IMG/VR virus record: IMGVR_UViG_3300014775_002125
Span: 32,001-96,000 of that record
Direction: 5' to 3' (one strand)
DNA length: 64,000 nt
From: a virus
In this document: positions 1-64,000 of the stretch, piece after piece
How the letters are laid out: each line of letters opens with the position of its first letter
How positions within the stretch are numbered: position 1 is the first letter of the stretch
Position numbers and translations under genes: made by a program
The notes under the pieces: generated by a model
Databases searched by the model: none
Seen by the model: only the letters and a program-made list of their open reading frames with translations
What the model was told of the DNA's origin: nothing

Positions 1-260
1 TGTCCAAGTTTGTAGAGAAGCTAATGGGTGAATTGGCTAACCACACACATCTATCAGCTTTTCAAACAGACGTGAAGAAACCAAAATACAACCAGAAATC
101 CATCGAGCTAACGAAGTTCAGAATTATTCATAACAAGGATCTAAGAGCGATCAAGGGGCAAATTAAAAAGAATACGGTGTCATACAAGAAAGCTGGGAAA
201 AACTACTTGACTCCTCTTGGCAAACTTTTCATAAACTCAGAGTATCATAAGGTTAACTGA
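1..260 (+). CDS. C-terminal fragment of a probable baseplate spike / gp5-GpV-like protein (5' truncated by the window)
   Basis: Frame is open from position 3 (SKFVEKLMGELANHTH...). The HxH motif (NHTH) resembles spike apex motifs, and the gene lies upstream of the gp25-like gene. Confidence 0.35.
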   Translation, partial: SKFVEKLMGELANHTHLSAFQTDVKKPKYNQKSIELTKFRIIHNKDLRAIKGQIKKNTVSYKKAGKNYLTPLGKLFINSEYHKVN

Positions 261-3200
261 TGTCTAGTACAAAAAAAATGGAAGAGATGTTTAAGTCTCT
301 AAAGCTGGAAACTCCCTCGGTTAAAGCATTCAAAGAGGCTACTGAATTGGCTCGTAAAAAAGCTAAAGAAGTGGCCCAGAAAGAATTTAACGAACAAGTT
401 GATAAGGCATTCGAAGAGATCAAAGAAGAGGTTTTCCAAGAGGTACTGGACCCTACGAGAGATAAAGAAATTGTCAAGGCCCACAGAACTGCAAGGTCAT
501 TGTTGCGAGATTTGAAAAAGCAGAATGAGCAGAAAAAGTTAGAAGAAGACTTGGAAGGATTGAAAGGGTTTGTAGACAAACAGATAGAACTATTGAAACC
601 TAACCCTTCTGAATTTAAACTGAATTACAAAAAACTTACTCAAAAAGATATTGATAAAGCAAACGAATTTGATGAAGAACTTACTATCGAGCTTTGGCAA
701 AAGAAACTCCCGACTCTAGAAATCAAGGATACTTCTACAGCTAAAGCAATCAACGAAGTCAAGGAGAGTATTGAGAAGGATGCTCCGCAGAGGGCTTGGG
801 AGAGATTCACAAGATACTTTGATCGTGAAAGGTTTGCTAGTTCTATTGCTAGATGCTTGTTGAAGTTGGTCGTAGAAAACTCAGCACTGCGAGAGGTCTT
901 TAGGTCTGCCTTCATTGCCTATATGGAGTCCGTCAATAGTACTCTCTTAAATGGTCGAGCGAAAGAGCTAATTGTAGAAATCACTAGAAATGTCAATAGG
1001 CTTGATAGTTTGCAGTCAATTGTTACAGGATTTAGACTGTCAACCCCTGTAAGAGAGCTACAGCAAGACCTTAACGACACACCACTAGACGAACTTGCAC
1101 ATGCTTTATTTGACTCAGCTAACGAAGAAGAGTTGTTCATTAGCCTTGTCGAAGTTTTCCCAGATATTGTTGGGTTTATTCAAGGTTTTAACTTACAAGA
1201 CTTGACAGATAGGCTTGGAGAACTTGGACCGGATCTATCAAACGACATCAAATTACCAGTAGATTTCCAGATAAATGCACCTAAAAGTGACATCGAGAAG
1301 CTCTCAGAGGAAACAGACAGGATCTTTGAGGAAGTTATCTACACCTCTCTTGTTACTGCTGCCGGATCTCTCCTAGAACTAGCGGAAACATGTGATTTTG
1401 GCTCTGAAGACCTTTATAGAGTGCCAGATGTTGCTGAGTTCCGTCAAGCTTCTAAAGATGGCGACCAGATTTTCAAGTTTGTGCAGGATGCTAATAATCT
1501 ATATGACAGAGAAACCTTTTGTGATTTCCTAAAATATGCTGAGGGACCAGTTACAGACTTCATCCCATCAGAGTACCATGAGATTGTTAGGGAGATTTAC
1601 GAGAATCAGGACTATAACTACTGCGATGATTTCAACAGGGCTGATAGATTTAGGAGTCCATGCACAGAAGACCCTAAAGACGTAAAGAATCTCAGAGCAC
1701 TTTTAAAGAGCCTCAGACCCTCTTCAGTGGACTTTGATCTAGGAAGGCTTAACGAACTACTAGATGAGGACTCTTACGATTATTTGACAGACTTTACGGG
1801 CGATCAGGTGGATAAGATTGCTAGTCGTCTCGGAGTTACCCTCAATTCGCAGTACGCTTACCTAGTAGACCGTAAAGGCAAGCCAGAAACAAACCTTACG
1901 GGTACCTCTAAGGAGCTTTACGAAGATTATAACAGTGGTTTGTTCAATTCGAATGATTACAAGGATGTGGACCCGGAACTGAAGAAACAAGTAGAAGCCG
2001 CGAAAAAGTTATTAGAGGACAAAGAGGTTAAAACAGAGAGCTATGCAGAGTTATTTGGAAAAAACTTCGTAGTAAGTCAAGATTCTGGTCCAATTACTAA
2101 GTTTTCTGGGGAAAAGCTTAAATATGGTGGTAAAGTAACCATCCCAAAGCAGACTGGTGGGTTCCTGACAGACCAAAAAGTCACTGTAGAGACTAGTGGC
2201 ATGGTTGATTATTCGCTGATTAAGTACGAAAAAACCGGACAAAAGGCTGTTGGTTATGTCGCTGAAGGGCTTAAGGGTAAGTTATTAGAAGATAGAGGTG
2301 AAGATAGAGATGAAGTAGAGAGTTGCAGAGAATATTCTGTAACGATTGACCCTAAAAATGTAAGGCTAGGAAGTTCTGGTATTTTTAGTGCTTTTGGCAG
2401 GGTTGTATTGGTAGATATCATTGAAATAACCAGAAAGGACGGTAAGGTCGAGGTATATCTTACAAGGTTCAGTGGTGATGAGAAAAACTATACATTAAAA
2501 GAGCCATTTCCGTTACATGAAGAGGATTTCGGCAAGTATCTTAAAGGTGAAGATTACCTTCCGATTAGACATGGAGCCTTCCCAAATCTTTATAATTCTG
2601 ATAACTCACGCGGGGTCAGAGCAGAGGGAGAACTTCCTGCAAGAAATTATTTTAAGAAGCTTTTGTTCAATGAGTTGTCTGGGAAATCTGATTCTAAACT
2701 CTTTGGAGAAACTAAAACGACTAAAACCACCTCAGTTAACGCTGATGGTAATTATCAGTACTATACGCTTGATAATGGTGTCAAAAAACTAGAAGAATTT
2801 GATGATTCCTACCATGATTTAATCTACGGGAATATCTTCAAGACCTTTTGGGACATTGTTAGTGACTCACCGCTAGCTAAAAGGACAAAACTGAGTGATT
2901 CTAGAAGTGTTCCTAATGCCTCTTTGCTGCAATTAGGCTCTGAGAGTGTCTGTAAGGGTAAGCAGTTGGTTGATTTTGGAGATGTTACCAGCTTTTTACC
3001 ACGAGCACAAGCATTAGGTCCACAAGAAGTCGATGAAGACAGTGTAGCAATTAAAAGTTATCTAAAATTATCAGCCGTTTCTTACATCCTCTCAGCACCT
3101 TTTAGTTATTCTGTGAGTGAACCCAACAGAAAGCTCTATAGAATGGCGGCACCCCTATATGTACACGCTCTAAGAGACTCAAAAGTTAGCGATGAGATCA

Positions 3201-4936
3201 GAGAAGAGGTTGAAAAGAACTGTAAGGCTTATGAGGACTTGTTTGTAGAGTACTGTTTTACTGCTCATAGTGGATTTAGAGGTAATTTCAACACACCATC
3301 CTTTAAGTTTATCCCAAAAGTGAAGCGACAGGGTGATTCATGGTTTTACCGGACGGAAGAGTCACCAGATGCTTACCAACAGTGGGTCCTAGACAATTAC
3401 CATAGAGATTTGCCGTTCTTTATCGGTGAATCTCTGGTGATTAAAGAGATCAAGAAACCACAAAACAAAGAACTATACGGAGCACTGCCTGATCTCGTGG
3501 GGAAACGGATCAATTCAGAGATTTTATTAGAAAAACTTAAAGAAAATACTCCAAAAGCTGACAAACTATCGGACCACTATGAGTTTACCATACAATCCGA
3601 ACTGTTATTCCACGCACCACTGAGCTATACCAACGAATTATACGCAAACCCAAGGAGATCAAGTGCTTGGGATAGCTATGGGAGACAAAAAGAGACGTTC
3701 AGAGCTACCGTACAGAGAGACTTTAGGTACGAGACAGAGGTAATTTATAGGACGAAGCGCGATGCATTCCAATTTTTTATTGGGGCCGACCAAGGAGGCA
3801 CTACAGTAGGAGCTGTTGGAGCCACTCTAACTCTTAAGTACCGTTCCCAAGTTGAAGGAGAGCGTGGTGAGTTAGGAGACTGGGAGCTTAAAATCAGCGG
3901 GAAAAAACCCGAAGTCTATAAGTCTATCAAAGAAATTAACAACGCTGGGGAGAAGACTATTCTTTCTCGTTCACCTCTAGGGGAATATAATCCACCTATA
4001 GAAGAAAAAGAAACTGAAGGGGGAAAACCTAAACCACCACCTCCTCCAAGAGCTTACAGAAGTTTCGATGAGTTGCTTAAGCAGTTCAAAAAGGAAGCTA
4101 GGGGTGGCGTTACAAGGACCAAGTTTCCCCAGCATAAAAAATACATGTTAGTAAAAAGAGAAATCAAAGAGACCGTTTTTCCATTAGCGACAAAAAGCTT
4201 AAAGTTAAACATTGAAAAACTATCAGACATCGTAAAAATTACCCCAAAAAAGACTGTAAGCTACACTGAGAAAGGTTTAGAGCAAGATAGTGAAGATGTT
4301 TGGAAATGTGTAGATGTTACAAAGACTAGATCAACACCAAAAAAAGTTGAGTATGTTTTTAATGTTGATCAGTGCTTTGAGAAATTACAAGGATTAATTG
4401 AAGAAACAAGCAAATACAAGCAGGTCAAAAAGTACTTTGACGACCCTCTACTATTCTCTTTTGTGGTCACTGATGAGGTAGTCTATAATACAGAATTTGC
4501 CGACGACATCCTTGAATTCTATCAGAAAGTCAGGGAAGCTACCCAAAAATCGTTAGAAGGCCGCGTAGATGAGTTAAAGCCAGAAGATTTCTCCTTCAAC
4601 ATAGCTCAGTTGGTCTTTGAGACGCTCATTGGAATCGTTAAGAGTGTTACTGAGAGGATGGACCCAAATATCTCTGTAGCTTCAGCACTTCGAGACCTTT
4701 TTGTAGGGACTGTGCAGACTGGACTGGACATTGGCCTATCAGAATTTGGAGACGTTCCTTCGGTTGGTTTCCCTGTTACACCCTTTAGTCTCGCACTAAT
4801 GGCTACTGGGTTGTTCCCGACGCCGTTTGGAATTATCTATCTAGCTCTAGAGGACGGCGGACTACTTGTGGACTTCCTCTCAGAATTAGATGAACAAAAA
4901 AACCAGCTACCGATCAGAAGCTCAAGAGAGTGTTAA
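260..4936 (+). CDS. Large hypothetical virion-associated protein (1558 aa)
   Basis: Long ORF overlapping the upstream stop (TGATG). It has a helical charged N-terminus and a hydrophobic C-terminal segment (PVTPFSLALMATGLFPTPFGIIYLAL), and lies in the baseplate cluster. Confidence 0.7.
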   Translation: MSSTKKMEEMFKSLKLETPSVKAFKEATELARKKAKEVAQKEFNEQVDKAFEEIKEEVFQEVLDPTRDKEIVKAHRTARSLLRDLKKQNEQKKLEEDLEGLKGFVDKQIELLKPNPSEFKLNYKKLTQKDIDKANEFDEELTIELWQKKLPTLEIKDTSTAKAINEVKESIEKDAPQRAWERFTRYFDRERFASSIARCLLKLVVENSALREVFRSAFIAYMESVNSTLLNGRAKELIVEITRNVNRLDSLQSIVTGFRLSTPVRELQQDLNDTPLDELAHALFDSANEEELFISLVEVFPDIVGFIQGFNLQDLTDRLGELGPDLSNDIKLPVDFQINAPKSDIEKLSEETDRIFEEVIYTSLVTAAGSLLELAETCDFGSEDLYRVPDVAEFRQASKDGDQIFKFVQDANNLYDRETFCDFLKYAEGPVTDFIPSEYHEIVREIYENQDYNYCDDFNRADRFRSPCTEDPKDVKNLRALLKSLRPSSVDFDLGRLNELLDEDSYDYLTDFTGDQVDKIASRLGVTLNSQYAYLVDRKGKPETNLTGTSKELYEDYNSGLFNSNDYKDVDPELKKQVEAAKKLLEDKEVKTESYAELFGKNFVVSQDSGPITKFSGEKLKYGGKVTIPKQTGGFLTDQKVTVETSGMVDYSLIKYEKTGQKAVGYVAEGLKGKLLEDRGEDRDEVESCREYSVTIDPKNVRLGSSGIFSAFGRVVLVDIIEITRKDGKVEVYLTRFSGDEKNYTLKEPFPLHEEDFGKYLKGEDYLPIRHGAFPNLYNSDNSRGVRAEGELPARNYFKKLLFNELSGKSDSKLFGETKTTKTTSVNADGNYQYYTLDNGVKKLEEFDDSYHDLIYGNIFKTFWDIVSDSPLAKRTKLSDSRSVPNASLLQLGSESVCKGKQLVDFGDVTSFLPRAQALGPQEVDEDSVAIKSYLKLSAVSYILSAPFSYSVSEPNRKLYRMAAPLYVHALRDSKVSDEIREEVEKNCKAYEDLFVEYCFTAHSGFRGNFNTPSFKFIPKVKRQGDSWFYRTEESPDAYQQWVLDNYHRDLPFFIGESLVIKEIKKPQNKELYGALPDLVGKRINSEILLEKLKENTPKADKLSDHYEFTIQSELLFHAPLSYTNELYANPRRSSAWDSYGRQKETFRATVQRDFRYETEVIYRTKRDAFQFFIGADQGGTTVGAVGATLTLKYRSQVEGERGELGDWELKISGKKPEVYKSIKEINNAGEKTILSRSPLGEYNPPIEEKETEGGKPKPPPPPRAYRSFDELLKQFKKEARGGVTRTKFPQHKKYMLVKREIKETVFPLATKSLKLNIEKLSDIVKITPKKTVSYTEKGLEQDSEDVWKCVDVTKTRSTPKKVEYVFNVDQCFEKLQGLIEETSKYKQVKKYFDDPLLFSFVVTDEVVYNTEFADDILEFYQKVREATQKSLEGRVDELKPEDFSFNIAQLVFETLIGIVKSVTERMDPNISVASALRDLFVGTVQTGLDIGLSEFGDVPSVGFPVTPFSLALMATGLFPTPFGIIYLALEDGGLLVDFLSELDEQKNQLPIRSSREC

Positions 4937-4990
4937 ATATGTGTGGCTTATTTTCCCTTGTGAGGATATTTAAGATTAACAGGAGAAACC

Positions 4991-5380
4991 ATGGGGCTAT
5001 CGACTAAACTACCACTCACATACTCTGAGCGTTACGGATTCTACAGTCAGAACGAAGAGATTCAGGAGCAGATTCGTCAGAATCTCAAAGACTTACTCTT
5101 AACTGCTCCCGGCGAGCGTTTTATCGAACTGGATTATGGAGTCGGCCTGTACGCCTATCTGTTCGAGCCAATGACTGGTAGAACCTTACAGTCTCTTAGA
5201 GACACTATAGGTGCTCAGGTGGCGACCTATATGCCATACATTGAAATTAGGAACTTAAGCGTCAATGAAGGTACGGATAATTTTGGCGGAGGTGCTGCTT
5301 TGTCTGTCGTTTTGGATTACCGTATCACACCGCTGGGCGAAGACGGTGTGGACTATTTAGAAGTAGAGATTAAACAATGA
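4991..5380 (+). CDS. gp25: Baseplate wedge protein, gp25/GpW-like
   Basis: IRQNLKDLLLTAPGER...YGVGL..YLFE...YMPYIEI signature; AGGAG Shine-Dalgarno site upstream. Confidence 0.9.
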   Translation: MGLSTKLPLTYSERYGFYSQNEEIQEQIRQNLKDLLLTAPGERFIELDYGVGLYAYLFEPMTGRTLQSLRDTIGAQVATYMPYIEIRNLSVNEGTDNFGGGAALSVVLDYRITPLGEDGVDYLEVEIKQ

Positions 5381-7158
5381 AAAAGTTGAACATTAACTAC
5401 ACCAACGTAACCGAAGAAGGTATTCGTAGAAGGCTAGACGAGATTGCATCGAGTCTTTACCCTGACGTCAACCGCGACTTTAGCGAGAGTAGCTTTGGGT
5501 CATTAATTAAGGATACTCAGGCTTACATTGGCTCCATGCTTTACTTCTACACGTTATACAATGCCAACGAGAGCTTTATGGATTCTGCGGTGGAGCTTGA
5601 AAACATTCTACGGGCGGCAAAAGAGAAGGGCTATAAGTACAAAGGCATCCCTTCAGTTGTGGGTAAGCAAGATTTTTACATCATCGTCCCTGCTAACTCC
5701 TCCGGCACTGCACCAGACAGCGACTACCTACCCATCCTCAAAGCTCAGGACACGATTGTAAGTCAAGCTAACGGCGAGATTTATAGGTTACAAGAGGACT
5801 TGGACTTTGCTGACCCTAAGAATGAGCAAATTGTTGCCTCTAGGAATGCTAGCACTGGGGTTATCACTGAGTTTGCTGTAAAAGTCACTGGGGCTGTTCG
5901 AAGCGGTGATTTAGATGTTGAGGAGTTTGAACTGGGAGATTTCGTATCGTTCCGTAAGCTAGCCATTAGAGACTTGAACTTCACTGGTATCGTAAGTGTG
6001 ACTGATGGCAACGGGAATGTTTATTATGAAGTTGACAACATGGTTCAGACGTTTGTCTATAAGTATCTTGAAAACTTTAATAAGGCAACCCACCAAGACC
6101 CTGTGAACCTACTAGAAATTGTCCCAACAGAGCGCCGATTCACTGTAGATTTCGACACAGAGAATGCTATTTTGACCTTTGGTGGCTCTCCAGATGGTGA
6201 CAAGCGCGACGTAATCAACCCTTCAAAGTTCGCTGTAGATACTCATGGGCGCCAATATTTGTCAGACACGACCTTTAACCCATATGACCTAACACAGACA
6301 GGCAAGTTAGGAGTAGGCCCTGAGAATACTGTACTCACTGTAGTCTACCGCAGGAACACCACAGACGAACCTAACGCTGCCGCTGGTCAAATCGGCAACG
6401 TGGTCAATTCAGAGTTCGTTTTTCCTGATGAGAACGCGATCAATGTCGCAACTAGAGCCTCTGTAGTGGGCTCGCTAGAGACTGACAATCCAGAAGCACT
6501 TACTGGCAACATTATCTTGGACCTAGAAGAAGAAATTAAGATTAGAGCGCAAGGTGCTAAGATGTTCAGAGGTGTTTGCGTGACTCAGAAAGACTATGAG
6601 GTGGCAAGCTACTCTATGCCTCCACAGTTTGGCAGTATCAGAAGAGCCAGAGCGTTATTAGACAAGGATACACTACGAGACAACATCAATCTTTACACTA
6701 TCGCAGAGGACGAGGACGGCTATCTAACAACCACTTCAAGCGAAACTAAGAAGAACTTGAAGAAATGGATTGCCTCAATGAAGTCTGGAGGTGATTCAGT
6801 GGATATTCTAGACGCGATCATTGTAAACGTGGGTATTGAGTGTTCTATTGTTCCTAATGGTGTTGATAGATTGATTGCCCTGATTGATGCCGTAGAGACC
6901 CTTAAGGTAGAGTTTTCAGAACCTAAAGGAATTGGGGAATCACTGAAAATTAATGACGTTTACAGGGTACTCAGAGGTGTTCCTACGATTCTAGATGTTG
7001 ATGATGTAATGTTCGTTAAGAAGTCTGGAGACAATTACTCTGGCGTAGCTTACAATGTTGATAAAAACATGTCTGGTGGCGAACTAATGGTACCTCAGAA
7101 CTATATTTTAGAGGTTAAGTTTCCAGAAGATGACATTAAAGTGAGAGTTAAAAAATGA
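5377..7158 (+). CDS. gp6: Baseplate wedge subunit, gp6/baseplate J-like
   Basis: N-terminal DFSESSFGSL...NESFMDSA...GYK, later LTFG and VTQKDYE motifs; follows gp25 with an ATGA overlap. Confidence 0.85.
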   Translation: MKKLNINYTNVTEEGIRRRLDEIASSLYPDVNRDFSESSFGSLIKDTQAYIGSMLYFYTLYNANESFMDSAVELENILRAAKEKGYKYKGIPSVVGKQDFYIIVPANSSGTAPDSDYLPILKAQDTIVSQANGEIYRLQEDLDFADPKNEQIVASRNASTGVITEFAVKVTGAVRSGDLDVEEFELGDFVSFRKLAIRDLNFTGIVSVTDGNGNVYYEVDNMVQTFVYKYLENFNKATHQDPVNLLEIVPTERRFTVDFDTENAILTFGGSPDGDKRDVINPSKFAVDTHGRQYLSDTTFNPYDLTQTGKLGVGPENTVLTVVYRRNTTDEPNAAAGQIGNVVNSEFVFPDENAINVATRASVVGSLETDNPEALTGNIILDLEEEIKIRAQGAKMFRGVCVTQKDYEVASYSMPPQFGSIRRARALLDKDTLRDNINLYTIAEDEDGYLTTTSSETKKNLKKWIASMKSGGDSVDILDAIIVNVGIECSIVPNGVDRLIALIDAVETLKVEFSEPKGIGESLKINDVYRVLRGVPTILDVDDVMFVKKSGDNYSGVAYNVDKNMSGGELMVPQNYILEVKFPEDDIKVRVKK

Positions 7159-8624
7159 TTAAGTTCTACAAGGCCCTGAAAGACAATACAATTACCAATG
7201 CGTTCTCTTTAGGCATTAAAAACAGGGCGACTGGTTCTAACATGGGTGCTGCGGACATTGTAGAGGTGTTCAGCATTTATGGTCAGGCTTCTGGCTCTGG
7301 TGGCCGTTCTCAGGAGCTTTCAAGAGCCATCCTAGAGTTCGATGTCCAGAGTATTATCGATGATAGAGCTAGTGGGTTGCTTCCAGCGTCAGGTAGTGTT
7401 GAGTTCAGACTTAGAATGTTCAACGCAAAGCATGTCGAGATGACTCCAAACGACTATGAATTGGCTGTTCACCCTCTCACAGAAGAATGGCAGGAAGGCT
7501 ACGGGTTAGATTTAGACCAGTACAAAGACAAGACGTTCGATAATTTTGGGTCTAACTGGGAGAAAAGATCTGGAAGCACATCATGGACAACTGTTGGTGG
7601 TACTTACGATAACGCTGTTGTTTATTCTCAGAGTTTCCCGATTGGCACGGAAGATCTTGATGTTGATGTCAGTGCAACGGTAGAGTCTTGGGTTGGTGGT
7701 GGATTAACTAACAACGGATTCATGGTCAAACTTGGAGAGACATTCGAGGCTTACTACTCGGCTTCTACTGGTGCTAATAGTGGCAGTATTATCCACAATG
7801 TCAACGGCCTAAAGCAGACTAAGTACACTAAAAACTTCTTCGGCAGAGGCTCTGAGTTCTTTCATAAAGTTCCAGTTATTCAGGCGGTCTGGAGTGATGT
7901 TAAGTATGATGATAGAGGTGGTTTTGTGCCAAGTTCTTCATTAGCTCCAGCAGCAGACAACATTAACAAGATCAAGTTTTACAATTATCAGAGAGGTCGC
8001 CTTGTAGATATTCCGGGTACACCAACGCTAACTGTAGACATCTATTCATCATCTAATGGTACGCCTAGTGGCTCTTCTTTAGGTACATTTTCAGTGTCTA
8101 AGGAGTCTACTGGTGTCTATAGTGCCGATGTACATGTAGCGACAACCTTAAACTCTCTAAATGATGTATGGATGACGGGCAGTACGGCATTACATACAGG
8201 TTCTATCAGGGTTAAGCAGGCTACAAATTACCACAAAAACACCAAAGATGACTATGTGGTGAGTATGATTGGCAACAAAAAAGAGTATCAAAACACAGGT
8301 GACGAACGATTCAGAGTTCATTTCAGAAAGAAAGACTGGAGACCTACTCTTTATGATGTTGCCGTGAATATTGTTGACACTGAGTACTTACGCTCGGCAT
8401 CTTACAGTGTTTATAGAGATGTGGATGACCTTGAGGTAATTTCTCACAACACTGGCAGTTATCTAGGCACTGTCATGAGTTACAATGTCTCAGGTTCTTA
8501 CTTTGATTTAGATATGAGTTCTTTTGAGTCTGGATATTCCTACTACTTTAAGTTTGCTGTATATGATGACTTTGCAGGTAACTTTGTTGAGCTTGAGAAA
8601 AAGTTCCGATTCAGAATTAAATAG
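7155..8624 (+). CDS. Virion structural protein with a beta-rich (DNRLRE-like) N-terminal domain
   Basis: SRAILEFD, HPLTEEWQEG and VESW...NNGFMVK motifs; Ser/Gly/Thr-rich; lies in the baseplate cluster. Confidence 0.55.
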   Translation: MIKFYKALKDNTITNAFSLGIKNRATGSNMGAADIVEVFSIYGQASGSGGRSQELSRAILEFDVQSIIDDRASGLLPASGSVEFRLRMFNAKHVEMTPNDYELAVHPLTEEWQEGYGLDLDQYKDKTFDNFGSNWEKRSGSTSWTTVGGTYDNAVVYSQSFPIGTEDLDVDVSATVESWVGGGLTNNGFMVKLGETFEAYYSASTGANSGSIIHNVNGLKQTKYTKNFFGRGSEFFHKVPVIQAVWSDVKYDDRGGFVPSSSLAPAADNINKIKFYNYQRGRLVDIPGTPTLTVDIYSSSNGTPSGSSLGTFSVSKESTGVYSADVHVATTLNSLNDVWMTGSTALHTGSIRVKQATNYHKNTKDDYVVSMIGNKKEYQNTGDERFRVHFRKKDWRPTLYDVAVNIVDTEYLRSASYSVYRDVDDLEVISHNTGSYLGTVMSYNVSGSYFDLDMSSFESGYSYYFKFAVYDDFAGNFVELEKKFRFRIK

Positions 8625-8660
8625 ACCACTTAAAACCCGCCTTAAAATCCTCACAGCACA

Positions 8661-8670
8661 CTATTTATAA
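8661..8670 (+). promoter_or_regulatory. Putative phage late promoter (CTATTTATA motif)
   Basis: Same motif recurs upstream of several structural genes (29546, 39241, 46156, 48804, 53454). Confidence 0.55.
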
Positions 8671-8710
8671 TCGATAAGAGTTTCAAAGAATTCTGATAAG
8701 GTTATAAATA

Positions 8711-11700
8711 ATGTCAATCAAGAAGCTATTCCAATCCAAAGACTTATCCCTAAAAGATATTAAACCATCTAAAAGTCGCGTCAAGAGTTTGGCGCTAAAC
8801 AAAAAGCAGTTCGTAGTACCTGTAGATTTCTCAACCCCAGAGAATTTTGTTAAGTATGGTCTAGCTGAAGTGCAGTACCAGTCTGCTTTCGTCAAGATTT
8901 ACAACACCTATCCATACGACGGAACCCTAGAAGACGTAGAGACTTGGTACAATGAGTTGTCTTCTTTTGAACGCTACATCTTTGACGAGAAATACCCAAG
9001 AGGGACTGGTTATGTAAAACTTGGAACTACATGGAATCGTGATGTAACTGATAGCTCTGGTCAGTATGGTCTCTCAACAGCTCCTAACTACATCACATTC
9101 TCAGGGTCTGCTGGTAATGGCTTCGACTACCCCGGACAGAGACGTTCGGAGACTCGTAACAGTTTTAAGGATAATGCAAACATCTGGAAACCCTCAGAGA
9201 ACCTTGACCAGAATGTAAAGTTAGATTTTGAAAGTGGTTTTACGTTCGAGTGGTGGATGGCTAAAGACGGATTCAACAGCGGCAGTACAAAACGAGAGGT
9301 CATTCTGGACCTGTGGAATGGCGAGACAGGAGCTTCCAATGGGCGCCTTATCCTAGAAATGACCGCCAGCGCTGGTAGTGATTCCTGTTTAATGTTGAGT
9401 GTTTACAGTGGTTCTTCAAACTATGTCAAAGAACTACAAGTAGGTACTGGAAGTACTTTAAGCACGGCTAGTGTTGGAGATAATTCCTTTAGACATTATG
9501 CGGTTACAGTTGAGTCTGGAAGCAGCAATCTAAATATCAAGACTTATGTAAATGGACTTGTAAACGAATCTAGAGACACTGCAATCACTGGCACTCCCTT
9601 TACATCAATCTCAGGGACTTACAAGGGGCGTTTAGGAGGCCTTCTAACAACAGTTTCTACTGGTACTGGTAGCGTTGGTTACGGCTCTCTAATCTCCAGC
9701 AGTCTCGACGAAGTAAGGATCTGGAAGACTCGACGAACCGAAGAAGAGATTTATCAGAACTACAACAAGACTTTATTCTACGGAGCGGCTACTGGTAGGG
9801 TTGAGAACTATCTATCAGTCTACTATAAATTTAACGAGGGTATCACTGGTACAGGTAGCATCGACCAGACCATTATGGATTACTCTGGACGTGTTGTTAA
9901 TGGCCTGTTCTACAACTATGAGAGCACCAATCGTAACACAGGTAGTGCGCTGGTAGAATCTTCAAAGGCCAACAAAGAATATCAGGAGCCAACCCTATAC
10001 AGCTTCCACCCAGATGTTGTAAGTGTCTCAGACGATCTCAGAACTTCCGGTAGTAACTATGATGCTCAGAACCCTACAAGCCTCTGGAATACCTTGCCAT
10101 TCTATCTAAGAAACGAGCAAGAGATAGAGATTTTGGACCCTGACAATCTACCCACAAGCGAACTAAAAAAGCTATGTCACTTGATTGGTACTTCTTTTGA
10201 TGACTTCGCGTTGGCTATTGATTACTTACCGAAACTAAAAGACCGTGAGTATCTGTCAGGTTCTCAAGATCCTCGTAGCTTTGTTGAGACCCTATTGCAC
10301 GAAGAAGGCCTTGAGTTCTCTACCTTGTTTGGCGACGAAGATATTCTAACAAAGCTCAAAAACACTGACGGGAACAAGGTGTTTGATAAAAGTTTAGAGT
10401 ATGTTAAAGGTAAAATCTATGAGAACCTTTATGTCTCTATGAACTCTATCAACGAGAGCAAAGGCAACGACGAGGCTTTTGTCAAGGCTTTGAGGGCTGT
10501 TGGTGTTGATGAAAACCTAGTAAACATCAACAGGTACATCAAAAACTCAACAAGAACATACACGACTAACTACAAAGTCTCAGAGAACAACAAGAGATTC
10601 CTAAACTTTTATCAGTCTGGCAGTCTCTCCTCAACGCTAACTCAAGCAACTGGAAGTGAATCTGGCAATGCTCGTAGTTATATTGGGTTCCATGCCAATA
10701 AACTGTACAGAGATTACTCACCGTTCACTATGAGATTCTCTACGTTCATGCCTAGAAAGCTGCGACAAGACAGCAAGGCGTTTTTCGGTGTAGATTTTAA
10801 GACGGCTAGTATCGGTGGTTTACGTCAGTCAAGTGGGCAACTTGACTATACATGGGCTACTAATGAATCTGCCAGCCTGAACCTTATGTTTGTGAAGAAA
10901 AGCTCAGAGAGCCCTTCAGGGTACTATCTGTTGACTGGTAATGTCGGTGGTACTAATGTTGAGTTGACCTCTTCTAACCTGACCAACGTATACCAAGACA
11001 CTCAGTGGGATCTGTTTGTTTCTCTCGTCAACGATAAATACCCACTAGGTGATAAACTCACAGGGACTCTTAGCGGCTCTTACACTCTATCTTTTCATGG
11101 CATTGAGTCACTTAACGATACGATTACCAGAACCTTTGAGAAAACCTTGAGTGTTCCTTTCGCTGATGGCTCTAGTTTCCTTGGTGTAGATCGTAGAGCA
11201 TACCTTGGAGCCCACCGTCAGAACTTTACAGGTAGTGTGCAGCAAAAATCAGATGTAGGTATCTTTGATTTTCAGGTTATTGAGGAGAAATTAACAAACG
11301 AAGACAGGGAGAGCTTTGCAAAATATGGTAAATATGCTGACAATCCCTCCAAGTTTCGTAAGGCCTTTCTAAGTTCTGTAGTTTCTGGTAGTAATGTTGA
11401 GTTAGCTCCAGAGATCTCAACACTTCTTACTTGGGATTTTACAGATGTTAAGAGGACTACGGATGCTAGCGGCGAGTTTTATCTTGAGGACCTAACATCT
11501 GGTAGTGCTGCTCGTAGAACTTCTTTGGGTGCTTGGGGGGCTGCCTTTGCTTACCATTACCCCGGACAAGCCTATAGTTTTCCATTAGAGCATGTGGCGA
11601 ATAGAAAATCAAGCGTTCCACAAATTAAACAGCTAGGCGTCGATGAGGTAAGCCCAACGTCAAATGTAAGAATCTTGAACTTTGACGACGCTATCTTTAA

Positions 11701-14700
11701 ACAGAATGAGAAGCACGAAAAGGATCTGTTGTCTTTTGAGATTTCTAGAGAAAGATCATTAGATTCAGTTATTTACGAGCAGACCTCCCCAGATGAGATT
11801 GCGAGAGTTATTGGTAAACCTACAAGCCATTACGAACAAAGCTACCCTGCACTTCAAAAGAAATCACGAGAGTTCTTTGATGATGCTACAGAAATTAGAA
11901 CACATGAGCAGTTTTTTGAGTTCTATAAGTGGGTGGATAGTACTGTAAAAGAAATCCTAGATAACTTTGTACAGATCTCAACACCTAAAACTGATGCTTG
12001 GAACACTGTAGAGAGCCATGCCTTAGAGCGCGATAAGCTAGACTGGAAGCTCCCTATTTTGAAAACCATCACCTCTACCCATGGACAGTTCGGGAATAGC
12101 AATGAGAGGTCTTTTAGGTGGTCTAAAGAGCATCGTCCTGTAGGTGGGTCACAAGCAGAAAATGGAGACTGGTGGAGAAAGAGAGCTACTAGGGATGGAG
12201 ACCTGACTGTTGGCGCCTCTGTAGATGCCGATAGAGAGACTTTGAGACAGCGAATCTTCACTGACAGCTACTACTCAAGCTCTAATGATCCAGTCTATCA
12301 GGTCGCTAAGAGTCATCCAACAACTGGGACTTATGTACATCGACCAGACTACTACAGAAACTTTGGGAAACAGCAGGGCACAAAGCTCGTCAAAGGAAAT
12401 AGCTCTAAGTTCATTACCTACAAAAACCGAGATATGTTCAAGAGCAACATCAAGGTGGACGGTGAGAGGGTTGCTTTTAACATCCCCAAAGAAATCTACC
12501 TAATTTTCTCAGCTTCTTACAAGAGAGACGTTGATGTAGATACCAATGTAGTGATTAAGCGAAGAGCAGTTTACAAGGCTCGCTCTGAGATGGGTCGTGA
12601 AGACTATATTTCCGCTGACGCTAACAGAATTATGCCCTTCAAGATCTATTCTGCTAGCATTGATGGGGGTTACAGCGATAGCCTTGCAACTAACTTTACG
12701 AGTGGGTCGGACATTACTAACCTCCACCAAGACTATGCAGACGACATTGAAGCCACACAGATGCAAGGAACATTCTCAGAGAGGTTTGTCGGTGGCCGTT
12801 CAGTTCGTCACGTCCCTGTAAACTCTGGAAACGACTCAAGGTCAACACGCCCAGAAGAGTTTCACATCCTTATTGGTAACTTGTCGATCCCCACAGGTAC
12901 TATCGGTGTTACTGGTCCTGACTATCCTATTGGTGGTACTGCTGGGTACCCCGCGTGGAGCTACCCAAGAGCCCAATATTACCGAGCAGTCCGACAGAAG
13001 ACACCGATCAGCGTAAAGAACTACAAAATGACCACGAGTTCTTTTGGTAACTTTACGAATAACCACCAGATTCTATTTGTCAACAAGGACCACTCTCTAC
13101 AACATTGGTTCAGAGATAACTTAACGTTCTCTCAGAGTGCTTCTCCTTTTGTTACTGGCGCCGTAGACTACTTAGTACCAACGAGTTCTAAGCTAGAGTC
13201 GCATTATGTACAGAGATTTAGTTCTCCCGGTGGTTTTGATAGTAACTTCTTGGATTATGAGACCTCACAGTACTCTCCATACAACTCTGTGAACTATCGT
13301 AACCTTAATGTGCGAATCCCAAGAAACGAGTTGTTCAAGAGGCACTCAGGACAGTTCGGTGTAGACATTGATAACAGCACTGTAGGGGCTTTCCATAAGG
13401 TTCCTCGTAACAGTTTTGTAAGAGTAGAGAATTCAGGGTCTTCTACTGCCGAAACTACTAAGTATGACAACGAGTTTATCCAACATGCGATCCCAAGGAA
13501 GTGGAAAGCATACCATTGGATCACTCAGTCTTACACTGGCAGCGAGATTTACACAGAACCGACCGAATCACTACGAGGATACATTGAAGATCCCGGATTT
13601 ATTCGTGATTACACCCTTAGCGGCAACACTGGATCATTCTCAGTCAGTACTTTTAGTCAGAAGTCGTTCAATACCTCTTCATTTACTTTAGAAAACACTA
13701 AAGTTACTGACATTTATACGGCAGCAGACCATGAGATGCTTAACTCTTACCTAAACTCTGAACACTCTAAGTTTATGTACAGCCCCTTGATCCAAACTAG
13801 AGTTGCTGAGAGACTTTTGAGGAACAAAAAGGACGCTTACAACCTCTTCCAAGTGTCTGAAGTGTTTGACAATGACCACTCTGTGAACTCTTTTATCACT
13901 TACGAAGAGTCTCCCTTGAAGTTCGACAAGCCTTTCCGCTCTAAACTAGTAAGCGGTGAGCAGACCTACAACTTTACCTATGCTGGGCTCGCAGAACGCT
14001 ATAATTTTGCTGACAAACGCATTGGTGCAGCACTTGGTATGCCTGAAGACCCTAAAAAGCAGTTTGTCTACAGTAAACTTATGGAATTAGAGGCTGAAGG
14101 TGACTTTGAGACCGTATATGGGGACCACCAAGAGCTTGTTTATTCCAAGAAATTGTTCCCAAGACTCCAGAATTACGGCCTAAAACGCAACAGATTAAGA
14201 GAAAACTACACAGAAGTTGCTGGTACTGGGTCAAATGGTTACGACAGAGTACTCAATGACCGTAGAACCTTCTGGAAAGACACTGACAAGAGCCGTTCTA
14301 GTCACCTAAACGTACTTGGAGAGGGTTGGGGTAGGAACTACTGGCCTTTGGGCAGTAACAACTACGTTACACACGCTCTTGATGGTAACTACTATGAGAT
14401 TTTTGGTGGTGGCTCTTATGTTACTATTGAAAACGAGGAAACCGCTGAACTTTCTCTCTCTTATCTAGTTTCGGCAGGTGGCTTTAGCTATCCTGATGTC
14501 TTGATCCATTCTATGTTTGGTACTGGTCAGGCTACTGGGTCATTTCAGGGGACCTCTTATGGTGATGCGGTTGATTCAGCGTACTACACGACTCACATTG
14601 CAACCACACCCTTCGTTTATGGGGTGAGTCTAGGTAGATTCACTGGGTTTATTTACCCTTATGACACTGAGCAAATCTCTGGTAAGTCTCCTATGTACGA

Positions 14701-16921
14701 CACCTATGAAGATTATGCAGTAGACTTGAAACCTCACAACAAGAAGTACTCCCTTGTCTCTCAGTACTCTAACAAAGAGAACTTAGAGTTTTTGAATGGG
14801 AACGACAACAAACTAAAAGGCAATAAGAAGTTTTTGAGGTTGGATGGTGCCACTTACGATGCTTCAGCGGAGACAGAAGAAGGTAGCTTTAACAAGAACT
14901 TCTTTGAGACCTACTCGTTTACCGACATCCTGAGAAATATCACTGAGGTTCGTCTGGAAAATAAGAATAAGACATCAAAGAAATGGAAGTTCAAGGCGTC
15001 TGCTCTCAAGAAGATGCTACCAGAGAATGGGTTCTATCCTGTTACTTATTTGACTCAGATGGCTGGTGTGTTCAGTTCCTCTTATGCTCCTTATATCAGT
15101 GGCTCAGAGTATTCTACACATCCATCATTGGCCCTACAGTCTCTAATGCAGCCCTTCTATGCTCCCGGAATGGCGTTTAACGCTATTAAGAGTGGTCTAG
15201 CAGTTGACTGGCCAATCTTTACGTCTTCTCTACAGGAGAACCTAGCAGTTATCGGTACAGAGCCAACCCCACTACACTACGTTATGCACAACACTAGTGG
15301 TTTTGACTCAAGGATTCCGTTCAAGGCTCTATATGATGAAAACGTAGACATGCCATCGAACAAAAACGTTTACCTTCTAGCTCCAGACAAACTCTATGCC
15401 TCTACAGGTAGCTCTGGTACTAGATTCCCTTACGTTAACTGGGATGGTACACGGAAAACAGACCATAAGAAAGGCTTTAGTTCCTTCATCAGTGGTACCA
15501 AAGAGTTCTTCACAGGGGACCTTGTAGAGATTACCAGTAAACAAGAGAAAGACTTCAAGCCTATGGTCTCTGGTAGTTCCTATTACATGGACATTATTCT
15601 AAGAAAGACCTCTGATTTCGATATTATTAAGAGCAACAACCCAGACTTCCCTGTCTCAGGCTCTTTAGAGCTTAAAGAGTATAACGGCCAGTATTTTGGG
15701 CCTCCCTCTAAGTACGAAGTGGACCCCTCAAATGGCGCTTCAGTCGATACAAGGGCATACAACTTTGCGGACCCTGCTTACGCTCCATATACACCTCCTT
15801 ACTTCTATGGGACAGCGAAAGCAAGGATCAAATTCACAGCTACAGAGACCAGAAAGTACTCTCTAGACGAAATCCTATCTGAAGCTATTAAAAACGTAGA
15901 GTATCTAAACGATGTTGTGGAAACAGGGGACCTAAGCATCTCTGGAGTAGGCGCAGCAACTGAAGGTGAGGCCAATGAGGTACTCGCACGGAACTCTATC
16001 ATGAATCTTGACGCCTCTGTAGAGCTTTTCAACAAGATTAAGGGGTTCAAAGCTGAATTTGTAGTTAACGAGCCAGCAGCATTGGGCCAGCCTCTAGGTG
16101 TTGTTGGGGGAGACCTTGAGCTTAACACTCTACAGCAGCCAGAGGATACTTCTTACGACAGATGGAGAATTAATCCTATCTTTGAGTGTCCTGCGTTAAA
16201 CTTCAGTGGGTCAACCTCTACTAGACCTGTCAGTGGCCAAGAAAACTATGCGGGTTACGGAATTTGGAGCACTTACGGCGAGGTTCCCACAAGCACTCAG
16301 GGTATTTTCCTCGAAGTTGTTGAAAGTTTCGATGAGAGTGAAAAAACAGACCCAACACTCTCTGGATCTTTGATAGATATTTGTGGGTTCGAAAACTCTA
16401 CAAGACAAATCGGAACCCTTAAGGAAAAAAGCCAACTCTCAGAAGGACTAGTAGTAATTCCTTTTGTTAATGAGACTTCCGATGAGGGCGTTGTAGAATA
16501 TGACGACAAGTTTTTCTTTAAGATGGGCGAAGGTAAGCTAAAAGGAGATCTTCTAGGGTTCTTAAACAAATACAACCTGCCTCCTAAGTATGATTTCTTG
16601 AAGCAGGACGTTGAGCCATTCCTATTCATTCCTTTTGAGTTCCATAAGGACGTTCAGAAGGGAGAACTAGCAGACATGTGGCAAGGACTACTACCAAGCA
16701 CTCTAAGGTACGCTGAAGAAGACTCACATACCTTTGAGATTGACGTAGAGACCCTAGAAGAAGCTGGAATTAAAGAGCTACCAGACAATGTTCAGTTTAT
16801 GGTGTTCAGGGTCAAGAAAAAGTCCCATAATCAAGACGGGAACTACTACAACTGGCCCCATGATTACTACACATTGATTGAAAACGTTAACCTAGAAGTA
16901 GATATCGAGTTTAAGAAATGA
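8711..16921 (+). CDS. Giant virion protein (2736 aa) with an N-terminal LamG/concanavalin A-like domain; probable baseplate/adsorption component
   Basis: GFTFEWW...FRHYAVTV...YVNG...SLDEVRIWKTRRT is a LamG-like pattern, followed by YYKFNEG...DYSG; lies in the baseplate cluster. Confidence 0.7.
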   Translation: MSIKKLFQSKDLSLKDIKPSKSRVKSLALNKKQFVVPVDFSTPENFVKYGLAEVQYQSAFVKIYNTYPYDGTLEDVETWYNELSSFERYIFDEKYPRGTGYVKLGTTWNRDVTDSSGQYGLSTAPNYITFSGSAGNGFDYPGQRRSETRNSFKDNANIWKPSENLDQNVKLDFESGFTFEWWMAKDGFNSGSTKREVILDLWNGETGASNGRLILEMTASAGSDSCLMLSVYSGSSNYVKELQVGTGSTLSTASVGDNSFRHYAVTVESGSSNLNIKTYVNGLVNESRDTAITGTPFTSISGTYKGRLGGLLTTVSTGTGSVGYGSLISSSLDEVRIWKTRRTEEEIYQNYNKTLFYGAATGRVENYLSVYYKFNEGITGTGSIDQTIMDYSGRVVNGLFYNYESTNRNTGSALVESSKANKEYQEPTLYSFHPDVVSVSDDLRTSGSNYDAQNPTSLWNTLPFYLRNEQEIEILDPDNLPTSELKKLCHLIGTSFDDFALAIDYLPKLKDREYLSGSQDPRSFVETLLHEEGLEFSTLFGDEDILTKLKNTDGNKVFDKSLEYVKGKIYENLYVSMNSINESKGNDEAFVKALRAVGVDENLVNINRYIKNSTRTYTTNYKVSENNKRFLNFYQSGSLSSTLTQATGSESGNARSYIGFHANKLYRDYSPFTMRFSTFMPRKLRQDSKAFFGVDFKTASIGGLRQSSGQLDYTWATNESASLNLMFVKKSSESPSGYYLLTGNVGGTNVELTSSNLTNVYQDTQWDLFVSLVNDKYPLGDKLTGTLSGSYTLSFHGIESLNDTITRTFEKTLSVPFADGSSFLGVDRRAYLGAHRQNFTGSVQQKSDVGIFDFQVIEEKLTNEDRESFAKYGKYADNPSKFRKAFLSSVVSGSNVELAPEISTLLTWDFTDVKRTTDASGEFYLEDLTSGSAARRTSLGAWGAAFAYHYPGQAYSFPLEHVANRKSSVPQIKQLGVDEVSPTSNVRILNFDDAIFKQNEKHEKDLLSFEISRERSLDSVIYEQTSPDEIARVIGKPTSHYEQSYPALQKKSREFFDDATEIRTHEQFFEFYKWVDSTVKEILDNFVQISTPKTDAWNTVESHALERDKLDWKLPILKTITSTHGQFGNSNERSFRWSKEHRPVGGSQAENGDWWRKRATRDGDLTVGASVDADRETLRQRIFTDSYYSSSNDPVYQVAKSHPTTGTYVHRPDYYRNFGKQQGTKLVKGNSSKFITYKNRDMFKSNIKVDGERVAFNIPKEIYLIFSASYKRDVDVDTNVVIKRRAVYKARSEMGREDYISADANRIMPFKIYSASIDGGYSDSLATNFTSGSDITNLHQDYADDIEATQMQGTFSERFVGGRSVRHVPVNSGNDSRSTRPEEFHILIGNLSIPTGTIGVTGPDYPIGGTAGYPAWSYPRAQYYRAVRQKTPISVKNYKMTTSSFGNFTNNHQILFVNKDHSLQHWFRDNLTFSQSASPFVTGAVDYLVPTSSKLESHYVQRFSSPGGFDSNFLDYETSQYSPYNSVNYRNLNVRIPRNELFKRHSGQFGVDIDNSTVGAFHKVPRNSFVRVENSGSSTAETTKYDNEFIQHAIPRKWKAYHWITQSYTGSEIYTEPTESLRGYIEDPGFIRDYTLSGNTGSFSVSTFSQKSFNTSSFTLENTKVTDIYTAADHEMLNSYLNSEHSKFMYSPLIQTRVAERLLRNKKDAYNLFQVSEVFDNDHSVNSFITYEESPLKFDKPFRSKLVSGEQTYNFTYAGLAERYNFADKRIGAALGMPEDPKKQFVYSKLMELEAEGDFETVYGDHQELVYSKKLFPRLQNYGLKRNRLRENYTEVAGTGSNGYDRVLNDRRTFWKDTDKSRSSHLNVLGEGWGRNYWPLGSNNYVTHALDGNYYEIFGGGSYVTIENEETAELSLSYLVSAGGFSYPDVLIHSMFGTGQATGSFQGTSYGDAVDSAYYTTHIATTPFVYGVSLGRFTGFIYPYDTEQISGKSPMYDTYEDYAVDLKPHNKKYSLVSQYSNKENLEFLNGNDNKLKGNKKFLRLDGATYDASAETEEGSFNKNFFETYSFTDILRNITEVRLENKNKTSKKWKFKASALKKMLPENGFYPVTYLTQMAGVFSSSYAPYISGSEYSTHPSLALQSLMQPFYAPGMAFNAIKSGLAVDWPIFTSSLQENLAVIGTEPTPLHYVMHNTSGFDSRIPFKALYDENVDMPSNKNVYLLAPDKLYASTGSSGTRFPYVNWDGTRKTDHKKGFSSFISGTKEFFTGDLVEITSKQEKDFKPMVSGSSYYMDIILRKTSDFDIIKSNNPDFPVSGSLELKEYNGQYFGPPSKYEVDPSNGASVDTRAYNFADPAYAPYTPPYFYGTAKARIKFTATETRKYSLDEILSEAIKNVEYLNDVVETGDLSISGVGAATEGEANEVLARNSIMNLDASVELFNKIKGFKAEFVVNEPAALGQPLGVVGGDLELNTLQQPEDTSYDRWRINPIFECPALNFSGSTSTRPVSGQENYAGYGIWSTYGEVPTSTQGIFLEVVESFDESEKTDPTLSGSLIDICGFENSTRQIGTLKEKSQLSEGLVVIPFVNETSDEGVVEYDDKFFFKMGEGKLKGDLLGFLNKYNLPPKYDFLKQDVEPFLFIPFEFHKDVQKGELADMWQGLLPSTLRYAEEDSHTFEIDVETLEEAGIKELPDNVQFMVFRVKKKSHNQDGNYYNWPHDYYTLIENVNLEVDIEFKK

Positions 16922-17673
16922 GCTTTTTGAAAGACGATCAGGTAATACAACTAAGAATGACACCAGAAGGCCGCAAAAAGTTGGCCAATGGTGTCTTCAA
17001 ACCCTCTATGTTTTCTTTTGGTGACTCTGATTTGATTTATTCTCAGAGTACCGTAACAGAGAACAGCACAAAGGTTCATGGTAGGCTCAAAGAATCCCTA
17101 AGACTCGAAACACAGGTAGAATATGGAGAGAAAAGACACAATGAGAACCTGTCTTTGCTCGGAAATATCTCTACAAAACAACAAGAAACGCCTTATTTTG
17201 AACTAACCATGAGGAACGCTACGACTGAATTGATTACCTATAGCCAGTCCAACGTTATCCATCAACACTACAAGACTCCTCAAGTAAATCTCAAAGATAT
17301 TCGGAGCTATGTAAAGTCTGAAAAGGAAGATTACGGGCTACTTGTCGATTCTGTGGATGGCTCTGAGATTGAACAGACGGACTTCATTGAACAAACTAAA
17401 GATGGCTACAGATTCTTTATTGACTCCGAGGGCTTTGAGGTTGATTTGAAGGAATGGAATGCTGATGGCGACTTTGAGATTGAACTATACGAGGTACTAA
17501 CAGATTCTGACGGTATTGAGAAACTAGAGGCCGTTGAGTTTGAAAAAGAAGGCAATACATACTTCAGCAACTTTTTTAACATTGAAGTAGACATTGAAAG
17601 AGTCCCACAGACCACTCAAGAAGACACGTCGATTGCTGAACTATATGATTTTGAGGAGTTAGAAAATTGCTAA
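16918..17673 (+). CDS. Virion protein; N-terminus is paralogous to 21694..22632
   Basis: MSFL...MTPEGRKKLANG...FSFGDSDLIY aligns with MAFL...LTDEGRKRLARG...FALADDEINY. Confidence 0.6.
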   Translation: MSFLKDDQVIQLRMTPEGRKKLANGVFKPSMFSFGDSDLIYSQSTVTENSTKVHGRLKESLRLETQVEYGEKRHNENLSLLGNISTKQQETPYFELTMRNATTELITYSQSNVIHQHYKTPQVNLKDIRSYVKSEKEDYGLLVDSVDGSEIEQTDFIEQTKDGYRFFIDSEGFEVDLKEWNADGDFEIELYEVLTDSDGIEKLEAVEFEKEGNTYFSNFFNIEVDIERVPQTTQEDTSIAELYDFEELENC

Positions 17674-19259
17674 AAGCCCTAGAAGAAAAACTTGCAGGTC
17701 TTTTTGAGAACATTAAGATTACTGGTTTAGATATCGACATTAATAACGATAGGAAACCAGATAAAGACAAATTCAAAATGAAGCTCTCTCTCGGTACCAG
17801 TAACCCAATTGAAAAAGGCTCAAAGTACCAGTATCTTAGAAAGTTCATCAAGGTGAGACTGTATGGTTTTTCCGACTCAAGATACGAATTAGCTAGAACA
17901 GGGTTTTGGGAGCGTAAAGGGACGTTCAAAGATATTAAGTTTGATGGTACTGTATATAAAAACAATTCTACATATTACAATGTCAAAGAAACCGCAGATA
18001 CGTTGGACATGGTTTTCCCTAACATCGTCATCCCAGAGCTTAAAGATTTCTACTTAGGTGTTTTGTTATATATTGACTACAAGAGCTTAGGGGACATTGA
18101 AAATATTAAACTTCAGAAAGACTATGAGGACTTTGGGTCTAAGTTGGTTCTTCTACAGGTTTACGACGAGAATGGCTTCAACCCTGTTAGCTTGGTGCAT
18201 TATGTTCCAGATACAAAGGTGCCAACAGTTGGGGAGATTTACCAAGGGCCTTATGTCGAGTTAATAAAAAACAAAAAGATTAACCTTAAAACTCTAGCAA
18301 AAGATAGCAACGGGTTTTATGCAGATTACTCAGAAGATTTTATTGATGGATCTGATGCAGTTGTTGGGACGCAGACTTACAAAGGACTGAACCCACAAAA
18401 ACCGTCAGATGTCTTCACGTTTTTAAAGACAACCGAACTATCTTTGACAAGTCTTGCGAATGTTGTTGACACTACTCCAGTTTTGCCTTTAGTTGAAGTA
18501 TCAGATGGTACCTACAACATAGATATTTACAATAACATGGCTTTGTTGACTGTTAACAAGGGATTCATCGGAAGCACCAGACTTTCTGCTAGTGACTATA
18601 CACCACTTATCAAGTCGTTAACTATTGGTGACTTTAGGTTTGATGCTCCGTTAGTCATAGACAGCGGAGGAAGTTTAACGGTAATTGTGGAAAACAAGGC
18701 TTTCCCAAAGGGTGAACTAACTGTTAAATTAGAGTATACTCTTAGTTCTATCTTGAATTCTAAGCCGTTAGTAGGCTCTCCTTTGATGTTCCCACCATTT
18801 CTCAATGTTACCACTGAGAATGTGTTGAAGAATTTTGCGTTTAAAGTCTCAGCAAGGAAACAGTCTATTCTTAACTTCGACTACCAGACAAGCCAAGCAG
18901 ATATAGACAAACACTACAACCCAACTCCGCCGCCTCCCAAGTCATTTTTTAAAGATGTACTCAGAGATCAGGCAACCCAAGTTATTCTAGAGGCCAGCCA
19001 AAGGTCTACACCGCTAGATTTCCCTAAGAGCGACCAGTTAGTGAATCAACTGACATTATCGACATCCCTTCTGGACTTTTCATTGGATGTAGTGACACCA
19101 CCGACAAAAAACTATGTAATACAGGAGATTTCTAGATTCGACATAAAGGGCACAACGGTTAGCGAAACTTGGGTAAACTCAGTGCTTGGAGTTATCCCCG
19201 GAAAGCTGCAAAGAGTGTTAGAAGGCAATAACGAAATGTTTAGATTTATTGGGAAATAA
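17667..19259 (+). CDS. Hypothetical protein (530 aa, TTG start)
   Basis: Long ORF with GAGGAG upstream of a TTG that overlaps the previous stop. Confidence 0.65.
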   Translation: MLKALEEKLAGLFENIKITGLDIDINNDRKPDKDKFKMKLSLGTSNPIEKGSKYQYLRKFIKVRLYGFSDSRYELARTGFWERKGTFKDIKFDGTVYKNNSTYYNVKETADTLDMVFPNIVIPELKDFYLGVLLYIDYKSLGDIENIKLQKDYEDFGSKLVLLQVYDENGFNPVSLVHYVPDTKVPTVGEIYQGPYVELIKNKKINLKTLAKDSNGFYADYSEDFIDGSDAVVGTQTYKGLNPQKPSDVFTFLKTTELSLTSLANVVDTTPVLPLVEVSDGTYNIDIYNNMALLTVNKGFIGSTRLSASDYTPLIKSLTIGDFRFDAPLVIDSGGSLTVIVENKAFPKGELTVKLEYTLSSILNSKPLVGSPLMFPPFLNVTTENVLKNFAFKVSARKQSILNFDYQTSQADIDKHYNPTPPPPKSFFKDVLRDQATQVILEASQRSTPLDFPKSDQLVNQLTLSTSLLDFSLDVVTPPTKNYVIQEISRFDIKGTTVSETWVNSVLGVIPGKLQRVLEGNNEMFRFIGK

Positions 19260-19263
19260 CATA

Positions 19264-21678
19264 ATGAGCTTAAAAAAAGAACTTTTTAAACAATTAGTGA
19301 CCCAAACTGAAACAGCGCCGGACCTTAAGCAAAGGGTAGCGACCAAAGATATTTGTGGGGTAGAGGTCACTTCCCCTCCAACAACTGCTGTTTTGGATAC
19401 TTCACTGTTTAACAGGAACCCCCTAAAGACAGAAAAGTTCGTCCCTCAGACTCAACTCCAAGCCTCAAGTAAAGCGCTTGAATTTTATGACTTAGACAAT
19501 TTTAGTGGAAGTAATAAAGATCCATTAAGAGAAGAGTATGGTTCTGAGTGGACTGTAAAAGCAAATAAAATTCGTAGGAAAGAGGGGACAAACCTAATCC
19601 CTAAAAGAAAATCTGTATTTTTTACGGAAGAAACCAAGATAGGTGAGATCAACAGAGTTTACACAGTCAACGGCTCCACCAGCACATTCCCAGAGCCAAC
19701 AGGTTATTTCTATGACCTTCATTTTTCTGTGAACGTTCCAGTGGAAAGGACAACTTTAAGAAACAATGCGTCAGCTAAAAACATTTACGAGTCTGAAGTT
19801 GTCTACAATTACTACAATGAGAACTTTGAAAAAAGCTACAAGAGTGATAGAGTGAATGAAAGGATTTTGCCAAACATTACTGTGGTTACCTCTGAACTGT
19901 CACAAGATTATGACAGGTTTGCCGACCATGTTTATTTGGCAGATAAGCTTTCTAAGTCTACCTCTTTATTCAGGTTTAAGGATTACATTGCGAATTATGG
20001 CAGTGAAGTAGAGGGCATTGTAAGGGACAACCCCGAAAAAATACGAGAAGTCGAGAGGCCCTTTGAGAATGTGTATATTGCCTCTAGTGATTACAACGGT
20101 GACTACAGTGAATCTCTGAGAAAACGTGCAGTGTTTCCCATGGCCTCTAAGCTAAGTCTTCCAACGTTCATGAACTATGGGGAGTTAGGCAAAGACATTG
20201 TAAACTCAGGGCTGGACTCTAGGCTTATGGCGCATGTTGGACTTTTCCCAAGTACGGTATCGACTTTAGAAGAATTACCAAGCGACCCAAATACGTTAAC
20301 AAAGTTTTCAAGATTTTCAAGACCGTTCAAGGTTAACATAAGAACCTCGACCGATATTTTTGGTTTTTCAGAGCCATTAGAAGTTCGCGACGAAAATATA
20401 ACGGTTTATAGTTTTGATGGTTGGCTTGAAAATTATCTATCCGAAGTCGTTGAGTCTTCGCTAGATGAAAAGGAAAAACTCTCTAAAAGAGCCTTTGGTA
20501 ATGAAAGGCAATATTTAAATTCTATCTTTCTAGGGCAAACTGAACAAGACGTTAAAGATCTTGAAGACAAAGAGTATAGTGCTTTAACAGCCTTGACTGG
20601 TATGTTTTTTAGTAAGAACTACCGAGATATCCTAAAGAAAAAGTCTAGGTCCATTCAAGAGATTTTCAGCGGCAAGAAAGCGCACTCTGAGACGTTGTTC
20701 TACATCATCAAGAAGAGAGATTTTTTGGGTAACTTGATTCAAACTTTTTTCGTGAATCCATATAACAATGATCTATTAGAACTTTTAGATACGCAGGTAA
20801 AGTACGGTAAGCAATACTTCTATCAAGTTATTCAGGCTAGATTTGTATTGGGCTCTAGGTACTCCTACAAAAGGGTAAAGAATGCTATAGATCGCGATCT
20901 AGTAGTAACAGTCGAGCCTTACCCTGTGGTTGCTGAGATTGATCTTTTTGAAACGTCTTTGACAATTACAGATGCCAACCCAATGCCTCCAGATGTTGAG
21001 TTCAGATTTTATCGAAACAACCCTGAGAAAGCTCTTGTTCTGTTGAGGCCCGGACAAGGATCTGTGACAGAGTTTCCAGTGTTCATTGACCCTGATGATT
21101 TCATTGACGGTAGTACACAGGTAGAGTTTAAAAAAGACGATAGACCCAAAGAGTATGTCCTATATGTAACTGATGAAAAACCAAGAGACTATGAAGACTT
21201 TGCAGGTAAATCAAGTAGGTTCCAAGTAGGCTCGGCAGCGGTGAAAGCAATTCCTGTCAGTGTTGAACCTAATAAAGACTATTGGGTTACTTTTAGAACT
21301 AAGGATATTCACGATAAATTGTCAAATCCAACATCAGTCTATCAGCTTAGAATGATTTACGAAAATGGTGTTTTATTACCAACCAAGAAGATATATAACT
21401 TTGAGGGAGAAATGAGAGAACCAGTAGAGTTTTTCAAGAATTTCAAGGTAACTCCCTCAGAATTGCAGTTAGAAATTGATAATTCTGCACTAGTTAATAA
21501 GCTTGCTAAGGATGTAACAACGAAAGATATCCAATTAGAGGCTGAGAATAATACTAGAAGAATTTGGAATGACGACACAAACACTAGGAAGTTCAAGATT
21601 AGGGTTACTTCAAAGAACTCTGGTAAGTCCCTAGATATAAACTACAAAATGCTGTTAGAGCGGAAACAACAAAAATAA
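19264..21678 (+). CDS. Hypothetical virion protein (~800 aa) with a beta-rich C-terminal region
   Basis: Long ORF in the structural cluster; ATG at 19264 preferred over the TTG at 19249. Confidence 0.65.
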   Translation: MSLKKELFKQLVTQTETAPDLKQRVATKDICGVEVTSPPTTAVLDTSLFNRNPLKTEKFVPQTQLQASSKALEFYDLDNFSGSNKDPLREEYGSEWTVKANKIRRKEGTNLIPKRKSVFFTEETKIGEINRVYTVNGSTSTFPEPTGYFYDLHFSVNVPVERTTLRNNASAKNIYESEVVYNYYNENFEKSYKSDRVNERILPNITVVTSELSQDYDRFADHVYLADKLSKSTSLFRFKDYIANYGSEVEGIVRDNPEKIREVERPFENVYIASSDYNGDYSESLRKRAVFPMASKLSLPTFMNYGELGKDIVNSGLDSRLMAHVGLFPSTVSTLEELPSDPNTLTKFSRFSRPFKVNIRTSTDIFGFSEPLEVRDENITVYSFDGWLENYLSEVVESSLDEKEKLSKRAFGNERQYLNSIFLGQTEQDVKDLEDKEYSALTALTGMFFSKNYRDILKKKSRSIQEIFSGKKAHSETLFYIIKKRDFLGNLIQTFFVNPYNNDLLELLDTQVKYGKQYFYQVIQARFVLGSRYSYKRVKNAIDRDLVVTVEPYPVVAEIDLFETSLTITDANPMPPDVEFRFYRNNPEKALVLLRPGQGSVTEFPVFIDPDDFIDGSTQVEFKKDDRPKEYVLYVTDEKPRDYEDFAGKSSRFQVGSAAVKAIPVSVEPNKDYWVTFRTKDIHDKLSNPTSVYQLRMIYENGVLLPTKKIYNFEGEMREPVEFFKNFKVTPSELQLEIDNSALVNKLAKDVTTKDIQLEAENNTRRIWNDDTNTRKFKIRVTSKNSGKSLDINYKMLLERKQQK

Positions 21679-21693
21679 ACTTGGAGAAAACAA

Positions 21694-22632
21694 ATGGCTT
21701 TTTTAGATAACTCCGGTGACATTATCCTTGACGTCACCCTAACTGACGAAGGAAGAAAGCGTTTGGCTCGTGGCGACAACTCTTTCAGGGTCACTAAGTT
21801 CGCTCTAGCTGACGATGAGATCAACTACGCACTTTACAACACAAGTCATGCAAGTGGTAGTGCGTATTTTGACCTTGACATCATGCAAACCCCCGTGCTT
21901 GAGGCTTTTACTTCAGATCTTGCAGTCCCTAATAACTACTTGATCACCTATGACAACCCTAACCTTCTCTATCTCCCTGTAATGAAAGAGAACACACAGT
22001 TAGGTGACACTAAAAAACACTCAACTAAAAACATCTTCGTAGTAGCGGTTGATGAAGAGACTGAAGCACTTGTATACGCTGCTGGTAACGGTATTATCAA
22101 AGGTGAGTCTGGTGGCGGAACCTACATCAGAGTAGACCAAGGGCTGGACACTGAGGACATCTCTTACAACAAGACACTATCAACTCTTGGGGAGCAGGTT
22201 GATTCTAGCTTCGCAACCCTTGCAGAACCTATTTACAACGTACAGATTGATTCACGTCTAGGGTTGATTGTCAGTGCAAACTTTGAGACTGTAGCACCTG
22301 AAAACCAGATCAACCTAGAGAAAATTGCGTCATACACTCTTGAAGACCCTGAGTTTGTCATGAACAACGAGAACACTACAGAGGCTTCTGGAACCACCCA
22401 GATCATCAAAGGGCCACGAGGGACGATCCTTCAGTTCTCAATCGCCTCTTCCCCAGAACTAAGAACAGGTACCTCTTACTTCACTGAGCTTGGTTCTACT
22501 GAGGCTGCTAGTAACTATAAGTCTGGTGCAGCAGGGAACGTTTATTACATCGACACAAGCATTCGGATCTTAGGGGAATCTACTGGATACAACCTAAACA
22601 TCCCTGTCCGTTTTATCAAGAAGGTAGCTTAA
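21694..22632 (+). CDS. Virion (baseplate/fibre-attachment) protein
   Basis: LTDEGRKRLARG...VTKFALADD resembles the first half of the P2 gpH/DUF3751 tail-collar domain; GGAG Shine-Dalgarno site. Confidence 0.6.
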   Translation: MAFLDNSGDIILDVTLTDEGRKRLARGDNSFRVTKFALADDEINYALYNTSHASGSAYFDLDIMQTPVLEAFTSDLAVPNNYLITYDNPNLLYLPVMKENTQLGDTKKHSTKNIFVVAVDEETEALVYAAGNGIIKGESGGGTYIRVDQGLDTEDISYNKTLSTLGEQVDSSFATLAEPIYNVQIDSRLGLIVSANFETVAPENQINLEKIASYTLEDPEFVMNNENTTEASGTTQIIKGPRGTILQFSIASSPELRTGTSYFTELGSTEAASNYKSGAAGNVYYIDTSIRILGESTGYNLNIPVRFIKKVA

Positions 22633-22642
22633 GGAGCCATAA

Positions 22643-23689
22643 ATGTCAACATACTATAAGTCAATCGCACCAAGCGACATCATCCAGAATAAACAAAACC
22701 TATACGAAGCTATCCCTATTACTGGCTCTATTGTTTCTGGTAGTTATGCTGATAGCAACATCAAGAACTACGCTCACGGAATGTTCCAGAGTGTCTATGA
22801 TTACAACTATCTAAGTTCATCAGCTAACCCAATCTTCGACATTACTCTTTGTTACAGCCCCAATTCATCACTAAGTGGGTCTGCTAACACTCAGAACGCG
22901 AAGAAGATTAACCTATACAACTCACTCGCTCAGACTCTTATGGGTTATGATGCAACCGGAAGTATTCTAGAGTTTGATGCTGATGGAGATCTTACGGGCG
23001 GCACAAAGATCCGTGAAGCAGTTGTTGTGAAATTTAACCGTATTATTGCCAAGGACGAACTTAAGAAAGGGAACTTTGCTCTGTATTTAGGAGTCAGTGG
23101 TTCATATTCCACCCCCTTTGCTGAAAGAATCAAAGTTGCTGACACTGGTGCTGCAAGTTCTTACAAGTCTAATGCTGCTGCTGGTGAATATGGAATTCTT
23201 GTTGCTACCAACGCAACAGGAACAAGCCTAGACGGTGTAGAGGCTTCTTGTGGACTCGTGTTTTATCAGGCTGGAGTTGCTATTCTTACGGCTTCTGTCT
23301 TCGGGTCTCTTCTAAGCTCTTCCGCCGGAATGAACTCAAGCAATGAAGGCATCAACGCGGTTCTAACAGGGTCTACAATCGCTTCTGGTTCTGACAATTT
23401 CCGGCACCGCTTCTATGACCTAGACCTCGTAAACACTACCAAGCTCTACTCAACGCAGTATCTTTGTAGAATTAACCATAACGAGTTCAATTACTCAGCA
23501 AACCCAACGTATCTCAACAACTCAAAGGTACGTACAAAGATTCGAGAAACTGACGCGCCTACTAGTTACTTCACGAGTGTTGTTCTAATGAGTGAAGACA
23601 ATACTCCGCTCGCTGTCGGCAAGCTCAGTGAACCTATCAAGAAAGACTCCAACAACGACCTAACATTACGGCTAAGAACAGACTTCTAA
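22643..23689 (+). CDS. Virion (baseplate/fibre-attachment) protein
   Basis: C-terminal FNYSANPTY...YFTSVVLMSEDNTPLAVGKLSEPIKK; AAGGAG Shine-Dalgarno site; rich in TGS/SGS. Confidence 0.6.
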   Translation: MSTYYKSIAPSDIIQNKQNLYEAIPITGSIVSGSYADSNIKNYAHGMFQSVYDYNYLSSSANPIFDITLCYSPNSSLSGSANTQNAKKINLYNSLAQTLMGYDATGSILEFDADGDLTGGTKIREAVVVKFNRIIAKDELKKGNFALYLGVSGSYSTPFAERIKVADTGAASSYKSNAAAGEYGILVATNATGTSLDGVEASCGLVFYQAGVAILTASVFGSLLSSSAGMNSSNEGINAVLTGSTIASGSDNFRHRFYDLDLVNTTKLYSTQYLCRINHNEFNYSANPTYLNNSKVRTKIRETDAPTSYFTSVVLMSEDNTPLAVGKLSEPIKKDSNNDLTLRLRTDF

Positions 23690-23690
23690 T

Positions 23691-24836
23691 ATGAAGAAAA
23701 CTATTGGTAGTAACAACCAGATTGTGAATAATACAATCTATCATACCCCTGTCAGCTTCTTTGTTTACGAGGAAGATGTCTACTACAACCAAGAGTACGC
23801 TATCTCTGGGTCCTTCCAAAATAACTTAGGGTCGATCCCACAAGGTTTTACCAAGATTGGCCGACTAAACACTGATAGCCCAGACAATGCGTACCCTTTT
23901 GTTATTAAAGATACGGACAGACAGGCTTTTAGAAGCACCACCAAGTTAGACTACAGAACAAAAAATGGCGGAGAAAATATTACTGGCTCCTATCCGCTAT
24001 CTGCTAGCATCTCTGTGTTTAACTACGGTGCTTCTTTGGGTGCCTCTGAGAGAAAATATTTAAACCCTCTCAGAAATGCAATGACGAGCTATATGACTTT
24101 AAGTAATCATTTTCAGTATAGCTCGTCGTTGCATGGCAGGGATTTTGATAGCACTAATACAACGTTGATCGATATACCCTCAATTTTCTTTGGGTCATCT
24201 TTAAAGAAGGGCTCAGTAAGTTTAAAGTTCTATGTAACTGGAAGTCTTATTGGAGAACTAACAGATGCCAAGAGAAACGGGGAATTAATACAAAGGTCTG
24301 GTTCGGACTCTGCCAATGACGGTAAGGTCGCCGGAGTTGTTCTTTATAATCATGGAGTGGTCTTGTTGACAGGTTCATGGGATATTGATGGGACACACTC
24401 TGAAAGCTATCTTGGAACACCTCAAAGACCTAAATGGAATCACTTTGGGACCTCTCTGATTTCTAGTAGCATTGGATCTTCTTCTTTTTCACTAGATTTT
24501 GAGAGTTCTGTTCAAAAGTCTACTATGATGATGTTTTTGAATGCCTCCAAGGGTGCTTTCAATTTCTCCCATAACAACACCTTCATAGAGGGCAATGAGT
24601 TCAATAAGTTGTGGACTAGTGGTTCTTACAAGTCTAAAGAGCCTGTGAAGAACGCTGCGAATATCGTTTCTGGTTCCTACAACTACGACTCAGCGACCTA
24701 TGAGCCCACCACTTATATTTCTGAGGTCTTTGTCTACGATGATGAGGGCGACGTAATTATGAAAGGTAAACTCGGAAAACCTCTCAGAAAGCGTTTAAAA
24801 GACGACTACACAATTAAACTTAGGTACGACTTGTGA
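23691..24836 (+). CDS. Virion protein, paralog of 22643..23689
   Basis: Shares G.V.Y..GV..LT.S and the C-terminal YISEVFVYDDEGDVIMKGKLGKPLRK...LRYDL. Confidence 0.6.
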   Translation: MKKTIGSNNQIVNNTIYHTPVSFFVYEEDVYYNQEYAISGSFQNNLGSIPQGFTKIGRLNTDSPDNAYPFVIKDTDRQAFRSTTKLDYRTKNGGENITGSYPLSASISVFNYGASLGASERKYLNPLRNAMTSYMTLSNHFQYSSSLHGRDFDSTNTTLIDIPSIFFGSSLKKGSVSLKFYVTGSLIGELTDAKRNGELIQRSGSDSANDGKVAGVVLYNHGVVLLTGSWDIDGTHSESYLGTPQRPKWNHFGTSLISSSIGSSSFSLDFESSVQKSTMMMFLNASKGAFNFSHNNTFIEGNEFNKLWTSGSYKSKEPVKNAANIVSGSYNYDSATYEPTTYISEVFVYDDEGDVIMKGKLGKPLRKRLKDDYTIKLRYDL

Positions 24837-25363
24837 TCTACTTGGGACTTGATATTTCCACTAGCTGCATTGGGATGGCTCTACTCAATGAAAACAAAGA
24901 ACTACTAAAAGAAACCTGCCTTAGACTTGACAAAGCGCCTTACAAGACTTATAGTTTCTATGAGAAGCTAGAAGCGTTTCGCGGATTCCTGTTAGAGTTC
25001 GTTGAGGGCTGTAAGGTTGACTGTGCGGTGGTTGAGCAGGCTTTGGGTGGACATGGAAGAACCTCAGCACAGATCATTCAGAAGTTGGCGAGGTTTAACG
25101 GTGCTTGCAGATACATTGTGTACAGTGAGCTAGGTATTGTTCCAGAAGAGATCCACCCAAGCACTGTCAAAGCTCGCGTAAAACTGAAAGTTCCTAAAGG
25201 CGGCTGTAAGAAAACAGAGACACTCAAGCTAATCACAGAGCTATACCCTCAGTTTACTTATGGATTGACCCGAAGCGGAAACCCTGAGAAGGGCTCCGAT
25301 GACCGTGCAGATGCTATTATGACCGCTCTAGGTTTCATCATTCTTCAAGAAAATTCCAAATAA
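24833..25363 (+). CDS. ruvC: RuvC-like Holliday junction resolvase
   Basis: LGLDISTSCIG, VVEQ and DDRADA catalytic motifs of the RNase H-fold resolvase. Confidence 0.85.
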   Translation: MIYLGLDISTSCIGMALLNENKELLKETCLRLDKAPYKTYSFYEKLEAFRGFLLEFVEGCKVDCAVVEQALGGHGRTSAQIIQKLARFNGACRYIVYSELGIVPEEIHPSTVKARVKLKVPKGGCKKTETLKLITELYPQFTYGLTRSGNPEKGSDDRADAIMTALGFIILQENSK

Positions 25364-25366
25364 TTC

Positions 25367-25394
25367 TTTACTTCCCCCAAAATTATGGTATAGT
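25367..25394 (+). promoter_or_regulatory. Sigma70-type promoter for primase/SbcCD
   Basis: TTTACT-N16-TATAGT with an extended -10 TG; strong AAGGAGG Shine-Dalgarno site downstream. Confidence 0.6.
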
Positions 25395-25429
25395 CTCTTC
25401 AGGTTCACTCAAGACAAGGAGGAAAGACT

Positions 25430-26386
25430 ATGAGAGAACTAAATGTATTGAATAGAGGCCTTGAGTACGGCTTTCAGGTCGGTTCTGAGCATCTTTACCG
25501 TTGTCCTTATAAAAACTGTAGCTCAAGAAAGCGCCAAGACAAATTCAAAATGTCTATCAATGTCGAGAAGAATTACTATAAGTGTTGGAGTTGTGGTAGA
25601 CGTGGTAGGGGTCTTCACAAGCTTTTAAGGTCTATAGGTCAACGAGGGTTAGCTGAGGAGATGGCTGAGATCCTTGGTGAGTTCTCTGAGGAGGCCTTTG
25701 AGCTACTGTTTGCTGATGATGTAGAGGAAGTTAGAGAGCAATTAAATCTTCCAGAAGGCTATCAGTTTATTCTCAGTGGTAACAACTATCGCTTTCAGAG
25801 GGCCAAACAGTATCTATATGACCGTGGATTGACAGATGACGATTTCTACAGGCTTAAGATTGGGTTATGTACACACGGAGAGTTTTCAGATAGGATTATT
25901 TTCCCTAGTTTTGATGGTGACGGCAATGTGAACTATTTTGTTGGCCGTTATCCGTTTGCTGCAAGGTCGCCTTATAAGGTTCCGAGAGCTAAGAAAAGCG
26001 AGGTGATCTTTAATGAGTACCTAATAGACTGGGAGAAGCCTGTGACAATTGTTGAGGGAGTCTTTGACGGCAAGGGTATTGAAAACTGTATCCCGATTCT
26101 TGGTAGTACACTGTATGATAACCATGTGCTGTTTTCGAAATTATTGGAGCACAAGCCAAAAGTCTACTTAGGGTTAGACAACGACGCTCAAAGCAAAGAA
26201 ATGGAGTTGGCTAAAAGGCTCTTGGGGTGGGGTCTAGATGTTTTTGAGATCCCCACAGAAGACATTGAGGATTTAGGAGCTATTTCAAAAGAGGAGGCTG
26301 AAAGTTTATTAGGAAATTCTATGAGATTGACAGAGGAAGCTATTTTTATGAAACAATTTGAAAGTAATTTGGAGGCTTTATTTTGA
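25430..26386 (+). CDS. dnaG: DNA primase (DnaG/TOPRIM type)
   Basis: N-terminal Zn finger (CPYKNC...CWSC), RIIFP, IVEGVFD and LGLDND TOPRIM motifs. Confidence 0.9.
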   Translation: MRELNVLNRGLEYGFQVGSEHLYRCPYKNCSSRKRQDKFKMSINVEKNYYKCWSCGRRGRGLHKLLRSIGQRGLAEEMAEILGEFSEEAFELLFADDVEEVREQLNLPEGYQFILSGNNYRFQRAKQYLYDRGLTDDDFYRLKIGLCTHGEFSDRIIFPSFDGDGNVNYFVGRYPFAARSPYKVPRAKKSEVIFNEYLIDWEKPVTIVEGVFDGKGIENCIPILGSTLYDNHVLFSKLLEHKPKVYLGLDNDAQSKEMELAKRLLGWGLDVFEIPTEDIEDLGAISKEEAESLLGNSMRLTEEAIFMKQFESNLEALF

Positions 26387-29300
26387 GACCATTAAAGATT
26401 GCACATATTTCCGACACACACATTAGGATTTTTGATAGACATCTTGAGTATAGACAGTCATTCAAAGATCTGTATGAGCAACTACGAGCTTTTGACCCTG
26501 ATTTTATTGTACATACAGGGGACATTGCACACTCAAAGACGACTATTAGCCCAGAATTCGTAGATTTGTGTACAGATTTTTTGAGAGGTCTGTCAGAAAT
26601 CCAAAAAACTATCATTCTATTAGGGAATCATGACTTAAATCTACGAAACCCTGATAAAACTGATGCGATTACCCCTATTATCCGTGCAATTGACTCAGAA
26701 AACCTAGTAGTACTCAACCAATGCAAGCCTTATGCGCTAACAGATGACGTCAAACTTTATCCGTTCTCTTTGCTGGACGATCAGAGGTGGCCTAAAGCTC
26801 CTGAAAGTGATGATGAGATCTCTATTGCGTTGTTTCATGGGTGTGTTAACGGTGTTGTGACGGACTCTGGAATGACTCTGACGTCTGGTGACCTTGCCGT
26901 AGAGGACTTTGAGCCTTTTGATTATGCATTGTTGGGAGATATTCACTTAGCAGACCAATGTATCGATGAAACTGGGCGTAGAGCTTATCCCGGCAGCACT
27001 ATTCAGCAGAACTTTGGGGAACATGCAGAGAAAGGGTACCTAGAGTGGACTATTAGAGGCAAGGAGGACTTTGATAGGGTCTTTAAGCCTGTATATAACC
27101 CCAGACAGTACCATACAATCATGCTAGAAGACCCTCAGTTGCCCAAAGAAGCTAACATCCCGCCAAACTCTAGGGTGCGCTTGAAGTCTACTAAGAGCTT
27201 TGATCGAGAGACTGTGAAAGGGCTAATCAGAGAGGCTAGAGAGGCTTATTCTACTGATTTTGTACAGGATAACGTTAAGAAAGCCATCTATTTGGACTCT
27301 AAAGAAGACTCTGAGACTGACCTGAGAGAAGATTCGTCGTCACACTTAGAGCTGGTCAAGGAATTCACACAGACGCTAGAGGTTGACGATGAGATCAAAG
27401 AGAAGGCTTATAAGCTCGTTGAAGAAGAACTTGAGAAGGTTGAAAGCTCTGAAGGAATTTCTAAGTTTACTATTAGCTCTTTGGATTTCTCTGGGTTTTT
27501 CAATTATGGTGACGACAACTCTATTAATTTCAAAGATCTCGAAGGTATTTGTGGTATTTTCGGAAAGAACTACTCAGGAAAGACATCGTTAACTGAGACT
27601 ATCACACACAACCTATTTGGAAAGCTCTCAAAGGGCGCCGTAACAAACCTAGACATTGTAAACTATCAGAAAGATGAGGCTAGCTCTGAGGTTATTCTTG
27701 ATGTCGATGGAAGAACTCTCAGTGTTAAAAAGACCTTCGAGAAAACAGGTAAGGGTGCTAAGAAGTCTGCCAAAGGTAACGTGATCGCCCAGTTTCTTGA
27801 TGGTGAGTGTGAAGTGATTGATGGAGAAACTAGTAGAGAGGTGAGCAATGCTGTTAGTGATTTATTGGGTGGCTTTGAAAACTATGGGATGTCTACATTG
27901 GCTTCTCAGTTCGATCCCTTACCATTCATTTCTAAGAAGTCTGGAGATCGTAAAAAGATTCTGTATGATATAATGGGGCTTGAAGTCTGTGAAGAGCTTT
28001 ATGGCAAATTCAAGACTGAGAGAGACCACTATAAGAGGCTTTTGAGCGAGAAAGACATTGATTTTGATAATGAAACAGCGAGCATTAAAGGCACCATCCA
28101 GAAGCTAGAAAGTAAGATGGAGCTTTTAGAGAAAGAACTGGACAAAATCAAAGGCTCTCAAAGCAAAATCACAGAGAAGATTATTGAGGCTAAATCGGAA
28201 CTAAAAGCACTTGAACAAAGCTCTGGTGGTCGTATAGACATTGATCTGGTAGAAAGAAACATCCAGAAATATGAGCGGCATCTAGAGACTGTGAAAACTG
28301 ATGGAATTGACTTGCGGAGAAGGCTTGAGGAAACTAAGAGTCTACTAGAACCTAATTACAACTTCAAGGCCGTAAAACAGAAAATCAGGGAGATGGAGGT
28401 TTACAGGGACTCACAGAGGAAGCTGCAAGATGACCATCAACGTACTCACAGTGACTTGAAACACCTCATGAGAATGTTGGATGTGAACGAGAAGAAAACT
28501 TTAAACATTTCTAAAGTTCCTTGCAACGGAGAGCTTGATTGTTTCTACTTGAAGGATGCCTTTGAAGCTCGTGGTCTTCTAGAAGAAAATAACGAGAGAA
28601 AGAATGAACTTCAGAAAGAACTGGAGGATTTAGAGGTTGGCAAGATCACCAAGGAAGAACTGAGGGAATTTGAAGATAAAATCAAGAACCTCGGAGAAGA
28701 CTTGGACGCTCAGGCTAAACTCCAGAACAAGATCGACAAAATGAACAACGCCATCGAGGACAAAAGGCTACAGTTCGACAAGTTCAGAGGCCTACTAAAC
28801 GAAGCCAAGAAAGACAAAGAGAACTGGGAAAGAAACCAGAACTCTTACGAACTGATGAAAGAACTTGACGGCAAACTAACAGTGCTGAACATGGAACTAT
28901 CAGGACTAAAGGCAGAACAAGAAGACATCGATTTTGACAAGAACCAGAGCCTTAAAAGAATCGGTGCGCTACAAAGAGACCTTGAAGGACTATTCGAATC
29001 TGAGGAAGAACACAAAGAAATCTCAGAGAAGTTCGAAATCCACTCAATGCTCTCAGATGTCTACAGCCCTAAAGGTTTCCCAGCATGGGTCCTTAAATCT
29101 CGTCTCCCACTAGTCAACGAGTTTATCAATGACTTTGTGGACGATGTAGCAGGGTTCAAAGTAGAGCTAGACTTCAAGAAAAGCAAGCTCAACATCTACA
29201 TCACCGATAAGACGTCTAAGAGACCCATTGAGCTAGCTTCAGGGGCAGAGAAGGCTATCACATCACTTGCTCTTAAAGTAGGCCTCAGAAAGCTCTCTAA

Positions 29301-29508
29301 GCTGCCTAAAAGTGATTTCCTGATCCTAGATGAACCCGGAGTTTGGTTGGATGCAGAAAACACTCAAAGATACTCTGATTTCCTTAAAAGAGTCTCAGAA
29401 GAGTTTCGATTCATCCTACTCATCACCCACATGGAAGGTCTTAAAGGCTGCTGTGACAAGATTATAGAAATTGGCCTTAAAGATGATTTTGCCCAAGTAA
29501 ACTTCTAA
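26383..29508 (+). CDS. sbcCD: Fused SbcD(Mre11/gp47)-SbcC(Rad50/gp46) nuclease-ATPase
   Basis: Metallophosphoesterase motifs HISDTH, TGD, GNHD, HG and LGDIH; Walker A GKNYSGKTS; long coiled coil; signature ASGAE; Walker B LILDE; H-loop LITH. Confidence 0.92.
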   Translation: MRPLKIAHISDTHIRIFDRHLEYRQSFKDLYEQLRAFDPDFIVHTGDIAHSKTTISPEFVDLCTDFLRGLSEIQKTIILLGNHDLNLRNPDKTDAITPIIRAIDSENLVVLNQCKPYALTDDVKLYPFSLLDDQRWPKAPESDDEISIALFHGCVNGVVTDSGMTLTSGDLAVEDFEPFDYALLGDIHLADQCIDETGRRAYPGSTIQQNFGEHAEKGYLEWTIRGKEDFDRVFKPVYNPRQYHTIMLEDPQLPKEANIPPNSRVRLKSTKSFDRETVKGLIREAREAYSTDFVQDNVKKAIYLDSKEDSETDLREDSSSHLELVKEFTQTLEVDDEIKEKAYKLVEEELEKVESSEGISKFTISSLDFSGFFNYGDDNSINFKDLEGICGIFGKNYSGKTSLTETITHNLFGKLSKGAVTNLDIVNYQKDEASSEVILDVDGRTLSVKKTFEKTGKGAKKSAKGNVIAQFLDGECEVIDGETSREVSNAVSDLLGGFENYGMSTLASQFDPLPFISKKSGDRKKILYDIMGLEVCEELYGKFKTERDHYKRLLSEKDIDFDNETASIKGTIQKLESKMELLEKELDKIKGSQSKITEKIIEAKSELKALEQSSGGRIDIDLVERNIQKYERHLETVKTDGIDLRRRLEETKSLLEPNYNFKAVKQKIREMEVYRDSQRKLQDDHQRTHSDLKHLMRMLDVNEKKTLNISKVPCNGELDCFYLKDAFEARGLLEENNERKNELQKELEDLEVGKITKEELREFEDKIKNLGEDLDAQAKLQNKIDKMNNAIEDKRLQFDKFRGLLNEAKKDKENWERNQNSYELMKELDGKLTVLNMELSGLKAEQEDIDFDKNQSLKRIGALQRDLEGLFESEEEHKEISEKFEIHSMLSDVYSPKGFPAWVLKSRLPLVNEFINDFVDDVAGFKVELDFKKSKLNIYITDKTSKRPIELASGAEKAITSLALKVGLRKLSKLPKSDFLILDEPGVWLDAENTQRYSDFLKRVSEEFRFILLITHMEGLKGCCDKIIEIGLKDDFAQVNF

Positions 29509-29585
29509 TCCCCAAAAAACCTCCCAATAAGCCCTCCAAACCCACTATTTAATTCAGAAGTTTGTCAAGAATTTATGGTGGCGTC

Positions 29586-29969
29586 ATGTTATTAATTATC
29601 AAATCCTTCTTTAAAAAATACTGGCTCTATGTCTTGATCGGACTGCTAGTAGTAATCTCCCTTGCTGTTCTCTTCCTTAAGCCTAACGCATCTGATAAAA
29701 TCAAAAAGGTCATCAAGTCTTTCGAGGACGAGATTGACGTGATTGATAAAAACAACAAGGTGCGCCAAGAGCAAAACAAAAAGAACGCAGAAAACTATCA
29801 GAAAACCTTAGAGAAGATCCAAAAAGACTATGCGGAAGACTCTAAGAAGATTGATAGAGCTAAGAAAAAAAGAATCAAAGAGTTAACCAAGGACATGCAA
29901 AAAGAAGTCGATGAGAAAACCATTGACGACATTGCTAGAAATTTAGGGTTAGAAAAGTATGAAAAGTAA
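29586..29969 (+). CDS. Membrane-anchored coiled-coil protein (possible i-spanin-like)
   Basis: N-terminal TM segment (YWLYVLIGLLVVISLAVLFL) followed by a charged coiled coil. Confidence 0.5.
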   Translation: MLLIIKSFFKKYWLYVLIGLLVVISLAVLFLKPNASDKIKKVIKSFEDEIDVIDKNNKVRQEQNKKNAENYQKTLEKIQKDYAEDSKKIDRAKKKRIKELTKDMQKEVDEKTIDDIARNLGLEKYEK

Positions 29970-30396
29970 GTTGTTTGTATTTATTGTGTTATTCATGTTT
30001 ATTGTTCCCAGAGTTTCCTTCTCTAAGCCTGTTTATAAAAAGCTAAAGAAAGGACAAGAAGCTCCATTCACAGGTGTTCTTTTGAGCTTTGAGTCATTTG
30101 CAAAACTAGCAGCAGACAAAGAAGCAACAAAGAAAAAACATGAACTAGACAAAAAGACACTTGAGAAGAAACTTAAAGCAGAACACCAGTACCAGCTAAA
30201 CTCCTGCAAGATCAATCTCAACGTGGCTAAAAACATCTGTGAACAGCGTCTAGTTATCCATAAAGACCGCTATCAGATGTGCCTTAAGTCCCAGACAAAT
30301 CCAGTTCTCTACGGGTTTCTTGGGTATCTATTAGGTGTTGGAACTGTTATTGGTGCTGGTTATGCTCTGGGAGGGGTGTCTAATGCTTTCAAATGA
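29959..30396 (+). CDS. Secreted/membrane protein with a signal peptide and a C-terminal Gly-rich hydrophobic helix
   Basis: MKSKLFVFIVLFMFIV signal-like N-terminus; FLGYLLGVGTVIGAGYALGG C-terminus. Confidence 0.5.
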   Translation: MKSKLFVFIVLFMFIVPRVSFSKPVYKKLKKGQEAPFTGVLLSFESFAKLAADKEATKKKHELDKKTLEKKLKAEHQYQLNSCKINLNVAKNICEQRLVIHKDRYQMCLKSQTNPVLYGFLGYLLGVGTVIGAGYALGGVSNAFK

Positions 30397-30697
30397 ACAA
30401 TACTTTCTTAAAGAACTCGAAAAAACTCTTGAAAAATCCTATGGAAAAGAAATTCTAGTAGACCCTAAAGATAACTGGGATGCCGAAAAAGAAGAGAAGT
30501 TTAAAGAGTCACGAAGAGCCATCGATAAGAAGATCCGCAAGAATTTTAAAAGTTTACCACTAGTTAAATGCTCTGAGTGCCATAAAGAATTACTGCACTC
30601 AAAAGATCGAGCGTATATTTATGAGTATGGTATTTGCTTAACATGTTATAACCACAAAGAAGATTTTAAAGGACTCAAAAATGAACCTCAAAATTGA
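30383..30697 (+). CDS. Small Zn-finger protein
   Basis: CSEC...CLTC; ATG at 30383 follows GGAGG. Confidence 0.6.
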   Translation: MLSNEQYFLKELEKTLEKSYGKEILVDPKDNWDAEKEEKFKESRRAIDKKIRKNFKSLPLVKCSECHKELLHSKDRAYIYEYGICLTCYNHKEDFKGLKNEPQN

Positions 30698-33600
30698 AAC
30701 TAAAAGAATTAAAAGACTCAATGAGACCGCTACTAAGCACCTCTCCGAGCATTATCTTAAACTAGGGAACAACGAACAAGTCAAAGAAGCGTTCCTAAGC
30801 CTAAGAGAAAGCCGAGAATCGTCCACAAAGATTGCAAAAATCCTCGCAGAAGGTTATAAACACGTACCAGAAGGCCAAAAGAAAGAAGTCTCCGAGTTTC
30901 TTCTACAGTTCTCTAAGTCCCTCATCATCGAAGAAGCCTGCCTAGAGCACATCTCCGAGGACTATGAAGGGAACGAAAAAGGGCTCAAGGTCATCAATGA
31001 GAGTCTAAAAGAAAACCAAGAGACCCAAGAGCTACTTTTTGAGAGCTTTAAGGGAATTATGGACAAAGTTAGGGATGCTTTTAGTTCTTACAGTACTAAG
31101 GGTTTCAAACAAAGAGAAGAGGAAGAACCAGAAGAAGTAGCGGCAGGTGTTGAAGGTCAGGGAGGGCAGAATCAGGTCGTCTTGCCTGCTTTCAGATACA
31201 AAACGGACCTTGTGAAACTCGTTAAGATTGCTCAGAAGTTTGCTAGTCAATTAAAAAAGGTTGTAGGGTCAGAAGATTTTCTAAACAAACAAATCACTAT
31301 CCAAGAAGACGAAGGCGAATTGATTAGCATTTCTCCTAATAAAGCTAAGGATAGCTTGATCTCACTCTTAACGGCCCTTGACGGATTTTTAGAGAAAGCT
31401 GGAGTCCAACCAGAAGCTTTTGATGAACCAATTACTGGTTCGATTTCTTATTTTATGGGTGGAGTCGAGAACACTTCAAAGTTTTTCTTAGCAAACTATA
31501 AACCTGAAAAAGGCCTTACTGGTAAAGACGTGAAAGCCCTTAAAGTTCTTTCTAAGTTTCTAACAGGTATTAAGAATTTTCTAGTTGGACAAGAAGTGAA
31601 CAAATTTCGCGGGGTTACAGATGATGAAGTCCTATCTCTCAGTAATAAGCTACTTGAGGCGTTTCAGTATGGTGGCCTTCTACAATTAAAACTCATTCGT
31701 GATATCAATGCTCGCTACCTTGATAGTGATTTTGAAACAAGAAGGAAAGCTTATGAGATCCAGTTTTTTGATAGCAGGAAACCCGGAAGACGAGGACCAG
31801 ACCTTAATAAGACAATGGATTCATTTTCAAGAATGTTCCGTGAATCAAAAGTATCTAAAGTTGCATTTGATCTTTTCAAAAGACTCGCAGAAGTAGAAGG
31901 AAAGGATTCAGAAGTTCAACCTACGCAATCAGGTAAAAGTTTCTATAAAGTAACAGGTGAGCTTTTGAATAAGTTTGAACATCTTTTTGAAGCTTCTAGT
32001 GCTGGTGACAGTTCGAGAGGACTAACATATGAAGTGGTAAAAGATCTTGTACCTTACCTTTTTGAGCTTGATAAATTCTATCAAACAGATGAAAGGGCTC
32101 ATATTAGAGCGTTGGGAAGATCCCGTGAAGAAGTCATCGCTGTCCTTGATGAATTCATGCGTACAGCTAGGAGCGGGGCTTCTAGTGGAAAAGGAGCTAA
32201 AGATCTAGGAGCTAGTGAAAAAGAGACTAAAGATCTAGCAGCTAGTGGAAAAGAGGGAGGGGATACAGAAGAAGAACAAGTAGCAGCATTCTTAAAAGAT
32301 CTCCGAGTCGTTACCAAAAATGACAAAGAATTAACAGGAGCGATCAATAGGGTATTGGCTGCATTTAAGAATGCAGGAGTTTCGCCAGACAAAGCAGAAA
32401 GCGCACCTCCCAATATGCAAGTTGTCAGGGAAGTCATCGAAAAATTGACAGAAACCGACCCGGGCCTTGGAGTACTTGAAGGGCAGCTAGAGCCACTATT
32501 TATTTATCTAAGTAATTTTGATGACAGTCAGGATGCTGATAGAACAGTGATTGATGCCGCAACAATTAGGAGTCAAGCGCCAAAAGCACCAGCAACGCCA
32601 GAAGCGACATCAGACACTGTAGTAACTCCTGCGCTAGACCAAGAAGAGCCTGAAAAAACAGTTATAACTCCTGCGCTAGACCAAGAAGAGCCTGAAAAAA
32701 CAGTTATAACTCCTGCGTTTAATAAGCTCAAAAACTATAAGTTCAAAAAGATCGAAAATTTCCCAGAGTTAAAGTTCGCTATTCAAGAGTTTTCAAAAAT
32801 ATTTGACTCAAAAGACTTTAGAGATGTTTTTCGACACCTTGCTGCCAACGAAAAGGCACTTAAAAAAGCTGGTGCAATCAAGGACTTACAAACACTTAAT
32901 GAGTTTGTTACTTTAAAAATGAACGCTGAAGAGTTGATGAGTAATCTTGACTCTTTGTATGCAATTGCGGTTTGGAATGACCTTGGCGGTGAATTCCCGA
33001 AATCTCTAGAAAAACTTGCTGATAGTCTGACAAAGACAGAAGAACTCTACAGAACCAAAATCCGACCAATGTTATATTCTAATGCGTCGTCTGGAATTAA
33101 AGATGTGTTTAAAGACCTTGGAGCGAAAAAGCCAGCGGGATTGAAAGCAGCTGATAGATTACGAAAGAGGAAAAAGAGTAAAAAACCAAGTATAGATTTG
33201 AAGAGAATCAGTGCAAGAATTAGTCAAGCATTAAAGAAAGGAGAGCTTCAACAATTACCTCCAGTTGTCGTACAGAATTTGGAAAGTGCTGTAGAGAAAG
33301 TGGAGAAACTAGAAGACGATGGCCCTGTAGAAAACGTGGGACCTGCTGCCAAAGAGCTTACTCAAAGTGTAGCTGCTGTTGTGAATCAGCCAGAATTCAA
33401 AGAATTATCAGATGAAACACAAAGTGAGTGGAGAATAATAGGCCAATTTTCCATTGGTGGTTCGTCACAAGAAGAGGAACCAGAAGCAGAGGAAACACCA
33501 ACACCTTCCACAAAAGTTAGTAGAGAGCAAGTAGCAGACAAGATAGACAATGTGAAGCAAGAAATAAAGCAAAGTATGGAAAGCCCTGAATTTGAGAAAC

Positions 33601-35237
33601 TACCCGAAGAGGATAAAAAAGAATGGAAAGAATTGTCTTTTGATATTGACGCTATAAAAAAATTGGCTAACAGAGACGCCTTTGTAGACGCAGTTAGTAG
33701 GTTTAGAAAACAATTGGACGACTACAATGATTTTATGGAGAAAAATCCTGAGATGCGGGACGAGGAGCTTGAAAGAAAATTTGAAATAGCAAGTCAATAC
33801 ATATTTGCAATAGCGGGAGGAGAGGTACCACCAGCAGCAGAGGAAACACCAGAAGCAGCAGAGACACCAGAAGCAGCAGAGACACCAGAAGCAGCAGAGA
33901 CACCAGAAGCAGCAGAGACACCTGTTAAGAAAAAGAAAAAAAAGAAAGAAGAGATTCCAGCAGCAGCAAGCGAGCAAAGCGATGGTTTACTCAAGGAAAT
34001 TGAAGGTAAACTTAAAGAAAATGAATCAAAAATTAATGTTCGAGAGAAAAAAGAAGAGTTATTAGATGAACTAGGAGGCGATATTGACAGAAAGAATGTT
34101 GCAAATTCCATTGAAATGATAAAAGATGTGGCTAGTTTTGATTCTAATGTAAAAGGAGAACAGGCGGAATACATTGAGGCATTATACAAAGTGCTTGCCA
34201 AAGAAGCTAATACAACTTTAATTGCTACAGACTTCAAAGATGAACAGGCCGACACTGCCGTTTTTAGCTTGGGAGTTGGAGTAGATTTATTAAAGTTAAT
34301 TGATCCACTAAAAGGTAGAGAAGCCGAAAAACTTTTGAGTTACTATGATGAAAGAACAAAAGAACTTGGATTCGAAGATAAAGGAACTTATGGAGATTTC
34401 AAGGAAAAACTAAAGAGCGCTCCCCCAAGAGGGGAAGCAGCAGCAGAAGCAGAAAAGAAAAAACAAGAGGAAGAAGAAGAAGCAGAAAAGAAAAAACAAG
34501 AGGAAGAAGAAAAAAACAAGAGGAAGCATCTTTTGAGGATGGCTAGTGCGAGGAAGAAGAGAAGAGATGGTGAGGCAGCGGAAGCAGCGGAAGCAGCAGC
34601 GACAGGGGAAGAGGTAGAGGATGAGGTAGAGGATAAAGCAACAGATAAAGCAGCACCAGAAGCGGAAGCAACTAAAGAAGAACCTGTGACAACTGAAGGT
34701 GTAGCTAATAAAAAACTGTTTGATCAAGGAGTTGCAGAACGGTACAGGGCGGGCGTTACACAATCATCAGAAAGAGCTTTCAATAAATTGATGAAGAAAG
34801 AGGTCGCGGAAAACGAAGCAATGGAGGCAGCTCTATCTTTTATGAAACAACATAGACTGTTCTTTGATGGACTCAACAGTGATAGAGTCAACAGCAGAAC
34901 AAAGTTAACAAGAGAACCAACAAGCAAAGAAGAAAAAGCATACGTAACGTACATTAAGGGTATTTATGATTACTTGATTCAACGTGGTGTCAAAAAAGAA
35001 AAAGTCAATGCTGTTCTGTCTTTTGCACACAAAACATTTAAAGATGTCAAAGAAAAATCCAAAAATGGAAAATTAAAGACAATGAGCAAAGACGATGAAA
35101 CTTTCAAAAATAGTGAGATAAAAAAACCAAGTGGGACTGCTGGCTTCTTTAAAAATAGAACTCTAGAAGAGGACGAAGAAGTACAAGAGCAACTAAGAGA
35201 ATACAAAGAGTTCTTAAAAAACTCTAAATTACTTTAA
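30681..35237 (+). CDS. Large acidic, repeat-rich protein (1518 aa); putative internal head protein
   Basis: Dense [LI]-x-E sites at both termini, internal tandem repeats, and a position just upstream of the head module. Confidence 0.6.
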   Translation: MNLKIETKRIKRLNETATKHLSEHYLKLGNNEQVKEAFLSLRESRESSTKIAKILAEGYKHVPEGQKKEVSEFLLQFSKSLIIEEACLEHISEDYEGNEKGLKVINESLKENQETQELLFESFKGIMDKVRDAFSSYSTKGFKQREEEEPEEVAAGVEGQGGQNQVVLPAFRYKTDLVKLVKIAQKFASQLKKVVGSEDFLNKQITIQEDEGELISISPNKAKDSLISLLTALDGFLEKAGVQPEAFDEPITGSISYFMGGVENTSKFFLANYKPEKGLTGKDVKALKVLSKFLTGIKNFLVGQEVNKFRGVTDDEVLSLSNKLLEAFQYGGLLQLKLIRDINARYLDSDFETRRKAYEIQFFDSRKPGRRGPDLNKTMDSFSRMFRESKVSKVAFDLFKRLAEVEGKDSEVQPTQSGKSFYKVTGELLNKFEHLFEASSAGDSSRGLTYEVVKDLVPYLFELDKFYQTDERAHIRALGRSREEVIAVLDEFMRTARSGASSGKGAKDLGASEKETKDLAASGKEGGDTEEEQVAAFLKDLRVVTKNDKELTGAINRVLAAFKNAGVSPDKAESAPPNMQVVREVIEKLTETDPGLGVLEGQLEPLFIYLSNFDDSQDADRTVIDAATIRSQAPKAPATPEATSDTVVTPALDQEEPEKTVITPALDQEEPEKTVITPAFNKLKNYKFKKIENFPELKFAIQEFSKIFDSKDFRDVFRHLAANEKALKKAGAIKDLQTLNEFVTLKMNAEELMSNLDSLYAIAVWNDLGGEFPKSLEKLADSLTKTEELYRTKIRPMLYSNASSGIKDVFKDLGAKKPAGLKAADRLRKRKKSKKPSIDLKRISARISQALKKGELQQLPPVVVQNLESAVEKVEKLEDDGPVENVGPAAKELTQSVAAVVNQPEFKELSDETQSEWRIIGQFSIGGSSQEEEPEAEETPTPSTKVSREQVADKIDNVKQEIKQSMESPEFEKLPEEDKKEWKELSFDIDAIKKLANRDAFVDAVSRFRKQLDDYNDFMEKNPEMRDEELERKFEIASQYIFAIAGGEVPPAAEETPEAAETPEAAETPEAAETPEAAETPVKKKKKKKEEIPAAASEQSDGLLKEIEGKLKENESKINVREKKEELLDELGGDIDRKNVANSIEMIKDVASFDSNVKGEQAEYIEALYKVLAKEANTTLIATDFKDEQADTAVFSLGVGVDLLKLIDPLKGREAEKLLSYYDERTKELGFEDKGTYGDFKEKLKSAPPRGEAAAEAEKKKQEEEEEAEKKKQEEEEKNKRKHLLRMASARKKRRDGEAAEAAEAAATGEEVEDEVEDKATDKAAPEAEATKEEPVTTEGVANKKLFDQGVAERYRAGVTQSSERAFNKLMKKEVAENEAMEAALSFMKQHRLFFDGLNSDRVNSRTKLTREPTSKEEKAYVTYIKGIYDYLIQRGVKKEKVNAVLSFAHKTFKDVKEKSKNGKLKTMSKDDETFKNSEIKKPSGTAGFFKNRTLEEDEEVQEQLREYKEFLKNSKLL
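32623..32717 (+). repeat. 42-bp in-frame tandem repeat (~2.3 copies; TPALDQEEPEKTVI)
   Basis: TAACTCCTGCGCTAGACCAAGAAGAGCCTGAAAAAACAGTTA is repeated. Confidence 0.95.
33846..33922 (+). repeat. 18-bp in-frame tandem repeat x4 (TPEAAE)
   Basis: ACACCAGAAGCAGCAGAG in four copies plus a partial fifth. Confidence 0.95.
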
Positions 35238-35260
35238 AAAAACCTAAAGGACAAAGAAAC

Positions 35261-35662
35261 ATGGAAAGACATAACACAGAAGAAGTACTACAGGCGATTC
35301 AGCATTTCTTTCGGGATTATCCACACAAGGTAAACACGAAAGACCAAGAAAGACCAGTACTAATCGACCAGACAAAAATCGAAGGAGTTCACGCTAGAGT
35401 CCTTGGGAACGTCATGGATGTTACTTATAGCTACTACTGCCGCCTAGAAGACCTCAAAGACAACAACAAGGTCAAGCAGCTACCTTTAGTTATGGACAAG
35501 ATTCTAAGTGCGCTAAAAAAAGACTTTAAGTCTCGCACAGGTCGCTCATTGGTTTTGAAGCCACTTGGAGATCCGCTAACAGGCGACGTCCAGTACTTGA
35601 ATAACCAGCGAGGAATTGTGAAGATTGTTCAGACCTGCGAAATTAAGAACATGAAACTATGA
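35261..35662 (+). CDS. Hypothetical protein upstream of TerL
   Basis: ORF with an AAGGA Shine-Dalgarno site and an ATGA overlap with TerL. Confidence 0.65.
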   Translation: MERHNTEEVLQAIQHFFRDYPHKVNTKDQERPVLIDQTKIEGVHARVLGNVMDVTYSYYCRLEDLKDNNKVKQLPLVMDKILSALKKDFKSRTGRSLVLKPLGDPLTGDVQYLNNQRGIVKIVQTCEIKNMKL

Positions 35663-37284
35663 GAAAACGAAGTGCATATAACAACAAGAGAAGGCAAGAA
35701 GAGCTAATTAGATGTGGCTCGGATGTTGTTTATTTCTTGAAGAACTATGCAAAGATTGTAACTCTCAGCGGTGGTACTGTAGACTTCAATCTGTTCCCTT
35801 TTCAGGAAGAACTGTTAGATATTTTCCAGCGGAAGAACCGAACAGTTATCCTGAAGGCAAGGCAGATGGGGATTTCTACAGTCACCGCTGGATATGTTAC
35901 ATGGAAGATCATCTTTGAGGCTAACCAGAGTGTTGTCATTGTAGCGACCGACAGGGAGACTGCAAGAGAACTGATGGATAAAGTCAAGAAGATTCTATTA
36001 GAGCTTCCTGATTGGCTTAAAGATGTTCTAGATATTCGTAAGTGGGTTAAGAACAACGACCGAGAGATTGTTCTGAGAAACGAGTCAAAGATTGTAGCCG
36101 CTGCGAAGGGTGTTGATGCTGTTCGTGGTAAGGCTATTAATCTACTTGTTATTGACGAAGCTGCCTTTATTGCTAACTCGGATAAGGTCTGGACAACCGC
36201 TCAACCTACTCTTTCTACTGGTGGGGATTGTATCGTACTGTCAACTCCTAATGGTGTCGGTGGTTGGTTCTATGACACTTATCAGGGAGCAGCTTTAGGC
36301 CCACAACACCCTGATGGTAACAACTTTGAGCCTTATGAGTTGTTATGGGACAAGCACCCGGATCGCGATGAGTCTTGGTACGATGAGACTATGAAATCGC
36401 TAAACAATGACACTAAGAAGTTTGCTCAGGAATTTGGATGTTCCTTTGAGGCTTCTGGTGACACTGTTATAGCCGGAGAGATCATCAAGAGTATTAAGAA
36501 TGAGACTGTAGTGCCACCCATGGCTAAGAGAGGGTTTGACGGTAACTTTTGGGTCTGGAAGGATTACGATGTCAGGAAAGATTATCTAATTGTTGCTGAT
36601 GTTGCTCGTGGTGATGGTGAGGATTTTTCAGCGGCATGGGTAGTAGATTTAAGTAACTTTGAGCAGGTTGCAAGTTACAAAGGGCAGGTAGGTACTGATG
36701 GCTTTGCTGATTTCTTAGAGCAGATAGGTTATGAGTACGGTGAGTGTCCATTGGTTGTTGAAAATACTGGTATTGGATTTGCAGTGATTCAAGACTTGCG
36801 TAAAAAAGGCTACCCAAACCTCTGGTATACTGAAAAAGGTTCACATAAACGAGTAGAGTCTTGGAAAGCTGAGAGAATGGTTAATGGTCGCAGTGAGGTT
36901 AAAGCTGGGATTGTTGCAGGTATTACAGCTTCCGTTAAGACCCGTCCAATTTTCGTAGACAAACTTATTCAATATCTCAATGGCAGAAAAGTTACTATTA
37001 GGGACATGAGGGTCGTTGAGGAATTACAGACTTATATATGGCTCAGAGGAAAACCATCAGCCCAGAAAGGAAAAAACGACGACCTTGTTAGCTCTTTAAG
37101 TATTTTGTGTTGGATTCTTGACGAAAACTTTAAGGTTAATGAGAGTAGTGTTGATACCTATATAGGGATGCTAAAGGGGATTAAAAAAACAAAACCCACC
37201 AAAGTTGTCAGGTCCCAGAAGCAACTTGAAAAAACTGACAGTGAAAAAAGAAACTTCTCATATTTGGGTATTTACAGAGGCTAG
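35659..37284 (+). CDS. terL: Terminase large subunit (T4 gp17-like)
   Basis: LFPFQ Q-motif, KARQMGIST Walker A, LLVIDEAAF Walker B, STPNG, and nuclease motifs ADVARG..DFSA and NDDLV. Confidence 0.97.
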   Translation: MRKRSAYNNKRRQEELIRCGSDVVYFLKNYAKIVTLSGGTVDFNLFPFQEELLDIFQRKNRTVILKARQMGISTVTAGYVTWKIIFEANQSVVIVATDRETARELMDKVKKILLELPDWLKDVLDIRKWVKNNDREIVLRNESKIVAAAKGVDAVRGKAINLLVIDEAAFIANSDKVWTTAQPTLSTGGDCIVLSTPNGVGGWFYDTYQGAALGPQHPDGNNFEPYELLWDKHPDRDESWYDETMKSLNNDTKKFAQEFGCSFEASGDTVIAGEIIKSIKNETVVPPMAKRGFDGNFWVWKDYDVRKDYLIVADVARGDGEDFSAAWVVDLSNFEQVASYKGQVGTDGFADFLEQIGYEYGECPLVVENTGIGFAVIQDLRKKGYPNLWYTEKGSHKRVESWKAERMVNGRSEVKAGIVAGITASVKTRPIFVDKLIQYLNGRKVTIRDMRVVEELQTYIWLRGKPSAQKGKNDDLVSSLSILCWILDENFKVNESSVDTYIGMLKGIKKTKPTKVVRSQKQLEKTDSEKRNFSYLGIYRG

Positions 37285-37288
37285 ATGA

Positions 37289-39322
37289 ATGAATGAACCT
37301 ATCTCAACTACAGACAAGATTTATCAGCAGCTTACTAGATTGTTTTCTGGTGGGCTGAATCTGTTAAATCGCCAAGGATACCACAACCAGCGAAGACAAG
37401 ATCTAGATAAATACAGGAAAAAATATAAAGCAACAGACGGAAAACAGTACAAGTCTTATCGCTCTCCTATCTCTAAGCAGTGGCTAAACTATCAGCGGGA
37501 ACAAGACAGGGCTGCTAGATACGGTGATTTTGATCGTATGGACTTCTACCCAGAAATCCATAAGGCACTGGACATCTATGCTGGGGAAATGACCACTGCT
37601 ACGAGACTCAAACCTATCCTAGAGATTCGCTGTCAAAACGAAGAGATTAAATCAGCACTACACGACCTTTTCTTTAACATTCTCAGCCTCGAACATAACC
37701 TATTTCCTTGGTGTCGTACTATGTGTAAATATGGGGACTTCATGGGTTACATTGAGACTGATCTAGATCTTGGAGTCACTGGCCTTATCCAGCTTCCTAA
37801 CAGAGAAGTCGAGAGAATGGAAGGTGAGGACGAAAGCAATAGTAACTACGTACAGTATCAGTGGAATGGTGGCGGGTTAACCCTAGAGAAGTGGCAGGTG
37901 TTACATTTTCGGAACCTAGCCAGTGACAAACACTCTCCTTATGGGACCAGTGTGCTTGATGGTGTTCGTCAGATCTTTCGGCAGTTAGTCTTGCTCGAAG
38001 AAGCTATGATGACTTACAGGGTTGTTCGTTCCCCTGAGCGTCGTCTGTTTAAGATTGATGTAGGCAACATTCCTGATGACCAGATTGAACAGTACATGGA
38101 AGAGGTCATCACAAGCCTAAAGCGCAACCAGATCATTGATAGTGACACTGGACGGGTTGACCTACGTTACAACCCACTAAGCGCAGAAGAAGATATCTAT
38201 TTGCCCACCAGAGAAGGTTCACAGACTGAAGTTACAACCCTAGAGGGCGGTCAGTTTACTGGTGTTACAGATGATGTTGAGTACATTCTTGGCAAGCTAA
38301 TGATGGGTATTGGGATTCCCGGAGCTTACCTACAACAAAAACAAGAGCTAGGTACTGATAAAGTTGCTCTGACTCAGAAAGATATTGAGTTTGCAAAGCA
38401 CATTCAGAGACTACAGAGGCCAATCATTGAAGGTTTAAAAAACATTGCAATTACCCACTTGTACATTCTAGGCTATGAGGGCGAGGACCTAACGAACTTT
38501 GAGCTTTATCTTAATAACCCCTCAAAGATTGCTGAACTACAAGAGCTAGAGCACCTACGAACAAAGATGGATGTTGCTTCTAGTGCTTCTGATGCTCTTT
38601 TTCCCAAGAAGTGGATCTACAGGAACATCTTTGGGATGGCTGAAGAGGAAATTATCAGACATACTCTTGGTAGATTCCATGACCGTAAAGTTGACCTTGC
38701 TCTAGAAGCTATTGATGGTGAAGGAGAAGACCTAGAAAGCATGGGTGCTGACAGTTTAGGTATGGGCGGTGACTTAGGTGGAGGAATGGGTGATGCTGGT
38801 GGTGATTTAGGAGATTTAGGAGATCTAGGTGACATTGCTGGCGGTGAAGAAGGTGGAGAGCCTATGGACACTGGTGATGCTGGTGGTGATGCTGGTGGTG
38901 ATACTGGTGGTGATACTGGTGGTGGCGACGAAGGAGGTCTCTTAGTCACTCCCGGTAAACGCCTTGAAAGGAAAGACTACAAATACACCAGAAAAGACGG
39001 GATGACAACGACCACTAAATCAAAGGGTAAATTCTATAAGCCAGTAGGAAAAGGTCAAGACAAAAGACAACACCTAATTCCTCAGAGAAAAGCTAACAAG
39101 CAATCTTACGGACACTATGCTTATGTAAGTCCGTCAAGAACCAACGTAATGAACTCTCTCCCAAGCGTTAAACATTCTCTACAAGGTGTTAAACCAGAGG
39201 GTGCCCTAAAAATAAGCATCAAAGAACAGGTTGAGAACTCTATTTATAACGAAGAAATTTTAAAAGAAAACCTTGAACTTGATGAGTTCCTTAAAGAAAT
39301 TGAGAGAGTGATTGAAAAATGA
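37289..39322 (+). CDS. gp20: Portal protein (T4 gp20-like) with a Gly/Asp-rich C-terminal extension
   Basis: YRVVRSPERRLFKIDVGNIP, EDIYLPTREG and VTTLEGG motifs; follows TerL. Confidence 0.95.
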   Translation: MNEPISTTDKIYQQLTRLFSGGLNLLNRQGYHNQRRQDLDKYRKKYKATDGKQYKSYRSPISKQWLNYQREQDRAARYGDFDRMDFYPEIHKALDIYAGEMTTATRLKPILEIRCQNEEIKSALHDLFFNILSLEHNLFPWCRTMCKYGDFMGYIETDLDLGVTGLIQLPNREVERMEGEDESNSNYVQYQWNGGGLTLEKWQVLHFRNLASDKHSPYGTSVLDGVRQIFRQLVLLEEAMMTYRVVRSPERRLFKIDVGNIPDDQIEQYMEEVITSLKRNQIIDSDTGRVDLRYNPLSAEEDIYLPTREGSQTEVTTLEGGQFTGVTDDVEYILGKLMMGIGIPGAYLQQKQELGTDKVALTQKDIEFAKHIQRLQRPIIEGLKNIAITHLYILGYEGEDLTNFELYLNNPSKIAELQELEHLRTKMDVASSASDALFPKKWIYRNIFGMAEEEIIRHTLGRFHDRKVDLALEAIDGEGEDLESMGADSLGMGGDLGGGMGDAGGDLGDLGDLGDIAGGEEGGEPMDTGDAGGDAGGDTGGDTGGGDEGGLLVTPGKRLERKDYKYTRKDGMTTTTKSKGKFYKPVGKGQDKRQHLIPQRKANKQSYGHYAYVSPSRTNVMNSLPSVKHSLQGVKPEGALKISIKEQVENSIYNEEILKENLELDEFLKEIERVIEK

Positions 39323-40080
39323 GTAAAAAGAGAAACACATACTTCCTTCATAAAATCCTAGTAGAAGAAATCACTAGGCAGATGGTCTCTAAGGGTGCTC
39401 CAGAGGTTATCGAAGAGTTATACAAAGAAAGCTTCAAGAAAGGCTCAGAGGTCGCCAAGGAGCTTTCTCTACTCAAAGAATACTACCAATACACTGCAAA
39501 GACACCAGAAGAGTCTTATAGATTCCTTGTAGAGTTCAAAAAAGAATACAATGAACTAAACAAAGAGAAGATTTACAAAGAACAGACAGAGATCATCAAG
39601 AAAATTAACAAAATCGATCAGTCTATTTTCAGTAACTTTCTCAAGGAATACAGAGTGATTAATAGTCTCAATAGATTCCTTAACGACAAACTAAAGATTT
39701 CTGAGAGATTAAAAACTGAAAACATGCTGATGGAAGGTCTGTTAGAAGGCAAGAAGTCAAAGAAACTAGAGAAAATTGAGAGCATTGAGGCCAAAAAGAA
39801 TGAAGAAGAGTTTGTGGGAAAGTACAGTGAACTCGACGAATCTGTAAGTTGGGTTGTCTCAGAGCTTATTAAATGCCAAACACTTTCAGAGACTTCCCAC
39901 TTTTTCGGTGAACTTTCTCAGAAAACTATCCAGATCATTGAGTCCAAAAAAGACCACTGTGAAGGAGAATCAAGGGAAGTTTTAGAACAAGCCCTAGTAT
40001 ACATCAAAGAAAACAACAAGTACTCAGAAGAAAACCTACAAAACGTTATTAGTATCTACGAGAACTGTGTGTCACTATGA
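39319..40080 (+). CDS. Hypothetical head-module protein
   Basis: Helical charged ORF between the portal and the protease; CTATTTATA motif at 39240. Confidence 0.65.
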   Translation: MSKKRNTYFLHKILVEEITRQMVSKGAPEVIEELYKESFKKGSEVAKELSLLKEYYQYTAKTPEESYRFLVEFKKEYNELNKEKIYKEQTEIIKKINKIDQSIFSNFLKEYRVINSLNRFLNDKLKISERLKTENMLMEGLLEGKKSKKLEKIESIEAKKNEEEFVGKYSELDESVSWVVSELIKCQTLSETSHFFGELSQKTIQIIESKKDHCEGESREVLEQALVYIKENNKYSEENLQNVISIYENCVSL

Positions 40081-41459
40081 AAATTAAATTCTTACAAAAA
40101 CAAAAAGTAGTCCTTGATATTAATAAGACCATCAGCGGTAACATTATCATCAATGACAGCCCAGACTACGAGATCATGATTAACCCCAAGAACCGTAAGA
40201 TTATCACGTTTCCCAAGGGTACTTTTAGTGATGGCAATGAGAACGATCAACTAGCGTTCTTTAACTTTCTCAGAAGGCAGTCAGCAATTAAACATGATAG
40301 CGTACAAGGTGGTTATGTTTTTGGGTCTTATGATGCTCTATATCCTGAAGGTGAAGAAGAAAACTCATTGAACTACCTGCTTTATTGTATCTCTGAGTTC
40401 TTTAAGGTCAAGCTACCAGAACTCAAAAAGAAACAAGACTACCTAGAGAAACGCAAGCAGTTTATCTATGAGCCAGACGATGAGAACTCTACAGACCTTG
40501 GAGATGTACCTCACGAAGAACGAAAAGGTTCTATCCATCACGACCTACGACAAAACTACTCTTACAGCTACTTTTTATATGAGGGCAAAGAGAGTGGTGC
40601 TAAAATCAAGGTTGGCCACAAAGACTTGCAGCGAATTATCCGAGAAGAGTACGAAAAAGCTAAAAAAATGGGATTAACTCTTAAGGCTGTTAGCAACCAA
40701 GAGAAGAAGATTGACAAAGAAACACTGCACAAAATTATCAAAGAAGAATATAAAGAAGCTAAAAGACTTGGTTGGACTTTGAATACGAATATTCTTTTAG
40801 AAGCATATATCGACGGTAAGGACGATAACGAAAGATTTGCAATGATGAGGAGTCTAGCCGACGAACCTAAAAAAGGCTACAATATCATAAAAGCCTATAG
40901 AATGATCGAATTTTTTGATGATGATAATTTTTATGATTTGGCATTTGAATATTTTAAAAAGCACTTTGGAGCAGTCGGTTATACAATCGCAAATTATGTA
41001 ATCTCTCCCTCTCCTTTCGCACCATCTCTGAAAGGGAAAGACCTAACAGGTTACGATCTTTCAGGACTGCCCTTAAAGAAAGTCGATTTTACTAGAGCCA
41101 ACTTGAGCAATGCAAAATTAAAGGGAACTGAGTTGGTTGCAGCAAATTTAAGTAAAGCTAACTTGAGTGGCGCAGACTTAAGTGGAGCTAACTTGCAATC
41201 GGTTAATGCGTCATATGCTGACTTTACCAATGCAATTTTAGATGATGCATACATGAAAACCCGACCAGATTATCTAGAAGGGATTAAACTTACAGGTGCT
41301 AAATATAACGAGAAAACTATAATTGGCGGTAATAGATGGAGTCCAATTCAGATCGTGACACCCGAAAGCGATAGGGTAGCACAAGAGCGTGGAATGGTCA
41401 GTTCAAAAAAAAACCTCAATGAATACAAGCAAACTAAAAACCTTCATGGGATTAAATAA
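40077..41459 (+). CDS. Head-module protein fused to a pentapeptide-repeat domain
   Basis: C-terminal A(N/D)LSxA(N/D)L repeats (RANLSNAKLKGTELVAANLSKANLSGADLSGANL); duplicated LxxIIxEEY motif. Confidence 0.8.
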   Translation: MKIKFLQKQKVVLDINKTISGNIIINDSPDYEIMINPKNRKIITFPKGTFSDGNENDQLAFFNFLRRQSAIKHDSVQGGYVFGSYDALYPEGEEENSLNYLLYCISEFFKVKLPELKKKQDYLEKRKQFIYEPDDENSTDLGDVPHEERKGSIHHDLRQNYSYSYFLYEGKESGAKIKVGHKDLQRIIREEYEKAKKMGLTLKAVSNQEKKIDKETLHKIIKEEYKEAKRLGWTLNTNILLEAYIDGKDDNERFAMMRSLADEPKKGYNIIKAYRMIEFFDDDNFYDLAFEYFKKHFGAVGYTIANYVISPSPFAPSLKGKDLTGYDLSGLPLKKVDFTRANLSNAKLKGTELVAANLSKANLSGADLSGANLQSVNASYADFTNAILDDAYMKTRPDYLEGIKLTGAKYNEKTIIGGNRWSPIQIVTPESDRVAQERGMVSSKKNLNEYKQTKNLHGIK

Positions 41460-41473
41460 TAGGGAAAAGATAA

Positions 41474-42109
41474 ATGAATAAAATCCTACTAAGAGAATAC
41501 TTTAACGGAGACCTGAAGATTACCCATGGAGGTGACGAGGGCTTAAATGAATCTCAAGGTATCGGCTCTAAGATCACACACTCTGAGAAAGGGATCTTCG
41601 TTGAGGGAATCATTCAGTGTGCTAACAAGCCTAATGGTAACAACAGAATCTATCCCCGTCAAATCCTAGAAAGAGAAATGGACAGGTACAGCGAACTTGT
41701 CAAAACCAAAAGAGCTATGGGAGAGTTAGATCACCCCCAAGAACCCATCGTATCTCTAGGCAATGTTAGTCATTTCCTTGTTGACTACTGGTGGCAGGGA
41801 GATCATGTGATGGGTAAGTTTAAGATTTGTGAACATACAGACGCAGGTAGGAACCTTAAGGGACTATTTATGGAGGGTCTACAAGTTGCAGTATCCTCAA
41901 GGGCTCTCGGTTCACTTACAGAACGACATGGGAACCTGATTGTGGGGGACGACCTAGACCTTAAATGTTTTGACATGGTACATCATCCATCAACTGACGA
42001 GGCTTATATGTTCCTATCTGAGAGCAAGCAATACGGCAGTTACTATGGAGTGGAGTCAAGTGCCAAGCAAATCTCAAACATCAAAAGAATCTTAAGGAAC
42101 CGAAAATGA
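41474..42109 (+). CDS. gp21: Prohead core protease (T4 gp21-like)
   Basis: NGNNRIYP, AMGELDHP (catalytic His), VSSRALGS (catalytic Ser) and FDMVHHPS. Confidence 0.95.
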   Translation: MNKILLREYFNGDLKITHGGDEGLNESQGIGSKITHSEKGIFVEGIIQCANKPNGNNRIYPRQILEREMDRYSELVKTKRAMGELDHPQEPIVSLGNVSHFLVDYWWQGDHVMGKFKICEHTDAGRNLKGLFMEGLQVAVSSRALGSLTERHGNLIVGDDLDLKCFDMVHHPSTDEAYMFLSESKQYGSYYGVESSAKQISNIKRILRNRK

Positions 42110-42450
42110 ACAAGAAATCAATCAAAGAACTACTTAAACCCATCATCAAAGAATGTCTCACTGAAGTACTGGTAGAGAATGGGATTAATCAGTCAGTGTC
42201 ACAAATTACTGAAAGTCTTATGGAAAACTTTATGTCTGCCCCTAGAACACCTGCTAGAAACATGCAGCCTTCTACTGGACATAACTACAAAGAGCAAATG
42301 AACAGAGACTTTCAGAGAATGACTACAGACGCTTTTGGTGAAACTACACAACCTATTAAGAAGAGTCAACACACGAGTACTTATGGACCTCTATCTGGCA
42401 TGGATGATGATGATGCTGGTGTTGATATCTCCATGTTCTTCGGGGAATAA
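42106..42450 (+). CDS. Small head-module protein
   Basis: IKELLKPIIKECLTEVLVE motif; ATGA overlap with the protease gene. Confidence 0.6.
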   Translation: MNKKSIKELLKPIIKECLTEVLVENGINQSVSQITESLMENFMSAPRTPARNMQPSTGHNYKEQMNRDFQRMTTDAFGETTQPIKKSQHTSTYGPLSGMDDDDAGVDISMFFGE

Positions 42451-42455
42451 TAACT

Positions 42456-42848
42456 ATGAGTAACCTAAATAAGGGCGTTGGACTACACCACGTTCCATCT
42501 TTTCAAACTTCTGGATACCCTTGGATTACTGGGTCTAGCCTTTCTGCCGCTGAGTTAAAAATTGAGTTTCCTTCAGTTGCTAGAGAATTCACTGTTATCA
42601 AGAACGACAGTCACCACACTTTAAGAATCCACTTCAACAGTACCGCAAGCGCCAATACGATCTCAGGCTTGCATTACATTGAACTCGTAAACACTGGAGA
42701 TTCTTATAGTTTTCGCTGTAAGGTTCAGGATTTATGGCTATCGAACCCCCACTCAGGGTCTGCGACGGCGTTCACAGTTGCAGCAGAGTTAACAAACATT
42801 CCACGGTCATCTAGGTTTATCTTAACAGGTTCCGGTATTGACGAGTAG
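42456..42848 (+). CDS. Small beta-rich virion protein (possible decoration protein)
   Basis: Lies in the head module and contains ITGS, HSGS and LTGS motifs like the other virion proteins. Confidence 0.5.
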   Translation: MSNLNKGVGLHHVPSFQTSGYPWITGSSLSAAELKIEFPSVAREFTVIKNDSHHTLRIHFNSTASANTISGLHYIELVNTGDSYSFRCKVQDLWLSNPHSGSATAFTVAAELTNIPRSSRFILTGSGIDE

Positions 42849-42928
42849 TAATCTATTGTTTTTTGTTAATATTTCCCTGTGAAACGGATTTTGGTGCGAT
42901 ACTTATAAAAGATGACTAGGAGTTTGAT

Positions 42929-44167
42929 ATGCACAATAAACTAGAAAATATTGTCAAAGAAGTAAAACAACTCAAAGAAAGCCTTGTTCGAGAGACTGAA
43001 GAAGCTATCTTAGAGAAATATTCAGAGAACGTAGAGACTAAGCTTGACACTTTCCTGAAAGAAGAAGAAGAAGGAAAAGACCCTTTTGCGATTGACCCTA
43101 TGGGAGAAGCTGAGGGAGATTCTAAGGATGGTGATGAGGACGCCGAAGAAGTTAAAGATGAACTAAGTCTGAAGAAACCAGAAGTTGAAGCAGATGTCGA
43201 AGTTGAAGTTGAAGTCGAAGGTGGCGCTGAGGAAGTAGAGGTAACTCTGAATCTTGAAAGTCTTCAGGAAGAAGTTCGAAAAGTTATCGGTATGTCTCCA
43301 ATGATTGGTGGTCTGCCCGAAGATAGTGGAGATTCGAATTTCAACGCAACCATCAATAAGCGTGATGAATCTGCTGGGACGGATGTCACTGTTCGGGGAG
43401 ATAACTTGAGCATGGAAGAACTCGCAGCATTCCTTAGTGAGTTTGACGATGAAGGTCAACCCCTAGAGACCCCAGAACACCCTGTAGAGGAAGCTAGTTG
43501 TGGTAGTCATGAGAAACTAGAAGAAGAAGGGGAGTATAATCTAGAGGAAGCAGAGCTTAGAGAGTTCTTTCAGAAGCTAGTCGGTGAGGGAGAGCATGAA
43601 GAAGAGCTAGAAGAAGAGCTAGCATTCGATCATGAAACTGCTCCTCCGGGAATGACTGACCCATACACCAATAAAAGCGTCAAAGAGCAAAGAGACTTAG
43701 AAGACGTGAAAAAAACTCTTCGCGCTTTAAGTGAAAGATACAATAAAAACAAAGAAAAAGCAATTAAATTAGAAGAACAGCTTGATACTTATAAAGATAT
43801 TTTAAAGCAACTAAAAGAAAGTTGCGAGAAGCTAAACACTTCTAACACAAAACTAAAATACCAACTGGAAACGTACAAAGATAGCACTCTAAATACTCGC
43901 CAAAAACGGATTATGGCAGACAAGATTGCAATGTGCGAATCCATTGACCACGCAAAGTTAGTTTATGAAACACTAACAGAGGCGGTCAAGACTAGATCAT
44001 ACAAGAAACCTCTACCCGAAGACCTGCGTGAGGCTATGAATGGGAAAGGAAGTTATCTAGTCATGAAAGAGTCCATCCATAAAGCAGAGCCCGAAGAGGC
44101 AACAAGTGTAGGACTCATTAATGAAGCGTTCCGAGAAAGAATGAAAAAGAACGCTGGATTACTTTAA
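42929..44167 (+). CDS. gp22: Prohead core scaffold protein (gp22-like)
   Basis: Very acidic with a coiled-coil C-terminus ending RMKKNAGLL; immediately upstream of the MCP. Confidence 0.8.
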   Translation: MHNKLENIVKEVKQLKESLVRETEEAILEKYSENVETKLDTFLKEEEEGKDPFAIDPMGEAEGDSKDGDEDAEEVKDELSLKKPEVEADVEVEVEVEGGAEEVEVTLNLESLQEEVRKVIGMSPMIGGLPEDSGDSNFNATINKRDESAGTDVTVRGDNLSMEELAAFLSEFDDEGQPLETPEHPVEEASCGSHEKLEEEGEYNLEEAELREFFQKLVGEGEHEEELEEELAFDHETAPPGMTDPYTNKSVKEQRDLEDVKKTLRALSERYNKNKEKAIKLEEQLDTYKDILKQLKESCEKLNTSNTKLKYQLETYKDSTLNTRQKRIMADKIAMCESIDHAKLVYETLTEAVKTRSYKKPLPEDLREAMNGKGSYLVMKESIHKAEPEEATSVGLINEAFRERMKKNAGLL

Positions 44168-44188
44168 AACAAAACAAAGGAGATAACC

Positions 44189-46045
44189 ATGGCTGGTTAT
44201 AAAGTTCTCAAGACCCTCGCAGGTCACTCTCTTGAGCGCGATTCCCAAGAGTCCGCTCGTCAAAAAAGCATTGTCCGTAAATGGAAACAAACTGGTCTCC
44301 TCGAAGGCCTTAACAACGAGCACGACGTTACTACCGTTACTCGTATGCTCGAAGAACAAGCTAAGTACGTCCACAAAGACTACAAGCGCATGATCCTAAA
44401 CGAAGCTTCCGGCATGGCTGCTGGCGACGTTCAGGGATTTGCTGCTGTTGCTTTCCCCGTTGTCCGTCGTCTCTTCGGAAAGCTCATTGCTAAGGACCTC
44501 GTGTCTGTACAGGCGATGAACCTTCCCTCTGGTCTCATCTTCTACTTCGACTTCGTTTACGGAGACACCCTCGGAACTGGTACTACCGCCTCTAGCGAAA
44601 ACCGATTTGGTAACCCCCTTGGTGGTTCACAATCCGTTTACGGTACTGACAAAGTAGCAGAAGGTGTTATCGATGGCGTCTCCCTCGTAGACTCCCTTAA
44701 AGGAGATCTCGGTGGTCCCTACAACGCTCTAGGTGTATACTCTGCTCCTACTGCAAGTGTTGACCTCACTGCTGGGAACGTTGAGTTCAAGTATAGCGCA
44801 CACATTCTAAGCTCTTCTAACACAGACACACAGCGAGCATACTACCGTTGGGATCAGGACGTTCGTGACCTAGAAACTGCAAACGGTGCTGCAAACACTC
44901 ACTGTATTGCTTACCTAACTGTACCCGTTAGCGAATTTACCCGTCCCGACCTAGACCTACATGGTGCATTCTTTTCTGATGGTGCTGCCATTTTCTCATC
45001 TTCTGATGGTTTCGGTGCTGCTGCCAAGGTACGTCTAGTACGACGTCTTACTCGTAAAGACCCAGACAACTCCAGTAACCTTCTTTTCACCTTTGTAGGT
45101 CTCGGAGAAGGTGCTCTAACTACTGACGGTGTTGTACTCAACAGCGCATCTGCTGGTACTGCTCTAACTGTTGACCTAACCATGACTTACCCCCAGAAAG
45201 ACAACATCACTAACGTTGGTGCTGATGCAATTGGTGCGGTTCACGGTCAGGCTTCTTGGGGTCTAGAATTCAACAAAGATATCCCTGAGATTGATCTTAA
45301 GATTAGCTCAACCGATATCTCTGCTGTTACCCGTAAACTAAAGGCTCGTTGGAGCGATGAACTTTCACAGGACATCCAAGCTTACCATAACATCAACGCT
45401 GAGTCTGAGCTAACCAACATGCTCACCGACTACATGGCTGTTGAGCAGAACAGCGAAGTTCTAATGGACCTCGTTAAAGGTGCTACTGCTGGTACTTACT
45501 ACTGGAGCCGTTCACCCGGTCTCTTCGTTGACAAGACCACTGGTGCTCAGATTGGTGCTACCACCGCTGCTCCAGACTTCACGGGTACTGTCCGCGAATG
45601 GTACGAGACTCTAATTGAGACTTGTGAAGATGTTTCCGCTCAGATCCACCGTAAGACCCTTCAGGGTGGTGCTAACTTCATGGTTTGTAGCCCCGAAGTT
45701 GCTACTATCCTCGAAGCTACTGCTGGATTCGCTGCTAACATCCTAAACGACGCTGATGCTGGTCAGGCTGGTATCCGTCAGGCTGGTTCCATCAAGAAGC
45801 GTTTCGACGTCTACGTAGATCCCATGTTCTACCGTCACGTCATTCTTCTTGGTCGCAAAGGAAGCAGCTTCCTTGACAGTGGTTACGTCTACGCTCCATA
45901 CGTAGCATTCCAGACCACTCCAGTCATCCTAGATCCAGACGACTTCACCCCACGTCGTGGTGTCCTCTCCCGATACGCTCGGAAGATGGTCCGCCCCGAT
46001 ATGTACGGTCTAGTCATCGTTCGTGATCTACTCGGTGGTCAGTAA
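44189..46045 (+). CDS. gp23: Major capsid protein (T4 gp23-like)
   Basis: KWKQTGLLEG, FPVVRR, VSVQAMNLPSGLIFY, TRKLKARWS, GANFMVCSP, GYVYAPY and FTPRRGVLSRY motifs; strongly biased codon usage. Confidence 0.97.
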   Translation: MAGYKVLKTLAGHSLERDSQESARQKSIVRKWKQTGLLEGLNNEHDVTTVTRMLEEQAKYVHKDYKRMILNEASGMAAGDVQGFAAVAFPVVRRLFGKLIAKDLVSVQAMNLPSGLIFYFDFVYGDTLGTGTTASSENRFGNPLGGSQSVYGTDKVAEGVIDGVSLVDSLKGDLGGPYNALGVYSAPTASVDLTAGNVEFKYSAHILSSSNTDTQRAYYRWDQDVRDLETANGAANTHCIAYLTVPVSEFTRPDLDLHGAFFSDGAAIFSSSDGFGAAAKVRLVRRLTRKDPDNSSNLLFTFVGLGEGALTTDGVVLNSASAGTALTVDLTMTYPQKDNITNVGADAIGAVHGQASWGLEFNKDIPEIDLKISSTDISAVTRKLKARWSDELSQDIQAYHNINAESELTNMLTDYMAVEQNSEVLMDLVKGATAGTYYWSRSPGLFVDKTTGAQIGATTAAPDFTGTVREWYETLIETCEDVSAQIHRKTLQGGANFMVCSPEVATILEATAGFAANILNDADAGQAGIRQAGSIKKRFDVYVDPMFYRHVILLGRKGSSFLDSGYVYAPYVAFQTTPVILDPDDFTPRRGVLSRYARKMVRPDMYGLVIVRDLLGGQ

Positions 46046-46078
46046 TATTTGACTACATAAAGAACTAACAATTCTTTG

Positions 46079-46114
46079 AACCTCTTAGGCCTCTGGTCTA
46101 GGAGGTTTTTTTTT
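46079..46114 (+). terminator. Rho-independent terminator after the MCP gene
   Basis: AACCTCTTAGGCC-TCT-GGTCTAGGAGGTT stem-loop followed by a T run. Confidence 0.9.
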
Positions 46115-46189
46115 GCCCTCATTAATTACTTTACTTCCTTGTTGTCTATCTCCTATATTTATACTGGAATATTTTACAAGGAAGGTCTG

Positions 46190-47476
46190 ATGTCTTATCC
46201 AGAGTTAACACCCACAAGCAATAGTTCAAAGTCTATCTTGCCATCTACAGGTTCGTTCACAGATGTCGATAGTGCCTGTCCTTTGAGGCTTTATTCAGAT
46301 TCTAGTAGTCCTCTATACAGTGCAGAGTTTATCACAGGTGCAGTTCAACAAGTTACCTACACTTATCGCAAACTCGGAGGAGACACACTAGATCTAGAAA
46401 TCCTACCTCAGACTGTTTACGCAGCTTTTGAGGACGCTGTGATCGAGTATAGCTATATCAGCAACCTGTACACGGCTCGAAACTACATGGGGTCAATGTT
46501 AGGTCAGAACACCTCTTCATTCGACCACAAGGGAGAATATGAGTCTGGGTCGTTCAGTAGCTCTATGGGCGGGAAGAACGCAGCTTTAGTTTATCCTAAA
46601 TTTGATTACTCTTACCAGAGGCGAGTAGGAATGTTGGCAGCACACGAGGCTAACCTTAATGGTGATCGTCCAGTGTATTCAGCCTCTATTGACTTGACTG
46701 ATGGGATTCAGGATTACGACTTACAGGCTATTATTTCAGCTTCAGCAGCGTCTGGTAGTGTTCCTTACGCCGACATTGGGAACAAAAAGATTAATGTGCG
46801 TAAAGTTTATTATAAATCTCCCAGAACACAGTGGAGATTCTTTGGGTATGGATTTGGAGGCTACCACGGGAACGTCACTGGATATGGTTCATGGAGTGAT
46901 GTGACTTCCTTTGAGATTATCCCTAACTGGCAGAACAAGTTAGCAGCACAGGCTTACGAGGATTCATGGTACACAAGGATTTCTCATTACTCCTATGAAA
47001 TTAAAAACAACAAGCTCAGAATTTTCCCACTACCAGAGACTTGGAGTGCCAGTAAGATTTGGATTGAGTTTTATGTAGGTGTTAATAGTTTTGTAGAGAC
47101 TTCAGGTTCAAACGAAGACTCTGGATTGAATGGCGTAAATAGCTTAAACAACGTACCATACAGTAACTTGCCCTACAATTCTATTAACTCTATTGGTAAA
47201 CAGTGGATTCGTCGTTATGCTCTTGCTAGTACCTTAGAGACTCTTGGCTTAAACAGAAGTAAGTTCGGTACGATCCCAATCCCCGGAGAAAGTGTAACTC
47301 TAAATGGTGGCGACTTAATTACAAGAGCTAGGGAAGACAAAGAGAAGCTAATCGAACAACTAAAAGCGATCTTCGAAGAGTTGACACCACAGAAGATTGT
47401 AGAGACTGATAAGGCCATTGCTGACGCTGTAAACGGCACTCTGGTTAAAGTTCCTAGACTATTTTATGTAGGTTAA
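46190..47476 (+). CDS. gp13: Neck / head-completion protein (gp13-like)
   Basis: RKLGG..LDLEI...A..EY, WIRRYALA...LG..RSKF..IP.PG..VTLNG motifs; start reassigned to the ATG at 46190. Confidence 0.85.
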   Translation: MSYPELTPTSNSSKSILPSTGSFTDVDSACPLRLYSDSSSPLYSAEFITGAVQQVTYTYRKLGGDTLDLEILPQTVYAAFEDAVIEYSYISNLYTARNYMGSMLGQNTSSFDHKGEYESGSFSSSMGGKNAALVYPKFDYSYQRRVGMLAAHEANLNGDRPVYSASIDLTDGIQDYDLQAIISASAASGSVPYADIGNKKINVRKVYYKSPRTQWRFFGYGFGGYHGNVTGYGSWSDVTSFEIIPNWQNKLAAQAYEDSWYTRISHYSYEIKNNKLRIFPLPETWSASKIWIEFYVGVNSFVETSGSNEDSGLNGVNSLNNVPYSNLPYNSINSIGKQWIRRYALASTLETLGLNRSKFGTIPIPGESVTLNGGDLITRAREDKEKLIEQLKAIFEELTPQKIVETDKAIADAVNGTLVKVPRLFYVG

Positions 47477-47486
47477 AGGTTAAAAG

Positions 47487-47969
47487 ATGCCCGAATGGAA
47501 AAGACCCACTAATCCTCCCCCTCAGTTATTCACAGGCCAGACTGAGAGAGACTTCGTAAAACAGATAAACGATGAAGTAATTGAGAGAGTCATTGGCCAA
47601 ACTGTAGCTTATTATCCAATTGACATCGAGACCACTGAGTTTCATGATGTTTATGGTGAGGCTATTGAGAAGAACTTTTTGAATCCTATCGTAGTTAAGG
47701 CAATGGTAAAATTTGAAAGCCATGTAACCACTACTAACAACAGAGGTATTGACAGGATTCAGAGCATCATTATTTACTTCCACAAACGGCGCCTAACAGA
47801 AGACCAAAATCTCTTTATTCGTGAAGGAGACTATGTTAAGTACGGGGATCTATTCTATGAAATTAAGAAGTTAACAGAAGGTAGATGGTTGTTCGGTCAT
47901 TCAGAGAACTCTTTTCAAATTGAAGCATCCTGTAGAAGGGCTCGTAGATCACTTTTTGAAGGCAGATAA
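47487..47969 (+). CDS. gp14: Neck protein (gp14-like)
   Basis: EVIERVIGQTVAYY...VYGE...EGD...YEI motifs; follows gp13. Confidence 0.75.
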   Translation: MPEWKRPTNPPPQLFTGQTERDFVKQINDEVIERVIGQTVAYYPIDIETTEFHDVYGEAIEKNFLNPIVVKAMVKFESHVTTTNNRGIDRIQSIIIYFHKRRLTEDQNLFIREGDYVKYGDLFYEIKKLTEGRWLFGHSENSFQIEASCRRARRSLFEGR

Positions 47970-47971
47970 AC

Positions 47972-48790
47972 ATGACAGAATTTAAGAATAGCACCTTTGA
48001 GTTAGTGGACAGGTCTTTCTTTGAGTTCTTCTCAGAGGATTTAAAATTACACGCTAGTAGTTTTGATGGTTGGAACCCTGTGCCTGTTGTTTGGGGTACT
48101 CCTGAGAGGGCTTTTCAAGCTAAGAACAATAAAGAACTAAGAGATCAAGATGGCGCCCTAATCTTGCCAATCGTTTCTGTGTGGCGTACAGGATTGTCTA
48201 ACAGCCTCCAAAAGAAAGGTAGTGCAGTAAACGTTGTGCCACCAAAGCCCGGAGAAAAAGGCGGTTCAATTACCATACATCGAGAAGTTAACCAAGAGAA
48301 AACTTCAAATTTCCAAAGAAAAGACTTCTACAAAAGTACTCTAGGAGAACTAATTGGTAAGCCTGCAATGTCCAGTAAGGTTGTTTATGACTCTTACAGT
48401 ATTGATATGCCTGTTTACTCTATTTTCACCTACAAAGTACAGATCACAGCGCAGTACCAACAGCAACTAAACCAAATCCTACAGCCTATTCTTAATTACG
48501 GGTTTGGTCATAAGTACTTCACGATTCACAAACATAATCACACACTAGAGGTTTTTCCACAGGCAGACTTCACACCACTGGAAAATGACGTATCAGACTC
48601 GGAAAGGTTCTATGAAGTCTCTGCTACTTTCGAAGTCCTTGCTAATACTTCTGGGGACGGTGATAATTCCCAAAAGCCCAGAGTTGTCCGTAATGAAAAT
48701 GTAGTAGAGTTCAGGATTGGGCGTGAACGTAACCTAACTACCACTGATCTTAAAGAATTGTCCAAAAAAACTATAAAATTAAAAGGTTGA
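47972..48790 (+). CDS. gp15: Tail terminator / sheath stabiliser (gp15-like)
   Basis: VPVVWGTPER...LPIVSV and QLNQILQPIL motifs; lies between the neck and sheath genes. Confidence 0.7.
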   Translation: MTEFKNSTFELVDRSFFEFFSEDLKLHASSFDGWNPVPVVWGTPERAFQAKNNKELRDQDGALILPIVSVWRTGLSNSLQKKGSAVNVVPPKPGEKGGSITIHREVNQEKTSNFQRKDFYKSTLGELIGKPAMSSKVVYDSYSIDMPVYSIFTYKVQITAQYQQQLNQILQPILNYGFGHKYFTIHKHNHTLEVFPQADFTPLENDVSDSERFYEVSATFEVLANTSGDGDNSQKPRVVRNENVVEFRIGRERNLTTTDLKELSKKTIKLKG

Positions 48791-48835
48791 CAGTTCAAAG
48801 ACATATTTATCTATGAACCTATCTAAAGGAGATTT

Positions 48836-51739
48836 ATGATGGCTATTGAAAACTATAAATTTGTGTCTCCGACAGTTGAATTCCGTGAGGTTTTTCAAGG
48901 TCGCCCAAGAAGAGATGCTACTGAAGTCGGACCCGTTGTTATCGGTCGCTTCAGAAAAGGTCCCGGCATGGTCCCTACCGTTGTTCGTGACCTTAAAGAA
49001 CTAGAGCAGGTCTTCGGTGGACCTGAAGCTGGAGTAGGTTCCAGAACTAACGACTTTTGGCGAGAGCGTTTTCCACAGGCTCCGATGTACGCTTCTTACG
49101 CTGCATATGCCTACCTACAGAACGCTGGCCCACTAACCGTAATTAATGTTAAAGGGACTGCGAATAACGTAACTACCTCCGCTGGCTTTGCTGGTTACCC
49201 TAAGAGTGACAACGACCTAAGTCCAGACCCCACTGTAGCCTCTAACGCTGGTGCTTATGGTCTCTTCTTAATCGATTCAGCATCCCTCGATGGAACTGTA
49301 TATGGGGCAACTGGACAACTAGCTGCCGTTTGGTACCTAAACAGTGGTAGCTCCATTCGTCTAGCAGGTGATGAGATTGGCGGTACTACTGATGTTACTT
49401 CTGAAGATTCTGGTAGTTATCATTGGTTCTTGGGAGCAGAAGGCAAAGAATTCACTGCTATTATTAAACAAACTGGTGTAACTCAAACAGCCATCACCTC
49501 TTCTTTTAACTTCGATGAAAGTTCACCCAAGTTTATTCGTAAAGTTTTCAACACCAACCCTGTTAAAACTAACGATGCTCTTGTTGACACTTCTAAGTCC
49601 ACTAACTACTTACGCTACTATCTCGGTGAAACTTTTGAAGACGTTGTTGCTCGAAATATCGTAAGTTCATCTGCCGGAAAAGTTTATGGTTGTATTGTAG
49701 CTTTGGCACAGGGTAGTAAAAACTACGCAAACTACCGACACACTGCAAGGTCGGGTAGAACTGGCTGGGTTATTTCACAACACGTCGGAGATCCTGCAAA
49801 CTTTAACAAGCGTACAAATAGTCAAAAGCTATTCAGGCTAGTAGAACTAAACACTGGAGAGTATGCTACTAGGAACCTAAAAGTTTCTATTGCAAACGTT
49901 AGATACAGTAAAAACACAAACAATCAGTATGGACTATTTGACGTAGAGATTAGAGATATTTCTGACACTGACGCCTCTAAGTCCATTGTTGAGTCTTTTG
50001 TAAATTGTACACTAGACCCGAACTCTAACTCCTACATCGGTAAAAAAATCGGTACCAAGTACAAGGAGTGGGACTTCAACAGACAGGAATGGGTTGAGTA
50101 CGGTGAGTATGAAAATGTTTCGAAATTCTTCCGTGTAGAAATCGATCCCACCGTAGATGCTAGTTTGACTTCTCCTTCTTTGGTTCCGTTTGGTTTCTTT
50201 AGTGCTCCTCGTGCTGCTGGATTCTCGTCTAATCAGGGGGCATCAGCTGGCACTGGGGCGATTGTAACTGGATCTTCATTCACTGGACTGGCTACAGCGG
50301 CCCCTCACTCTGCTTTCGGGGCGATTGCACAGGTAAACAACTCGACCGCTAGTTATGTAATGCCAGAAGCTCCACTCGTGGATTATGCATCAGATAGCCC
50401 TGCTAATGATGTTCGAGACGCTTATTTCGGAGTTGCATTCAACAAAAGTGGTTCTACTGAGTACTATAAGGGATTTGTAGATTACACAAAGGTCTCTCCA
50501 ACAGGTCTAGATATCGACGATGAAGAAAATCAGTCTATCTTCACACTAGATGAGATCCGACAACAAGGAGTTGGTAGTACTCCAAGATACAATGCTTTCT
50601 TCCAAGAAGGTTCATATACTGAGGTTACCACGAACAACCAGTCTATTAGTAGGAGAGGGCCTGTTAGCCCACTCCCAATTGGGAACACTGGACACAAAGC
50701 AGTAATCGATGCTGGTTTTAACAACTTCACGATGCCTGTATTCGGTGGTTTCGACGGATTTGACATTGCCGAGAGAGAGCCTTTAAACCATAGAAGTGGC
50801 GGTGGCGCTCTTGAGTCTGGAGTTGACGAAACAACTTCAGCGGCTTATAGTTCCCTAAAAATTGCTATTGATTCTATTGCTGATCCAGAAGTTATTGATC
50901 TCAACGTCGCTTCAATGCCCGGAATCAAGAACGTAGGGCTAACAGATCGTCTAATCGATGTCTGTGAGGATCGTCGTGATGTTCTAGCGATTATTGACCT
51001 AGAAGGTGACTACACGCCAATCACAGAAGGAACTGCGGCTGTACTACCAAACATCGAAACCGTACTAAGTAACGTAGATACTCGTAACTTTAACAGTACT
51101 TACGCTGCCGCTTACTACCCATGGTGCGCTGCACAGGACCCCAGAACTGGTAACAAAGTCTGGCTACCCCCCAGTGTTCCAGCTTTAGGTACTCTTGCTT
51201 ACACTGAAAGAGTTGGTGAGCTTTGGTTCGCTCCTGCTGGCTTCAATCGTGGTGGCCTAAGTCGTCGTGCTGCTGGTATCAATATCACAGACGTCTCCAG
51301 AGTTACCAAAAAGCGTGACCGTGATCGTCTGCAAGATGTTGGTGTCAACCCAATCGCTAAACTCGGAAGAGACATTGTGATTTACGGTCAAAAGACACTA
51401 TCAGCAGAGATCATTGACACTAACAGAATCAACGTTCGACGCATGATGATTTACCTTAAGAAGACCCTAGCTAACATTGCGAAGGAAACTCTTTTTGAAG
51501 GCAACGTTCAGGCTACTTGGGATACTTTCCTAAGCCGTGTTGATCCTGTCTTGAAAAACCTAAAGTCTACTCTAGGTATTGAAGACTATAAGCTGGTCTT
51601 GGATGAGTCTACTACTACAGAAGCTCTCAAAGATCAGAACATTATGTACGCTATTATCGCTGTAAAACCTGTTAAATCTATCGAGTACATTGCCCTAGAC
51701 TTTGCACTACTAGATGACAGAGCAGCATTCAACGACTAA
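48836..51739 (+). CDS. gp18: Contractile tail sheath protein (gp18-like) with large insertions
   Basis: FVSPTV, G.FRKGP, YAAAYYPW, WLPPS, WFAPAGFNRG, GQKTL and RINVRRMMI motifs. Confidence 0.96.
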   Translation: MMAIENYKFVSPTVEFREVFQGRPRRDATEVGPVVIGRFRKGPGMVPTVVRDLKELEQVFGGPEAGVGSRTNDFWRERFPQAPMYASYAAYAYLQNAGPLTVINVKGTANNVTTSAGFAGYPKSDNDLSPDPTVASNAGAYGLFLIDSASLDGTVYGATGQLAAVWYLNSGSSIRLAGDEIGGTTDVTSEDSGSYHWFLGAEGKEFTAIIKQTGVTQTAITSSFNFDESSPKFIRKVFNTNPVKTNDALVDTSKSTNYLRYYLGETFEDVVARNIVSSSAGKVYGCIVALAQGSKNYANYRHTARSGRTGWVISQHVGDPANFNKRTNSQKLFRLVELNTGEYATRNLKVSIANVRYSKNTNNQYGLFDVEIRDISDTDASKSIVESFVNCTLDPNSNSYIGKKIGTKYKEWDFNRQEWVEYGEYENVSKFFRVEIDPTVDASLTSPSLVPFGFFSAPRAAGFSSNQGASAGTGAIVTGSSFTGLATAAPHSAFGAIAQVNNSTASYVMPEAPLVDYASDSPANDVRDAYFGVAFNKSGSTEYYKGFVDYTKVSPTGLDIDDEENQSIFTLDEIRQQGVGSTPRYNAFFQEGSYTEVTTNNQSISRRGPVSPLPIGNTGHKAVIDAGFNNFTMPVFGGFDGFDIAEREPLNHRSGGGALESGVDETTSAAYSSLKIAIDSIADPEVIDLNVASMPGIKNVGLTDRLIDVCEDRRDVLAIIDLEGDYTPITEGTAAVLPNIETVLSNVDTRNFNSTYAAAYYPWCAAQDPRTGNKVWLPPSVPALGTLAYTERVGELWFAPAGFNRGGLSRRAAGINITDVSRVTKKRDRDRLQDVGVNPIAKLGRDIVIYGQKTLSAEIIDTNRINVRRMMIYLKKTLANIAKETLFEGNVQATWDTFLSRVDPVLKNLKSTLGIEDYKLVLDESTTTEALKDQNIMYAIIAVKPVKSIEYIALDFALLDDRAAFND

Positions 51740-51762
51740 GAAAAGACTATAGGAGATAAAAA

Positions 51763-52311
51763 ATGAGTTACGGAGTTTTCTGGACTGATAGAAACTCAGA
51801 GCCAAAAAGAAATCACAGGTTTAGAGTATCCTTCGAGGGATTGAAAAATGTTCTAGGCGTTGATGATGTGAACTGGATGGCTGAGAAGGTTGATCGACCA
51901 AAACCAACAACGGCTTACAACGAGCTACAGTACTACCAACACACCTTCAAGTACCCCGGACGAACTACTTGGAACGATGTCACGATGACCTTCCGCGACC
52001 CTGCGCTACCTGATGTAATGCAAGGTATCTACGAAGTGTTTAGAGACGCTGGCTATGAAGTGCCTGATAGCCCTGCATTACTAGCTACTATTTCTAAAAG
52101 GAAAATGGTTGCTGCTGTAGGTGATATTACTTGCGCTATCATTGATTCAGATGGTGTTGAGATTGAGAAGTGGATTCTTAGAAATGCTCAGATTGGTGAC
52201 ATTACTCCTTCTGGTTTGTCACACACTGACACTGAGTTTGCTAAAGTTGACTTGACAATTAAATACGACTTTGCAGAGCTGAATGTACATAAGTCCCCTG
52301 AAAGCCTATAA
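51763..52311 (+). CDS. gp19: Tail tube protein (gp19-like)
   Basis: EPKRNHRF, YPGRTTWNDVTMTFRD, EKWILRNA and LTIKYDFA motifs; follows the sheath gene. Confidence 0.9.
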   Translation: MSYGVFWTDRNSEPKRNHRFRVSFEGLKNVLGVDDVNWMAEKVDRPKPTTAYNELQYYQHTFKYPGRTTWNDVTMTFRDPALPDVMQGIYEVFRDAGYEVPDSPALLATISKRKMVAAVGDITCAIIDSDGVEIEKWILRNAQIGDITPSGLSHTDTEFAKVDLTIKYDFAELNVHKSPESL

Positions 52312-52316
52312 TTTAC

Positions 52317-52345
52317 TTGACAAGCACTTTAAAATTGTTTAGACT
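52317..52345 (+). promoter_or_regulatory. Sigma70-type promoter
   Basis: TTGACA-N17-TAGACT in intergenic DNA. Confidence 0.55.
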
Positions 52346-52364
52346 TCTTTGAGTTGATACACTA

Positions 52365-52393
52365 GGGGTCTCCTCTGGAGGCCCCTTTTTTTT
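52365..52393 (+). terminator. Rho-independent terminator after the tail tube gene
   Basis: GGGGTCTCC-TCT-GGAGGCCCC followed by a T8 run. Confidence 0.9.
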
Positions 52394-52421
52394 GCTTTTT
52401 TTAATTTTGAAAGGATTGATT

Positions 52422-53246
52422 ATGCAAACCCCTAGTATTCGTGATTTAATGAAGCTCCCGAAGGCAGAGATTGTAGTTGAGCTACCGTCTGCTGGAAAGG
52501 AAATGTACCCAGAAACTTCAAGCCTTTATGGTGTCTCTAAGTTGACTCTAAAAAGATATGGAGCGGCTGAGGAGGACATCTTAGCGAACCCTGATTTGCT
52601 GCGAGATGGATCTTTCATTGACCATTTGCTTCGTAGTGTTATTCAGGAGCCTATTAACGTCAAAGAGCTACTTCCAAAAGACAAGGAGAAACTTCTAATT
52701 GTTTCAAGGGCGGAGTCTATCGAATCAGAATATAAGACTCCTGTAACCTGTGGGAAGTGTGGACATGAAGATAAGAACTTTGTGTTTGACTTGAAGGGTT
52801 TCGAAGACCGTGAAGTTGTTATGGAAGGCGTTCAGAAGGTCGGGGTCAATTTGTTTCGCACTGTTTTTCCTAGTTGCGATGCAGAGGTTGACTTTAGGAT
52901 CTTGAACGGAGTTGACTTAGATGAACTTTCAAAAGCTAAAGAAAAAGCTGAAAGTCGCGGGTATGCATTCTCTGAGACGTCTGAAGAACTGAAAATGAAG
53001 ATCGAGAGGATTGTATTTACTACGGATACTGACAGGTTTGTAATGGACAGTGTTCTACAGATTAAAGAGTTTGTTGGGTTACTACTTTCATCTGACATCA
53101 AGTTCTTCAGAAAGATTTACGACAGTGTTCAGCATGGTTTAGACCTGAAAAAACCTCATAAATGTCCTAAGTGTGGGCATAAGGAGGATGTTGCAGTACC
53201 GCTGCGAGAGAACTTTTTTTGGCCTGAACTCTCAACAAATAGCTAA
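52422..53246 (+). CDS. gp26: Baseplate hub / tail assembly chaperone (T4 gp26-like)
   Basis: ELPS.G..Y, EEDIL, D...LLI..R..S, CGKCG...CPKCG and terminal FFWP; upstream of the tape measure gene. Confidence 0.8.
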   Translation: MQTPSIRDLMKLPKAEIVVELPSAGKEMYPETSSLYGVSKLTLKRYGAAEEDILANPDLLRDGSFIDHLLRSVIQEPINVKELLPKDKEKLLIVSRAESIESEYKTPVTCGKCGHEDKNFVFDLKGFEDREVVMEGVQKVGVNLFRTVFPSCDAEVDFRILNGVDLDELSKAKEKAESRGYAFSETSEELKMKIERIVFTTDTDRFVMDSVLQIKEFVGLLLSSDIKFFRKIYDSVQHGLDLKKPHKCPKCGHKEDVAVPLRENFFWPELSTNS

Positions 53247-53406
53247 TACATACGAAGAGATTTTCCTGTTAACGAAGCATGGAGTTTTATCTTTCACAGA
53301 AGCCTACAATATCCCCACGGTCCTTAGAGTCTTTTTCTTAGAGAGGCTCAACAAATACATAGAGGACGAAAAAGAAGCCTACGAGAACGCCCAAAACAAC
53401 TCTTAA
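53214..53406 (+). CDS. Small chaperone extension (gp51/gpGT-like), probably reached by frameshift from the gp26-like gene
   Basis: YEEIFLL..HG..SFTEAYNIP...R.FFL.RL reading frame overlaps the upstream gene at a T7 run and has no well-spaced SD/start. Confidence 0.6.
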
Positions 53407-53498
53407 TCCTCCCTCAACCTCATTTAATCTACCTACAATTTTCCCTCAAAGACTATTTATAGGGTACAACAATATAAGTCCTGTGAGTGCGTCTAAAA

Positions 53499-55805
53499 AT
53501 GGCTAATGGAAACAATAATAATAACACGATCAACCAACGTGCTAAAACGGTTGCAGAAGCAAAAACTATAGTAGAAGCAAAGACTGTAATCAAGAAGATG
53601 GAGCTTGTTAGCGAGGTTTTGAAGGCACAGTTGGATAGGGTCTCCCTAGCCGAAAAGAAACTCGAAGACCTTGAAAAAGGTTCATTAGAGTACAATAAAC
53701 AGAAATTAAAGTTTTTGCAAGACCAATACGAAATGAATCAGAGGGTACTTATCTTAATTGAAAGGGGACAGTACTTTGCAGACACATCCGAAGAGAAACA
53801 GAAGGAAAAGTTAGAAAGGCTAAAAGAAGAATTAGATAAACAGGAGGAGTTGTTAGAAATAGCAGAAGAACGACTCGAAGTAGAAAAAGACTTAGCCAAT
53901 GAAGCAAAGAAAATCTCAGATAACTTTGGGACACTATTATTCGATACACTGACAATGAAGAGCTACAGCAGGTCTATCTTTAAGAATTTCATAGACATTA
54001 GAAAGAAGGGCTTGGACTGGAACCAAGTGACCGAGCAAGTAAATGAAAACATGAAGAAGATTGACATGCGAACAGTGGCTTTGGAGATTGGTTTCAAGGC
54101 TGTGTTTGCTGTTGTAGGTTTGGTCAAGGCGGCGACGATGGACATGGTTAAAGCTCTTGATGAAGCTGGTTCATCCATTGTTAAATTGTCTGGTACAACC
54201 CAAGGACGAGAAATGGTCTCTAGGCTCTATGGAACCGCAGACCAGATGACCACTTTTGGTTTAACTATTAGAGAAACTGCCAAGGCTCAGGGGGAATTGT
54301 TCCAGAACTTCCGCAAGTATTCAGAGTTAGACAAAAAAACTCAAACACAACTTGCAATGACTGGGGCGCTTTTTGAGGCGGCTGGAGGTAGTGCTAAAGA
54401 GTTCGCAGTATCCATGAACCTATTGAATAACGCTATGGGGCTAACTGTAAAAGAATCCGTTAGTATCACAAAGTCTCTAGTAGCATTTGGCCGACAACTA
54501 AAAATGGACCAAAAGACGATTCAGACAGGGTTCAATCAGGCTATGAAGGAACTCGCGGGCTTTGGCTTAGAGGGCGTCCAGATGTTCAAAGAGCTACAAG
54601 TCACTGCAAAGAAAGCTGGTGTGGAGGTCTCAGTGTTGACTAAAGTGTTCGGAGACGCCATGGATACCTTTGAAGGTTCCTCTAGGGTCGCTGCAACACT
54701 CAACACAATTCTAGGCGCCCAGTTCATTGACTCTAACAGGCTGCTCTTCGGTACTCGTCAAGAAAGAATCATGGAGGTGCTCAGAGGTTTTGAGAGGTCT
54801 GGTAAGGATTTCCGGTCTATGAGTTTCTTTATGAAAAAGGAGATCACTAGACAGCTAGGGTTTGCCAACATTCAAGAGGCTCAAAAGATTCTAGGAAAAA
54901 CTTCAGCAGAATATGCAAAAAGCCTTGAGGATATGAAGAAGGCTAAGGAAGTACAAAAGCCACTAGAAGACCTCGCAAAGACCGCCGCAACACTATCCAA
55001 GAAGTTCACGGCTCTAAAAACTCAATTCGCATTTATAGCTGAGGGTTTTCTTAAATTTGCTACACTTATTGTTGACGGTCTTCTTTGGATGGGAAACACT
55101 CTCGGTGGCTGGGGGAGAGTTATCAGTGGGGTTATAATAATTTATGGGACCTATAAGATAGCTGCATTTGCCTTCGCTGGGTTTACTAAGTTAATGGCAG
55201 GATCTTTAGGGCTTCTAGGTCCTGCCTTGGCTAAAGTTGGGCTTGGCATGGGAACGTTTTTAAGGGCTATTGCTGGAGGTGGTAAGGGTGTTCTGATTTT
55301 GGGAGGGATTGCTCTTGCTATCGCTGCTATCGCCGGGTCTTTTGCAGCCTTTAAAAGTAGCCAAGCAGCCTTTCTAAACGCCCAAGCAAATATGGCAAAT
55401 GCGGTTGGAAAATTAAAAGACTTCAAAGCAGATCCAGTTATCGGGGAGTTCGATAAGTTCTTTGCAGTCTTTACTGATTCAAAAATGAAAGGTTTCTTAA
55501 AGTTTGCCAATGTATTAAGTCAAGTTAGTAGCAACATGAAGGAGCTTTCAGCAACTAGTCTTTCTGGTGGCGTTCAAAGTACTACTGGAAGTGCTGCTAG
55601 TAACATTGTAAAAAACGTGAGTACTAACCAAAAGAGAGTCATGGTATTAAAAACAAACACGGTAAAACTAGCAACAAACGACAATACTCCTATATTTAAA
55701 CTTGGAGCTGTAAACGTGACTCTAACAGGTGATACTCTCATGGATTCAAAGAGGTTTAAAGAAGCACTGGAAGAGGCTATTAGAAACATGAGATCGCGTC
55801 AATAA
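53499..55805 (+). CDS. Tape measure protein
   Basis: Long helical Ala/Gly-rich protein with C-terminal hydrophobic segments; follows the tube and chaperone genes. Confidence 0.8.
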   Translation: MANGNNNNNTINQRAKTVAEAKTIVEAKTVIKKMELVSEVLKAQLDRVSLAEKKLEDLEKGSLEYNKQKLKFLQDQYEMNQRVLILIERGQYFADTSEEKQKEKLERLKEELDKQEELLEIAEERLEVEKDLANEAKKISDNFGTLLFDTLTMKSYSRSIFKNFIDIRKKGLDWNQVTEQVNENMKKIDMRTVALEIGFKAVFAVVGLVKAATMDMVKALDEAGSSIVKLSGTTQGREMVSRLYGTADQMTTFGLTIRETAKAQGELFQNFRKYSELDKKTQTQLAMTGALFEAAGGSAKEFAVSMNLLNNAMGLTVKESVSITKSLVAFGRQLKMDQKTIQTGFNQAMKELAGFGLEGVQMFKELQVTAKKAGVEVSVLTKVFGDAMDTFEGSSRVAATLNTILGAQFIDSNRLLFGTRQERIMEVLRGFERSGKDFRSMSFFMKKEITRQLGFANIQEAQKILGKTSAEYAKSLEDMKKAKEVQKPLEDLAKTAATLSKKFTALKTQFAFIAEGFLKFATLIVDGLLWMGNTLGGWGRVISGVIIIYGTYKIAAFAFAGFTKLMAGSLGLLGPALAKVGLGMGTFLRAIAGGGKGVLILGGIALAIAAIAGSFAAFKSSQAAFLNAQANMANAVGKLKDFKADPVIGEFDKFFAVFTDSKMKGFLKFANVLSQVSSNMKELSATSLSGGVQSTTGSAASNIVKNVSTNQKRVMVLKTNTVKLATNDNTPIFKLGAVNVTLTGDTLMDSKRFKEALEEAIRNMRSRQ

Positions 55806-55813
55806 GAGGAAAA

Positions 55814-56719
55814 ATGAAAATGGTAAAGAAAAAGGGTGTAGGACCAATAGAAACAGAGTTTACTCGTAGAATTGATGAAGACCCATATGTAAAATACCTA
55901 CACGAAAAGAAGCTACAGACACTAGACATTGAGCATCTTCCTACTGGTCTTGTGGTTCAATTTCCGGGGTTTATCTCACAGTTTTCTCAGAACTTTAACT
56001 CTAACTGGCAATCTAATGACGTCTATGGGAGAATGGACGACATCGCTATCTTCCAGAGAACTACAAGATCTATCAGTTTAGGCTTCAGTACTATCGCTTA
56101 TTCTCTAAGAAATGCTGAACAGAACATGGAAGCTGTTGATAGGTTCATTCAGTTTCTTTATCCGATGTATGATACTAGAAGTGAAAGAAGTTTTTCTAAT
56201 CGGAGGGCAGCAACGGCAAGACAGAAACAAATACAAGGTTCTAATACTAGTGCTAGATCGAAAAAAAAAGCTAAAGTAACAAAAATAATCACAACGGATA
56301 CCTTTAAAGATAAAAAAGGAAATTCGATAAAAAAGACTAATAATTACTACACTGTCGGTGGTTACAAGGGTGGTGTACTAAAAGCTCCTCCTTTGTTGCG
56401 CCTTAAGCTTTCGAATTTAGTTACCAACACCTTAAAAGATAACCCACAGGGAATCTTAAAGACTGGTCTAACTGGGAAAATAACAAACCTTGGCGTAAAT
56501 GTTGACGTTGAAGCTGGATTTTTCGACCCCGATGTATTCTTATTACCGAAGAAAATGGACCTAACTTTCACATTTGACGTCATTCATTCTCACAAGGTTG
56601 GCTGGGAGTTCTCTAGTAAGGTGTTCATGGGAGGCTCTGAGTTTCCTTTGGGTGAAATAAGAACTGAACGATACAACCAAGGAAGAAACGTAGACGGAAC
56701 AGGGGATAATAACGAATGA
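55814..56719 (+). CDS. Baseplate tube-initiator protein (gp48/gp54-like)
   Basis: FSQNFNSNW...VYGRMD.I..FQ.T.RSISLGF, LYP.Y, PPLLRLK and LPK motifs. Confidence 0.7.
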   Translation: MKMVKKKGVGPIETEFTRRIDEDPYVKYLHEKKLQTLDIEHLPTGLVVQFPGFISQFSQNFNSNWQSNDVYGRMDDIAIFQRTTRSISLGFSTIAYSLRNAEQNMEAVDRFIQFLYPMYDTRSERSFSNRRAATARQKQIQGSNTSARSKKKAKVTKIITTDTFKDKKGNSIKKTNNYYTVGGYKGGVLKAPPLLRLKLSNLVTNTLKDNPQGILKTGLTGKITNLGVNVDVEAGFFDPDVFLLPKKMDLTFTFDVIHSHKVGWEFSSKVFMGGSEFPLGEIRTERYNQGRNVDGTGDNNE

Positions 56720-57030
56720 GACCTAAAGGCGAAATCTTAGTGAATACCGACGAGCGATTTGAGGCTTTCGGCAAGAACTTTGAATACATCAGCACAATCA
56801 CACTACAACAGCCAACCCTCGAAGAAGAAGATACTCTGAGAACTATTGAGTATGAATGGAGCTTTGGGGATCGTTGGGAGACTGTCGCTCAGAGATTTTA
56901 CGGGGACAGAAGATACTGGATTGCCCTCGCTCAATACAACCTAAAGCCTACCGATTTTCATTGCAAGCCGGGAGATATTGTTGATATTCCTTCTCCTGTT
57001 GGTAGACTATTAGAATTTATGGGGATGTGA
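56716..57030 (+). CDS. gp53: LysM-like baseplate protein (gp53/tail X-like)
   Basis: GDRWETVAQRFYGDRRYWIALAQYN...GDIVDIP. Confidence 0.8.
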   Translation: MRPKGEILVNTDERFEAFGKNFEYISTITLQQPTLEEEDTLRTIEYEWSFGDRWETVAQRFYGDRRYWIALAQYNLKPTDFHCKPGDIVDIPSPVGRLLEFMGM

Positions 57031-57033
57031 TAG

Positions 57034-59487
57034 ATGGTTCAAAAAAAAGGTTTTTTCCAGAAGATAAAGGAAGGTATTTTTGGACTTTGGACAAGTAATA
57101 CTGTCCAAGCTAAACCAACAACAAAAGACGCAGAACGTTGGAAGGCTCAGAGTTGGCTATTGGATAACATACCCACGCAAGAGAACATAGCCTTCGATGG
57201 TATCTTAAACGTTGCTGCTGACCCTCACTTAGTCCTATCTACCCTGCACAACTCTAGGGGGTTGTCAAGTTTTGTAGAGGATATTTCTAATAGTGAATTG
57301 TCCTCTCTTGTTCCTTATATTAAACTATTCAGAGTCATTAGGGATAAAAAAAAGGTTATCGAACAAGAGCTTTACTTCGATACCCACCTGAATAATGAGC
57401 AGATCGACGCCATCTTCAAAAAAAGAACAGGTAGAGGTGGTGGTGTAGGGATTAAGAAGTTTGACTTGAAGTATACTGGTGTAGACCCTGCTGCGGCCAG
57501 AACAGTCATCGAATGTGACCTAGAGATTTACTTTAGTTCTCTACAAGAACTCGCTCGTAAGCAGTCCAATAACGTAGCTTTTATTGACCTAATCTTACCC
57601 AACATAGCGAACGCAGGGCCAGCTTCTCAGATTGAACCACAAGACTACCAGTTAAAAGCTGAGTTTGGATGGAGTGTTCCTAATGCCAACAACCCAGCAT
57701 TCAGAAACAACAAAGATCTATTAAACGCCATTGAAAACAACAAGTTAACTATTTACCTGTCAATGAAAAGGCATACTATTAGCTTTGATAACTTGGGTGG
57801 TGCGACTCTACAAGCATCTTATCAAGGCTCTATGGAATCTATCTTCTCTCAGGAAGCTACAGACATTCTTAAGAGTACTGATAATTTTAAAGTTAAAGAC
57901 GGGAATGAAAAACTGCCCGCAAAAATAGCTAAAAACAAGATTAAGAAACTTAAGGCAGATCGCAAAAAGCAAAAAACAAGGAGAGATCGCAAAGATCTAA
58001 CAGATCAAATAAGAAAACTTGAAGGAGCATACCAACAAGCTCTCTCAGCTAAAAAATCTGAGTTGTATCAATCAATCCTAAATGAAATAATGAGTGATGG
58101 TGGATTGTATGCTGTGAAAGTAGAGGAGTCAGACTTTCAACTTTCCACACTACCACCGGGAATTAAAAATAAACTTGGTGGCGCTGGAGGATTGGGAAGT
58201 CTTCTTGGAAAGAGTTCAAAGAAGAAGCGGAAAAATAAACGTACATTTCTAAAAAAACTTAAAAACAGAAAAAAGCCGAGATATTTCAAAGGTAAGGGAA
58301 AAAAAGTCAAAAAACTAAGCCTTAGCGGAAGTAAAGAGGAAAGGCTCAGAAAGATATCACTAAATTTCGTTTTACCGAAACCGGAAAAGGGAAAAAGAAC
58401 AATTTATTTTATGTATCTTGGTGACATATTGAGGGTTGTTAGGAAGAGGATAGGACCCAGCGTTGATGCTGAGTTTAATTTTAGATTGATAACTGGAGAT
58501 TTGGAATTAAGTGGATATGAAGTAAACATAAGCAATATACCGATTTCAGTTGAATTATTTCAAGCCTTCACACTAAAATATCTCGTTAGAACCTCTAAAA
58601 CTAAGTGGTTTTTTGGGGATTTTATCAATCAAATACTAACAGGGCTTGTAGCACCTGTTTTAAATAACATCGCGGCTACAGAGCATGGGAACAGTGATAA
58701 GAAAAACCCTGTCACCAGTAACCCTAAGAGATATAAGATGGGTGTCAGCTTCATCAATGTTGGTACAGATGGAAAAAACAAGTGCGTATTTACTAATAGT
58801 AAGAATCCGTACAAAAAGAATGAAAATAGAAAGTTTGATAATGGTCAAGTCAGGAAAATAAAACCAGCCTCAAATAGAACAGAAATGATAACCTATCTTT
58901 ACGTACACTGCATGGATCACACGAGAGCCTTAAGAGAAAGGAACTACCAGAAAGACCGTGAGGAAGGAATCTATCATTTTTATCTGGGGAGTAATCGAGG
59001 AATTCTAAAGTCCATGAAGTTCGAACAGCAGAACCTAAAGTACTATGAAGTTGCTCAGGCTCAAGGAAAGGATCTAACAAAATACAAAAGAATCTACAAC
59101 GCAACAATAGAGACATTCTACTGTAATGGATTCTTTCCCGGAAACTTCTTATATCTTGATAGTAGATCTTTAGGTTTTTCTGAAGATTCTAATGTTGATC
59201 AGGCAGCAATGATGGGTATTGGTGGTTATTTTAGGATTAAAGGCCAGTCTATTTCATTTGCTTCTGGTAAACTCGACATGACCATGAACTGCACATGGGA
59301 ATCTTCTGGGTTGCCGTCACCTAAAGGTAGGAAAGCTGCTGCCAATAATCCCAAATCTTCTGGATTGCCGTCACCTAAAGGTAGGAAAGCTGCTGCCAAT
59401 AAGCCCGAATCTACAACAAACTATCCCTATTACTGGAAGGTAACAAAAGGAGGACATATAAAAAAGGTAATTGACTTGACAAAATAG
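57034..59487 (+). CDS. Probable baseplate hub protein (gp27/late-control D-like) with Lys-rich insertions
   Basis: Follows the gp53-like gene; C-terminal Y.A.IE.....F.PG...Y...GIGGYFRI hub-like pattern. Confidence 0.55.
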   Translation: MVQKKGFFQKIKEGIFGLWTSNTVQAKPTTKDAERWKAQSWLLDNIPTQENIAFDGILNVAADPHLVLSTLHNSRGLSSFVEDISNSELSSLVPYIKLFRVIRDKKKVIEQELYFDTHLNNEQIDAIFKKRTGRGGGVGIKKFDLKYTGVDPAAARTVIECDLEIYFSSLQELARKQSNNVAFIDLILPNIANAGPASQIEPQDYQLKAEFGWSVPNANNPAFRNNKDLLNAIENNKLTIYLSMKRHTISFDNLGGATLQASYQGSMESIFSQEATDILKSTDNFKVKDGNEKLPAKIAKNKIKKLKADRKKQKTRRDRKDLTDQIRKLEGAYQQALSAKKSELYQSILNEIMSDGGLYAVKVEESDFQLSTLPPGIKNKLGGAGGLGSLLGKSSKKKRKNKRTFLKKLKNRKKPRYFKGKGKKVKKLSLSGSKEERLRKISLNFVLPKPEKGKRTIYFMYLGDILRVVRKRIGPSVDAEFNFRLITGDLELSGYEVNISNIPISVELFQAFTLKYLVRTSKTKWFFGDFINQILTGLVAPVLNNIAATEHGNSDKKNPVTSNPKRYKMGVSFINVGTDGKNKCVFTNSKNPYKKNENRKFDNGQVRKIKPASNRTEMITYLYVHCMDHTRALRERNYQKDREEGIYHFYLGSNRGILKSMKFEQQNLKYYEVAQAQGKDLTKYKRIYNATIETFYCNGFFPGNFLYLDSRSLGFSEDSNVDQAAMMGIGGYFRIKGQSISFASGKLDMTMNCTWESSGLPSPKGRKAAANNPKSSGLPSPKGRKAAANKPESTTNYPYYWKVTKGGHIKKVIDLTK
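59300..59412 (+). repeat. 54-bp in-frame tandem duplication (SSGLPSPKGRKAAAN.P.)
   Basis: Two near-identical copies starting at 59301 and 59355. Confidence 0.95.
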
Positions 59488-59951
59488 CCTACTAATAGAA
59501 ACTAAAAACACATACTAACTGTAGAACCATTTAGCAACTATTAGTTAAGCCGTAACCCTAAGTGGAGGCTTCTTAATAGCTTCTAATTAGTACCTTAAAG
59601 TTTCTAGTAGTTCCTTTAAGTCGATTATACTGAGACTTTAGCACAAAAACTCTGATAATTTCCAAGTAGATTCAAACTATTTTATAACTCATTGATTCCT
59701 CTAGGGAACTTTTTTCCAAAAAAACATCTCAGATTTATCTGAATAGACCTCTCCTTAAAAACAAACACAAGCAAACTCAGTTTAAAGAACTACCTAATGT
59801 TCATTCCGTAGGCTTAATCACTTCCATCTTAGGGATTCCAGTGATTGGGAAAACAATGTAGTAGTTCGAATACGATATCAGGAATAGTTATCTTAGTTAA
59901 GAAGATTATACAAAGAAGTAAAATCTGTGTCAAGAACTATTTTATAACTAC
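59488..59951. other. Largest non-coding interval in the window; structured; candidate ncRNA or replication origin
   Basis: No ORF >=60 aa. It contains two nested hairpins, a palindrome, a 15-bp direct repeat and a leftward consensus promoter. Confidence 0.5.
59905..59933 (-). promoter_or_regulatory. Perfect-consensus sigma70 promoter pointing leftward into the non-coding region
   Basis: Reverse strand reads TTGACA-cagattttacttctttg(17 nt)-TATAAT. Confidence 0.85.
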
Positions 59952-59975
59952 TTGGTATACATAGGAAAAACAACA

Positions 59976-60989
59976 ATGAAGACAAAGACACCCCCAGTAA
60001 ACGACAGAGATATATTTCAGGAAGTGGAAGCTGACTATGGTTACATCTACGGTGAAGCTGAGAATTCCTATGTAGATTTCAATCAGGTAGCAGCGGTAGA
60101 CCTCCAGAAAACTCAAGAGGTGAACGATAGGTTTCTCAGCGACACTTATAGTTGGCTTCCAGTAAAGGACGGTAAATTATACGGAAAAATACTACAGGAC
60201 TACTCAATTCGCTCTTATAATAGTGGTCTAGGAGTTTTATTTAGAGTTGAGATGGCGAATAAACTTGAAGAAACTTTAGAAATCTTTAAAGTTCGCTCTG
60301 GTGGTTTCACTGTCCCCAAGGAAATCAACATCAACATCTCAGACGAATCTACCATTTACTCAGAATTCTACGATAAAACTTTAGAAATCTTTAAAGAACG
60401 CCTTGACAATAAAAAATGTTCTGGTATAAGAGAGTTCAGCAGGATACTTTTAGAGGACAAGAGGATTCCAGATTCTATTTGTTTCCCCTTGTACTACCTT
60501 TTTAAAACAGATGACCAGCTAAATCCTCTCAGTTTGACTTGGACAGACACTAGTGCTTCTGTTTACGGCCCAGAGTTTTACGATGACTTAAACTTTAGGT
60601 ATTTCTTAAAATTCATGTACACTCGTGGTTTTCTAGTAGACCTACACAACCCTACTATGATACACTACAAGGCAACTCAGAAGGAAATCTTAGAGAACTC
60701 AGTGCCTATGAACGCTGAAGAGTCGCTAAAAGAAACGCTAGAGAACCTTTGGAGTGGTCTAGGCAACATCAATGAGATTCCTAAAACCTATTATAAATCA
60801 AGGGACTACAAGAAACTCCTAAAAAACATCTTGACAAAATACAATGTAGCGAGTAATGTTCCTAGTAATCTTTTAGGAAACAACAGCAGGTTCAACAAAT
60901 ACATCAGAGAGGCTACTAAGAGGATAATCAATGAGAGAAGTAACTCAGAAAATCGCACAATCAGCAAAGGAGACTCTCTGGTTTACTAA
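59976..60989 (+). CDS. Hypothetical protein
   Basis: ORF with AGGA upstream of the ATG at 59976; no recognisable catalytic motif. Confidence 0.65.
   Translation: MKTKTPPVNDRDIFQEVEADYGYIYGEAENSYVDFNQVAAVDLQKTQEVNDRFLSDTYSWLPVKDGKLYGKILQDYSIRSYNSGLGVLFRVEMANKLEETLEIFKVRSGGFTVPKEININISDESTIYSEFYDKTLEIFKERLDNKKCSGIREFSRILLEDKRIPDSICFPLYYLFKTDDQLNPLSLTWTDTSASVYGPEFYDDLNFRYFLKFMYTRGFLVDLHNPTMIHYKATQKEILENSVPMNAEESLKETLENLWSGLGNINEIPKTYYKSRDYKKLLKNILTKYNVASNVPSNLLGNNSRFNKYIREATKRIINERSNSENRTISKGDSLVY
60831..60859 (+). promoter_or_regulatory. Possible internal sigma70 promoter for the PolA-like gene
   Basis: TTGACA-N17-TAATGT about 70 nt upstream of the ATG at 60931. Confidence 0.35.
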
Positions 60990-62061
60990 CGGGGAGCTTA
61001 CCACAGAGCTTCCAAGTAAAGGCTCATGGATCTACGAGCACCCTGAAAACATCAATCTATACAACCACTTCAATTACATCTTCAGCCTGACTCACAACTC
61101 TTTTGGGTCTGTTGTCAAGAACTGTGAGAGCTACAAGACCTATCTTAAGGCTCTTCATGGTATCGATAAGTATTTTAAGATCGTACAGCAAACAAAAATC
61201 AAACTAACACCTGACAACATCTCCAAAGTAATTCCTGTGAGTCCCTTGAAAGAGTACCTGAAGGCCAAAGAAGACTGCCTCAGAGAAATCATAGGACAAC
61301 AAGAAGAACTACCAGAAAACTACGAATGGTTCAAAAGACTGTACGTTCTCTCTAAGGTCATGAACAACTCTTTGAAACTAGTAGAGGGCGACAAATATTC
61401 AGAGTACAGTTTTAAGTATGACATTCATGGCACACTTACAGGACGTTGGATTGCTCGTAGTTCTAATGGTAGCTTTTTCCAGTGGCCCAAAGAGCGAAGA
61501 GCCATCATTAAGCCTTGGAATGATTACTTTGTGGAACTAGACTTTAACGGAGCAGATCTCAGAACACTACTAGGTCTCCAGAACGCCTCTCAGCCCTCTC
61601 AGGATGTCCATAAGTACAATATGAGTATCTTGGGGTGGGATGACAGAGAGAAGGCCAAGAAAGGGGCTTTTAGACTGCTTTATGGACGTTCTGGGGAGGA
61701 CAATGAGCTAACTGAAATCTATGATAGGAACGTCTGGAGAAGCTATGTGAATTCTAAAGGTTTGATTGAGAATCCTTATGGTAGGCAGTTGGATATTATT
61801 GAGGGCAAGGAGCTACCACACTTAGTACAAGCAACCTCTCATGACATTCTATTGGAACAGACTATGAGGGTTTACAAGAAACTTATGGGGTCTAAGAGTT
61901 TTGTTGGGTTTATTTTTTACGACGCCTTGATTTTGGATATGAAACGAGAAGATTTAGGAATTCTTAAAGATCTTGAAGAGACTTTCGCTGACACACGATT
62001 TGGTACAATGAAAGTCAACATTAAAAAGGGAACTGATTATTACAACATGGAGGAAATCTGA
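60931..62061 (+). CDS. Minimal family-A DNA polymerase-like protein (376 aa, no exonuclease domains)
   Basis: TLTGR; motif A ELDFNGADLR; DVH; motif B REKAKKGAFRLLYG; NPYGR; VQATSHD; motif C FYDALILD. Confidence 0.8.
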   Translation: MREVTQKIAQSAKETLWFTNGELTTELPSKGSWIYEHPENINLYNHFNYIFSLTHNSFGSVVKNCESYKTYLKALHGIDKYFKIVQQTKIKLTPDNISKVIPVSPLKEYLKAKEDCLREIIGQQEELPENYEWFKRLYVLSKVMNNSLKLVEGDKYSEYSFKYDIHGTLTGRWIARSSNGSFFQWPKERRAIIKPWNDYFVELDFNGADLRTLLGLQNASQPSQDVHKYNMSILGWDDREKAKKGAFRLLYGRSGEDNELTEIYDRNVWRSYVNSKGLIENPYGRQLDIIEGKELPHLVQATSHDILLEQTMRVYKKLMGSKSFVGFIFYDALILDMKREDLGILKDLEETFADTRFGTMKVNIKKGTDYYNMEEI

Positions 62062-62873
62062 TGAATCTATTAGTATCTATTGGAAATGTGAAGAATGTGT
62101 CTAGTAAAATTGCTGAGTTCTTTGATGGTGAACTTAAGGTTATTTCTACGAGCGAACTTGGAATTACTGGGGACATACCTAAAGAGATTGAAGAGTCCAC
62201 TGTAAGATTGATTCAAGACAAGCTCACAGAAGACTCGGAATCCTACAAGAAAGTTTATTTTGTGGTTGATTTAGAGGACCTTCAGGCGTTCTCTTTGGCT
62301 TCTCTATTAGGTTTTTATAAAGATTCTGAGAGTTATGTTATTGGTATTGTGAAATCTACTAGTGGCTTGCAATTCTCCGAGGGCTGTGCGTTTATTTTGA
62401 ATGTCTTACAGGAAATGCGTAGAAGTAAACTCATTGATTTTCTCACAGTGTTCTCAGAGCAAATTATTCAGAAGTACGACGGAGAGATTAACCTACTGAA
62501 TAGAGACGATAGGGTTGCTGATAAGATTACTCGTAGCCTTGTGGAGATGCTTTATTGGGACGGTCAGATTGCTATCAAATCTCTTACACCTAACAGTAGA
62601 CCGTGGGATGCTTTGAGGGTTTATGAGGACTATGACGTACAATCAGAGCTTTCGACGCCTACATTTCAACTCGAAGACATGGATTACTACTCATACCACT
62701 TCATCATCTCTCAAAAGGACGCACAGGATTCAGAGTTTTTTAAAGAACTGGAAAAAACTCTTGACAAAATCACTGAACAAGACTACAAACTATTTATCGA
62801 AGAAACAGCCAGCACTTATTGTTTCCGTGTAGGTTACTTGAAGAATCCTGTAGTGTTTAAAAGTAAAGAATAA
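62061..62873 (+). CDS. Hypothetical protein, possibly a degenerate tubulin/FtsZ-like fold
   Basis: N-terminal hydrophobic strand plus IG, and a beta-alpha alternation like the FtsZ GTPase domain; the GGGTG signature is absent. Confidence 0.35.
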   Translation: MNLLVSIGNVKNVSSKIAEFFDGELKVISTSELGITGDIPKEIEESTVRLIQDKLTEDSESYKKVYFVVDLEDLQAFSLASLLGFYKDSESYVIGIVKSTSGLQFSEGCAFILNVLQEMRRSKLIDFLTVFSEQIIQKYDGEINLLNRDDRVADKITRSLVEMLYWDGQIAIKSLTPNSRPWDALRVYEDYDVQSELSTPTFQLEDMDYYSYHFIISQKDAQDSEFFKELEKTLDKITEQDYKLFIEETASTYCFRVGYLKNPVVFKSKE

Positions 62874-62895
62874 AGAATAAAGAATAGGGGGACCC

Positions 62896-63312
62896 ATGAG
62901 AAAACAAGAGCTTGACAACTGGGTTGAGAATGGCGGCGATCTTCCTGATGAACTCACGGAAGACGAGAAGAGTTATCTAGAAGGCTTAGGGTGGAGTATT
63001 GAAGAACGGTGGCGTGAAAACGGAAAGAAGTGGTATGAAATTAGCTACCACCACGGAAAGAAACATGGAAAGGTTAAATGGTGGTGGGACGATGGATCGA
63101 AATACATCGAAGAATACTACCATCACGGAAAGAGACATGGGGATTTTGTGAGGTGGAATAGAAACGGACAGAAATGGGAAGAAGAGTGCCACCACCACGG
63201 AAAGAAACATGGGGTCTTTAAAGAATGGAAAGACGATGGAACATTAGAAGAACACAAAGAGTACGCTTATGGGATTCTCTTGAAGGATTATTTGAAGGAG
63301 GAGACAAAATGA
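62896..63312 (+). CDS. MORN-variant repeat protein (YwqK antitoxin-like)
   Basis: Three ~24-aa repeats of E..(Y/H)HHGK(K/R)HG....W...G. Confidence 0.8.
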   Translation: MRKQELDNWVENGGDLPDELTEDEKSYLEGLGWSIEERWRENGKKWYEISYHHGKKHGKVKWWWDDGSKYIEEYYHHGKRHGDFVRWNRNGQKWEEECHHHGKKHGVFKEWKDDGTLEEHKEYAYGILLKDYLKEETK

Positions 63313-63596
63313 AGAATGGTGATTTAGTTTACAGTATTATTTTTGACAGGATTCTAAGATTTGGTAGGGTTCGAGAGGTTCAATTGAATGAGTCAGGAGA
63401 ACCCGTTAGATACAAAGTGGACTGGTGGCGTTCTGCTAAGATTGATGAGTTTTTCAAGGAAGCCAAACCCGGATTTATTGACAGCTACCTTGAGAAGCCC
63501 ATAAACGCCAGCAACATCTACCCAGTTGACTCTGAAATGCTTAGACAATTCACAGAGTTACTAGAAGAAGTGAAAAAAGATGAAATAAATTCTTGA
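63309..63596 (+). CDS. Small hypothetical protein
   Basis: ATG at 63309 follows GGAGG with an ATGA overlap; begins MKNGDLVY (SH3/KOW-like start). Confidence 0.6.
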   Translation: MKNGDLVYSIIFDRILRFGRVREVQLNESGEPVRYKVDWWRSAKIDEFFKEAKPGFIDSYLEKPINASNIYPVDSEMLRQFTELLEEVKKDEINS

Positions 63597-63620
63597 CAAT
63601 ATCTTAGAATGTGTTAGATT
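63593..63620 (+). promoter_or_regulatory. Sigma70-type promoter upstream of hsp20
   Basis: TTGACA-N16-TAGATT with an extended -10 TG. Confidence 0.6.
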
Positions 63621-63693
63621 GTTTTCAAGAGGGAATGAGAACCCCTTAGTTGTTTTAAAGTTTTTTTGATTTTACTTATAGGAGATTGAAAGT

Positions 63694-64000
63694 ATGTATG
63701 GATTTTTTGGAGAACACGGAAGCTATTTTAACAATGACGTTGAGGCATCTGTCTTGAAGGCTGATAACGGTTATGAGGTTGTTGTTGCGGCTGCTGGTAT
63801 GGTCAAAGAAGGCCTCGAAGTAACTGTAGACAATAGCCAACTCAAGGTCAACTATCAAAGACCTGACAATCAACACAAAGTCGCTGTTGGTAGTTTCTAT
63901 AAGAGCTGGATTGTTGGTGATAAGGTAGACACTGAAGGTATTGTTAGTGAACTTAAAAATGGACTGCTAACCATCAAAGTGCCACTAAAACCTGAAGCTG
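63694..64000 (+). CDS. hsp20: Small heat-shock protein Hsp20 (3' truncated; absent from the ORF track)
   Basis: Manual translation gives MYGFFGEH...YEVVVAAAGMVKEGLEVTVDNSQLKV...SFYKSWIVGDKVDTEGIVSELKNGLLTIKVP, an alpha-crystallin pattern; AGGAG Shine-Dalgarno site at 63680. Confidence 0.9.
   Translation, partial: MYGFFGEHGSYFNNDVEASVLKADNGYEVVVAAAGMVKEGLEVTVDNSQLKVNYQRPDNQHKVAVGSFYKSWIVGDKVDTEGIVSELKNGLLTIKVPLKPEA

Follow-up and report, generated by a model that had tools for sequence, protein, structure and literature searches.

The window analysed here is a stretch of 64,000 nucleotides, bases 32001-96000 of a 130,964-bp virus record (IMG/VR IMGVR_UViG_3300014775_002125) that is estimated to be 72% complete. 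The gene content of the record identifies the phage as a large myovirus: it includes genes for terminase, portal, protease, major head protein, sheath, tube, baseplate and primase, and also for SbcCD, helicase, ThyX, RNR, PhoH and Hsp20. The major head protein is of a distant T4 type. It shares 33% identity with that of Microcystis phage Mel-JY01 and, over part of its length, 45% with those of the Flavobacterium 'immuto' phages; related stretches in IMG/VR number 599, at 44-52%. Sequencing runs with near-identical DNA are labelled as marine, estuary and aquatic viral metagenomes. A greedy ORF map places 130 of the 137 ORFs on the plus strand.

The gene-free interval and its second copy

The longest gene-free interval of the window separates an 817-aa gene from a 337-aa gene. 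A preliminary description of this DNA had singled it out as the only long one, and the ORF map agrees: 464 nt are free of ORFs here, and the next intervals measure 284 and 240 nt. The same map bears out the earlier statement that the window holds no credible minus-strand gene. All coordinates given at that time, for the promoter, hairpins, loops, palindrome and 15-mer, match the sequence. The genes and repeated blocks at the locus are as follows.

57034..59487, plus strand: 817-aa tail/baseplate-module protein without an assigned family, whose stop codon directly adjoins the element
59487..59947, no strand assigned: repeated non-coding element, copy 1, delimited by genome self-BLAST and pairwise alignment
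59487..59705, minus strand: A-block, the nearly invariant half, with 8 substitutions between copies in its first 200 nt
59712..59947, minus strand: B-block, the diverged half with conserved islands, 71% identical between copies
59976..60989, plus strand: 337-aa downstream protein (p337), with only two relatives, at 97% and 67% identity
60931..62061, plus strand: short family-A DNA polymerase relative of 376 aa (mini-PolA), recognised by Atlas and by its homologues
12197-12783 of the genome record, outside the window and 79 kb upstream: element copy 2, located by self-BLAST

Sequence comparison shows that a non-coding element of 460-590 bp exists in two diverged copies, of which the interval is one. 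Self-BLAST aligns copy 1 with copy 2 at 92.5% identity over 239 nt and then at 70.9% over 237 nt. Between the two blocks copy 2 carries about 129 additional AT-rich bases, which look like local duplications, at a place where copy 1 has about 17 nt. The other main internal repeats of this genome are a MORN-repeat gene family with at least five paralogous copies and repeated promoter-bearing spacers, at 94.9 kb and 124.7-127.6 kb of the genome.

Two complete relatives, G001 and G002 (187 and 194 kb), share the gene order at the locus: wedge protein, large tail-module protein, 337-aa homologue, short family-A polymerase. In both, merely 10-12 nt and no spacer separate the large tail-module gene from the 337-aa homologue. 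Copy 1 is therefore a lineage-specific insertion. The 817-aa protein has a weak homologue in G002 by tblastn, and G001 has an ORF at the same place with no detected homology. The 3' end of the 817-aa gene contains a 54-nt tandem duplication (59300-59412, 2.1 copies, 94% matches), and strain contigs diverge at 59315. The 67%-identical relative of p337 resides on a 7.7-kb ENA contig; Pfam, PHROGs and Atlas give nothing for p337, and a protein search of IMG/VR and genome contigs returned no relative of either the 337-aa or the 817-aa protein. The polymerase, previously placed about 1 kb from the interval, is confirmed there with an Atlas feature score of 0.99 and a structural TM of 0.81 to PF00476 clusters. 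A direct Pfam scan of the 376-aa ORF was negative, and 17 homologues at 28-35% identity carry PF00476. This ORF overlaps the 337-aa ORF by 59 nt, and the pair closes the tail module in each of the three genomes, where one would hardly expect a polymerase.

Both copies of the element occur in other strains, as contigs from three runs extend from the A-block into the flanks of copy 2. Between strains the element differs at 6 of 427 positions, compared with 125 of 3042 in the upstream gene. Contigs from two RNA and two DNA runs span the element and carry no strand, ends or level. The RNA libraries yield contigs of up to 67 kb, and DNA carry-over is therefore likely. An apparent joint between 59686 and 59928 in one run turned out to be a copy-2 contig aligned on copy 1 and not a deletion variant. 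One RNA-library contig opens with sequencing-adapter letters joined at 59924; this join could mark a recurrent fragment end, although contigs of the sister RNA library bridge the spot.

Searches for homologues gave a uniform result. Blastn against GenBank phages returned no homologue of the element, and only chance-level matches (E >= 0.02) for a 50-nt promoter query. Three exact element patterns had 0 matches in IMG/VR. Fifteen metagenome-contig loci retrieved for one element pattern were discarded as chance, being alike only over the 20-21 nt of the pattern itself. BLAST of the element against five large related records found nothing below E 0.08, and when hairpins and blocks were compared with 202 loci (921 kb) by a sensitive blastn, the chance loci alone came up. 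In the collections searched, neither the A-block nor the B-block has a homologue outside this lineage.

Promoters and promoter-like motifs

The minus strand of the element carries the following sites.

59905..59933, minus strand: P1, perfect sigma70-type promoter (TTGACA, 17 nt, TATAAT), 12/12 matches
59935..59949, minus strand: UP-like upstream module of P1, reading AGTTATAAAATAGTT on the minus strand; one copy of a 15-bp direct repeat
59675..59689, minus strand: second copy of the upstream module, at the head of the A-block, with decayed -35/-10 (TTGAAT, no -10)
59635..59665, minus strand: P2, promoter-like site, TTGGAAATTA ... TTGTGC TAAAGT, with an extended -10; putative function assigned from its class

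P1 had been reported as a perfect TTGACA-N17-TATAAT at 59933-59905, and it is indeed the sole 12/12 match among 11 promoter-like sites in 5 kb. Transcription from it would start near 59898. The 131-kb record contains three such perfect sites on both strands taken together, against about 0.06-0.2 expected from base composition. The hexamers of P1 are conserved 12/12 in copy 2, compared with just 8/17 positions of the spacer. Judged by this pattern, P1 is a real and conserved promoter. In the complete relatives, perfect promoters stand on the coding strand in 6 of 6 cases (G001) and 8 of 9 (G002), and such sites therefore appear to be used in this phage family. The third perfect site of the record is at genome position 9467, outside the window, on the plus strand inside a 72-aa ORF. 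A 657-aa gene starts 79 nt downstream of it, and this gene and the inverted dUTPase gene are convergent.

The exact 15-bp direct repeat at 59675 and 59935, noted earlier, does exceed chance; it is, however, not an independent repeat but the upstream module of the promoter. The genome contains four copies of this 15-mer, all within the two copies of the element. An 18-mer that joins the upstream module to part of the -35, TATAAAATAGTTCTTGAC, has 83 exact matches in IMG/VR. We read 80 of these 83 loci, which reduce to 55 distinct contexts in diverse viral contigs. In 43 of the 55, a -10 that agrees at 5/6 positions or more stands 16-18 nt further on, and 29 are perfect. Since the 15-mer recurs before -35 and -10 elements in other viral loci, it is a module of a widespread phage promoter design. 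One 115-kb contig has three copies of TATAAAATAGTTCTTGAC. The module is missing from the other forward promoters of this genome; it may be the sign of a common host group or of a promoter cassette that moves.

These observations bear on the idea that copy 1 is a by-product of promoter-cassette recombination, a part of the dUTPase upstream region deposited at this junction, where P1 may fire and nothing is selected. A lineage-specific insertion is what this idea would predict, and the internal structure of the element does resemble duplicated promoter modules. Other short, repeated, promoter-bearing intergenic pieces occur in this genome and in its relatives, and one study describes promoter cassettes of T4-type phages that recombine and move (PMC2839356). 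We nevertheless consider it quite unlikely, given hexamers that stayed intact while the spacer between them changed, and an A-block that is 96% identical while the B-block drifted to 71%. Moreover, the element diverges between strains no more than the adjoining coding DNA does.

A second motif could point to transcription in the opposite direction. ACTATTTA occurs on the coding and the opposite strand at a ratio of 10:0 in this genome, 13:0 in G001 and 26:1 in G002. It typically stands 12-110 nt before a start codon (6 of 10, 7 of 13 and 20 of 26 sites, compared with 1.2, 1.7 and 3.5 at random places).

Window positions 5353, 8661, 29545, 39240, 41864, 47459, 53453 and 62790, and elsewhere: ACTATTTA sites

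ACTATTTA is probably the phage-specific, perhaps late, promoter of the family. The record, which is 72% complete, has no recognisable gp55-like sigma factor. At 59936, 40 nt before the ATG at 59976, the plus strand reads AACTATTTTATAA, and one could imagine that this motif is a variant of ACTATTTA and drives p337 and mini-PolA while the rest of the interval serves as a leader. A four-T variant does precede a structural gene by 28 nt at window position 47459. Yet in the relatives the four-T variant occurs on either strand without bias (2:8 and 5:6), the same 18-mer is part of a sigma70 promoter facing the other way in 83 other loci, and two of the four motif copies have no downstream ORF. A forward-strand control region is highly improbable on this evidence.

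P2 differs from P1 in design. It reads TTGGAAATTA...TTGTGCTAAAGT and begins ten bases beyond the decayed upstream module of the A-block. Its -35 region (TTGGAAATTA) is non-canonical and common to three other promoters, whereas P1 is full consensus. Sites of this class occur at genome positions 17186, 21660 and 96039 on the plus strand and at 91665 and 12375 on the minus strand. The three plus-strand sites are intergenic and precede forward genes of the same genome; the one at 96039 is just past the end of the window. In this class CTTGGAAAT(T/A)A replaces the canonical -35 and is combined with an extended -10 (TTGTGnTAtaaT), an architecture reminiscent of activator-dependent middle promoters. 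A MotA-like gene was not found in the 72%-complete record.

The preliminary description also considered a transcription-primed origin. In such an origin, RNA from P1 or P2 would remain paired with the AT-rich DNA and serve as primer of the leading strand. In its favour, P1 is strong and has no gene to express, replication-related genes neighbour both copies (mini-PolA at copy 1, dUTPase at copy 2), and P2, like T4 middle promoters, lacks a canonical -35. The lowest-GC 60-mer of the genome (0.167) is in copy 2, and the minimum of copy 1 falls in the lowest 0.2%. T4 has one of its origins, oriG, inside a tail-fibre gene. T4 oriF and oriG consist of about 100 bp with a MotA-type middle promoter and an unwinding element at once after it, and T4 origins have little sequence in common with each other (PMC3016281). 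The element resembles them in having a promoter without obvious coding purpose and AT-rich DNA in a phage that is a distant relative of T4; it differs in that P1 is full consensus, the two copies are homologous and the AT stretch of copy 1 is not right after the promoter. The lowest-GC 60-mer of copy 1 is in fact the P1 region itself and not the DNA downstream. The AT-rich spacer, some 130 nt longer in copy 2, is replaced by about 17 nt in copy 1, which has no AT-rich DNA directly downstream of the promoter of the kind found in T4-type unwinding elements. Cumulative GC skew climbs monotonically with no inflection at either copy, the element contains no iterons, no initiator gene was recognised nearby, and the syntenic junction of G001 and G002 has no such locus. 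The case for an R-loop origin is thus weak, and we regard it as very unlikely.

Structure and coding potential of the predicted RNA

The following hairpins can be drawn on the minus strand, the inner hairpin being part of hairpin A.

59787..59867, minus strand: hairpin A, 81 nt in extended form, with stems of 7 (outer), 4 (middle), 7 (inner) and 3 (apical) bp
59816..59846, minus strand: inner hairpin AATCACT...AGTGATT, a 31-nt island in which a 1-nt indel in the apical loop is the sole difference between copies
59716..59760, minus strand: weak AU-rich terminator-like hairpin with a seven-U run, at the end of the B-block
59538..59579, minus strand: hairpin B, CTATTA/TAATAG enclosing AAGCC/GGCTT, present in the sequence

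The arms of hairpin A first described at 59787-93/59861-67 and 59816-22/59840-46 are present, and their pairing is kept in copy 2. Over the two copies 40 of 42 cells pair; three pairs are double-changed, one is single-changed and two cells are broken. The outer and middle stems have thus diverged in sequence with pairing retained. Two new pairs are G-U and would be mismatched if read on the plus strand, which favours the minus strand. The conservation of pairing with three compensatory pairs is suggestive for n=2 sequences, for which 63 of 500 shuffles did equally well. The 1-nt indel shifts the only frame that crosses the island of the inner hairpin, and this island is therefore not coding. 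The arms of hairpin B (59538-43/59574-79) are likewise as described; since this hairpin is inside the invariant A-block, nothing can be learned from its variation. A palindrome recorded at 59729-42 exists in copy 1 but is not retained in copy 2.

The proposal that the whole locus is structured fared less well. Folding energies were compared with dinucleotide shuffles. For copy 1 the z score is -1.60 on the minus strand (411 nt) and -1.54 on the plus strand, copy 2 has -0.65, and the A-block by itself ranges from -0.9 to -1.55; all these values are within the shuffle range. A kissing-loop interaction had been suggested as well. The loop pair in question (59556-66 with 59823-34) exists and scores about 18, and the best inverted match between the halves under the same scoring reaches 20 in copy 1 and 21 in copy 2, compared with shuffle means of 18.8 and 19.4. 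Of 1000 shuffles, 32% (copy 1) and 28% (copy 2) were equal or better, so loop complementarity beyond chance, as in a kissing loop of the ColE1 RNA I/RNA II type, is not found here. The terminator-like hairpin has a folding energy of -11 kcal/mol (z -2.04) in copy 1 and -7.5 kcal/mol (z -0.40) in copy 2, and a terminator scan reported no terminator-like site inside the element. Rfam gave 0 matches in the window at the gathering threshold. The best sub-threshold hits were unrelated snoRNA models with E 7-9 (copy 1) and 0.14 (copy 2). A CRISPR-repeat-like reading of the hairpin was dropped, as copy 1 has no Rfam CRISPR-DR match.

The transcript of P1 might still be a discrete structured sRNA of about 180 nt that extends from P1 to the U-run, exists in two paralogous copies and has its own function in trans, for example by binding a protein or RNA polymerase in a nut/put-like fashion, or by pairing with the hairpin-B loop of the A-block. 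Roughly 180 nt separate P1 from the U-run in either copy, and the 31-nt hairpin island is invariant, save for the indel in its apical loop, within a block of 71% identity whose outer stems show the compensatory changes. The nutL/nutR segments of lambda and the putL/putR segments of HK022 are pairs of similar, hairpin-bearing RNA segments shortly after strong early promoters. By analogy, the element also consists of two similar hairpin-bearing copies, each shortly behind a strong promoter; unlike nut and put, it has no identified boxA/boxB-like motif or N-like protein, and copy 1 has no downstream genes to benefit. An RNA of this kind is made unlikely by the weak, unconserved terminator, by a loop-loop match at chance level, and by the absence of an Rfam match, even with E up to 10. 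The hairpin alone has z scores of -0.04 and -1.61, and its loop motif recurs elsewhere in the genome 13 times compared with 8.6 in shuffles (2 mismatches), which is not beyond chance.

Signs of translation are lacking in both copies. Short frames differ, and no small ORF is conserved between them. A frame of 23-30 aa in the A-block was considered and rejected as coding, as two of three substitutions change the residue. In the 55 other contexts of the promoter, an ORF of at least 50 aa begins no more than 60 nt from the predicted transcription start in 29 cases and no more than 400 nt from it in 52 (maximum 393), whereas the first such ORF after P1 comes at 498 nt in copy 1 and 512 nt in copy 2. 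The one in copy 1 is an artefact, an antisense frame inside the 817-aa gene. On this basis, the product of P1 is non-coding, and a minus-strand RNA would be the most economical product of the interval.

The DNA further along the minus strand differs between the copies. Copy 1 is followed only by the 3' end of the 817-aa gene, in antisense. Copy 2 is followed by a 60-71-aa frame of doubtful reality and then by the dUTPase gene, the only sizeable minus-strand gene, with a strong Shine-Dalgarno site. This gene has its own 11/12 promoter just upstream, 500 nt nearer than P1, and therefore copy 2 needs no P1. In one relative the dUTPase gene is on the coding strand in a tight operon, which implies that the copy-2 locus has been rearranged too.

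Possible roles of the element

In lytic phages, early antisense or anti-late RNAs arise from host-type early promoters that read against late genes. In T4, antisense RNAs are a consequence of the opposite orientation of whole gene blocks. The element differs from this situation: the genome is otherwise one-directional, and its antisense promoter comes with a dedicated cassette that has been duplicated. Our literature search found no paper centred on early antisense or anti-late RNAs of lytic phages.

Among described systems, the PeSL (promoter-early stem-loop) cassettes of T4-type phages come closest. These are repeated, dispersed, recombination-prone intergenic cassettes at gene junctions, about 100 bp long and about 50 per genome, which stand shortly before the ORF they serve, face it and contain a GC-rich stem-loop terminator (PMC2839356; PMC4122927). 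The element is likewise a repeated intergenic regulatory cassette inserted at a gene junction, and likewise combines a strong sigma70-like promoter with AT-rich DNA ahead of the -35. In contrast to the cassettes described there, it measures 460-590 bp, exists in two copies, is directed against the genes with no ORF within about 500 nt downstream, and has only a weak AU-rich hairpin in place of a GC-rich stem-loop.

We tentatively prefer to see the element as a duplicated early-promoter cassette that gives rise to a non-coding antisense or leader RNA, a reading to which we assign a little short of an even chance. The cassette would be specific to this lineage and non-coding, with two diverged copies that face backwards in a mostly forward genome. 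At its core would be P1, which matches the host-sigma70 consensus and has an upstream module employed for early genes by many other phages. From the sequence we infer that P1 fires and launches an ORF-less minus-strand RNA with the conserved 81-nt hairpin. This RNA would meet the weak terminator and probably continue through the almost invariant 200-nt block that carries P2. At copy 2, transcription would proceed toward dUTPase. At copy 1 there would be nothing to express; the RNA would run antisense to the last part of the large tail-module gene, and transcription from P1 would collide with forward transcription entering p337 and mini-PolA. Located between the late structural operon and the genes that follow, copy 1 may act in cis through early antisense RNA or interference.

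A simple antisense role does not explain why the A-block is 96% identical; gene conversion could be the cause. A possible but doubtful alternative holds that the phage has two paralogous early ncRNA genes, acquired as a mobile cassette, each under a consensus host promoter and built around the conserved 81-nt hairpin, whose products would serve as trans regulators or RNA-polymerase modifiers, or as R-loop primers beside mini-PolA.

If the cassette is just a relic, the finding is an ordinary one. If P1 fires as predicted, the phage would provide a clear example of a promoter cassette that was copied to another junction and is directed there against the phage's own late operon, and not used for gene expression. 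It would then offer a simple, testable model of how the large, uncultured marine relatives of T4 could derive antisense control from mobile regulatory DNA. The motifs ACTATTTA, found family-wide, and TATAAAATAGTTCTTGAC, which is widely shared, provide an annotation aid for transcription units in hundreds of related metagenomic phage genomes.
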